A stretch of DNA of 64,000 nucleotides from Adineta vaga (GCA_021613535.1 CP075494.1:9176001-9240000); one strand, 5' to 3'; positions 1 to 64,000 are shown, counted from the stretch's first letter. Program-made: numbers and translations. The notes: generated from the letters alone by a model not told the origin.

Positions 1-158
1 CCAGATACCTTCGGTAAAGAGATCAATATAATCGCTCGTTTGGGTTTGGGACTTATTTTTTCTCGCTAATTCTAACTGATCAATTGACATAATTCATTTC
101 GATATTTTAAACAGACATCTCTAATTTCGATTTGTTTGTTTCTTTTTTTTTCATCCAG

Positions 159-1378
159 GCATTACGGAAGAAAATCTTGATAAATTATTAAGTCATGCAT
201 TAATCCCAACTGACAAAAAAGGAATTATCTCTAATATGCAACATTTAAATTTACAAATTATTCAAGATCAAAGTCGAGTAAGTGTATTCATATCTTTTTT
301 GTTTGATGAATAAAACAAATCACTCCTCCAGCGTGAAAGTGGAGTATCAGCGGATTTAGGCAGAACATCTGCCATGCATATGGCTACGGAACTATTTATA
401 AAACCGTCCGGGGTGATTTGAATCTTTTCGTTTTCTTCTCTTGATGAGCATGACTAAATCTCTTAGTGACGGTATCTACGTACATAATTTACTTTATTCT
501 CCTTTTCTTCTTCTTCTTCTTTGTCTTCTTCATTTATGTTTAAGCATGAAAAACAATATTTTTCTCTGCATGCAGAAGGAAATAATCGATGAAATATCAA
601 TGATAAATATGAACGAATTTTTTCGTAGGCTGGTAGACGTAAAAACATTCCACAATCAAGAAAGGAGCGTACAGAAACAACCTATACAAATTCAAGATGG
701 ACACCCTATGTTAAAGATATCATGGAGGTACAAAATAGAAGTGAAAAAGAAATAAAATTTTGAAATGAATTCTTTTTTTTTGAAGGATATTATTGATGAA
801 AAATTGGATTCAAGACAATTTCCATTAATCGGTGGACAAAGAAACATTACAGCTAACTTTTCTGCGCAAAGGTAAAGCTAATCAAATAAATGTTACCTGT
901 GAGAAGCAAACCTACTACTAATTTGAGTTTTCAACAAATAGTATCATGTACAAAACTAAAAACGAATAGACGAATCTTTTTTTTATCTATTTCAAACTTG
1001 ATGTTTCATATTACTCAGAATTTTTTCTCTAAAAGAAGAGTCTCAGTGAACGAACGTAAGAATTCCTCTTTTATTTAGTTCTCGAGAATTTGGTGGTTGG
1101 ATGCAAAATCGTAAAGGCGCCGTTCGATCAGGTCCACGTTTAATTGTCTTCATTCTTGGTGGCGTGTGTTATAGTGAGCTTCGTTCTGCTTATGAAGTTA
1201 CTCAAAATAATAATAAGAAATGGGAAGTATTTATCGGTAAGTGAATCGTTTTCTTTTACATGATTTTTGTTTCATGTTTTTTTCGTTCTAATATTTAATA
1301 GGTAGTGATCATATTGTAACTCCGAGACAATTCTTACGCGATCTTGAGATGAAACCACGGCAAGAAGATGAACAGTAG
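159..1378 (+). CDS. unc-18: Munc18/Sec1 family syntaxin-binding protein (STXBP1/unc-18/Rop), 3' exons only; 5' part lies outside the window
   Basis: Spliced exons starting at 159, 629, ~787, ~1079 and ~1302 translate [17 protein letters not shown]...[31 protein letters not shown]...[27 protein letters not shown]...[13 protein letters not shown], matching the Munc18 C-terminus. Stop TAG at 1376-1378. Confidence 0.93.
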
Positions 1379-1902
1379 AAATATGCAAACCATCAGATTT
1401 CCACGTATTCTGTGTTTATTTTATTTTTTCCATGAACAGCACAACATTTTCATTCATTCATTCATTGTCTTCTCTCCTTTTATTTATAATCTTGTACACA
1501 ATGCTTCTTGTTTGTTTGTGTAGCTTGCTCGACGCGCATATATTACTTTTGTCTTCTATTCAGTCTTTTTTAAAATTCATTAATCAAATATTCCCTCATA
1601 TATTCATACGTCAAACTAATCTTGTGCAATGTTTTCTTCTTTTGTCTATGTTGTAGAACGCGCGTATCTATATATATATAAACATGAAACTTACTTTTGT
1701 CTTCAGCGAACAGTGTTTCCAAACGAGATATCCTTTTTTTCTCTGTTAGTGTATTTGTGTACCTAATTGCCTCTATTTATTGAATATGCATCTTCGTATT
1801 TTTCTTTTCTTTTTTTTGCTTGTGCACAGCAAATCTATGTGTTCTAGAGATGAATTAATCAAATAAAAATTATTCACCATATAAACTACTTGTTTTCTTC
1901 CG

Positions 1903-1942
1903 TATATATATATATATATATATATAGATGTGTGTGTGTGTG
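1903..1942. repeat. compound (TA)n/(TG)n microsatellite
   Basis: Directly visible TA run followed by a TG run just past the Munc18 3' region. Confidence 0.9.
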
Positions 1943-4452
1943 ACAAACATTGAGGATGACTTCTATTGATAGCATTGGTTTTTATGCATCAATGATTTGA
2001 AAAAATATATTTCTCTATGTAAATAGAATTGTCCAAGAATACTTAACATGATTAGTGAACGAAAAGACTAGAAAGAAAATGTAATTTTTTGGTATTGAAT
2101 ATTCTTCAAAGAAATAGAGAGATGAGATCGATATAAGAAGAAAGGAGACTCTCTTATAGAAAGTTGGATAGATTAATAATAAAGAAGAAAAAGACTTTCA
2201 CCTCTATTTACAAAAATAATAGAATAACATTAAGAGAATGGTCAACTGTTTCTTTCTCTTCAAACTATCATTCTATTTCGTGATTTCAAACATTCTAAAT
2301 TGAATTTTGTTCGATTTTGTCAGTTTTCATTTTATTTTGTTTTATTACTATTTGTACAACGGTATTGGGCGTTTACTAAAGAGTCGTAAGCCGTGAGCAT
2401 ACCGTCATATATGGCGCTATTATAATGAACTTATGATTCGTATTTCTGTCTTAGAAATTAGAGACATATTCGAGACAGTATCCAGATTGTTTCTCTTGTA
2501 TTGCATAACAATCACGTGACGTATTTAGAGCATACAAACAAGCAATTTGTTACTATGAAAGGATGAGACAATAGAAAGAATAAACAATATCATCGATCAT
2601 GATTTATCTTCTGTCATGACTAACAAACAGTGACAAAGCTAAAGATCAACGGATTTTCTCAACTAAAACCATTCATTTTAAATTCTTAATCTTTTCTGAA
2701 ATCTATTTGATAGAAAGCAAAAACAATTCAGGAAAATAAGTAAGGCAAAAAACATGATTCAAAGAGATTAGAATAAAACTACATTCGATTATAAAACAGT
2801 AGCAGCAAAGAAAAAATGATTTTGAAACAGTTCGTTTCGTCACAATGCTTGGATTGTGTTCGTTGTTCACTGAAAAGAGAAAGAAAAAAAACAGTTAACT
2901 CAATTAATTCATTCAATTTTACTGTTTTTCGTTGCTGTCTTGAAATGATTTGAATAATTATATTGACATATCTAATTGTGTATCCATTTATATCGTATTC
3001 GAAGGATTTCAGCAATAGATTTATCGATATTTTAAATTCTGTAAAAGCTATATAATCGAAGCTAATTAAATATCATTAATTAGTATCAATCAGTCATATA
3101 GATTAGAATAATATTACTTGAGTTTTTTTATCAAGCTCTCATGTTCTCATTTAGAATGTCAGATTGAAAAATGTTTCCTTTTATTTTAGATTATATAAGT
3201 ATCTTCATTTTTCGGAAAGATATCTCATTTTCATAAAACTAAATTTATTTAAAAATATACATTTAATTCATCAGCATACCAACGATTCTAATGATCTAAT
3301 GTATTATTCACTAATTTACATCTTTCTATCAAGTCAAGTATTATTGCATGTATGATAGTTTTGTTTTGATCAATTGTTTATCTTGAGACAGAACAGATCA
3401 TTTGTTGGACATCGGTGTTGATTTGCGTCGAGTACAACAAAGAACTCACACATGTTTCGTATTGATCAAGCAAATATTACAAATCTATAATGTCTCAGAA
3501 AACAATTTAAACGTTACATTACATGTTATCAATCAATTCGTAGTATTAATAAACGATTTTCATGACAAATTCATAGCGAAAATTGACTCTATCAAAAGTA
3601 ACTTGTATAGTATTATATCCGAAAATATAATTCATTGTTCAACATCAATCGCAAGGAGTATTTCAATCACGTATTGATTTTTCTCTAACTAAGGAAATAA
3701 AATCAATCATTCTAACAAATATGCTGATTTTCTACTTTTATAGTACAGTATTGCTAACGAGGACGACTAGAATTTTTTTCCAAAAAATGTTAATCTTTAC
3801 CATGTATTTGTTGAAATATATTAGCTAGATCGATATTTACCTATTGGTTTGTAGATTTATAAAACGGAAATTGACGAAAACAATTATGAATTAGTATTAG
3901 AAGTTAATCATAATGTATACTGTCGTTGTACAACAAAAAATATTTCCATAATAAACTTTATGTGTGGTTGATATTTCTTCGACATACTATTACGATGATA
4001 ACAAATACAATAATAAAACTAATTAGATAGTGACTGTGGAACGTCTTCTTATTTATGTATGTAAAAATTCATAATATTCTTCGTAGAAACTTTGTTTAGT
4101 GTCATATTTCAGAAACAGAGTTTAATTCAATAAGTATAAAAGAATGTATAAATCTATGAGCAAGTCATCTATTCCGTCGATTGATATAGTATAGACTCGA
4201 GCCATGGATTTGTGTTGAAGAAAAAAATTCACGAGTGAATCAGATTATGAGAAAGAACTGATCTGAACATATCAACGTATAATTCAAAAATAGTGACGAT
4301 GAATGATGCGAATTCTCGACAGATTTCATCATTGTAAATCAAAATGAGTTAACTATCGATATTTGTGAGCTTTGATAGGAAATGATAGAATGTATTTCTT
4401 CGAATGTGAAAACTTTCATAGAATATTAAAAATCTTTTCATTTTTTATAAGT

Positions 4453-5248
4453 CTAAAGTGATTCTGATTGAAGATTGAATTCGAATTTGACGCTTAATAA
4501 ATGAGTTAAATATTGATAGATATGTACTAATTGAAACATTACGAGATCAACAATTGATTTGATTTCTTGATTTTGTTGATGAGTAATTATAAATCTTATA
4601 TTAAATGTTGAAACAACAAGTCCAAGAAATGCAATATAATTGAGATAACTCGTATGAAGTTCAATTCCGAAAAGAATATTGCTAGCAAATAGAATATAGC
4701 AAACGAGAGAAGATAAGAAGATGATAAAAGATGTAGATGAATCGAATGTATAACCAGAATATTCAGTAATACCAAAGATGAATATAAGACATGAGTAAAT
4801 GATAAAATAAGGAATAGAAATATAGAAACCTAAATAAATTTAAGTTAATCAATAGAAAACTCAATGAATCTTGATGGAATACGACTATATTCTCCAAAAA
4901 TAAAGCAGAACTCATTTCCTATGTATTATGTCACTGTAGATTTTCGATACGAAATGAATTCGTACCTTCATCTATTGTATAATCTTTATATGTATAATTA
5001 ATCCCTATACTTAATGTAATAATTAATAAAATCGATATAATCATTCTCATCCAATGATCTGTTAGATATGTACTAAGAAACATCAAACAATAAGCCAACC
5101 ACATTGCTCTTATACTTAATAATTTCGATGGAATTTTCTCGAGAAGTTTTGAAATTTCATTTATTTCATTTTGTAGATAAATCAGTGTAAAAATCGATAT
5201 CAGTTGGAGACTCGCTTCACCGAAAATAAAAAAAACATTATCGTCCAT
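4453..5248 (-). CDS. orphan multi-pass membrane protein (about 231 aa, 3 exons)
   Basis: Exons 5248-4966, 4918-4883 and 4829-4453 join in phase 1 across 47 and 53 nt GT-AG introns with no stops. Several hydrophobic segments. Internal repeat DNVFFIFGEAS / NEFCFIFGEYS. Confidence 0.6.
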
Positions 5249-5469
5249 AAATAATTTCCATTAATCATCGATTTGACGAAAAAAGTAGATTCGATTTAGG
5301 AAAAAAAGCGCTATTTATTTCTTTTAACAACAAACAAAAAAAATAATAAGAATAAAATTCATTCCCAATAATTTCCACACACAGAGATTCAAAGCAGTTA
5401 GAAAAAGAGCGTCAGATTAACATCACCTTCATAAGAGAAGAGTGAGAGACATTTCTTTAAAAAAAAAGA

Positions 5470-8400
5470 TTATGCATGATAATCTTCAGATTTTGGAAGC
5501 ACAATATGTTGTAATTCATCATGAATGGATGAAATGATATTTTTTGTATTTAAAACACTTCGTTTAGCCATTATATATTCATCTCGATAATCATTACGTC
5601 GATATAGATTATTATCTACTTCGGGTTCAACCCAAGCTGAACGTATTTGTCCTCGATTTTTCGATATCGAATCAACATAAACACCATCATTATTAAATTG
5701 ATGTTGTCGTCGTTGTTCAATATGCCCACCATTGTGACGCATCTTTGCTTCTTGATCAGTTTCAAGACGAGTTCGTGCCGTTCGTTTAGGATTAGCGTAA
5801 GCATCGGTCGCTGTCGCAGCACGATCAGCAATATTTGTATCATCGTAGAATAGTGGAGGATTTGAACGAGAACTATATTGAGTTAAACGTTGATCATCAA
5901 TGTTATATTTAGGAATTAATTCGACAGGTTTTGAACGTGCTATATCAGAAGTACGATCACCCGCTTCATAAGGATTATAACGTAGACGAAGAATGGATGG
6001 ATCAGGACGTTCTGAAACTTGTGCAAGAACAGGTATATGAGGAATTTGTGGCGCATTAGTAATAATAGGTTGATTTTTCGAATTATCCGAAGCGGAATGG
6101 ATGCGACGACGTTGACGACGTCGTTTTTGTCTTTCGGTCTCGCTATCTGGATTATAGGTTTCTTCACTATCAGCTTTATCGAGAACTTCATCTAATAAAC
6201 GATGTAATTTTGTTCGTCCAGCTTCAATTTCTGGTGATTGTGCTGAACGATGTGATGCATGAGTAGAGACAATACCATTTTCTGTTGAAGGATCATGAAC
6301 ATAAACACGATTATCATACTGATAAGGACTTGTACCTAAATAAAAATATGAGAATGTTTTCAAATTTCAAATGACTATTGTAGATTATTAACTATGACTT
6401 CTGTTCTTATTTTTGGTGCTGCTTGCCTTGATTATATCGCACAAGTTAATCATTTTCCTCAACCCGATGAAAAACTTCGTACCAATTCTTTAACTATATG
6501 TGGTGGTGGTAATGCAGGTAATACTGCAACATGTCTTAGTCGTTTAGGTATTCAACTCAAACTGATGACAAAAATAGGTCCTGATGCTAATGGTGATAAG
6601 ATTCTTCAAGATCTTCGTGAAGAAAAGAATATCGATACATCATTGATTCTAATTGATCCAACAATAATTAGTCCAATGACATATACTATTGTAGATATGG
6701 AATCAACAACTCGAACATGTTTATTCAGTGCAAAGAATGAACAAATACTTGTCAATGATATTCAATCTCAATGTTTAGATCAAATTCATTACATTCATTT
6801 TGATAGTCGTTCCACTGAAGCTGCTGTTCATTTGGCTAAGTTAGCTAAAGAAAAATCGATTCTATGTTCACTTGATCTTGAACGAGAAAGACCTCATTTA
6901 AATCAATTAATTCCTTTAATGGATTATATTATAACGACAGAAAATTATTCATTACGTGTCTGTCGTGATTCATCTCTGATAGAAACAGCAAAGCGTCTTC
7001 TTCAAACATGTAAATTTGTTATAATAACTTGTGGTAAAAATGGAAGTATACTCGTTGAACGATTAGATAAAAACTCTTTATCTCAAACGAAAGACAATCC
7101 TGATCATGGAAGTATGGTTACACGAGAAGTTCATCAAATAAATGGAGAAGATTTTACAGTATGGAAATGTACAGCATGGCCTGTCAAATCGGAAGAAATC
7201 ACTGATACAACAGGTTGTGGTGATTCATTTATTGGTGGAGTTCTTTATTGTCTGTTAAGAAAAGAATTTTGGTCAAGAGATCAATTACTTCGTTTTGCTT
7301 CTTACATTGCAATGTGTAAAATAAAAGGAATTGGAGCACGTTCTTCCTTACCTTATCTTTCAGATATTAATATGAACTTATTCGAATAAAACAATGACTT
7401 ACTTGATGAAACTGAATTTCGATGTCCAGTTGTCGACGACTAAATCAACAAGAAGAATCAATTTAAATGTTATGTTTTCTTGAATAAAATCCTTTTTTTT
7501 TATTACATGATATTGTTCTTCTAAACGAAGTTTATTTCTCCAACGTTCAACATCATTTTGACGACGAATTTCATCCATTGGTATTTCAGTAGGAACGGAA
7601 TGTTGAACAACGTGATTTGAACTACCTTCTGAGTCAGTAGATGCTAAACGATGAAAAGGAGTGCTTCCACCAACCAATGGGTCGTGTTTAGTTAATATAT
7701 GAACACTCTTTCCATTCGCTGTTGTTGCTGTAGTTGTTGTCGGTGGTGGTTGAGTTAGAACTTCATTCGAAATAGGAGGATTATTCTATTGAAAAAAAAA
7801 CCATACAAAGTTTAGATTTCTTTTGAGGTAAAACGAATGCTTTCATCATGTAAACAAACAATATTGACAAAATCATTCCTTCGGCAATCTACTACTTGAA
7901 GTTTTACTAATGTGAAATCTTGTGTGATAAAATGCAGTAGCTTGAAGCAAATTTTTTTCATTCAGATGAAAGAAAAGCAATTCATACGATTTTAACCGCG
8001 CATCTAATCTCAAGTAGAAAACTCTCGATGTATACTCAAAACAAACCACAAATGTTTTACGAATCAATTCTTTCTTTTCTTCCAATAGCTTACTGTAGAT
8101 CGAGTTGATAATGGTGCATTTTGTAGAGGCTAAGAAAAATTGATAAGAATTATTATTTTAAAAGGTATGCTCGTTACTATACTTTGACTAATAATCGATT
8201 TGTTTGTCGCGGACGACATTTATAATGAAGATAACAAAAGATAAAGATGAGTACGACAGCAAAAGCTACAGGTCCAAGAACGGCACCAATAATCCATAAT
8301 TTCTGATCAGCAACAGGATTATCTGTTGATGCAATACTCGTACTTCGGATTAATTCATCTTCATAATTCAATCCGAGAATATCAGTAATCTGTGCTCGAG

Positions 8401-11141
8401 ATAATTTGTCTGTAGCTGATTTTACTAGAATTGGTGCAACTAATGTATTTGAACTACAGGAATCTAGTACAGTATAATTAGTCTGATATTTTTTTGGTGT
8501 GATTGTTGAAATCTAGGTTAATATCAGAATAATATTTTATGAAAAACATATTTTAGAGAAAGAAAATATGTTTACTTCAGCTATATTTGAAACAAGATTA
8601 ACATTATAACCAGTGGCGCATATCTCACGTCTAATACGTTGTCTTGTTTGTGTACAATTAGTAGCAGATGAATTGGCTTCACAGCGAAAGGCAAAATTCA
8701 TAATTTGAATAAGTTTTTGACGAATAGATTCTCGTGTTGAATTATCATTTGGATTAAATGTTTGATTCAAAGGTGCAATGAGAACTGAAATTGTAGAGAA
8801 AAATATTAATTTATTCATTAACTAATCTGTTAGAAAATATCTGCATACCAGTGGAAATAATATAGGATAGTGATATCGTAGTTGTAGTAATTGTAGTACT
8901 AACTGTTGTTGTTGTTGTCGTTGAATTATTTGCATCAGTATTCACTGTTGTTTGATTAATTGTGTCTATAGGATATAAATATTCATAGAAAAGATATTGA
9001 AAAAAAGTGAGAAAGAACAGATAATAGTAATGATTCAACAAAATAGCAGACTTTCTTGTATTTGATATGATTACCTGGACGAAAAGAAGAAGTCAATGTA
9101 GTTTGTGCTCTTACATAAATTGAACTACTACTGCTCGCAAATGTATTAGTAGATGAAAATAAAGTATTCACAATCGATCGTTCTGAGCTACTTCGTTCAG
9201 AGATCGTTGTAGTGAACTGACTAGATTGTAATGAGATTGCAGGTGAAGTTTTTGGAGATTCGGTAGTTATTATTGTCGAGATCAGTCTACTTGACAGCGA
9301 ACTGATTCCGGATACATGTGATGATGATGATGAATCAGTTCGAATGGAAGTAAACATGATAGTTGGTGTATTTGATGTTATTGAAGTATCATGTGAAAGT
9401 GAACTCGTGGGATTTGAAGATAAAGTTCCTTTTGTTGTACCATCCGTATTTTTGGTTGTGTAAGTATAAAATGATGAAGAAATACTCGGTATTGATGTTA
9501 CTGAACTTGTTATGGTCGTGATATGATTAGTAGAAGCTTGTGAACTAACTATTGAGCTCATACTAGTAGTCATTGTATTTCTTGCAACTACTGTTGAAAC
9601 AGTATTTGTATAAGTTGTTAATAGTGTTTCTAGAATTTTTGTTGATGACATTTGTGTAACAGATGTTACACTGGACGTCATCAACGATGAATAAACTGAA
9701 TTGGATATGTTATTCATTCTACTAGTAGTATATATAGCTGATGGACTAAGATTTGTACTTGTACTAGTTATCATTTGCGAATACAATGATGAAGATGTTA
9801 TTATGGTTGTAGGTAATGAACTTGTATAACTTGTCTGTGTAGTGTCATTTATTGCTAAAATCAAAGAGAGAATGATGTTCGAATAGGGTCATTTTCTTTA
9901 TGATCCAAAATTATTGTTGTTAGCCAGGCATATAACTATATATGTATATATGATTGCAAGCAGATGATTAGTTGCTATTGTATCTATCGAGCGCAATGTA
10001 AAAATGATAATTTGATAGACATGCAAATAAGATACAACGATAACAATACAAGCACAATTATACATAGATACAAATTAGAAGATAAACTAACTCACCATCA
10101 GCCCTTTTTACTAAATAAATCAATAAGAAGACAAATGGGTTATTTATAACTACCAACTAGCATATTATATTAATTTCTACTATTAATTATTCAATCACAA
10201 TAAAAACAAATAGTTTCTTACCTCGAATAATAGTTTCAGGTTGATCTTTCACGAACGTCGATTCTACAAAATCAAAATTCATTAAATAATCAAGAATCGA
10301 TCAAATAATACTAACTATAAGTTTGAAGATGATAAACACTGAATGCATCTAGACCAACAACAATCCGTCTTGTTCATATCTGAATTTTTATGACATTTTA
10401 TATTACATAGATTTGTATTTAATAATGGCACATTTAATTCATTTCCACAATAGCATAAATTACTAGTGAAGAGAGAAAAGGAAATCAAAAAGAAAATGAG
10501 AGACTATCAAAGGATTTTTCATACGCATTTGCAATTCCTGCATAAATATAATTTCTAGCACATTGTTCAATACATTCTTTTAATGATTCTACAACATTCA
10601 TTTTTATCTGTAATGATACCTTAGGAAAACATCCATGATAACCAACACGATTATTTTCACAAACAGAAACTAAAATATAGAAATCAAGTTGAATTATCGG
10701 GTATAAAAAAATATAAACTACTTGTTTTATATTCATCTAATGAATTATCTACATGATAAACACTATTTCGTCTATATCCACCACATTTTTCAGAGGTTGA
10801 ACAAAGATGATCACATTCATCTTCAGAAACTTGACCATAAATTCCATAACGATGTCCACAACGACATTCATTTTCATATTGAATAGCTGCATAAGGAAAT
10901 TTTTGTTCATGACAATGAAGGATACATTCTTTCGGCGTTAATTGTTCATAATCACCAATAAATGTACTCAGATCTCGATCACCAATTTGATCAATAAAAC
11001 AACCCAAATATTGATTTGAAGCTAGAAGAAAAGGTTTTTTTTGTTGAAAACAAAATCTTAAGAATCTTTTTCAGTTTTCTTACCACGAATAATCGTTATT
11101 GAAACGATTAAATACGAGAAGATAATTATTACATTCATCAT
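5470..11141 (-). CDS. single-pass receptor-like protein: signal peptide, 2 WSC domains, Ser/Thr mucin stalk, TM, KIAA1549/UPF0606-like cytoplasmic tail (frameshift in second WSC exon)
   Basis: Signal exon MMNVIIIFSYLIVSITIIR (11141-11084); WSC YLGCFIDQIGDRDL...CGGYRRNSVY; S/T-rich ORF 8983-9864; TM LWIIGAVLGPVAFAVVLIFIFCYL. Tail motifs ERWRNKLRL, TKLHRLLDEVL and IISSIHDELQ recall KIAA1549(L). Stop at 5470. Confidence 0.75.
6394..7389 (+). CDS. pfkB/ribokinase-family carbohydrate kinase (ketohexokinase/YihV-like, plant/algal type), intronless, nested antisense in an intron
   Basis: 331 aa ORF with GGGNAGNTATCLSRLG (pfkB signature 1) and DTTGCGDSFIGG (signature 2, anion hole and catalytic Asp). 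Confidence 0.92.
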   Translation: MTSVLIFGAACLDYIAQVNHFPQPDEKLRTNSLTICGGGNAGNTATCLSRLGIQLKLMTKIGPDANGDKILQDLREEKNIDTSLILIDPTIISPMTYTIVDMESTTRTCLFSAKNEQILVNDIQSQCLDQIHYIHFDSRSTEAAVHLAKLAKEKSILCSLDLERERPHLNQLIPLMDYIITTENYSLRVCRDSSLIETAKRLLQTCKFVIITCGKNGSILVERLDKNSLSQTKDNPDHGSMVTREVHQINGEDFTVWKCTAWPVKSEEITDTTGCGDSFIGGVLYCLLRKEFWSRDQLLRFASYIAMCKIKGIGARSSLPYLSDINMNLFE

Positions 11142-12536
11142 CGTTGTCGCTCATACCAAAAGATACTGAATGATTGCATCACTCTAGAAGAAAAACGGCT
11201 ATATTTCCTTTTTTTCTATAGAAACGAAAAGTCTTGTTATTTCATTGGATATATATCAATAATGTGAAAATAATTTCAGTCACATACATTCATTGTACAA
11301 CAATCTTTCGTCTGTCCTTCTCTTCATTTATTGTTATATTATAAGTATACAAAACCGAGAGAGAGAGAGAGAGAGAAAAGGGATTTTTTTTTGTGCATGA
11401 GTTGATGATTAAAAAACAAAGAAAAAATGTAAAGGATTTAGATTTAGACAAGACAAGAACGTTTGTTTTCTTTTGCGCGTCGTCGTCATAACAATATCAC
11501 GTACGTTAATAAAAGAAGAAAAATAAAGGATCAAAATTAGGAGAAGAATTTGTGGTAATTAAAAGACCTTGATCGATAAGTTGATGGCATCGATTGATTA
11601 TGGTTTCATGCCTATTAACAAAATGAGAGAGGGAGAAAGAAAGAAAAACGTGCGCACGTCCATATACTTACACGAACAACTGATATGGGAGATTTGTTCG
11701 CATTTACTTCATTCAGAAGTGAGACATTCATGTGAAAAGAAAAACAGAATAGATTACCTGTTAACTGACACACCAAGAATTGAGTAAAAAAAGAAAAATG
11801 AGAAAAGAATTCGAAGAGAATTATACTGTGAAATCTGATCCGTTTCATGTTCATTTTTTTGAAAAGATTGTCTCTTAGTAGAGAATCAAATATTATTACG
11901 AAATAACATTAGGTCAAATATAGTCTTTTACTTCATAATAGTTATTGTAGTTGTAACGTTAGTATCAATAATTAATCTAAATTTCATTCAAAAGGAAAAA
12001 GAAGAAGAAGGAGAAGAAGAAGAAACAACTGTTAATAGTAATGTGTTTGTTTCTTGATCAACTAAAGAAAGAAATTCCACTCGACATGAAGCCTTATCAA
12101 AGATTTATCTAAGCAACCATTTTTATTTCTACCACAGTAGATCAACATTTAATTAACATGCTAAAAAAATATATATACCTTCTATTTTCTTTTCAAATGT
12201 TATTTTATGAAATACAAATTAAATTGATTTTAGATTACATTGATATAAGAATAGGTATTCGTTAAATAACTTTTGTTCACTGTACTTACCTTATACTATT
12301 TAGAAAAATAAACAATTGTTCATCCTTTTCTGTTGTTATTATTATTATTATATATCAAAGATTCCAATACAATTAATTCTAACAAATTATGTTCCTTGGT
12401 GGAAGAAAGATATTGCGGTTGATGAGATGATTCATAAATCTTTATACAGTCTGCACCATTTTTCGTTCAAACTCTTGTTGCCAAGCATTATCCTACTACC
12501 TATATGTAATTATACTCGTTCTCTTCGATGAAAATG

Positions 12537-12547
12537 AGCGACATCTA
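12537..12547 (-). promoter_or_regulatory. recurrent TAGATGTCGCT (CTCF-core-like) motif, copy 1
   Basis: Exact 11-mer, also at 46633-46643 (+) and 57627-57637 (-); intergenic, about 200 bp upstream of SMT. Confidence 0.45.
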
Positions 12548-12589
12548 GGATAAGGCATCATATCATATTGATATATTCAAATTTAAGAG

Positions 12590-12622
12590 ATCACGCCATT
12601 TGACTTAAGACAATCACGCCAT
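12590..12622 (+). promoter_or_regulatory. tandem SRE-like elements (ATCACGCCAT x2) upstream of the sterol methyltransferase
   Basis: Two exact copies at 12590-12599 and 12613-12622 fit the SREBP consensus ATCACNCCAY. A TATA-like run lies at about 12697-12710 and the ATG at 12749. Confidence 0.55.
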
Positions 12623-12748
12623 TTATGTATCATAGCAGAAGAAGATCGTACGATTATAATCAAACTTTACTTCATAATCATATCATCGCCCGTGCATATA
12701 TATATATAAAGATGTGTGCAGTATGTAATATGAACTATTGTGAACATA

Positions 12749-13852
12749 ATGTCAGAAACATTAGTAATTCGACGCTCACACGCTGCTGTTCAACAGGAAG
12801 TATCGACGTATAGTTCATTATTTGAAGATGCAAATAATGTTGAGAAACGTCAAGATCAATATAAAACATTAGTATCAAATTATTACAGTTTATCAACTGA
12901 TTTTTTTGAATACGGATGGGGACAAAGTTTTCATTTTGCAAATCGATTTCATGGTGAAACATTAGCTGAATCAATACAACGACATGAATCGTATTTAGCA
13001 TTACGAATGCAAATTAAACCAGGTGATAAAGTGCTTGATCTTGGTTGCGGTGTTGGTGGACCTTTAAGACGTATTGCTCATTTAACTGGAGCACATATTA
13101 CTGGTGTAACGATCAGTGAATATCAAATTCAACGTGCAAAACAAATTGGTAAGTATTTATTGCTCTAATTTGATGTTTTTCAATGCGAAACATTGAATGT
13201 TTTGTTATGTAGGCGTACCAGCTAATTGTCAATTTATTCAATGTGATTTTATGCATTTACCATTTGAAGATAAAAGTTTTGATCATATCTATACAATCGA
13301 AGCTGTATGTCATGCACCGGATAAGGTAAGTTAGATATAAATATTGGTTTGTTGTGGCAAAACTAATTTTTGTAGGTGAAATGTTTTGCTGAAGCAATGC
13401 GTGTATTGAAACCAGGTGGTTCGTTTACTGGATATGATTGGTGTTTAACAGATAAATATGATGGCCGAAATCGAGAACATAACGAAATAAAACGTTTGAT
13501 TGAAGAAGGCGATGGTTTACCTGATTTAAAATCGACACATCATTCAGTTTCTGCTTTGAAATCTGTTGGTTTTAATGTTGAAGACGGTCGAATCATTCCA
13601 GAAGGTGATATACCTTGGTATCAACCACTGAAAGGTGGTGATCCATTTTTTTCACCAAGTAATTTTCGTACAACTTTGATTGGACGTTGCATAACACGAA
13701 ATGGTGTTTGGTTATTGGAAAAACTTGGTGTAGCTGCTCAAGGTAGTCTAGCAGCATTGAATATTCTTGAAAGGGCACGAGAAGGTGTTGTACGTGGCGG
13801 TGAAACTGATATTTTTACACCTTATTTCTTCTTTTTTGCTCGAAGAAATTAA
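12749..13852 (+). CDS. SMT: sterol 24-C-methyltransferase (ERG6/SMT family), 3 exons
   Basis: Exons 12749-13148, 13213-13325 and 13376-13852 carry all four SMT regions: [23 protein letters not shown] (SAM binding), IEAVCHAP and [15 protein letters not shown]-terminus [17 protein letters not shown]. Confidence 0.95.
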
Positions 13853-14038
13853 TTCAAATTACATTAACGATTTTTGTTATTCTTATCTTTCAATTTATTT
13901 GTTTCTTTTCTATATATCGCCAAGAGACAATATCTCACAAACATACAAAAACGTTTGATTAAGATTTTTATTCATGATAGGAAATAAAATGAACGATGAA
14001 AAACAAAACTAGTTAGTTTTACGACACTCTCTGATATA

Positions 14039-15765
14039 TTAGTATTCTAAATTGATTTGATGAAATGAGTGTTGACTAAGTGATGTTAATTCACCGTGAT
14101 CCATCGGTGTATATGTATAGAAATGACGTAGAATATAAAGAACAGGTGCATAAAGTATATTGCTAAGAAAGATAAGAATATTTAATGTAAGAAAATTGGT
14201 ATTATAAACAACGGAACCAGCAACAATTGGACCAATTGCATATGCAAGAGAATATGAAATATCCGCAATTGCATAAACAGATCTAATAAATCAAAGCAAA
14301 GAAATTATAAGTAAATATAAAGTCATGTTCTATGATTACCAACCCATAGACTGATGTATGACGAACATCAACAAGATAAGCAAGTGTTGGTAATAGAGCT
14401 GTATCTACTAGAGCATTTCCTATGACAAGACAATAAACTTAGTATTAAACAGAAAAGAAGTTCTTTTCCTCATACCAAAACAAATTCCACAGATTGGTAT
14501 CATAAGTACAGTAAAAGTTTTACAGAATGGAATTATAACACACATGATACCTTGTAATGCTAATCCAATAGCTGCCAATACCCATTGGTATTTCGGATAA
14601 TATTGATTAAGTTTCACTGTTAAAATTACACCGGTAATATGTGGCAGAAAACCAGGTAACCATATTAAACCCATTTGCCATTCAGTTGCATTCATTTCTT
14701 GTCTCATCCATATTGATATTGTTGGTTCAAGAAAAGCTAAGCCAACATTTGCCTAATAAAACAGAAAAAGATCATATTTAAAATGAGAAGAATAATTATT
14801 TTCATTTACCATTGCTAATGCTCCTGCACATATCAAAATATATGGATCCATTAATAAACGCCAAATGGGTGTTCCCTTTGGTCGATCTGCTGTTGCATTA
14901 GATTCAAATTGAATTCGAGTCGGTTGCATTACAGCAAAGAGAAGTATACCATCAAATAATGCAATTAAAGATAAGATAATAAATGGTACACGTTTACCAA
15001 AGAATTCATACAAGAAACCTAAATATAATATTTATAACATTACATCTAGAAACTTCATTTCGATACATACCACCAAATGGTGGAGCAACCAAGGATCCAA
15101 ATGAAATAAATGCTAATGCAATACCTAATTGTCGACTTCGACTACGTTCATCCTGATATCGATCCGCAATCATTGCTAAAAGAAACGTACTTTCTCTCCC
15201 TCTTCTTGGAATCTTATTTTTAACTAACCTAAACCTGACGTATCAGCAAATGCTGAGCCAGCTCCCTGTAAACTTCGAGCGAAGAAAAGAACTGCATATG
15301 AATTTCCAAATGCAAATATCATTGTCGAAACAAAAATCACTCCAAGTCCAATACACATTGGTATATCATAACCAATTCGATCAATTATTGCTCCACTAAA
15401 TGGATTAATTACTAATTGAACAATTGCTTTCGAAGCAAACAAAAAACCAATTGCTATATCTTCATTTTGTATATGTACAAAATATCCATTTGATATATTC
15501 TTTATTGCATTTGTCCATTCACCAATTCGATTTAAATAATCTGGTATAATCGGTACCTATGACAAAGAAAAAACTCGAACATTGCAATCCAACAGGTTCT
15601 TCAAATACTTACAATGACCATATAAAGCATATTATCAAGTAATAAAGCAATACAAACAATAAACATGATAATATGTGCTTGTCGTTTTGGTACGCTAACA
15701 AGATTTTGTAATACATAGCATAGATTAGATAAATATCCTAGGATTGTATTTGGTATAGATTTCAT
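14039..15765 (-). CDS. VAChT: vesicular acetylcholine transporter (SLC18A3/unc-17), 7 exons
   Basis: Motifs [59 protein letters not shown] and [21 protein letters not shown] (VAChT-type rather than VMAT). Stop TAA at 14041-14039. Confidence 0.93.
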
Positions 15766-16605
15766 TATGATTGATTTCAATCTGAACTTGGAAATTGACA
15801 AATCGTGCAATGATCACATTAATCGATTGTGTGCATCTATGGAAGAAAAGAAATACAAAGAAAATTCATGACAAAGTCGAGATAGTTAGAAAAGGAAATC
15901 AAATCATCATTTGTTCTCTTATTTTTCTGAATAAATGCAAAACGACATTAAGACAGCATCAATGAATGACAAAAAACAACCATATTTTCTTTGATTTAAC
16001 TGATGTGAACAAGTAATTTTGTAGAAAATCGTATGATTAATTGACAATGAACGACTGTTACCTTTTATCGGTGGATGAGTGTGGGTGAATGTATTTATTT
16101 GTTTTAGACAAATAGAATTTTTGATTGAATGTGTAAGATTTCCGTTATTGTCGATCAATAAGGATACAAACGGAAGAAATAATCATTCAAACCTCCGATG
16201 ACGAGACATTTATTATTCAGTAGCGGAAATCATTTGCATAAATAGTTGATCATCAAAAAATCATTTTCTTAATTTTTAACTAAGAAAATACATCATTCCT
16301 ATATGACAATGTTCATAAGTTGTACAATTAAGCGACGTTATTTGTCTGACAGAGTGATATTTTTATTTTAAATAATATATATATAATATGTATATGTATA
16401 TATGTAAAGGAAGAGCTGAGAGCAGAAGAGGTGAAAACTGCTTAGGAAAACACGACAAAACAAGAAAAAAAATAGGAATGAGAAAAATTGCACTGATATA
16501 ATATAGGATTTTAATCAATGACAGAAAGAGAGAAAGAAAACACCGAGTAAAAGAAAAAGAAAAAGAAATGTTATGAAATCATTCTTCAGATCTTTTAGTT
16601 TGTTA

Positions 16606-18450
16606 TCATTTGTTTGATAATTTAAAAATTTGGTCAATTTCTTTGTCTGACCATGGCTGTTGCCATTTGAGATAATGTTGAAAAATTTTTATTGAACGTC
16701 CTTTCTTATTAAGATATGTTGCTAAGCGTTGTTTGAAATTTTCTTCCATATTGCCATGTTTTGATGAGAGATGTAAATTCATACATTCACGTGATAAAAC
16801 AACAAAGAATTCTTCATGTGAACAAGCATGACAACGATAAAAAACATTATGAGTTGACCATTGTTTGGTGATTTCAGTGGAAGAAAGTTGAACCGGAATA
16901 CTTTGATAAGGCGGAATAATTTCCGCAATGACTTCAGTTTTGATCAAACTTTTACGTGTTGACATTCGAGATGGTCGTTTATTTGGAGAATTTTCATCAT
17001 GTTTATTCAAAGAATTCGATAGTTTCTTACGAGATGTTAATTGAGTTTTGTTCACATCTGCTTCGTTTATAACACGAATACGAACTGTACTAGGATTTGA
17101 GATTAATTCTTCAGTTTGAATTGATTCCATTTTTTGTTTTTTCAGAAAAATTGGACTTGGACTTCGGTTGGTTTTTCGTTCTTCGGTAATTGGCATGAAT
17201 GATTCAAGAAGTGGTTCCGTATTCGTTCGGCTAAAATATTTCGAATTCAATTTAGAAATCTATTTCATGTTACATACTCAATTGGCTGTTGATAATCGAT
17301 AATTGTTAAATCTGACTGCACCGGATCGTTTCTTGCAAAAATTGAATTGCTTAATGTTGTTTGTAAAGGCTGTTCTTGTCGAATAGAAGACGATGTTGAC
17401 GATGGTTCAATTCGTCGAATTTTGGCGGGAGTGAAAATTTGTTGATCAGTATGTTGAAATGTTTGAAAATAATTTCTTTTCAAAGTTTTTTGTAGATTTC
17501 TTGTATACTCCGTCATTGTTTGTCGGAGAAGATTCAAAAATGAAAATGCTGTATAAGATACATGATGTTGTTGATCATTACTATTTACAATTATTTGAAA
17601 TTCTTGACTAGCTATTGAATGTATTAAGTGAAAATAAATCTTAATGGTTGATAAATAATTTTCAAAACGATTATTTGTGGAAATTTGTACTAATGAATGA
17701 AAATTTGGATCGAATATTAATGGATAGGAATTATTAGAATTTGTATTTAATCGTTGACGTGATGTTATTTGTGTTGGTAAACGAATTAGACAATTCTTAT
17801 GTTTGAATATAAATGAACTTGTCGACGATTTTTTTACTGTTGAATACTGTTTTTTTAAACGAGCTCGTTTTATACTTGCATAGAAATGCTTTTGTTCACG
17901 TCGAGAATACTTATAAATATGATAGGATGAAGAAGAAGAAGAAGATTTTGTACTGATAGTATTCGACGATTGTTCATGCTCAAATTGATTATCATTCGAA
18001 ATTGATAGGTTACAAATTGCATCATCAAAGGATGATTGTTTCGTGTATGAAATCGACCCATTTGATAATGGAATTTGTAAAAATGGATTTGATGTTTCTT
18101 GAGGTGTATGTGGACTACGTTTAACATTGATTCGATGTAAATTTAACACTACAGAGAGAGAGAAAGAAAAAGATGATGATGATTATGAATGGAAAGAAGA
18201 AAATGATTTACTTTGAAGAATATCTTGATCAGATTTATTCAGTCTAGGTAATCGAAGAGTTTCTGTCGAATTTTTCGTCGAATTTTTCACAAGACATTGA
18301 GAAAAATGAGATACCATGGAAGCACGATTAGGAAATGGATCAAAACAAAAGTGACAGATGAATTGTTGATGTACTAGAACAAAATGTCATGGATAATCCG
18401 AGATATATAAATATGTTTTCGAACGTTCTTATACCTGTTGATGAAGCCAT
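16606..18450 (-). CDS. C2H2 zinc-finger-like protein with long low-complexity linker
   Basis: N-terminal exon FICHFCFDPFPNRASMVSHFSQC, large ORFs 17265-18149 and 16606-17250, and C-terminal YRCHACSH...LHLSSKH. Short GT-AG introns join them. Confidence 0.65.
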
Positions 18451-18602
18451 GAGATATTATTACTAAAAAGGAAACGAAAACACCACCGGAATACTTGTTT
18501 AGTAAAAATTTGTCATCATAATCTACAATAAAAGAGAGAAATTTTATTTAAAAGAGAAAAAAAGATAGATGAAAAGAATTTTTTATATTATTTATTTATT
18601 TT

Positions 18603-19610
18603 CTAACGATAATCTGTGACATTATTTGTTGTTGATGTTTGTTGATCAAATTTAAATGTATCAATAAAATGTCCGGACATTTTTTGTTTTAAAATATGAA
18701 ATAAATGTATATGACGAGAATTAATTTGTGATTGTTGATTTAAATCATATTCTAATTGATCAATATGTTTTAAATCTCTTGCTTGAACAGCTAATGTAAT
18801 CGATTGTAATAAATAAAAAAGTGTTTCATCTAAATATGATGTTGGAATGTTTAATTTTTCATACACTTCCCATGTATATGCATCTAAAGCTTTGGCATAA
18901 TCTGCTCGAAGACGTTGCGGATGTGGTTGAAGTATTAATAACAAAAAAAGACGAAGAATATCATACGATGCTAATAAACGACGATAACTAATATCATTCG
19001 TTGATGTTTTAACTAAACGTTCAATTAGAGTTGTTGTTGTTTGTAAAGCTAAATTGAATTTGTCATTATCAATTCTTATATTAATCAATCGTTGATAGAC
19101 ACAAATTTGTATTGCTAAAAGATCTTGAAAGGAATCAATAGCCATGGAAAAAAGACGTTCACTTTCTTGAAATTTTTCTAACATTTCTAAATGTAAAGCA
19201 ACTTGAAATGTAATTAATCCAGCAAGATAACGTTCATTTTGATCGCGAAGATTTTTTTGTGCTAATTGATAAGTTGATAATGCTAATGAAATATTTTCAT
19301 GATAGGATAAAGTATTGCTTTGATGAATTTGTAATTCTATTTCGATGAAAATTGAAGCAGCTTCAAGTAACATTTGTAATTCACTTGTTGAAGATTTTAA
19401 TTCGGAAAAACAACGAGATGATTGAATTAAACATAGACCAGCATATTCAAGACAATTTTCTTGACGAAATTGACGTGATAACGATTGAAAATCTAAAGCA
19501 GCTTCTGCATATTTCGGCTTACGACTGGTAACGACACCACCAAAACGAACTTTTTTCAATTTATTATAAATCGTACGTAAACGTTCGATATGATCAATCG
19601 ATGGGTCCAT
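18603..19610 (-). CDS. F8A1: 40-kDa huntingtin-associated protein (HAP40/F8A1), intronless
   Basis: IYNKLKKVRF..RKPKYAEAALDF..L..QFRQENCLEYAGLC..SSRC and LFLLLILQPHPQRL match HAP40. Confidence 0.85.
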   Translation of the reverse strand: MDPSIDHIERLRTIYNKLKKVRFGGVVTSRKPKYAEAALDFQSLSRQFRQENCLEYAGLCLIQSSRCFSELKSSTSELQMLLEAASIFIEIELQIHQSNTLSYHENISLALSTYQLAQKNLRDQNERYLAGLITFQVALHLEMLEKFQESERLFSMAIDSFQDLLAIQICVYQRLINIRIDNDKFNLALQTTTTLIERLVKTSTNDISYRRLLASYDILRLFLLLILQPHPQRLRADYAKALDAYTWEVYEKLNIPTSYLDETLFYLLQSITLAVQARDLKHIDQLEYDLNQQSQINSRHIHLFHILKQKMSGHFIDTFKFDQQTSTTNNVTDYR

Positions 19611-21624
19611 TTCGTTAGCAAGCAAAAGTTCTTTACCCGAGAATAAATAAGTTATTATTCGATAGAAGAGAACTTGTTTAGAGTCAATATCGATTGGTTA
19701 ACTATTTATCTGGAAAAACAATTTAGATTATTGGATAGATGACGCTACTAACGCTGTGATTATTCATATAGAACAGATAACGTTCATATAATATATTCTT
19801 TCTACATTTTCAATTTAATGATTTTTAAATCATTGAGTCTGTAAAGTTAAAATTGTTTTTTTTTGTCTCAAAAGTTAATTTCATTCAAGTACTTCTTGAG
19901 AAACATCATCTAAATTTTCCAGTTCTGTTCCTTTTTCTCCCTGTATTATATTATCTTCATGTGCCAATCCACATGGTCTTGATCACGTGGGTTTCTTTTT
20001 AAATTTCATGCCTTCAAGTCATATGACCGACATGTGAAAAAGTTCTTAAAATAATAATGCGTATAATAATTGTGCAATATCTGATTGTATGTCATATACC
20101 TTCGAATATTACATGCTACAATAAAATTATGAAATCATGACAAATAGAATTAATATATGTCATCAATTTCATCACCCGAAGGAAGAATGACACATTTTAT
20201 ATTATAATTCGCCGCGTTATCGAATTTCAGTAATTCTTTTCTTTAGAATAATAATTTTCCGTACACAGGCATCATGTGATGATTGAACTAATGTGATATT
20301 TGAATTCCAATTGAAGACGATGATGAACTCACGAGTTCTTTCACACGACAATTAAACGGTATACCTGACACGTTTTCCGATTCTTACAGAAATGAGTTGT
20401 TGTAGATCATCATGTGGCGACATACTCAAATTAAGTTTTGATAAATGAGATCGAGATAATATCTTTCATGATTGGCAAAGATTGCTTTTATTCTTCGAAG
20501 GACTTAAGTGTATTGTTATTTATAAAAAAAAAGCAAACGGCTCATTTTAAGTGCACCTTTTCTGTGATATATAGATAAGAATAGAATTCAAGTTTGAGAA
20601 TCTTAAACAGCTGCTCGAACGACATAACAAGAATGCTTTATATTCATACGCAATTTTGTTATTTTCTATTTTGATAATCTTCTGTCAATCCGAAACAATA
20701 CGTGACTTTATTGTCACGTAAATATTGATGTATTTATCCTAATATTCTGAAAAAGTGAAGGACATATCTATAAATTCTAAGAATAATATTTACTTCGATA
20801 TTTTTTTCATTCTTATCATATCATATATATTCTATGATTATTTATAACAAGAGTTTTTCTTGAATTAAATATATGTATTGTCTGAATAAAATATACAAGC
20901 GCATTGAAAAAATAAAACTACAACAACAAATGTTGCTCACCGGCAAATAGACGTATTAAAGATTACTTGAATATGTCACACATGCTTTCTTTTCAAGATA
21001 CAATTTCATCACAGTAAGAAATAAAAAAGAAAAACAAACGAGCATAACAATTGATTGTAGATATATACAGAAAAAAAAAGAACAAATGTCCTTTTAATAT
21101 TACACATATGCGCATGTATATTTACGCTAAACTAAAATATCGACTTGGTTGTTATCTTAGACTCTTTCCTCTGGCCAGCAGAAAAGTAGATATAGATATC
21201 ATACTTGAAGCGAAAAATAAAATAAGAATAAGAGAAAGGTACGTTAGAACTCGAGCAAAAAAAAAGAGAAATATACATACACAAACTCCCATATCTTATC
21301 TGAAGTCAAAAGGCTCGAATAACAACAATAAATTTTTTAAAAGAAGATATTTTTTTCTTGTTTATGAAAATTTTTAATTATGTTACCAACATACTAAAAC
21401 ATTTGTGAAAAGAAAAAATCATTTTCAACAACAACAACAAAAACAACAACAACTACTATAAAGATAAATTATGTACATTTGAACATGAATGTTTGCGACT
21501 TTTTCTTTCTCATTTACAATAAATGACATGACTGAATATCTCGAAACGACTGACTTTCTGTACATAACAATCAAGTGAGAAGAAAAAAGAAACAACTAAT
21601 TTACTCATATACATGTACAAACGT

Positions 21625-23172
21625 TTAATATTTAGATTTACGATTACCAGTGGCAGTTGTTGATATTGGAAAGAACGTTTGATGCGTATAGAACGGTGCT
21701 AAACGATCGATATTCATAGGAGTCGGTGTGGGTGGTGAAGCAGATGAAAATGCTGGAATATGATTTTGTTGTTGTTGATGTAAAACACGACGTTGATGAG
21801 GATTTTTACCCGTTGGATGACCATTTGGAGAATGTTTTTGTAATGCTAATGCTTTGTATAAACGATTGAGTTTATAATAATCTATAAAAGAAAAAGAAGA
21901 CAATAAAATTTCTATTCATTAGATGAACAATGTTAATAACTTACATGGATAACTTTCAACATAACCACAATAGCCACTATCGGTCGATTCATTTGATGTT
22001 GTACTATGCATGGATTGAGGAGTATCCGAACGTTCAGGTTGACTATGATTTTCTTCACTATATGAACCTTCATCACTATTATGAACGCTGTTTTCTAATG
22101 GATGTGGTTTTGTTGGAACATTAATTGGAGATGATGAAGACATTTGAAAGATTGGAGCTTGTGGTGATAAAGCTCGTGGTGGTGTAAAAAGTGGACCATT
22201 ATGATACATTGATGGTTGTAAAGTTGGGAATGGTGATGAAGTACGTTGTGGTGTTGATGAACCAGAACAAGTAGGTGAATCACTGGGTGAAATATTTGTT
22301 GGTGATGCTCGCGATGTATTAACGATTGGTATACGAGTTTGTGAGAATAAAGTTTCGAGATCATTATGTATAAGTTCATTTCCATCTTTATCAAAACGGG
22401 CAACAATTAATTGTTGATTATCTTTTGGATGAACATGATTACCCAATCTATAGAAATAAAAACAAAATAGATTAATAAAGGCGAAGTTTTGGATCAGATT
22501 GACATGAATAAAAAGAGTGCCCTGGAAAGTAAGGTTAAAAAGGTCACATGCTCTTTAGAATTTCCCAGGTTTTTCATATAAAGGAAGAACATTAACGAGA
22601 TGAATTGGTAAAAAAACAAGTAGACTCTTCCGTTCTTCTATCATCGTCATTACAGGTAATGACATCATCCTCGTGATTACACCTTGCGCTTGCAATTTAC
22701 GTATGTTTTATCATGGGAAGAAGAGAACAAGAAAGAAAAAGGGAAAAAAAGGTATTAACTTGGAAAATTCTAATCATAAAAACGAAATTTTACCTTATTG
22801 AAACTTCGTATGGATCAATCCATAGTATTAATTCATGTTGAATACCAAGTAATTTCGATGAAAAACCCAATTGTTGACATACTTGAGCTACAATAGCATC
22901 ACAATAATCATTTTCTTTAGTGAATTCAAGTGAACGATATGCTTGTCCTTTGATAGGTTTATCTAAAATTTGACGAAATCAATTAATATGATTTATCATA
23001 AAAATAAAACATCTCACTAAAACCTACCAGAGTACCAATGTCCTTCATAACGTTCAAGTAAAACCTTTTCCAATTGATTACGAAATTGTTCTCTACTTTC
23101 TGGTTTTATCGAACCAAAACGTTCTATATAAGAACATAAGAGATCCAGTGCGACATTAATTTCTTGTTTCAT
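21625..23172 (-). CDS. BTG/Tob antiproliferative family protein, 4 exons
   Basis: MKQEINVALDLL...LLERYEGHWYSDKPIKGQAYRSL (box A) and ELILWIDPYEVSIR (box B), followed by a Ser/Pro-rich tail. Confidence 0.9.
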
Positions 23173-23278
23173 TTTTTGGTACAATATATATATATGTGTA
23201 TGTGTATATTGAAGAATGCTTTCGTAAAATAACAATATCTTGTAACTAAATAGAAATAAATGAATGAATATATGTCGA

Positions 23279-24254
23279 CTTTTATAGTATATAAGTTATG
23301 ACACATATTGCACTCTAGTCATTCTCTTTCTTCTAGATAGAAACGAGAGAAAAAAGAGCGAGAGGGAAGAAAGAAAAAAAGAAAAAAAGAATCATGATCT
23401 GCGAAGGTGTGTGTTTTGGGAGGAAAAGATGAAAGAAAAAAAGCCCATGTTAATGTAATAAACGACGTAATAATCAATTGATGACGAATTAGAGATTATG
23501 AGAAAATATAGAAAGAACGAACAGAAAAAAGGAAGGAGAAATATTTCTCTAGTACTTAAGAAATTTCCATGGATGTTGTTATACTATTTGGACTAGGAAA
23601 CATAATGTTGACGCATAACGATGACAACTCCTGAGTCATTGATAAACAAACGGAGAATGAAACGTAGACAGACAGAAAAAGAAAAAAACAACAACACCAA
23701 CATTGAAGAATATATTTCTTACGTCAGTACATTAACAATGACGTTACATTTTTTTTAAACGAAATCTATCTTATGGAAATATCTAACATACTAGATCTAA
23801 TCGAGTACGTCAAATGATCGTGCACTCATTTTCTTCTTCCATTCGATGGCGAATAGAAAATATCCGATTTTATTATATCACAGAAAAGAAAAACCAACCA
23901 TAATTATATACTTTTCTTCTTTTCAAATATCACGTAATTCCCTTTAGACCAATATCTTAATTTATAATATTTTTTCGTACATATAATTCAATCTACCATA
24001 TGATTTATTAGAATTTGTCTTTGTTTCCTTTTGTTATAACCACTCATTTTTATTCTAAATCACAAGTTGCGAATTGTTTCCAGCTGTGACTTTATCAAAT
24101 TCGTATGGAATCTACCCACACATACATAAATGTTTGTTATCGAACGTGCTGTCGCGCCTACGAATAAGTAAAAAAAAGAGCAAAAGTGCGAAACAACGTC
24201 ATTAAAGTAATCAATAGGTATAAACAAGAAAACGTCACATTATGTATCGCGTCA
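23279..24254 (-). promoter_or_regulatory. BTG promoter: TATA box plus cluster of CRE/ATF half-sites and an AP-1 site
   Basis: TATAAAAG on the minus strand at 23286-23279; TGAGTCA at 23632-23638; TGACG/CGTCA at 23482, 23609, 23722, 23739, 23808, 24197, 24233 and 24250. Confidence 0.5.
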
Positions 24255-25233
24255 TTGTTGTGTAATTTCATTGCCCATACTTATTATGTTAAATATTAAC
24301 TGAAGAGGAAAAAAAACAAATATTTATTCCAGAAAAACAAAAGTCAATTGAATAAAGCAGCTGATTTTCTTGCGCATATGCTCAATAAAAGTAGTTTCAA
24401 GAATCTTCTCGAGGCTTCTAGTATATTATTAATAAGTTCATGAATATTAATTATTTCATTTAATAGATCAACCTAGTTGAATTGAATAAGCTATTGAATA
24501 AAAATAACGAGGAACATTTTAATACGAAAACAATGTTCTTGAAGTTTTTCTTTTATCTCAGTGGAATAACATTTTGTTTTAATTGAATAATGCAGAAAAG
24601 AATAACTATAAACAAGTTTGTAAGTTTGAGGGTGTAACACGCTATGTCTTTACCAAAATTCATTGCATAGCTTAGATTATCAATGCTCTTCTCATAGTAT
24701 GAAGTAGGATTTTTCTTTTCTCACCGATAATGATTGATTCGATTAAACACATGTACATGGTTGTTATAGCACGTACTATAGAGTGATTTAAAACGCATGG
24801 TATTATCTAGATAGATGTGCTTTTTGATACACTCATTTCTTTCTTTGTCTTTTCTGTGAGCATAGTTTCCCCTGGGAATTTTCTGGATTATTCCCATTGA
24901 CTGGACTTGTTTTTTTTTCTGTCTAGAAGGGTGAAAATATTTTATTTTACCTTACGAAGTAGACTGTAGAACACTCCTGACCTCGATCTATGCCGTTCAA
25001 ACTTTAGTTTCTCTGAATGTATTTATTTAAACTCTTTTTTTGCGGATATGAGTATTTCATCCGTCGATAATATTTAAAATGCTGACTATGTGTTTGTTAA
25101 TACTCTTCCTACAGAATGTAGACAAATATTATTTCTTAACATAGGTTATATTTGAAAAGATTTCAATCACTGACATCAGAATTTCTTCGGATTTCTATTC
25201 ATATTATACACATGTATACACGCATAAAAATAA

Positions 25234-26963
25234 TCAAGTCAAAATAGGATTTATAATGGAGAAAGGTATCGGGAGATTATTAATTAATAACATTGCTTGT
25301 TGATCTGATGAAGATGGAATCAACGACAGTGAGGCTTCTGGTATAGGTTGACTAGACGCTGAAAGTGAAGCAGTTGATTCATCAGATGATGAAGAAGGAG
25401 AACACAATAAACCATGTAATGGTGGAATGTATTGTGTATATATTTCATTGGATACATATTGACGAAGGAATGTATTTTCATGTTCAGTACTGTTAAGTTT
25501 ATCGCGAAGTTGTTGAATTTGTTGACGTAATTCAGTGACTTCTTCACGTACAGCAGATAACAGATGCATTTTAACAAGATCCTAAAGTAAGAGAATGGAT
25601 TTCGAGAAAGAAGGAATTTCATTTTTATTTACCATAGCAGCAGATATTTTGTTATCAATATCAAAAGTACTAAAATAACAGAACAGAATTCATATTTTGT
25701 ATATGTATTAGTAAATGAAATTCTTCGTTTTACACGTACGTATCTTGTTTAGTTGGTGTAGCTAGAATTCCTTTGAGAAGTTCACTAGCAATGTTTGTAT
25801 TTTGATTATTTTCATTATTTAATAAGCTCATGGCAGCAGCAACGGTAACAGCAGCTGTTTGGGTTGTTTGAGTTAAAGACAAAGGTTGAGCCGTTGTTGA
25901 ATATTTCCATAAATCAGTTAATGATGTTGTTGGAGAATTGATATTGTTCATGGTTATAGATGGAATAAGTAATGGTTCGCTACTTGTTGGCGTTGATAAA
26001 TCGGTAATATTTGTAGTCGTATTTGGGAAAGAGTTTATCTCAGGATTAGAGACAAATGGGGACAGTGGTACGAAACCGTTTGTGGTATCGTTTTTGGATG
26101 AAATAAATGAGGATATGTTAGGAGATTGTTGAGAATCCAGTGTATTAGTTGGGATAGTTTGAGACATTGGAAAAGATTGGGTTGGATAAAATAATCGAGG
26201 ATATTGGGCTGAATGATACGACGAAATTGTTGCATAAGGTGATGTTGATTGCATAAATGGTGGATGAGTTCCATAGAGATAAGATGCATTTATTGCAGCA
26301 GCTAAGTGAGCATTGTGTATTTGTTCCACCGTTAGATTTGGGAAAGTAGTAGAAGGATCACCGTTGGTATCTGAAATATGAAAGAAAAGTAACAACGATT
26401 ATGAAAGGACTAAAATACCAGTATCTAAGGATGACATGTATGGATTTGGAGCAGCCATGGCAGTTGCCCATGGGTTAGCATACGATAAATAAGGTGATGG
26501 ATAGAAAGAATAGTAACCAAATTGATGATAAGCTTGATTTGGTATCATAGAGGGTGGATACGGATTAAAATGACCAACTTGAGATGGAATATTGCTAGGT
26601 AAGGCTACAGTTGATTCATCATAGAGTGACGGTCGTCGCTGTTGTGCTGCTGTAGCGATTGACTGAAGAATAGAAATGTGTACTAGACGAAACAATATTT
26701 GTCTTCCTTACATTAGTTGGTACACCTTGGTTTTCTGAATTAGGCTCATTTTCGATTGTAGGTGCTACCGGTACATTTGTATTCGAAGAAATATTTTCTG
26801 GTGGTTCATAATCATTAACTTTCCATCTTCCACGTCCAAATTTTCTATCAACACGAATCATTTGAAATCGAGAAGTAGACGTTAATTCATCTGTAGCTGT
26901 TGACGTCTGCGACGTACTTTCATCTTGAGTGTTCACCATATTGGCTGCTACAAATCTATTCAT
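25234..26963 (-). CDS. TSC22/DIP/bunched family protein, long isoform
   Basis: N-terminal SRFQMIRVDRKFGRGRWKVNDY motif; C-terminal TSC box and leucine zipper [32 protein letters not shown]...ENTFLR. Confidence 0.9.
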
Positions 26964-27075
26964 TCTACAAATACATTTGTATTTATACTGATAAATATTC
27001 ATTGATTTATCGAAAAGAAGAAGAAGAAGAAGAAGACGAGAAAAAATAGGAATACACGTTTTTTTATTACAAAAA

Positions 27076-29060
27076 TCACTCTAGGAGTAAAATGTTACTA
27101 AATTGTGTTGCAAAAATTTGTTTGACTTTATCTAAATACATAATTAAATAGTGTGTTCTTTTTTTCGAGTTATATTAATCAATACGATAGATATTTACCA
27201 CTGATTTCTTTTAAATTTGCATTTCTTTGATTGACAACAATCAATAGTTCACGCATATCCGAGCGTTTTGCAATTATCCAAGGATCATTTTCACGTTTAA
27301 CCATTATTTCACCAGAAGGATGAAACCTGAATGAAGACAAACGATGATTTATCCTAGTCACATATTTTCTATTCATTTACCATTGCATGTCTTCGGCAAG
27401 TGTATTCATAATTCCAGTCATGGAACTAATTGGTTCTCTCGTCCAATCGACAGTCGATGAATGTGCCATATTCATTTTATTATAATACACTGTTCGTACT
27501 GTATTATCTGTTCTGAAGAACATCGAACACATGGATTTTACAATGATTTATCAAGGACAATATGACATACGATGGATATTTCTTTCGTAAATGTTCTTCA
27601 AAATTTGGTAACATTGTATCGAATTCTTTTTTCAATGTTTCAACAATTTCTGCATTCGTATTCTCATCATTTGTTAATTCATTATCTAGTTGAAGAATTC
27701 CATATTAAGACATAACTTTAAAGTTAAAATTTGATTTACCATTATGAAAAAAACAAAATATTGTTATTAAATTAATATTTATAACCAATATTCGATAGGG
27801 TTTTAAGGAATTTTCTAGAAAAAATGCTTGATAAATTTCACTAGTCGATTGAGATGAAATAATTAATTCATCAGCTGGATTTGCACTTGAATCAACAGTT
27901 AAAAATCTAGAAAAATTTCAATTAAACTATGAACTAAGTAAATTGTTTTAAAACATTCATTTACTGTGGTGTAGAAGATATTGGCAATTGTTTAAGATGT
28001 GGCCAATAATAAAGACGAAAGAATGAATAAACTAAACTAGTATCATCTTGAGAAAGACCACTCCTGAAACGAGTAGGATAAGAAAAGAGGAGAAGAATTT
28101 CAAATTAAAATCCTACCAAATAAGTTGATCTTTATATAAAAAGAAAGTTTCTTTTAAAGATGAAAACCGTAATTCAAGTCGTCGAAGAATAGACTGAAGT
28201 TTTAAATAAAGTTTCTTTTCAACTGGAAGAAATTGTACACCTAAATATGATGCATCTAATGTTGCATCACGAATCATCGTATGTAAATGATGTTGAATAA
28301 ACTAAAAATAGAAAGTAGAATAGTTAAATTCTTTACTTATTCCGATTTTTTACCTTATCAAAATGTTGTTTTAATACATTTCTTAATTCTTCGACGCCAC
28401 CATGTCGAATTGCTGATGACATGGTACCATGTTGTAACTAGAAAAACAAATCATTGTTAATATTGAATAAAATAATCTTTGATCTCACTTACTGCAAAGT
28501 ATTGATATGATATTTTCAGTAATGGTAACATAATTCGATCATTAATATGTTCATCATAATATTCAATAATAAACTTATCATCCCGTTTACGTTCAATAAC
28601 TGGAACATGAAGTGACTAAAGAATAAAGTTTTAACCGGAAAATTTTCATCGAAATTATTGGATTTACCATTGCTATAGAAATATCTTGTTCAACTTTATG
28701 AAATAATAAACGACTTTTTTGAAAATGTACACTATCACATACATCATCAAAACCAAATGTTCTGAAAAAGAAAACTTTCAATGAATTCGAATTATTTATT
28801 TCATTTTGAATTTACTCAGTAAATTTCACTAAACCTTCACAATATCCAACTGTTCGTATTTTTCGATCAATATCCGTTTCTGCTGGATAGTAATATAAAA
28901 TTTTTCTTTCTTCCTAATACATATCAATGATGATTAATTGTAAAGAACAAGAAATAATTTCTATACAAACCTGTCCTTCTTTTTCACATAATAATGGACA
29001 ATAGATAAAATATTCCACAAGGAATATGTTCGATGAGATACGTTCCGTAGTTGATGTCAT
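27076..29060 (-). CDS. CCZ1: vacuolar fusion protein CCZ1 (Mon1-Ccz1 Rab7 GEF subunit), multi-exon
   Basis: EKEGQEERKILYYYP...IRTVGYCEGLVKFTETF; C-terminal GEIMVKRENDPWIIAKRSDMRELLIVVNQRNANLKEI...FATQFSNILLLE*. Confidence 0.9.
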
Positions 29061-29444
29061 CTCAAATGAAAACTAGTTTTGAAAAAGAAAACGACAGCAG
29101 CAGCAGAGAAAAGACAACCCCATTTTTTATGATTGGTTATCTATAAAACAAGAAATGAAAAGAGTACTAACTCCATGTATTAGCCACATCTATCGGAATA
29201 GTGAAAATTGGGAAACGTAGGTATAAAAATCTTTCTTTTCTTTCGTACACATATTTATTTAAGATGTACATTTCGAAATGTTCAATTTAACATACAATCG
29301 TTTGATTCTTATAAAATAAGAATCTTTTTCGTTTTGTTGTTAAGTATGTATTTCGATATTATCTTTATTTTATCAGTTAAATAAATATTACATGTATGTA
29401 GAACATACTGTAGATTTTTTGATTTCAACCAATGTTAAAGATAA

Positions 29445-30847
29445 ATGCAGAGTTTGAATATTCATCAACTTGATAACACGAAATTATTAGAGAAAATTAA
29501 TAAAATTAAGTAAGGTGATTTATATTATTGGAATGTATGTTTTTTTAAATATTTCGTTCTAGTAAAGAGAATGATACTATTCGTCGTGAAAATTTACTCT
29601 TCTCTCGATATTTATTACGTACGAATTCGAGTAAAGTTGTGAAAACATTTGACGATTATGAATATGAAGATGAAAATGAGATTCTCTATGAGATACTTCA
29701 TCAAACGAAATCATCTGACAATACTCGACGACGTACTAGTAAAGATTTTTCATTCATTTTTTTAATTATAACTATTGAAATTTCAGCGAAAAAGGTAGCT
29801 GTTGGATGGACGAAAGTACATGTTGATTGGAGTGAACAAGGATATACACAATATATATCATCGATTGAAAAAGAACGTTTTATTATTGCCGCTTATGAAG
29901 CAAAACAAACTCGACTAGAATGGGAACGAATGAATGCTAAAGCTACCGCAATAATTAATAATTCCGAGGTAGATGGAAGGATTATATCGGACAGAATCTT
30001 GTTTTAGAATAAAAGACTTTCGATCTCTAGGTTTTATTTCAATCAATAGAATCCGATGAAATTGCTCAAGATACTCTCAATCGTGAACTTAGTCGACGTG
30101 TAGATAGATATCGTGCTGATATTGGTGAAGAAGAATTCAATAATCCATATATGCATGTTCCTGGTGAACTCGTAGTTAGTCGAGTTAATAAACGTATTCA
30201 TTCTCGAATTAGTTTAATCGGTCTTATTCGTGTAAATACGGCTTGTTTACATATTCGTATTGACGAGATCAATGATAAGATACGTTTATTAGATGATTTT
30301 AATGATAAAATGGATGAAATTGATATAACATCGATGCGTACACGAAAAATTGATAATAGTGACATTTATGAAAGAGTTGATCGAAAATTTCGCAAGGAAA
30401 AATCATTTCAATATCCATTATTTCGTCAGCTACAAGAATATAAAAAGATTCTCAATGAACAGGAAACAAATATTCATGATATGGAAAAGAAATGTGAATT
30501 ATTAAGAAATTATTTAGAAAGAATAATGTTTGAAATAAAAGATATTCAACGAGAATATGAAATTATATGGAAAGAAAGTAATTTCTTAAAAAATCGTATG
30601 GCTGATGTAAGACAAGTACCATCTATTACTAATTATGCACATATTATGAAGCAAACGATAGTTTTACAACATGAAATCGATATTTGGACACAAAGAGTCA
30701 CTACTGCTGAGGTAAAACTTTGTTCTTTACTATGAAACGTTTTTTATAGAACGTTCTTCTTAGACATTACTAGTACAACTAGAACGACAAGAGAAACCAC
30801 CGAGAAGATTACCATCCTTACGATCCAATACTACCGATCGAAATTGA
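29445..30847 (+). CDS. CCDC113/CFAP263-like coiled-coil ciliary protein (divergent)
   Basis: ENDYIRRENLLFSRYL near the N-terminus and RQVPSITNYAHIMKQTIVLQHEIDIWTQRVTTAE near the C-terminus resemble the CCDC113/DUF4201 family. Short introns. Confidence 0.6.
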
Positions 30848-30950
30848 TGAGAAATGCTTGATTTTTGAATCTATTGTAATCAAGCATTGTCCAATAGAAT
30901 TTTATTGCTAGATTATTTTATTTTGGAAAAACAAATATGACATCGATTTT

Positions 30951-32045
30951 CTATAACAACGGCAGTCGAACATCTTGTTCTATTGTATTAGGATTTTCTT
31001 CTAACATCGGTATTTCAACAACAGCGGAATTTTGTTCTCCTATATAGCTCGTGTTTTCTGAACGATCGTCTAATGTTATTTGTAGATGATGTTTTAATAA
31101 AGGTATCAATTGATCAGAACGTTTTAGATGCATTGCTAATGCATGTCGAGCACATCGATGAAACCAGATATAAACACCTGATGGACTACTTAAATCTCGA
31201 TCATTGATATCAAAATCTGCAACTGATGTTAAACATTCTGTTTGTCTTGGTTGTTTCTGTTTGCCACCGCCAACAACACGATGAGCTTGTCGTTGATCTG
31301 CTGCTGATAATTGACTCCAATGAATATGAAGTACACAATCATGGGTCGTTTTTTGTACTTTTATTTTTTCCATATTCTTATGTACTTGTTCACGAATAAT
31401 TTGTGCTTTGCTCGCTGGACAATATGCACCCATAATACGCCATGGTATACCTAATAATGTTGGATCTAAGATTGGATTAAATGCAATCGATACTGTAGCT
31501 AAATCTGCACACATACAAACCATACTTCCACCTAAACTAGCACCAATTAATATAACACGTTGATAAATTTTGGAATAATCTTGAACTAATTTTCGATAAT
31601 AAGATATACCTTGCCATTGATAATCAGGATCTTGCAGATAGAAACATTGTGCAGGATCTGTTAGGAATAATGCATCGAAAGTATCATTGGTAGGTGTATG
31701 TAATTGATTCATTGAACCACGCCATTCTGTTGTTCGTACACCGCCTACAATCATTGCAGCACCTGCAAAGCTCACATAGAGTGTAGGTGAACGATGTGGA
31801 CATAATAAATTTGGTTTAATATGTGATGCTGAATTCAATGGATGACAATGGCATGTTTTATCTGCGGGGCAGTATGTTAGTCGTCGTTGTTCAAGATGAT
31901 CAAATCGTATACGAGTAAATGCTGAGAATTTCGATAGGAAATATCCATGACCACGATGTCGTTTAATTAGAAGAAATAAAAAAATACAAGCTAGTATCAA
32001 TGTAATGCCTAATAAACTATAAAAACACCATTCCCAATCAAGCAT
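30951..32045 (-). CDS. N-terminally membrane-anchored alpha/beta-hydrolase-fold protein, intronless
   Basis: 364 aa ORF; N-terminal TM; nucleophile elbow VILIGASLGG (GxSxG); candidate catalytic His in CARHAL. Confidence 0.75.
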   Translation of the reverse strand: MLDWEWCFYSLLGITLILACIFLFLLIKRHRGHGYFLSKFSAFTRIRFDHLEQRRLTYCPADKTCHCHPLNSASHIKPNLLCPHRSPTLYVSFAGAAMIVGGVRTTEWRGSMNQLHTPTNDTFDALFLTDPAQCFYLQDPDYQWQGISYYRKLVQDYSKIYQRVILIGASLGGSMVCMCADLATVSIAFNPILDPTLLGIPWRIMGAYCPASKAQIIREQVHKNMEKIKVQKTTHDCVLHIHWSQLSAADQRQAHRVVGGGKQKQPRQTECLTSVADFDINDRDLSSPSGVYIWFHRCARHALAMHLKRSDQLIPLLKHHLQITLDDRSENTSYIGEQNSAVVEIPMLEENPNTIEQDVRLPLL

Positions 32046-32881
32046 TTTTGCTTATTCAAACAAAAAATTAAATGAGAAAACAAATAAACGTGATGAAAAT
32101 GCAAGGTTATTTACATATTATCATATGTAAGTATATAGATGTACAGGTATACATTGAAAGTAAAAACATATCTTGTTGTCGTCATCTATTAATGAATGTA
32201 AACAAAGGCGTCTCCATGTGTTTTATTGCATCAAGCCGTATTTTCACATATATATATATATATATATCTGTTATAAACTGATTCACTATCTTTGAAAATT
32301 AAACAATCACTGTTAAGTTTTAAATCTGGTTGTTTATTTATTACAGAAAATGATTCATCATCTAAAGGGATTTATATTTTTATTTAAAAACTTAACATTT
32401 AGTATTACCAACAGGGTGGTCGACTTAGTCTATAATTTTCTTCGTAAAACGCTTCGCAGCACCAAATCTCATGGTTTTCGAACTTAATCATATTCCGTTT
32501 TCTAATCGATGACGAACTTATCGACAGTAAACTTATTTATTCTGATTCTTGCGATAAGAGATATAGAGATCTACATGTTGCTATTTGTTATGCACTATCG
32601 TTAAATTTCATAAGAATTAATACATGTCTTTGGAAAAAAAACACACGTACATCAACATGCTTAATGTTTCAATAACATCATCTTAAACGTTTGCTATACT
32701 AAATGAATTCATTCAAAAAATACAGAACGAAAATCTCTCATTTATCCATTCCTTTTTCAATAAACCAACTATCTTCAATAACAGAACAGAATCGAGAGAG
32801 AGAAAAAAAACTATTTTTCGTTGACAACACAATAAAAATTCTCTTTTCAACTATTACTCGTTTTCAACAAATACCTTCAAA

Positions 32882-34438
32882 ATGACTTCTAAAACACATT
32901 CTGTTGATCCGTATGCTCCAAGATATATTGAAAGTCGTGTCGATAATCCATTTATAGTCCCATCAACACATAAATTACTCTCTAGATCAATCACTGCTTC
33001 ATCCAATTTCGATCAATTTACTAAACAACCAATAACACCTATAGGATCTAATGTTATCAGGAATCGAGATTTACCTGATCCAGCCATTCCTGAATCAATT
33101 CAATCGCGACAATATAGACAATTTCAAAATATGCCCAGATCAGTTATTAATGAAAATAATAATAATACTGCTTTTAATCAAACAACTCGTCCATCAGCAT
33201 TTTCTGTAAGCAATCAAGATCAAAGAACAAATGAAATAGATAGATTACCAAATAATTTTACAAATCAACCTCTACCTAAAAATAATCAAAGACAAACGAC
33301 CACAACAGAATTACTCAAAACACAACCACAACAAGCACCAAAAACAGTCGATGACACACAACCAGCAAATGGTTTTTGGAAAACGGGAACATTATTTAAT
33401 AGTCAAGGAATCGTTGCTATTGGAGTAAGATTTATTAAATCTAGTTGAAATTCGATTCTCTTCTCTTCTTTAAATATAGCCAATTGTTTACGATGAAAAT
33501 AACTTTGCAGGTCCTTTTGGTTTAAATCGTGTTGGTACATACATATTCTATATTGGGATGGCGATCTTCACTCTACTTGCAGGCATCTTCTTAATCATGA
33601 CTGCTATTTTTTATAGTCAAAGTGAATTCATTTCCTTCAATTTCTTCTTTCGATTTTATTTTTTTATTTTTAAGATTATCCTGATGCAACAAAAAATACT
33701 AGTACATTAGCTGGTATCGCTATCTGTGCATTTGCATTTTATCTTGGTTTACAATTAATTTTAATTGGTCTATGGAGTCAAAAATATCGACAAGAACATC
33801 CAAAGAAAAAAATTCCACATAAAAAACCACGATTAGTCTATACACCATTCGGATATTATTTATATCCACAATATTTTGCAGATATTAATGAACAGATACA
33901 TATGCAAGGATATGGATTATCTAATAAAGACCAAAATGCAAAAAGTCCTCCGGCAACAAAACCTGTTGAAATAAAACCCGTAAAACCTGAAATGAGTAAA
34001 ACCGAAATACATACTGAAGTCGTACAACAACCAATTGTTCCACGGAAACCAGAATTCTACTTTCTACAATCGATTTCAGATACGAATGAACAAGTAGCAA
34101 CCGTTGAAGAAAAAGTAAGCGTAAGACAGCATAGTAATTATCCAAAATATTTACTGCTGATTTTGTAGGTTGTATCGACAGCTGGAACGAAGCATCATAC
34201 AATTGGAAAATCGTCCACCGATATTGATCCACAATCAAACACAAAGAAAGGATTAAAATCTAGGGATGATAAAACGATTTCGGGTACTCGTCGTACTTTA
34301 GGTGTTGGATCTAATCAAGTTCCGACAACTTCTCAGATAGATAATTTGGATGATGCTGATCAAACAACAAAAATAATAAAGAACAAAACATCATCGATAA
34401 AACTTATTTCAAACGCATTTTATGATGATAAGGAATAA
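32882..34438 (+). CDS. orphan protein with two central TM helices and disordered termini, 4 exons
   Basis: ORFs 32882-33448 and 33902-34168 plus spliced exons encoding IFYIGMAIFTLLAGIFLIMTAIFY and LAGIAICAFAFYLGLQLILIGLW. Last exon 34169-34438 ends YDDKE*. Confidence 0.65.
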
Positions 34439-34609
34439 ACAATTATGATGTAATTGTATAATAGAATTTTTTTTTCTAAAAAATAAAAATTGAGTTTTAA
34501 CTGTCAAAATTCTAATTGCAATAATTTTACATATTTAAATAGTAATTTATTTTTATTATCAAACTGATATTTTTTATCATGATTGATGCAAAGAAACTAT
34601 GAAAACACA

Positions 34610-36030
34610 TCAAGTTCTATAAGTAACAGTTTGAACTCGTGGTGTTTGCACATAAATTGGTGCGCCGGTATCATCAATTTCCTCATTTTCCTTTTCGCGT
34701 GTCGTCATACCAGGTACCGTTCGATATGAAACTGATCGTCTAGGAGTTGGATAAACAGCAGGTCGACGATAATATTGATTATTTGCAGGAGGTTCTTGGA
34801 CAATGACTCGAGTGACTGGCCGAGGTGTTTGCACTGGTGCTTTGATCACTCGTTGTACAGTTGGTTGTACGAATTCAGTACGAATAGGCTTTCGAATTAG
34901 AACACTTTTACGTTTTTGTGGTGGTGGTACAGGACTTGGTATCGGTTCAGGTTGAACTGGTGACACAGGAGGAGGTCTCACCGGTATTCTAACAGGAGAT
35001 TTTACTACTGGTGGTGGCGGCGGAGGAGGCGGGGGCGAAGACTTTGCAGGATATACTGGAGGAATAGGTGAAGTTCTCATGGGTGTTCTTGGCTTTGGTG
35101 TTGGCGGTTTGGGCGTAGGTATTCTTGGTTCTGGTCGAGTTCGTACTGGTGTACGTGGTTTTGGTACCTCTCTTATGGGTTGAGGAGCGGAAGAATTAGT
35201 GAAAAGAGCCACTGGATAGAGAATAGGTTGAATAAGTGTATGTTCTGCTTGAGCTGGATTCCGTCGAATTGTAACATGTACATTCGGTGGTAACGAGACA
35301 TTATGGATTGGTGATGAATACATACGATCTGGTGAGTAATTCATAGGAAAATTGTATAATGTTGGATCAGTAACACCCGGAGTATGTCGACGAATCGTAA
35401 GAGCTGATGGAGTATCAGAATGCTGCTGCTCATGTTGTTGATGATGATGATGATGATGATGAATTGGAGGCAAGGGTGGCGTATGTTCATGATGATGATG
35501 ATGATGATTATGTTCATGTTGATGCTGATCGTGTTCATGATGGTGATGATCATGTCCATGTACATGCTCGTGATGCTGATGTGGATGATCGTGTTCATGC
35601 TCATGTACATGTTCGTGCACATGCTCATGGTGATGATGTTGATGACCATGATCATGATTATGATGGTGATGACGGTGACGATGAACATGTGGTTGAGTTG
35701 GATCATCTGCCCCAGGACCGTTTATATCAGTATTTAGATCAGAATTATTATGTGAATTTGGAAGCAATGTTGAATTAGTTTTCTCAGGAAATGATCCTCC
35801 TTTATATAACGATGAACGAGTTTTATCAAGTGCAACTCCTGAATGATTGGGTGATAAACTATTATGTCTAAACTTTTCTCCATTATTTGGATTAGCATTT
35901 TGTGATGGTGGTGGTAGTGGTAGTTCATCATCATACACTGAAAACGGAGACTTAGCTAAAAATAAATCAAGTTAACAAAAGAATTTTCTTTATAGAAATT
36001 TCAAATCTCACGTGGATATTTCGCTGACAT
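34610..36030 (-). CDS. His-rich / Pro-rich intrinsically disordered protein, 2 exons
   Basis: Exon MSAKYP (ATG 36030) splices in phase 1 into the 442 aa ORF, which has a dense His tract followed by a Pro/Arg/Val-rich region. Confidence 0.75.
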
Positions 36031-36377
36031 TTTTGTATCTTTCTATGGTCTTTTCGATATAAAATATGCAATATTTCTTTTTTCTTTCTTTCTTTCTTTC
36101 TTTCTCTTATTCTCTTTTTAAACTTTCTTTCAAATTGTATTTTAAGAATTGAAATGAAATTCTTTGTTGACATTGTTGATGCGTGGTAACGATGTGTTTT
36201 CAATAAATTAACGAATAACAACACTATGTCATACTTTCGTTTGATGAAGAGTTTTTTTTAAAGATGAAAGGAAAATATAAAGTTCTAATGATGTGATACA
36301 ATCGTCATCGATTGGGTGAAACATTTCGTTTTTTTATTCCATAAAATAATAACAACAACAACAACAAAAAAGTCTAT

Positions 36378-38402
36378 TCACAATGTTCCGATATTATCCA
36401 TTAATAAAGCATCACGAATTTTTGTCATTAATACTGGATCATTACATTCAATATCTGTTTGTTTTGGTCGAACAAGAATCTTAGCTGCGCCTTGATTATA
36501 TTTAATTTCAACTGATCTATTCGATTCTTCATTATCATCATGAATTCGTTTTACTTCTAAACCAAATAATCCACTTTTCGAAAGATTGATTAAAAATTTC
36601 TCAATATCAATTTTTCCATAAGTTATCAAATTCTTTTCTTCACTATTCTCATCATCAAGTTCATTAATATCATAGACATAATCACACATATCTAAATGTC
36701 CATGAACACTTGCTATTGCTAAATTTGATGATGGAATATATTTTGGTTTCATTTCACCTTTAATATTCAATTGACCATTGATAAAAGAACGATTCATTTT
36801 TGGTAATTTTAAATTATCATATTTACGATAAGTTAAAACATTCATCTTATCAGTTTTTCCTACTTCATTTGCATATTGTTCATGTAAAATAAGTGATTTT
36901 GGTCGTATTTTATCATTTAACAAAATATTAACTTGAGAAAAATTTAAATGTGTATCTATTGGTAAATAAAAACATTTCATATTCATTGGTTGAAAAGGTT
37001 TCAAAGCTTCAATATAGGAAAATTGACTATCAACAAAAATAATTCCATTCGATGATGAATTTTTTAATTTTTCAATCAATTGTATAATTGGACCAAAACG
37101 TAATGACGTATGTCCAGTAAAGATCACGCAGGGTTGTTCAAAATTAATTAAATTCTCTGTATCATCTAATCGATCTGATGGAATCGTTATTAAACATTTA
37201 CTTCTTATTAATTCATTATGTTTAAATGGTGGTGTACCACTAAATGATGCTGTTTGTCGTTGTTCAGACACCCATTCAGACATCGCATTCGATATCGAAA
37301 GATTGGCATTACTAATCGGTGAAATGAAATACATATGAATACTTAATAGATTGATTTGTTCAAAGAATTTCGTTAGAAATTCGAACATATCATAGATAAG
37401 ACCAGTTGATGAACAGGGAAGTAAAACACTACCATGATCATTGAGTATACTTTCGATTTTACTAGTTAATTCACTAGCATTGACACTTGGATCGACAGAA
37501 GATAAACGAGAAAGATTGGAAAGTAATAGATAGTCACAATTGAGAAATGAATCATAGATAAATTTGGATGAATAGGTTTCCAACGTCGTACTCGATGACA
37601 TGTAAATAAAACGTGAGAGATTCAATTGAGAAGAGGATGTTTCAATCTTTGATGTTTGATTATGATTAACATTAATATCTAATTGCCAATTACAACTACC
37701 TAAACAATATCCGGAACTGATTGGACTTGCACGTATTGAACTATACAGATCGATTTGTTCATTAAAATGTACAACAGTTGCATAACTTAAACATTTATCA
37801 ACATGTTCAATCGAATAACAGGGCATTAATTTTTGTGCATAATTTAAAACTTTTAGTTTCTTCTCATGTAATTGTTCGTCGATAGCATCAAACATTTCTA
37901 AATCATATCTCCATTCATTATTCATTTGAATCATTTTAGATTGTTGTTCAACATAATTCACTAATTCATACATTAATTGTTGACCGAAACGATAGGTCGG
38001 TTCAGTTAAATAGATTTGTGCATTTAGATGTTCATATTTTTTAAATAAATAAGGTAATCCAAGTAAGGTTTCATAATTTGATATGAGAATAATATCAATT
38101 AACGAGAAATCATATTGACTAGAATCTAATGTGTAAAATTCAATTGGTGATGAGAGATAAACGTGATTATGTAAAATACGTAATTCATCGATTTGTTGTG
38201 GAAAACTATTTTCTTTATTATGTGATAATAATGTATATTTTGGTAAGGATGAAAATCGATTGACACAACCGGGTGATGGAACAGGAAGATAATCAAGTAG
38301 ATGATCCATTGGTAATGGAAAATCTAAGAGTATTGATCGACCATTGACAGTTAGAATAAAACATGGTAGATTCGGATCATCTGATAGACAGTAGAGACGC
38401 AT
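36378..38402 (-). CDS. INTS9: Integrator complex subunit 9 (inactive MBL/beta-CASP), intronless
   Basis: MRLYCLS..PNLPCFIL, IDIILISNY..LLGLPYL, YLTEPT, SSGYCLGSCNW, GSVLLPCSSTGLIYD, PCVIFTGHTSLRFG, YLPIDTHLNFSQ. Confidence 0.95.
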   Translation of the reverse strand: MRLYCLSDDPNLPCFILTVNGRSILLDFPLPMDHLLDYLPVPSPGCVNRFSSLPKYTLLSHNKENSFPQQIDELRILHNHVYLSSPIEFYTLDSSQYDFSLIDIILISNYETLLGLPYLFKKYEHLNAQIYLTEPTYRFGQQLMYELVNYVEQQSKMIQMNNEWRYDLEMFDAIDEQLHEKKLKVLNYAQKLMPCYSIEHVDKCLSYATVVHFNEQIDLYSSIRASPISSGYCLGSCNWQLDINVNHNQTSKIETSSSQLNLSRFIYMSSSTTLETYSSKFIYDSFLNCDYLLLSNLSRLSSVDPSVNASELTSKIESILNDHGSVLLPCSSTGLIYDMFEFLTKFFEQINLLSIHMYFISPISNANLSISNAMSEWVSEQRQTASFSGTPPFKHNELIRSKCLITIPSDRLDDTENLINFEQPCVIFTGHTSLRFGPIIQLIEKLKNSSSNGIIFVDSQFSYIEALKPFQPMNMKCFYLPIDTHLNFSQVNILLNDKIRPKSLILHEQYANEVGKTDKMNVLTYRKYDNLKLPKMNRSFINGQLNIKGEMKPKYIPSSNLAIASVHGHLDMCDYVYDINELDDENSEEKNLITYGKIDIEKFLINLSKSGLFGLEVKRIHDDNEESNRSVEIKYNQGAAKILVRPKQTDIECNDPVLMTKIRDALLMDNIGTL

Positions 38403-38584
38403 GATAGATGATGATCTAAATAATAGGTTATTGGTTTATTTATAATGAATTTTTGAAAAAGAAAAAACAAATAATCGTGTTCAAATGTTAATTTAATAAG
38501 ATTAGAAAGAAACAAAAAAGAACAAACGGAAAAGAAAACGAAACGAGATTTGGCTTTTTGTCATAGGTCATTGGAAAGTTTAAT

Positions 38585-39880
<1,296 letters not shown>

Positions 39881-41563
39881 GACTTTCTCGTTCAATGCTT
39901 CAATATCACAGTTGTAAAATGTTGATGATGATGATAATATTTCAATTTTTCAAAAAAAAAGCTTTGACTGATTGGTAGACAAGAAGGACTTACAATGAAG
40001 TGACATCTGATATAACGCTTCAATTGATGTAAGATTTTAACCAATCGAAATAATAGCAGATACTGACATAATTTTTTTTAGATAAAAACACGGTATTGAT
40101 TTCAAAATTCTAAATATTTTCTTTTTTTCTGATAATAATTATTCAAGAACAAAGAGAGAAAGAGAATATTGATGAAGATAGTAAAGTAGGTGATTGTGAT
40201 CGTTCTTTATCTTCAACCACACCAAAACGTGCCCTATCCAACGTGATGAAGAACATGCTCAAAAGAAATTAATCAATGAAATATAATCATATTGAAATCA
40301 ATCGAAAAGAAAAATCTCATGATTCAACACAATTAGATAATATTAATTGATTTGAAATGTAAGTTTAACAATTTCAAATGCACGTTCTTTTTTCTAAACA
40401 AAAATTATTATAAATATTTTAATAGAAAAATATCATCACTCATGAGATATCAAAGTTAACCATTAAAGACTAAACTAAGAGGGATTGTCTGAAAAGATAA
40501 ACTATTGATAGATATTTTCCTAATATCAGCACCTTTTTATATATAATAAATCGTCTATCTAAACAAAGAAAAAAGTTAAAGATGACGTTCAGTTTCGCGA
40601 ATGGCCAGCAATAGCTGAAAAGGAGTAAATAGCAAATAATCACGTTAACATATTTATCTTCTTTGGCTATGTGTCAATAAAACGAGAAATAATAACGAAT
40701 ATGAAACATTCCCGTTTCACCGATCTCTTTATTATGTATATTTAAAGAGAAGATAGACTTCAATGATTTATCACAAAAAATTACCGACACTTGGAATGAT
40801 CTGTAAATCGAAATGAAGTGATGTGATGTGAACGAATTCTTATTTTCTTTTCTTTCGTATATCCTAGTACGAATAAAATGATATTTTCAAATAAAACGGA
40901 ATTTGCTGAGTTTTCTCTATTTATGGCAAAACAATTTTTGTTCTTCTCATATGTCTACTTGATTTTGTAATCCAAATAGAAATTGGCGAACAGATTACAT
41001 GAACGTTTAAATATATTATAAACCTATATGATTTGATTCATATCAGTTACAATGTACATACTCTTATAATGAACTATTTATTTAGATTATTCGTCTTAAT
41101 AAATAAAATAATCTATTGTTGCATGAACTATACTTTTTCTTCAACTTCAAAACAAACTTTGATTGTATAAGGACACTCAGACATGTGTTTAATAGCAGTA
41201 CATTGACTAACAAATAATCTGAACAAGTGACACTGTCAGTATTCGTTCAAACAAAGTCGAGTGTGAGCGAGAAAAGCAACATCTGTCAGAGTTTATAATA
41301 GATTTAGTACATCAATAATTCAATCGTTCTAAACTAAAAAATATGACAATAATGATATGATTATTGTTCCTCTGGTTGTCTAGATTTCACCTTCATATGA
41401 ATTCTTGGGTGCCACTGAGCACTGCTATAGCAATTCAATACAATAGCGACATCTTTTCCATGAATGGAAATAAAAAATGACTGACAAAACCATGCCTGTG
41501 CTTGAGATGATTCACTAAGAAGATTCTGAAAAGTTTTTTTGACAACGTTTCTTTCATTTGAGT

Positions 41564-44500
41564 ATGACAACACCACCAACGATTCCAACGGGGAAAAAGC
41601 GACGTTATTTGACAGCTGAATCTTTTCATCATTCCGATAATGATAATGATGAACATTCGAATTCGAATGAGCAATTGGGAAATAAACGACGTAGTTCAGC
41701 AACGTCAGATTTAGCATCTCATCGTTTGATTGTTAGTGAACGTCAACAATTAGCTGTTTTAAAACAATTAACAGCTGGTGATGAATCGAATAGTATGTAA
41801 TATGAAAGATAACTTTGAAAATCGTGGCTTATTTCTTTCTTTCTTTTTTTTTATTAAAAACCAAGGTAGTTCACCGTTACCCTCTTCAGTAACCAATCAA
41901 CAACGTCCAACAAAAATTCATCGACGAAATGAACATGGCGAAACAATCCTACATATTGCTGCAAGAAAAGGAGATTTGAAACGTTTGAAAAAAGCATTGA
42001 ATGATGGAGCAAATGTAAATGAAGAAGATAATGCTGGTAAGAATAATGAAATATGTTCACTAGATTTTTATTCTTTTCTATTATAGGATGGACACCATTA
42101 CATGAAGGTAAAGAAGAAGAAAAACAATCTTCGAAGATTATTCAATAAATGATAAAATTTATTTTTAGCTGTAACAAAAAACCAATTGAAAGCTGCCAGT
42201 CTTCTTCTAAAATCTGGTGCTAATGCTAATGCACCAGGTTCCGAAGGACAAACACCACTCGTCGATGGTGTACTCAACAATAATCTTAAAGTATAGTTTA
42301 TATTGACTTACTAATAAACTATTTTTTCTTTATTTTATCGTTCAATAGATGGTTGAATTATTACTACATTATTCAGCAGATTCATCCCTTATTGATTTAA
42401 CTCGTGTAAATGAAGCAATGTTAAAAGTATTAAAACGTGAAGGAACGTCATTTGATTTATCTGACAATGAATCACTGAGTTTATCATCACCAATAACAAG
42501 TGCTGATGAGTCGGAACATGATGAAGAAAAGATTGAAAGAAATATTTCTCAATCTTCATCATTGCATATTTCAAAATTAGCAAAAAAGAAAGTAAATCGA
42601 TATTATTAGTGCTCTCATTCAATCTATACTCTTGTTGTCTTTTATTAGTCTTTTCAACATGAACAAGATCATTCATCAGATTCATTATCAAATAACAGGA
42701 CTTCGACTATGGATAGTGATTTTTTTCGAAAAAATCCATACGATTTCGAAAGTGATGATAATGATGATGATGATGATGATGATGAAACAATACGTTATCC
42801 AAAACAGCGTACTATTAGTGGTATTTCAAATGACAGTAATGATATGAAACATCGAACGAGTTTATCTATTGAACAATCACAATCAGATGATGAACTTATT
42901 CAACATACCTATCGTGTTCCACCACTAAAAATTGTACTAGCAAGAGCAGTCATCAATAAAAATACAGATATTGAAAGGTAATTACTATAATTTAAATTCT
43001 GTTCGAGTAAAAGTAGTCAAACTGTTCGTCTTTAGAAATAATTATCGATGAAAGGCGGTACTTTTCATGATGTAGACGACATTCTTTCTTTTATATTACG
43101 TTTCTTCCCAATGAGAAAAACAGGAAGTCCGTACCACAGACTACTCTAATTGACATTGTTTTTATTTCGCTTGTTATCATTAAAAGCAAATCTGAATTGA
43201 TGATATTCCACCTACAATACTTATTTACCATATCATCCGTAAAATATGTTTTTATCAAACGTATTTCACTCGATATTCTTATGCTTTTACTTTCACAAAT
43301 AACTGAAAATATTTTTTGACATTTTTGACAGTAGAAATATGGTATTGAATAGATAATTAATATATTAAAAAAAAGAAAGTTTTTTCTTTGTCTTCTATGT
43401 ATCGAATGTTGAGTAAAAAGCAAATTTAATCATCTGGATTTTATCGGAATCTTGAAAACTTCATTTTCCAGGTATATACCAAAGAACACAAAAGGTTTCT
43501 TGATGTGTAAATCGTAATTATTACTTAGATTTAATTTAATAATTAAATAGAATTCTTCATATTTAAATCTGTGCTTAACAAAGAAATAGAACCGATGTAC
43601 CTAGTTTGACCTTTGAGTTTTGATGAATAAAACTAAATTCGGAACTTTTTTTGCCGTTTATTAAGAGCAAACGTTGACAGTTTTAAATGCTTTGCATACA
43701 TGTATATAAAAAGAAACCAGTAACAGTGAAGATAGACTAGAAGGAAAGAAAAAAAAATTGTGTCAAGAAAAAGAATGGAAAAAAAAGAACACGAACACAA
43801 CAAAAAGCACAGGGAAAAAAGCTAATGTCTATGTGTTTGTTCGACATCAAGCTGGTAGGAGTGAGTGTGTTAGTAAAGGATAGATATTATTTGAAAGAGA
43901 AAACAGAAAGAGTACCCGTATGAGTATGCATTAATCATTAATATGACGAGCAGATGCGTCGATTTAATTAAACTATTTAACTTTCATCAATCGAAGCAAA
44001 TTATTCTTGTTTTTCTTTCGGAAATACTGCTTCTTATGAAGTAGGACGAGATTAAATCAAATCTACGATTGAATCTTGATTGAAGGCATAGAGTGAACGA
44101 GGTAAATGTCTACTAGATCTCATCAACTGTAAAAGGGTCAAGTGACCTCGATATACAATCATGAATATTGTGTTCATGTATGCGTAAGAACAAGAAAATG
44201 ACTTTTTTTTCTTTTCCTATCCTCGTTCCCCGCATCATCTTTTGTTTATTAGACATTTATACAACAGGATAGACAAAATGTAAGTGGATAAAAAATCTTT
44301 GAACTTCCATTAAAAGAAGATAAAAAGAATAATATAAATTATTAGGTATCAACTTTTTACAACATATAACTTTTCATTTTAGCAATAATTTATCTCTAAT
44401 GGATGAAAATTCTACGATGGAACCATGTGCACTACCAATAATAGAACAAAATGACAAATTTTTATCTACTATCATTACATCTATTGAATGCAGCAGCAAT

Positions 44501-46282
44501 AATAATACTGGCAAGGCCATGACAATGGAGAAAACTCTATTAAATGCAATCGATGAATCGGTACAATCACCTGAAATAATTATTTCAGATTTACTTCAAG
44601 AGATTATCACACAAATCGAAGAACAGAAAAATGTACCATTAGATTCATCTGAAGAACAAGAAATTAAGAAAGAAAACGAAGGCAATTCAAAAAGAACAAC
44701 ACGAACATTACGTTCACAAGCGAAAGGAAAAACAAATAATTCAAATCAAACATCTAGTGATAATAATCGACGTATATCAAATCGAAGAGGAATTTTAGAT
44801 AAAAAATCCTTGATTAATTCTAATGGAAAGCATCCACGAAAGAAAACAATATCTGAACGTTCAAATAATACTGAAACATCAAGTAATTCAGATGATCAAA
44901 CAAGTGAAAATATCAATGAAAAAATTGATCGTATGGAAGATTCAATTATGACTAGTGATGAAGGAAATAATTCAAATCAATCAACAAAAATTCCTAAACA
45001 AGTACATGGTCATCCAGATGTGGGAACATTACCACCAAATAAACGACGATTACGCGAAAGAAATGCTGGATTATTGAATTCAACTGATACTTTTACTTCA
45101 ATTAATTCTTCACCCGTAGAAGAAAATTTATTAACAGAAACAACAACAACAACAACGACAGCAACACCGACGCCAGTACTAACACGTGATATACCGAGAA
45201 ATGGTATCAAACAATTTCTAAACATCCGTCAACAGGTTTGTCAATTTACAACTTAAAAGGCGTCGACGAAGTCTATAATTAGCATTATATTACTGAAATT
45301 AGAAACGTCTTCTTGAAAATCAGTTACTTTTTCATTCATGTTTTTTCTTCTAAGTCATTAATAATTATCTACGTTATATTGAGTGCAATCTTAAAAACTG
45401 TAAACACATCTAATTATTTACATTGAAGTATTTATATTTCTTTAGATTGATAAACGACACGAAGCCATGTTACATGATTTTGTTTTACCAAAAATCCCTA
45501 AAGATTTCGGAGAAACATTAATGGCAAAAAAGAATTATCTTCTAACACCTTCATTTAAATCATTTCCAATCACTACACCTGCTTCAATTGGTATTCGACG
45601 TTTTAATCCACCATCAGATCTTGATGAACATTTATCAGATGTGTTTGCTCGACAAGAAGATGAAAGATATCGCATGAAATTAAGACATCAAGTTGAACGA
45701 GTAAATTTAATTAGTTAAAGTAGAAAAAAGAAATGAACATAATTTATGTGTGTCTTTAGGAAAAGTTAATACTTTCAAATGAACAAGAAATCTTGCGTTT
45801 GTATGGAAATGCAACACGTTCATCAATCAATCAAGATATTCCTTTCAGTTATTGTTCAATACTTCGAGATAATGAAGTTTATAATGATCCATCTGTTCAG
45901 GAACGTCATCCTTCATTATTGAATAGTGATTATTCAAATACAGAACTAGGTAAACGTGGTAAACATCGATGGAGTGGACGTTCTTTTATCAAATGGCTTG
46001 AGGATTCAAACTTAAAATATCAACGTCTTAGTGTAAGTTCATATCCAAAGAACGTTGTTCAAATCTTTATTAAATTATTTGTACGTTTAGTGTGAAATTA
46101 ACCAACGGCAACTTTTAGAAGCCAATACACTCTATTCAATGCAACGTATGGTTTGGACAAAACATTTACCAAAAGAAGCTTTAATATCGGGTCGAATACA
46201 TTCATTTTTATCTGAACGTTATTTACCAAAGGTGGAAATCAATACACAGTTTTGGACACAAAGAGAAACAAGTCCTATCTAA
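41564..46282 (+). CDS. ANKRD11: ankyrin repeat domain protein 11/12-like chromatin co-regulator
   Basis: SERQQLAVLKQLT; ankyrin repeats RRNEHGETILHIAA..DNAGWTPLHEA; C-terminal QEDERYRMKLRHQVEREKLILSNEQEILR...IPFSYCSILRDNEVYN typical of ANKRD11/12. Confidence 0.88.
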
Positions 46283-46632
46283 TTACTTTTGTGATATGTT
46301 TGTGTATGTGTGTGTAATATTGTTTTTGTATATAAAATTGATGTTGTTTTTTATGTGCAATTCATCAATATATATATATGATTGATGTGAAATACAATTC
46401 GTTTATATACATATACAATCAAATCTTTTCCATGAAAATATTCAACAATATAATCATCTTTTTTCCAAACAAAGATTGACTAAGATGTTCTGTATTTAGT
46501 TTTTCATACTGAATCTTTCTTACAGTGTCGACATATATGATTCTGCACTCTAAAGAACAGAATAGAAGAACATTCCCGACATCGACATAATAGTTGATAA
46601 ACTTTTCCCGTTTCTATTCGACGATTCAATTA

Positions 46633-46643
46633 TAGATGTCGCT
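46633..46643 (+). promoter_or_regulatory. recurrent TAGATGTCGCT motif, copy 2
   Basis: Exact 11-mer about 240 bp upstream of NDUFA13. Confidence 0.45.
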
Positions 46644-46879
46644 TTTATTGTTTTCTTTTTTTGAAATAAAATAATTCTCAAAATCTGCGAAAGAAAACAA
46701 GTAAATAGTTAATTTAATGAAAACAGTTCACAATAAATTTTCAACTGATATCATTGGTAAAAATCATCCAAACAAAAAACACACCTGATACATCGAAGTA
46801 CTAGAATGGAATAATGTTACTTTCGTTTAAGATAATCATCAACAAATTTGATTTTTTCTCTCTAGAAGTTTTCTAGATC

Positions 46880-47397
46880 ATGACAGGCTTTTCAAAAGTT
46901 GCTGTCTATCGACAAGAATTACCACCTCGTGGTGGTTATACGCCTATACCATGGGCAAGATTACCTTCACGTCGTATTCCTTTGTGGCCATTTGTTTCAC
47001 TTTGGTTCGCATCGAATATATTTGGATACTTTTATCATATATCCGAAAAACGCGAATATTGGCGAAATGGTAATTGAAGATTTTGTTTTATGAAAAGAAA
47101 GATTCTATTTTATTTTCATTATTAGAAATGGAATTGGATGAAAGTCGTTCATGTATAGAACCAGTCTTATTAGCCGAACAAGATCGTATTGTTTTACGTC
47201 AATATCGTGCTAATCGTGATGAAGAAACGAAATTAATGAGTGATGTACCTGGATGGGAAGTTGGTACTTGGTTTGGTGAAAAAGTCTTCAAATCCCGTAC
47301 TTACTTTCCTGATCGACCACATGTTCTTGATTATTATGGACTTGCTCGTCCATCAACTCAACGTTTCGATATTAATGCTGGTCAATGGCAAATTTAG
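46880..47397 (+). CDS. NDUFA13: NADH dehydrogenase 1 alpha subcomplex subunit 13 (GRIM-19), 2 exons
   Basis: YRQELPPRGGYTPI...TM...RSCIEPVLLAEQDR..LRQYRANRDEETKLMSDVPGWEVG. Intron 47070-47126. Confidence 0.95.
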
Positions 47398-47963
47398 AAA
47401 GAAAAACAGAACATTCAACTTTACTCTCCATTTGTCCTACTTTTGCGTTTTTTTTTTAGAATCCTTGTAGAATAAATTCATATTTCCTTAAGGATTGGAT
47501 TTCTCTCTCAGATTAATGAATTCACAGAAAGAAAACATAACGATTTTTTAAATTTTGTTTCAGATATTTTGAATCAATCAGAATATTGAATTCTTTAGAC
47601 TTTAGACAAATAAATGATTTTCTTTTTCTAGATTATTTTTGTTGAAGTTTTATTTTTTATAATTGTTTATTACAATTTACCTTTTTGGTATGTATTCAAA
47701 TGATCCATTTCCTGTAAGAACTCATACATTATGATCTGATGTTCCGTATATGTTAACTATCTGTAAAGTAAAATTCTAATAACTGGTAATTAATTTTACC
47801 GGATACGGTTCGGCACAGAAAACAGGTTTATCGTTAGAAATAGAATTTCTTTCCGTTCTCGAGGAAATTTTGAAAACATTATAACAAAAATGATATCTTG
47901 GAAAATTTCATGTCTATATATGTTTGTATTTTAGAACTGTATGTTTTTGTTCCATTAATCTAA

Positions 47964-50900
47964 ATGCCTGGTATCAGTTTGAATTATGTAATTGATTAAA
48001 AATGAATAAATAAGTTAAATAATGATTGTCTGATTTTTACATTTCTAGCATTCTTCTTTATCCGTTGACGATTCAACATCTTATTCTCAACGTATTCATC
48101 CGTCTCAACAATATTATTATCAATCTGTTGAACAATCGACTTTCTATCCGTATCAGTCTCAATTATCGTTACAAAATGATCCTCAACAAAAATCTTCAAC
48201 ATCATCCACTGATACAAGAAAATGTGACTGTAAATATTCAATTCATTCAAACAACACAGATGACTTTTATGTATTATCTAGGGAATGAATTGGAAGTAAC
48301 TGGTAATGTTCGTAATCTATCACCAATATTATGGACATTATCACAATTAACGGTTCTATATTTAAATGATAATCAATTAACACGATTACCATCGGAAATA
48401 GCCTGTTTAACAAATCTAGTCACACTTGACTTATCAAATAATAAATTAAGAAATCTACCATCAGAAATCGGTATATTCTTTACTTTGTGAAGCTTTCTTA
48501 TTAGACTATGAAAACCATCATATCTTCTTTTTAGGTGAATTAATATCCTTACGTGAATTAAATTTAACAAATAATTCTATCCGAAATTTACCTTATGAAT
48601 TAGGTAAATTATTTCGTCTACAAAGTTTAGGTAATAAAACGAAACTATTTCTTTCATTCATTCTTAATTATATTGATTTTCTTCAAGGATTGATAGGTAA
48701 TCCATTACCATCAGAAATTTACACGTTATATACTGAATCAAATGGTTTACAAAAGTTATTAACTTATTTTCTGGATAGTCTACCTTCATCACTGAACGGT
48801 ATAACATATAAAACTCTAATTGTTTTTCTTATTTTTTCATTTATTGCTATCAAAGATCGCCAAGAGTTTCTTTTCTTTTTCTCTTTCGTATATTTTGTTT
48901 CGACTCATAGACATTGGCATAATTATCATGGTCTGTTATTACTTAAAACAGGTGAGTGGTTAAATTTGTTGTGTGTTTTTTTATCATCATTCATCCGTAC
49001 AGAGGAGTGTGTAACGCATATATTGCAAAATGATTATTAACCAATCTGTTATGAGATTTCCATGAGTATTTATATCCAAGATGTCTATTACACTGTACTT
49101 TGATAGTATTTCACGGTCATCAATTGCGCGAAAGCAAGTAGAAAGAAAATTGTTATTTGTTTGGACGAGTTACTATAATGCCATTTTAGCGTTTAGAAAA
49201 TTGTTATTGTCTGTTGTGTTTCTTTCCTTCTTCTTTTTTTGTTCAAATTAGTCGATAGAATTAAGGTTGACGGAGCAGATGTGTAGCTATGCTCATCTTT
49301 ATTCCGTCAAGAGAAAAACAGAACGAGCACGATCTGGAGGCGGAAGAACTGCGACATTAGACGTTTTCTTCTTCGCTTTTCTAATATATTGAACAGAAAA
49401 GAAATGAAGATTTTGTTTTTCTCTTCTGTCGTCATTCTCTTCTCCGCCTTCGTTCTCTGATGAATAATCGAAGTTCTTTTAATATACCGATTCATATATT
49501 CTTCCTCTTTTCTCTTTGGAATGATAGATACATACAATGATGACGTCAAAATTTTACTTATAAAACTAACATAAATAATTTGATATATTTATTCTAGTCT
49601 GACAAATCCTTCAATGTCATTCTAACATGTGTTCATTTACAGAATCGCGTCGTGTTACCGTTTCGTGTAAACATATCTTTTCTTCATGTACAAATGAATG
49701 TTCAACGGCCGCGTCTGTAGTTCGGACAACTAAACAAAAATTCAATGGAAAAATTTCCAATACAAAAGTCTTTCATGTTCCGATCGAACAAAAAACTAAA
49801 GTATTATCTAATAATGATTATTTACTCAGGACATCATTAAATCCATTATCACCTACTTTTCATTCTCATTATCAAACAGAATTTGTATCAAAGTAAGTTA
49901 TTTCAATCGTTTTTAAACAAACGTTCATTCAAATTATATTTTCTTTCAGTAAAACTAAATCTAAATATGAAACATCTGATTATGAGAGTGGTACAGATTA
50001 TGATCCATCGTCACCCATTCCATTTCGTCGTATATCCTCGTCATCATCATCTGGTATAAGTTCATCATCAGATACAAATGATAATATAATTTTATACTAC
50101 TACTGCTGCTGCTGCTGCTGCTGTTGTTGTTGTTGTTCCTATTATTATGAAAAAGAAAATCTTCCGTATCGTAAACGTTCACGACGTATTGGCAAGAAAT
50201 TATCTTATGATAATCACTCAATTAAATCAGTTAAAACTCGTTCACGTACGAAAACTCGTAAACAACGTTCAAATACTTCACTAATTGATTTCAGTATTGA
50301 TCTTACCGGTCAAAATGTAAATTATTCTATCGAATATCATTATTATCAAACATTCTTCATACCATTCTACTATGACTTCTATTATCTATCATGGCTTCAA
50401 TTATACTACTACTACAGTTATTTATACTTCTACTATTCACAATATTTCAATCGAGAGTGTGAGAAGAAACTCTTGACGATCTTTTTTTTCCTCTCTAAAA
50501 TATTTTAAACAGGTCAGAGAAATACAACAATATTTTCTTGTTTTTTTTCCTAGCTACTCAACCGCCACCGGCGCGGTCATGGATTCGTCTTGCATCACCG
50601 AATGCAACTCAACCAACAGCGATATTTACTATAATGAATTATAATATTCTTTGTGATAAATATGCGACAAGACATGTTTATGGTTATTGTCCATCATGGG
50701 CATTGAAATGGGATTATCGACGTAAACAAATTCTCGAAGAATTACGTTCATATGCAGCTGATATTATCGCACTCCAGGTTTGTGAAATAAACCTTTCCTC
50801 TTTCTTCTGAGTAATATTAAGATTTAATGAAGCAAAAATTTACTTTTTTTTTCAAGAGAAATATTTAATCAGTCGGAAAGTCAGAATTGTTTTTCAGCTT

Positions 50901-52279
50901 CGCTAACAATTATACTTTAGTGTTTTTCTTTTTTTACACTTCATAATTTCTCAGATACTTTTTAATACTTAGAAAAAAAAGGCAATCAATTGAGTTCTAG
51001 GGGTACTTTGTTTCGTCCAGATGGCATGTGTTTATTCTATTTTAGGAAATTGAAACTGATCAATTTCATGCATTTTTCTTACCGGAATTACAAAAGAATG
51101 GTTATGATGGTGTCTTTAGTCCAAAATCTCGTGCGAAAACAATGTGTGAACAAGATCGTCGATATGTTGATGGATGTGCAATATTTTATCGACAATCGAA
51201 GTAAAACAAAACCCAGTATTTGATCTTATTTTGTTTTGTTTTTTTCTTTTTATTTAAAGATTTCGTTTAATCAAACATTATCTTGTTGAATTCAATCAAT
51301 TAGCGATGTCTGCTGCGAATGGCACAGCATGTCATGATATGATGAATCGTGTAATGACTAAAGATAACATTGGTCTTGTCGCATTTCTTGAAACAAAAGA
51401 AGAAACTTATTCTCATACATTTTCAAATGGTAATAAGAACAATTTTCTCTTCTAATAGATGAATAGTTTGCATATATTTTTCCTTCAATCAAAGGTGTAT
51501 TACCAACGGATCATAAACAAATGCTGTTTGTATGTACAGCACATATTCATTGGGATCCGGAATATTGTGATGTTAAAGTTGTTCAAACTTTAATGTTATT
51601 ATCAGAATTGAAAACTATTATGGAAGATGCTATACAAAAGCACCGACCTAATTCGAATCAACTTGTTGATTGTTCAACAATTCCATTAGTTCTTTGTGGT
51701 GATTTCAATTCTTTGCCAGGATCAGGTATAACTGAAGATTAAATTCGTTCTGTTTCTCTATTTTTCTTTTGAAAAGGTGTCATTGAATTAATGCGTAATG
51801 GAAAAATATCAATGAATCATGCTGATTTTAAAGAACTTAGTTATGAAACATATTTACAAAAATATAGTCGTGTTGATGGAAATCCTACGTCAAGTAATGA
51901 TATTGTACATCAGTTTAAATTAAATTCAGCTTATGAAACAACGGCAGAACCAATTATGCCTTATACTAATTTTACGTAAGTTATGAACTACAAAACGATT
52001 GATTCCATGTAATACGCATCCTTTTTTCTGTATTTTAGGTATGATTTCAAAGGAATAATTGATTATGTATTTTTTTCTTCTCAATTAATGCGAGTTCTCG
52101 GTGTTTTGGGACCACTTGATCCAGAATGGCTTCAAACAAATAAAATAGTCGGTTGTCCACATCCAAATGTGCCATCTGATCATTTTTCACTCTTAGTTGA
52201 ATTCGAATTAAATCCATCAACCAATGATAATTCGAAAACTTCAACAACAACATCAACAATTCCAACACGTAGACAATAA
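47964..52279 (+). CDS. CNOT6: CCR4-NOT subunit 6 (CCR4/twin) deadenylase: LRR plus EEP nuclease domain
   Basis: LRRs LTVLYLNDNQLTRLPSEIACL; nuclease motifs NYNILCDKYAT, DIIALQE, TAHIHWDPEYCDVK, LCGDFNSLP, YTNFTYDFKGIIDY and PSDHFSL. Confidence 0.96.
49627..50458 (+). CDS. putative alternative exon pair of CCR4 (49627 or 49643-49892; 49950-50458) encoding a poly-Cys, basic and Tyr/Phe-rich segment
   Basis: Phase-compatible GT-AG junctions. The second exon is stop-free for about 170 codons and splices in phase 1 to the nuclease exon at 50554. Confidence 0.65.
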
Positions 52280-52768
52280 TATAGAGAACAAATATCGAAT
52301 ATACTCGCACAAATATTTAACGGTGAAATCTCAGGGGTTGATTAAGGTTATCTTCATTCAGTTTTATTCTTCTATGTATCTTTGTCTGTATTATGTAAGT
52401 TGTGTTTGTTCTTCTAATTGTCACATCATGTATAGTTTTTTATATTGACTATTATCTTTGTTCTTCTTGTCCATCATCTATCATTTTCTTTCTTCATCAA
52501 GTGACATAAAACCAAAATACAAAAGTTCGCTTATTTCTTTCTTTATTATTGTTGTTTGTTTGTCGATGTTCCTTTCTTTTCTTTTTTTTTCTCGCTCTCT
52601 TCTTTCTCTCTCGTTTTTATATATATATGTCTGTATCACAGCAATTTAAAAAAAACAAAGATCGTATAATAAGAATACAAAAAAAAGACATTTGAATATT
52701 TTCACTAATTATCGAGAAGAGAAGAGAAGAATTCAGTCTTTGGCGCTTGATCAAATGTATTATAAAGA

Positions 52769-53257
52769 ATGCGTATTCCATACTTGAATACTCCATGTAT
52801 CGTAAATGAAACATGTTTTCATGGAGAATGCATTCATATCGAAGATTTTCTTATTAATTGGTATGAATTTTGTCTATGTAAACCACAGTATTCTGGTTAT
52901 GAATGTAATGAACAATCGAAATTAAATCGAACGGATTGGTTAATTATATTGACATGTTTAATATCATGTCTAATGATTTCTCTATGTCTTTTATGTGTAC
53001 CATTTTTCTATAGTTTTTTAAAAGAAGATTTCTATCCACAAATTATTGAATGTACACGTTCAACACCGTATGTGGAAGTTAGTTCACCAAATTCAGTTAC
53101 ATCGATAGGTATGCGTATCTATCGAATACCATCCGAACATTTATCGAGACGACGAACAATTATTGATGGACTTACACCATTACATACAATATCATCGTTG
53201 GCATATTTGACGTCAAATAGAAATAGAAGAAACGAACAGATACATACACTAACATAG
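52769..53257 (+). CDS. small EGF-domain single-pass membrane protein
   Basis: CIVNETCFHGECIHIEDFLINWYEFCLCKPQYSGYEC (six-Cys EGF spacing) followed by TM WLIILTCLISCLMISLCLLCVPFFY. Confidence 0.7.
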   Translation: MRIPYLNTPCIVNETCFHGECIHIEDFLINWYEFCLCKPQYSGYECNEQSKLNRTDWLIILTCLISCLMISLCLLCVPFFYSFLKEDFYPQIIECTRSTPYVEVSSPNSVTSIGMRIYRIPSEHLSRRRTIIDGLTPLHTISSLAYLTSNRNRRNEQIHTLT

Positions 53258-53764
53258 GAATATCATGGATAAAATGAATAAAGCACTAAATGATTTAGTC
53301 TTTTCGTGCTCTCTAATAGCAATCGTGTAGTTACCCTATTGAATGTAATTGGATACTAATTAAATAAGCTTGTATCTTTCTCTTCTTCTGTCCACCTTCG
53401 AATTGTTTAACAATTCAATATCAACCATTTCTTCAGTAACACTTCGTAAAAGATTAATAACATAAATTTGATCATTCAATTTCTCATTCACAACAATGAT
53501 CGAAAGTGTTATGAGTAGTAATGAAAATAACAACAATGATCATTTGTTTCTCTCTTCTGGTGAGAATACTCACACATCGTCATGCGAGTTTGTTTACTGA
53601 CAATAATGTGTGAATTGTCTGATTCCACCAGCAGGTAAACAATATCGAAAAGCAAAAAAACAAGATGCACATTTACAGGATGTGGAAAAACAATTTATTA
53701 GTTTAACACATGCAAAATAGTCAATAGAAAAAAAAAAGAAATTAGTTCAATAAGATAATGAGAT

Positions 53765-54304
53765 TCATTGCTGATAATTATCCAATGCTTGACGACGCCA
53801 TTTAATACGACGATTTTGAAACCAAATCTTAGAGAAGAAAAAGATAGAACAATATGAAGATTTACAAAAGAATTTCAAGATAAATTTTACTTTGATTTGT
53901 GCTTCACTTAGATCAAGTTTCTTTGCCAGATGTGATCGTTCATTTCCAACCATATATTGTTGTTTTTCAAATTCTTCTTCAAGTCTTTCTAATTGTTCAG
54001 TAGTAAATATTGTTCGAATACGTTTTGATTTTCGCTGAATAGTTGAATGTTCAGAGTCATATGAAGATGAAAGAGTAAGATTTTCATTTGTTTTCAATTG
54101 ATTGAAAAGAGCATAAGAAGAAATAGGTGATGATGTACAAAAAGATGAAGATGATTCTAATTGAACGTGACCATCATCACTTGAACCATCTTCGGTATCG
54201 TCAATGTAACTGGAATTATTTGTTGGTTTCAATAAAGAATCAATATCGAATGCACATTTTTTAATAATTCGTTTTGGACTATGAAGATGCAATCTAAAAA
54301 TCAT
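53765..54304 (-). CDS. Noto: Not/Noto-class homeobox transcription factor (63-nt intron 53828-53890 in helix 3)
   Basis: eh1 motif AFDIDSLL; homeodomain [45 protein letters not shown]|[13 protein letters not shown]. Confidence 0.88.
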
Positions 54305-55031
54305 ATCTCGATGATTATTTATTTTGAAAAAAGGAAATTTTCAATAGATAAATACCTCTTCAGTTGTTGTGATTGAATACGTTTTCCATTAGGAGATAGA
54401 TAGATCGAAGAGACTGGTACATTGAACATTGTTTTTAATTCGAATACAGAAAAATGTTAAATGTCGATCATTAAATACGAGTGTTTTCTTCTTTATTCGT
54501 TGTCATCGATTGGTCATTATTCGTTAAGATGAAAAACATAATGACCAATGATGACGTAATCCGGAAAAGAAAAAGAGAGAAAAATCATATTCGATGCGAT
54601 CTATATCTGATAAAACATTGAATAACTGTTTCAATCCAATGAAAAGTTCTAAAGATTATTAAAATTCTTCGAAATAATCTGCTGATTTACCAACTACTTT
54701 TTATCCACATTAATCAGTTTCAAATCAAAACAAACAAACAAGTGTAAGTAGTCTGATTAACGATTGACATTATCTATCTGTCAGTAATCCAACATGATTT
54801 TTGCTTTTCATTTCTGATACAATCTGATCTTCAATAAGATATTTTCTGATTAAACAGCTTACGATCAATCATATCATCCAAAGTCAATTATTTCTCTATG
54901 CGGCAGATTATTACATGTTTCGTTTTATTTTATCTTTCACACATTGATTTAAAAAAAGTGAAATTAAGTTTTTTTTTTTAAATTTTATTTTGTTTTTAAA
55001 CTAATGACACTAGAATAAGAGAAAAAAGAAA

Positions 55032-55753
55032 CTAATGTTGACGAATTTCATCGATACCGATGGTAATAAGTAAAATAATAGCAGGATCTTGATTAGCTTC
55101 GATTTTAACACTGTATGTATCATGAACATGAAAATGTTTCTTATGAATTTCGGCAACCTAAAATAACAAGTTCATTAACATATGAGAAATCCAAAACAAA
55201 CAAATATGTTCACATACTTTACGACCATTCTTTTTAATTGAAAATGTTCGACTACCAATATTTCCTGTGATACGATAAGTTCCATATTTAGTTGATTTTA
55301 ATTTATAAGAATCATGAATGAGTGATGGACGATGTCTTAATGTTCCAATAGTATCACCAGATCGTGGATCATAAATATTCCATCTAAAGAAATGGAATAG
55401 TATACGATTTAGATTGTTGTTTGAAGCTTACTTTTGATAGAGATGACCTAATTTATGTTTGAATTCAAAAAGTGGTTGACCATTATCGAGAAAAATAAGT
55501 TTTTTGCCAAGACTTAATAATTCATTTTGAATTGAAAAACGATTAACATTATCGCCTGTAGCTGATTTGCCAACTTCGCTTATTCTAAATGAATATAAAT
55601 GATTAGAAAATAAAATCACAACAAACAAAAAACAAACGTATAACTTCGGCCATTGTTCAATAAACTACCTTGTTTGATTTCATATTCCCGTTCGGGTTTG
55701 AAATTAGCAGAGATAGTACCAATAAATAAAAATAATAGAATTAACTTCGACAT
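55032..55753 (-). CDS. LURP-one-related (LOR, tubby-like/scramblase fold) protein with signal peptide, 4 exons
   Basis: Spliced MSKLILLFLFIGTISA-NFKPEREYEIKQ...SLGKKLIFLDNGQPLFEFKHKL...YRITGNIGSRTFSIKKNGRKVAEIHKKHFHVHDTYSVKIEANQDPAIILLITIGIDEIRQH*; the C-terminus is a typical LOR ending. Confidence 0.8.
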
Positions 55754-56002
55754 TTTTCTAATTTATTAAAAAAAATTCGAATAAATTTTCAAGGAGAAAA
55801 AGTACATGCACTCGATACTCACAAGACGTAAAGTGCACGAAATGATGTCCTGAACACGTATTTTACTTCGTCTTTTATACATATTTACATAATAGACGAG
55901 ACGAAAACACGACTATAATCGATGGCCTCGATAACAATACAGAGATAACAAAGTTCTCTTTATAAAGAAGAAAAAAGAAAGAAAATTAAAACATGTGTTT
56001 AT

Positions 56003-57282
56003 TTATGCATTGGAAGAAATCGATGACTGACTATAAACATCTAATGCTAATTTCAATCGATTAATTGCTTCATTAATCCATTTTTCGCGAACAGAAAATA
56101 TAATACGAAACCATCCTGGCTGAGAACATCCAAGAAAAGAACCTGAAGCCATGTAAACACCATGATCGAAGATGATTTGAAATAATCGTCGTTCTTCTTG
56201 AAATGTATCAGCATGTAATAGTAAATGAAAATCACTCCATAAAAAAAATCCTGCTCCAGATTGTGAACAACAATACGTTCGTCTAATTCTTCAACTTTTG
56301 CTTTGATCTTTTCATATTGTCTTGTTAAACGTGAACGATTTAGTTTTATATACGAATCAAGCCATAATTGATCAGAAAAAAGAACCATTGCAATTTCTTG
56401 AACGATAGTTGACGGAACTTGAAGAAAATTAATTATTGCTGCACAAGAACATAAAACATCTGATCCAGCATAGAGTACACCTAAACGTAAACCACTCAAA
56501 GCAAAATCTTTACTCAATGACCAAACAAAATGTGTACGTTGAGGATCAATAATTGATGTATAATTTAATATCGATTGAAATGGTTTTTCATTTTCATAAA
56601 CACTTAATGCATAGATTTCATCAATAATAACATGTAATTGTTTTTCTGCAGCAAATTCTAATATCGGTTGAATCGTTCGTTCATCATAGATATCACCTGT
56701 TGGATTGTGTGGATTAACAAGAATAATTCCACAAGGATGAAGACCTTGTTTTATAGCTTGATCATAACCATGTCTGAAAATTTCGACCGACAAAATGAAT
56801 TTACCTGTGCTTTGTTCAAGTAATGGACATCGAAATGTTGCACAATTTGCAAGTGCTGAAACATCATGGTCAAAAGCTGTATAATAAGGAGATGCAATGA
56901 GTAAGACATCATCTCTGTTTCCAATAATATAACTAAGTAATGACATAACACCACTTAAACCACTTGAAATGAGCATTCGATCAGGATTTAACTGATAATT
57001 CAGATGAAAAATATTTTGAAAAAATTTACATAAAGTTTGTCGAAATGAAAGAAGACCCAATGAATTTGGATAATATATATGAGTTGTATTCCAAACTTGA
57101 ATCGATTGAAGTTTTGAGACTAATTCATTTTCACATAAATAATTTTCTGCTACACCCAAATTACATATACCATTAACATTGAATTCGTCATCGTATGTAT
57201 TCTTCTGAACGAGCATAAATTTATTCAATATTTCTGATATACATTCACTTTTTTCTTGGGCACGAATTGAAAGGGTATTCAT
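56003..57282 (-). pseudogene. ACC-synthase-like class I/II PLP aminotransferase, intronless, with 1-nt frameshift near 56260 (pseudogene allele or assembly error)
   Basis: NLGVAENYL, ILVNPHNPTG, IIDEIYALSVY and SLSKDFALSGLRLG (PLP Lys). The conserved ending GAGFFLWSDF...GVYMASG...CSQPGWFRIIFS lies in another frame, with stop at 56005-56003. Confidence 0.85.
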
Positions 57283-57626
57283 CGTTCGAATATCTTTGAA
57301 AGAGAATGAATGCTAAGACTCTGATTCTTATGAAAATAAGTATTGATGAAAAGAAAAGAAAAGATAAGATAAGATTAGCATTGAAATTAGATAAATGAGA
57401 GTATAGGTATCAAATATCTAATCTATTTGAAATTTTGATTGATTGTATACGGTGATACATCTTTCTTTTTTTCTCTCTTTATTTTTGATTTTAATCACTG
57501 AAAGTGAAGTATCTCGTTTTTCATTTCTAATCCTCAGAGAAATATATTTTCGGATTATTCTAAAGTTGAATGATGATGTGAAAAAGGAACACATTTTAAA
57601 GATGGAAAATGTATCGATCTAATTGG

Positions 57627-57637
57627 AGCGACATCTA
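57627..57637 (-). promoter_or_regulatory. recurrent TAGATGTCGCT motif, copy 3
   Basis: Exact 11-mer in the intergenic region upstream of the ACC-synthase-like gene. Confidence 0.45.
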
Positions 57638-58009
57638 TCGTTGTTATTTTATAGGTCTTTGTCTGATTGTTTGAAATGACGAACTAATGAAAAAAATCGA
57701 TTCCTTTTCATTCATTCATTCCTTTTTTTCGCACAAATACATAGATATACACCGTATAAATTAAGATTAGTTACTTTTGCCTTTGTCTTTTACAAATTTT
57801 ATTAGTAAGTTTGTTTTATTTGATGTATTTTAAATGAGATAATGGGTAGAGAAAGTATGTTGTTTTCTAATGGTTTAGTTTAATATACGATTTATCTTTT
57901 GTTTACAATGTTTATTGTTTACTAATCTTGAAAAAGTACAATATATGTAAATAATTATCATCTCCTCGTCTTTTTAGTTTAATTTCGAAAGAAAGATTCT
58001 TTCTGTGAA

Positions 58010-59017
58010 TTAAAGAAAATGTGTTTCTCGTCGCTGTTCAATTTGTGCATTGTCCTTGGTGAATGTTTCTTCTCCATTACTTTCATAGCGTCTAAATTTC
58101 ATATCATTTTGTGGTAAATTCTGTGATGAACATGCTCGTGGAATTGGTTTGATGATAATTGATTGTTTCTTATTTGTACTGTCAACTAAAACAGATTGCT
58201 GAGCTGCTGTTGATCGTGATTGTACTGGTATAGAACGTAATTGTGATGATGATGATCTTGGTGTTGCTTGAACATATTGTATTGGTCCCGCTTGATATTG
58301 TTGTGGTTTTCTGTTCGATAATATATGTGGCATGGATATAGCTGGTTGCATCGTTGAAGCTGATGGTAAAGCAAGATTGGACTGATGAAGTGGTATTGAA
58401 GGTAAAACAAATGATTGTGCTTGACCTTGATTTGAACATGTAATAGCTGATGGTTGTTGTTGACATTGTACAGGTAGGAAAATAATTGGTTGTTGACCCG
58501 TTGCAGAACGTCTGGGACAAGAATGGGATCGTCGATAGTATCGTGAACATGAACTTATGGATGAGCATGTTGATAATGATGAACATGAATCAGATTCGAT
58601 GATATGAATAACTGGACGACAACGACGTGAACGTTGTCGATGATGAACACGTACTGGAGTACGATGACGTGGTTGAGAATGAAATCTTGGTTTATAGGAT
58701 GGATGTTGATTTGGCAAAAGATTTCTACTTGGACGAGAAATAGGAAGAGGAGCTGGTGGTTGTGGAAGATAGCCAGGTCCCGAGTTAGGATTTCCTGATG
58801 GTTGAAAAAAAGTGGGTGGTGGTTGTGGATACATATTTGGAGGCATGCCTGTTGATGGATTACCTCCCGTAGGTGGTATACGTGGATATACAGCTCCAGT
58901 AGCACCAGCAGAACCTGGTATATAGGATTGTGGTGTAATAGCTGGAAAAGGCCTTGCTGCCTGATTTTTTCTGCCTATCCCTGTTGATCCACCTACTGAT
59001 GATGATCGTCTACTTGA
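58010..59017 (-). CDS. Pro/Gln/Ser/Arg-rich orphan protein; frame stays open upstream of ATG 58846 to a splice acceptor at 59018-59019
   Basis: 278 aa ORF plus 57 further open codons (SSRRSSSVGG...) up to TTTTCAG. Contains CRPVIHIIESDSCSSLSTCSSISSCS. Confidence 0.65.
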   Translation of the reverse strand, partial: SSRRSSSVGGSTGIGRKNQAARPFPAITPQSYIPGSAGATGAVYPRIPPTGGNPSTGMPPNMYPQPPPTFFQPSGNPNSGPGYLPQPPAPLPISRPSRNLLPNQHPSYKPRFHSQPRHRTPVRVHHRQRSRRCRPVIHIIESDSCSSLSTCSSISSCSRYYRRSHSCPRRSATGQQPIIFLPVQCQQQPSAITCSNQGQAQSFVLPSIPLHQSNLALPSASTMQPAISMPHILSNRKPQQYQAGPIQYVQATPRSSSSQLRSIPVQSRSTAAQQSVLVDSTNKKQSIIIKPIPRACSSQNLPQNDMKFRRYESNGEETFTKDNAQIEQRRETHFL

Positions 59018-59072
59018 CTGAAAATAGATTAAACAGTATGTGTTTTAGTTTAATATTTTAGATAAATCAAAA

Positions 59073-62000
59073 ATGGCATCTGTGGATGATAATTCCACTT
59101 CTGTCATTGTTATTAATCCAACTGAACTCGAGCATCTTCGAGCCAATGTTCTTAAATCTCAAATAGCTACTTATCGTTTACTTGCTCGGAATTTACCTGT
59201 GTCAGATTCGTTACTCCAGTCATGTTCATACAAAGCCCAATTAGCAAATTTAGTTCAAACTCATTTTCAAGAACAACAACAGCAAGAAGAAGAAGAAGGA
59301 TCTCAATCATCAAAACCAACGGCAATTGTTCTTGAAACAAATCAGAATGATAAAGATTCATCCTTAACATTTTCATCAGCAACAACTATGTATCGATGGT
59401 TAGTAGGATCGAATGAAATAAATAAAAACAATGAAGATGATAATCCAACGCGTATCCATCAACATCCAATTGGTCTTAATCCATTGTATGTTCAGCAAGA
59501 ACGAGAAAAACGGTAAAATAAACATCAAACGAATAACTAGAAATTTATCTTTTTTTTTCATTTCAGTGTTCTTAATCGTATTTCTAATCGTCTTCAAGAA
59601 CTTGAACAAATGCCAGCACAAATGAGTGTTGATTTACGAACACAAGCATTAATCGAATTGAAATCATTGAAATTACTTCAATTTCAAAAACAACTTCGTG
59701 GTGAAGTTCTTAATACAATGAAGGTTTGTTACTATTCAATTTTTTTCTCCTATTCATACATGTTTTCTTTTACTTTGTGCAATATAGAAAGATACTTTAA
59801 TTCAAACAGCTCTCAATCCTCGTGCATATAAACGTCCTAAACGTCATCATCTTCGTGAAGCACGTGCTACTGAACAGTACGAACGTCAACGTAAAATTGA
59901 AATTGAACAACGACAACGTGCCAAACATCATGATTTTCTCAATGCTGTTCAAAATCATGCACGTGAATTTCGAGAATATCATCGTCAATATGCATTAACA
60001 ACAACGCGAATGAGTAAAGCTATTCAAATCTATTTTGCCAATAGTGAACGAGAATTACTCAAAGAAAAAGAACGTAAAGAAAAAGAACGTATCAAACGTT
60101 TAATGAATGAAGACGAAGAAGGTTATCGAAAATTGATTGATGAAAAGAAAGATGCACGTTTATCATTATTATTATCACAAACTGATGCATATATTGATAA
60201 TTTGAAACAATTAGTTCGACAACATCAACAAGCCAATCGTTCTCGAGGACGACCAGCAAAAACTCTTTCAGATAAACCTGAAGAATCTGTCACGACAGTT
60301 GTTAATCCACCAGCAGTAACAACAACGATAAAGGAAGAAGCAAAACCACCGTAAGTTTTATTGACATTTATCTATCAATGGAACGAGTAGTATATCACTG
60401 ATCTGTTCATACGCAATTGAATATTATAGAACTAAAAATATAATTTTTTTTCTTTTTGTTTAGCGAAAATGTTGATCAAACTGGTAATGATGAAGCTATC
60501 CGTGATGCTGTTAAAATAGCCGCTACTAATGAAGATGATGAATATGATGCTAAAGAATCTTATTACTCCATTGCACATCGTATTCGTGAGCCAATTACAG
60601 AACAATCAAAAATGCTTGTTGGTGGACAACTTAAACCATATCAATTGCAAGGTCTTGAATGGCTTGTTTCATTATATAATAATAATTTAAATGGTATTCT
60701 TGCCGATGAGATGGGTTTAGGAAAAACAATTCAAACAATCGCTTTACTTGTACATTTAATTGATTATAAGAAAAATCCTGGACCATCATTGATTATTGTA
60801 CCATTATCTACCTTATCGAATTGGGCTTCAGAATTTCAACGTTGGGCACCTGAAGTTGGTGTTATTCAATATAAAGGTTTACCACATGTACGTAAAATGC
60901 TTGGACAAACAATACGTACAAGTCGTTTTAATGTTTTATTAACTACTTATGAATATATTATGCGTGATCGTTCAATTTTATCCAAAGTACCTTGGAAATA
61001 TTTAATTGTTGACGAAGGTCACCGAATGAAAAATCATCATTGTAAATTAACACAAATTTTAAATACATATTATAATCATGCTTCTCATCGATTATTATTA
61101 ACTGGTACACCATTACAAAATAATCTTCCCGAATTATGGGCACTGTTGAATTTTATTCTACCGACAATATTCAAATCTGCAACAACATTTACTGATTGGT
61201 TCAATGCACCATTTGCAACTTTACCAAGTGAAAAAGTTGAATTAAATCATGAAGAAACGTTATTAATTATTCGACGTTTACATAAAGTTTTACGACCATT
61301 TCTTTTACGACGACTTAAAAAAGAAGTCGAATCACAATTGCCTGAAAAGGTCAGTAATTTCTTCAAATATGATTTCTCATACAATCTTATTCTATCATTA
61401 GGTTGAATATATTATTAAATGTGAATTATCTGCATTACAACGTTGTCTTTATCATGCAATGTCAAAAAATCGTACATTGATTATTGAAAATCAAAATGGC
61501 AAAGGTGGTCGTCGTGCTTTGATGAATAAATTAATGCAATTACGTAAAATTTGTAATCATCCATTTCTTTTCGGAGAGATTGAGGATCGATTAGCTCAAT
61601 CATTTGGACATAAAAATGGTATTATTGATGGACCGGATCTATTTCGTGTGTCGGGTAAATTTGAATTACTTGATCGTATTCTACCAAAATTAAAAGCAAG
61701 TGGACATAAAATTTTACTGTTTTGTCAAATGACAGCTGTTATGGATTTACTAGAAGTTTATTTTTCTTATCGTAATTATACATATTTACGATTAGATGGT
61801 ACAACAAAAGCTGATGATCGATGTGATTTATTATTACGTTTTAATGATGATAGTACGAGTTGTTTCATCTTTTTACTTTCAACACGTGCTGGTGGTGTTG
61901 GTTTGAATTTACAAAAGGCCGATACGGTTATTTTATTTGATTCAGATTGGAATCCACATCAAGATCAACAAGCACAAGATCGTGCACATCGTATTGGACA

Positions 62001-63787
62001 AAAGAATGAAGTACGAGTTTTACGTTTAATGACGGTGAATACAGTCGAAGAAAAGATCTTAGCATGTGCAAGATATAAATTGAATGTCGATGAAAAAGTT
62101 ATTCAAGCTGGCATGTTTAACCGATCATCAACATCGAGTGAACGACATGATTATTTGGAACAACTTATCGAAGGAGATGATGAATGTAAAGATGATGATG
62201 AAGATATTCCAGATGATGAAATTCTCAACCAAGTAAGTTCTATTTCTTTCACAGAATTCATAGATAATTTTCTTTGATAGATGATTGCTCGAACTGAAAG
62301 TGAATTCAATCTATTCAATCGTATGGATGTTGCACGACGAGAATACGAAGCATTACATGGTGTGGGTAGTGGTGGTGATGGTGCAAGCGAACGTCGTAAT
62401 TGGAAATTAGCTTCTGCTGTACCGGCAGTAACGAACGCTGATAATAAACCAATTACACCTCGAGTTAAACGTCTGAAGAAAGAAAGCGATAATGAGGACT
62501 ATCGATCCAACAACAAAAACGCTGTCGAAAGAAAAGTATGAGATATTTTTCTCGTTATTTATATCGAATTTTGTTTTCTTTAGTAAATCAACGACAGAAT
62601 TTATGGATCAAAGTGATGATGAAGGTACTCGTGGTGGAGAAGAAACAACAACAACGACAACGAATGATGAAATAACGCCTTCCCCATTGGATGATCTTGA
62701 AGATGAAGAAGATCTCGATTTTTCACAAGCGACACCAAGTGTTCATCGTAGAATGAAACTTAATCGTCTTATTACAGAAGATGAATTACCTGATTGGTTA
62801 AAGAATGATGTTGAAGAAGTGGAAAAAACTCTTGAAATTGATGAAGATCTTGGTAAAGGTCATCGACAACGTAAAGATGTTGATTATAGTGATAATTTAA
62901 CTGAACGAGAATTTCTTCAAGCACTCGAAGAAGGCAATCTAGATGATGCTGTTGAACAAAAACGTATTCGAAAACAATCACGAAAAAGTGTATTAGTATC
63001 ATCACAAGATGACGATATTGATCTCGATGAAACCGAAGCACGTTCATCCTTCGATAATCCTTCAACACCAATGGCTAATCATCAAAACTTATCATCAAAA
63101 CGTGGTAGTGTCAAAAAACGTTTACAATCTGTTGATCCTAAAGTTGCACCACAATGTCGAGCAATTCTTGAACGTATCTTAGCTTATCGCACTGAAGATA
63201 ATCGACAATTAGCACAACCGTTTATACGTTTACCGGGTCAAAAACAATTACCGATCTATTATCAAACGATTGAAGATCCAATCGATTTTCAACGTATACG
63301 AAGGAAAATTGATACATATCGTTATTCACATTTAGATGAATTTCAAGCAGATGTTGAATTATTAGTACAAAATGCTCAAACATTCAATTGTGAAACTTCA
63401 TTAATTTTCGAAGATTCAATTTTAATTGGAAAAGTTTATAAAGATCTACGTCAACAGTTAGATGCTGGTCTGATTGAAATACCATCCAATGAATCACCAT
63501 CAGCAGCAGCAGCAACATTACAACCACCAACTACAAACACAACAGAAACAGAAACAGAAACAATAACAACAACTCCTCGTACATCGGGACGACGAGGTCG
63601 TAGTACACGAACACCGATCACACCCGTAACAACGAATGGAGAAGTATCCAAACGTGGACGAAAAAGAAAAGTAACGGTTATTAAAGATGATGATGAATCA
63701 GAAGAAGAGCAACAGCAACAACAACAACAACAACAAACCCAACATACATCCGAAGAAGAACATGAAAATGGAGAAGTCGAACAATAA
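59073..63787 (+). CDS. brm: SWI/SNF ATPase Brahma/BRG1 (SMARCA2/4) family: QLQ-like, HSA, SNF2 ATPase, SnAC, bromodomain
   Basis: [17 protein letters not shown]; [23 protein letters not shown]; [11 protein letters not shown]; [14 protein letters not shown]; [14 protein letters not shown]; [11 protein letters not shown]; [18 protein letters not shown]; bromodomain [11 protein letters not shown]...NAQTFN. Confidence 0.96.
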
Positions 63788-64000
63788 TTGTTATATAAAT
63801 ATAAATATATATATATATCTGTATATCTCTTTTTTTCTCTCTCTTTTCTCTTTATGTTAACTATGTGTCTGTAATTGTCAAGGACAAAAATGAATAAATC
63901 CATGAAGTGAAATATTGTGTTAGTTTTTCTCATTCGTGATCTTACCCGATTTCCCATCTTGCACGTTCAGATCGATCGAAGAAACTATCAACCAACTAAT

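Follow-up and report, generated by a model that had tools for sequence, protein, structure and literature searches.

A second, bdelloid-conserved transcription unit that may reside in an intron of Adineta vaga CCR4 and be looped out by an RNA duplex

In the bdelloid Adineta vaga, the 1.75-kb intron that separates the LRR from the nuclease exons of CCR4 may host a second, bdelloid-conserved transcription unit, with a stand-alone protein of ~275 aa as its main product and an RNA duplex near the intron ends that would loop this unit out. We assign this reading as a whole a probability of about 0.5. The two exons at its core, A and B, are genuine, conserved and transcribed coding sequence, and the published A. 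vaga gene model omits them.

The DNA analyzed here (the window) is a stretch of 64,000 nucleotides, C5:9176001-9240000 of the 100.8-Mb, six-contig A. vaga assembly, and positions are counted from its first letter. The host gene lies on the + strand, with a GRIM-19 gene upstream in the window as in all relatives fetched. Its protein is the NCBI entry 'hypothetical protein I4U23_024855 [Adineta vaga]' (P0024, 606 aa), in which LRR Pfam families are combined with Exo_endo_phos (PF03372) and which maps onto the window's exons, identifying the gene as CCR4/CNOT6. The parts of the host gene are:

48049-48229, 48282-48470, 48535-48630 and 48688-48798, + strand: LRR-coding exons (GT..AG joints in four RNA runs; P0024 mapping)
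48799, + strand: GT of the LRR exon donor, phase 1
50554-52279, + strand: six EEP nuclease exons (joints in four runs; P0024 mapping; Pfam PF03372), presumably common to both transcript types

RNA evidence was taken from Logan contigs of four A. vaga studies (runs X1, X5, X13, and X14), aligned to 47800-52500. These are assembled contigs only, from which minor forms are dropped and starts, ends, and true levels are not readable. GT..AG joints occur at every CCR4 intron in all four runs; thus, the contigs derive from RNA. The LRR exons are joined directly to the nuclease exons (48798>50554) in all four runs and from both alleles, which also confirms the LRR donor at 48799 and the nuclease start at 50554, both in phase 1, as the sequence-only reading had placed them. 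In the 5'UTR of CCR4, loose contig ends of three runs indicate an upstream exon (47654-47689) that ends near 47689 and is joined at ~47935; its last letters resemble what we take to be rotifer spliced-leader sequence. The LRR frame stays open for 80 codons beyond the donor (48799-49040), a stretch covered by low-depth unspliced contigs. A search of 47400-52600 against Rfam gave no match, and a literature search on bdelloid CCR4 found nothing.

Within the intron, the coding part of the inner unit consists of:

49627-49892, + strand: exon A, starting at ATG 49627 (ATGTGTTCA invariant in seven loci; ORF and donor conserved; RNA contigs)
49893-49949, + strand: intron of 57 nt between exons A and B (joint 49892>49950, GT..AG, in runs X1, X13, and X14)
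49950-50458, + strand: exon B, with a Ser-rich region, a CxC/poly-Cys site, basic patches, a DLTGQN..YxIEYH hairpin, and an aromatic helix (translation, homologues, alignments, dN/dS, AF2)

Exon A ends at 49892 before a GTAAGT donor, and exon B is preceded by a TTTCAG acceptor. The joint between them, which the earlier analysis had proposed as a check, is present in RNA contigs of three of the four studies at contig depths of 21.9 (X1), 36.2 (X13), and 6.7 (X14). The ORF from ATG 49627 to 49892 and the stop-free exon B with the exact peptide reported from sequence are likewise there. The stop-free run holding exon B spans 203 codons (49897-50505), while in 500 shuffles of the intron the longest such run averaged 78 and never exceeded 148 codons; the open frame is therefore not due to chance.

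Conservation among bdelloids, the second proposed check, gives the same result. The ohnolog on C2 shows the same layout, with a 4.5-kb intron and homologous open frames of 151 and 345 codons; as a separate observation, extra LRR-like tblastx matches lie upstream of its own LRR exons (L009:273-605). Across ohnologs and genera, exon B has accumulated many in-frame indels while the frame is kept, the motifs RKR, F..DLTG, and YH are invariant, and pN is far below pS, with dN/dS of 0.13-0.4 where dS is unsaturated. Moreover, exon A ends in a GTAA donor in every locus examined. A word search and a full HMM search recovered only about 20 relatives, all unnamed proteins and none longer than 391 aa; genomic or cDNA-like loci of several of them were retrieved for comparison. 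None of the 15 family representatives found among 1.84 billion proteins is fused to a nuclease. The splice in RNA of three studies, together with the conserved frame and the dN/dS of about 0.13-0.4, establishes exons A and B as real coding sequence. The view that they are intronic transcription noise over a chance open frame of simple repeats can appeal to low complexity (Ser, Cys, and Tyr runs) and to Pfam, in which exons A/B and their homologues have no significant match; set against a frame that exceeds all 500 shuffles, purifying selection, and an invariant start codon and motifs, it is barely credible.

The most conspicuous feature of exon B is a homopolymeric tract:

50104-50136, + strand: eleven Cys codons in a (TGC)7(TGT)4 microsatellite (TRF; an insertion relative to all homologues)

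This tract had been taken for a lipid or membrane anchor. The run of eleven occurs in the window only, and the relatives carry CHCEKEN, CSCGKEN, CCCEKEN (A. steineri), or YYYEKEN at the site, so that no conserved Cys cluster of the kind expected for palmitoylation was found among the homologues aligned. Judged from this alignment, the tract is a recent, A. vaga-only trinucleotide expansion at an ancestral CxC motif, and it is not supported as a conserved lipid anchor. Over 49950-50515, one poly-T deletion is listed, and the RNA contigs of three studies lack a further 3 letters of the window; the contig alignment skipped the repeat 50086-50151, and in-frame length variation of the Tyr/Cys codon run is probable. 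AF2 modeling, which like the searches took the exons one by one, gave mostly low confidence from a 21-sequence alignment, with the exception of a beta-hairpin (residues 112-127) and a helix (residues 139-168) at pLDDT 85-95. The aromatic segment is conserved in Adineta and Rotaria orthologues, and the long paralogue type lacks both it and any hydrophobic run. By Kyte-Doolittle hydropathy, the predicted aromatic helix of 30 residues stays below the Cys run, which holds the maximum of 1.81. Overall, the predicted inner product is a Ser-rich, largely disordered protein in which NLS-like basic patches, a conserved beta-hairpin, and an aromatic helix at the C-terminus can be recognized.

Several lines of evidence point to a start of the inner transcripts within the intron, some of them with a non-coding leader:

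48937-48951, + strand: 3' end of an optional non-coding leader exon, with donor GTGAGT at 48952, joined to 49598 (run X13 contigs)
49459-49486, + strand: conserved non-coding element of 28 nt, TGAATAATCGAAGTTCT.TTAA.ATA (alignment of relatives)

In RNA, exon A is entered through the acceptor 49597|49598, which is followed by an in-frame TGA at 49600 and therefore leaves ATG 49627 as the first usable start. Two contigs of run X13 carry 13 letters ahead of 49596 that equal window 48937-48949, then AG. We read these loose letters of the contig table as the junction 48951>49598, the start of the exon being unmapped. Were this junction used from the upstream promoter, the LRR frame would stop at 49600. 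Alignability between loci begins exactly at ATG 49627, and conservation from there onward fits a separate transcription unit within the intron. Upstream, in intron sequence that cannot otherwise be aligned, the 28-nt element is almost the same in L010, L011, and L013 and in part also in L012; it lies about 140-170 nt before the ATG and could act as a promoter or 5'UTR element for the inner unit. A perfect CRE, TGACGTCA, reported at 49541 is indeed there, but it occurs twice in the window against 1.1 expected and is conserved in none of the aligned relatives.

Contig depth, a crude measure, fits the same arrangement. Run X1 has zero depth at 49370-49526, and the depths over LRR, inner, and nuclease exons are 43.9, 21.9, and 63 in X1, 71.7, 36.2, and 109.7 in X13, and 125, 7-9, and 125 in X14. 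In these three runs, nuclease depth approximates the sum of LRR and inner-exon depth, as expected if inner transcripts include the nuclease exons and lack the LRR exons; run X5 does not fit this additivity. The ratio of inner to LRR depth ranges from about 0 to 0.5 between studies. Additionally, cDNA-like contigs from two relatives (L012 and L022) begin within the intron and run from exon B into spliced nuclease exons. As the A. vaga contig ends at 50515, continuity of its inner transcripts into the nuclease exons rests on depth arithmetic and on these relatives' contigs, which are possibly chimeric.

An alternative offered from sequence was that exons A and B form a cassette that inserts the anchor between LRR and nuclease in the full-length mRNA. 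The exons are phase-compatible with their CCR4 neighbors, and an AG at 49642, within TTTACAG, could serve as acceptor for an exon starting at 49643. Although the phases hold and the exons are coding and transcribed, neither 48798>49643 nor any other joint from the LRR exons to exon A occurs in the contigs of the four A. vaga runs, and none of the six aligned relatives has the AG of 49642. As the junction is unseen and its acceptor not conserved, we discard the cassette; the acceptor that is used, 49598, leads directly into TGA 49600, and the duplex described below would loop the exons out. A cassette is thus very improbable.

The second element of our reading is a long-range pairing between the two ends of the intron:

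48852-48875, + strand: E1, 5' arm of the duplex, 53 nt after the LRR donor (inverted repeat search, RNAduplex, compensatory changes)
50461-50484, + strand: E2, 3' arm of the duplex, overlapping the exon-B donor from +3 to +26, 69 nt upstream of the nuclease acceptor (same analyses)

E1 and E2 are 92% complementary over 24 nt and constitute the top inverted repeat of the intron. RNAduplex z-scores of -6.4 to -6.6 in four loci place this complementarity beyond chance. In the duplex core, 15 columns are paired in at least five of six loci, with compensatory double changes at -2, -1, +7, and +10, and A. steineri adds a seventh locus with E1:E2 pairing. Across loci, the distance from the LRR donor to E1 is 38-53 nt and that from E2 to the nuclease acceptor 59-93 nt, and in orthologues E2 overlaps the exon-B donor; the DNA-level conservation just past this donor represents one arm of the duplex. 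Loose contig ends at 48686 and 48861, considered as junctions near E1, proved to be artefacts: the contigs in question stem from an unrelated gene at C5:10.364 Mb and have just 19-21 letters in common with the window. In the ohnolog, an ATG inside E2 (ATGGCGATC; L009:6738-6811) is in frame with the nuclease exon without splicing and might open a nuclease-only frame in this one locus. As a general nuclease-only start it was rejected: in orthologues a stop follows, and the window has no such ATG.

In upstream-promoter pre-mRNA, E1:E2 would bring the intron ends together and cover the exon-B donor. The pairing probably loops out the inner unit in these transcripts, and we infer that it reduces the effective intron length and masks the inner splice sites, which would account for the exclusive direct splice 48798>50554. 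Conserved long-range intronic base-pairing is known to modulate splicing (Raker et al, 2009, PMC2724269; Kalmykova et al, 2021, PMC8052449). Those cases share with E1:E2 the complementary boxes near the ends of a long intron, the compensatory changes, and the enclosed alternative exons. In contrast, E1:E2 belongs to a bdelloid whose genome has mostly very short introns, one arm overlaps the 5' splice site of an internal unit, and the effect on splicing is predicted.

What the inner unit encodes depends on the segment between exon B and the nuclease:

50459-50553, + strand: 95-nt piece with the 5' splice-site motif GTGAGA (50459-50464) and the acceptor TAG (50551-50553), kept in the RNA seen (contigs of A. 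vaga and relatives)
50506-50508, + strand: TAA that terminates the exon A+B frame if the 95-nt piece stays in (sequence; translation of 49951-50505)

One A. vaga contig consists of 49666-49892 joined to 49950-50515, with no break at 50458, and the joint 50458>50554 is absent from the contigs of all four runs, in which a minor form could be missed. Among the relatives, the cDNA-like metatranscriptome contigs L012, L020, and L022 keep the piece while the neighboring introns are spliced out. Kept in contigs of four species or genes, the piece thus behaves as a retained intron; in L021 it is an ordinary intron of 62 nt. With the piece in place, the frame stops at TAA 50506 and yields about 275 aa without LRR or nuclease, its predicted C-terminal peptide ending in ..RECEKKLLTIFFFLSKIF. 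In our reading, inner transcripts would begin within the intron, some with the leader ending at 48951 spliced to 49598, open the frame at the invariant ATG 49627, splice exon A to exon B, and probably continue into the nuclease exons, which would stay untranslated in the sampled RNA owing to the stop at 50506. If the 95-nt piece were removed, the inner protein would be fused in frame to the nuclease.

This fusion is the strong rival to a stand-alone product. It holds that exon B is spliced 50458>50554 into a functional LRR-less deadenylase and that the unspliced bulk form is a detained precursor. The sequence-only reading had GTGAGA splice in frame to TQPPPARSW and an internal promoter drive such an enzyme. 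The donor is present, conserved, and in phase with the nuclease exon, the TAG acceptor is preceded by a pyrimidine tract, and the unit probably starts inside the intron, but the joint itself was not seen. Every lineage retains the motif GT[GA]A[GA]A (GAGT|GTGAGA, GAAT|GTAAAA, GAGC|GTGAGA), even though the -1 base and the amino acids encoded differ, and protein similarity ends at this point, giving way to tails of 2 to >30 codons. Such a pattern is characteristic of a 5' splice site. These patterns suggest that the piece is a regulated intron. Moreover, NCBI models of A. steineri and Rotaria fuse exon B to the nuclease, the A. steineri model (P0144) with exactly a 50458>50554-type junction, and LRR-less CNOT6L isoforms have been modeled in a mollusc and an insect; the conserved donor and the bdelloid models leave room for a minor or conditional fusion. 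Against it, no fused ORF from exon B to the nuclease was found in any transcript assembly, the fused models being genome-based predictions whose splice is unsupported by the available RNA, and where the hidden-exon frame could have been joined in frame to the EEP nuclease, the A. vaga contigs, L012, and L022 read through. A donor proposed for Rotaria socialis (P0026), a GT inside the DLTG codons, was rejected, as A. vaga contigs are continuous there. In a Rotaria-like ENA contig (P0018), the piece is stop-free and in frame, so that read-through would already fuse exon B to the nuclease without splicing.

In the sampled conditions, the read-through contigs and the lack of a fused transcript ORF lead us to rank the stand-alone product above the fusion, which we regard as rather unlikely. 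Two arguments weigh against this ranking. An upstream frame of 275 codons followed by five exon junctions would normally subject the transcript to nonsense-mediated decay, yet the form is abundant; and the conservation of a 5' splice site precisely where protein similarity ends speaks for the fusion being important.

A further rival assigns exons A and B to a separate nested gene, polyadenylated near 50515 and never reaching the nuclease exons. In three runs from three studies, the exon-B contig ends exactly at 50515, with no extra letters, variant, or joint, and the frame has already stopped at 50506. A donor at 50513, an acceptor at 50512, and a poly-T length variant were tried as causes of this end, and none fits exactly. 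A nested gene is nevertheless improbable: 50459-50553 contains no AATAAA or ATTAAA, the contigs carry no A-tail letters, the relatives' contigs L012 and L022 continue from exon B into spliced nuclease exons, and nuclease depth is about the sum of LRR and inner-exon depth in three runs.

The closest known counterparts of the inner unit are NCBI models from other bdelloids. Proteins of Adineta steineri (P0144, 671 aa), Rotaria sp. Silwood1 (P0143, 683 aa), and R. socialis (P0142 and P0026, 684 and 619 aa), each an 'unnamed protein product', share the MCS.. methionine and exons A/B, which in these models are joined to the EEP nuclease in a protein with no LRR; a literature search found no paper describing them. 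These predictions are mutually discordant on the junction, whereas the transcript contigs examined keep the piece and stop before the nuclease. The annotations of R. socialis and A. steineri (L017 and L024) divide the locus in two, one gene with only the LRR (209-226 aa) and one combining exons A/B with the nuclease, and they hold no canonical LRR-nuclease model, though this is the main mRNA in A. vaga. Outside bdelloids, LRR-less CNOT6L RefSeq models of Patella vulgata (X3) and Bombus affinis (X2) likewise place a first exon in the intron before the first nuclease exon and encode the EEP domain only. Their N-termini are about 10-40 residues long and in frame, compared with a conserved own frame of 260-470 codons in A. 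vaga and its relatives, whose leader-nuclease junction was, moreover, not seen in RNA contigs.

Nocturnin, ANGEL, and PDE12 are stand-alone EEP deadenylases without an LRR that are encoded by separate genes. The fusion, if it exists, would resemble them in combining a CCR4-type nuclease with a different N-terminal module; unlike them, it would be an isoform of CCR4/CNOT6 itself. Detained or retained introns, reportedly treated by Boutz and colleagues in 2015, share with the 95-nt piece a short length, good splice signals, and presence in transcripts whose other introns are all gone. The difference lies in the product: here, retention would give a stand-alone protein where removal might give a fusion.

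The locus adds a covariation-supported long-range RNA pairing, which is new, in a gene that probably harbors a transcription unit of its own within an intron, and its striking poly-Cys tract is a warning, being a young microsatellite and not a conserved anchor. CCR4 docks on the CCR4-NOT complex through its LRR, so an LRR-less isoform would act outside the complex; whether exons A/B reach the nuclease therefore matters. Tentatively, and with considerable doubt as to the scheme as a whole, bdelloid CCR4 might be a switch with three outcomes, in which the duplex would commit transcripts of the upstream promoter to the canonical LRR-nuclease CCR4, the internal promoter would yield a bdelloid-only protein, and regulated removal of the 95-nt piece would produce an LRR-less CCR4 without need for CAF1 docking, to which the basic patches and aromatic helix could give a nuclear or membrane placement.
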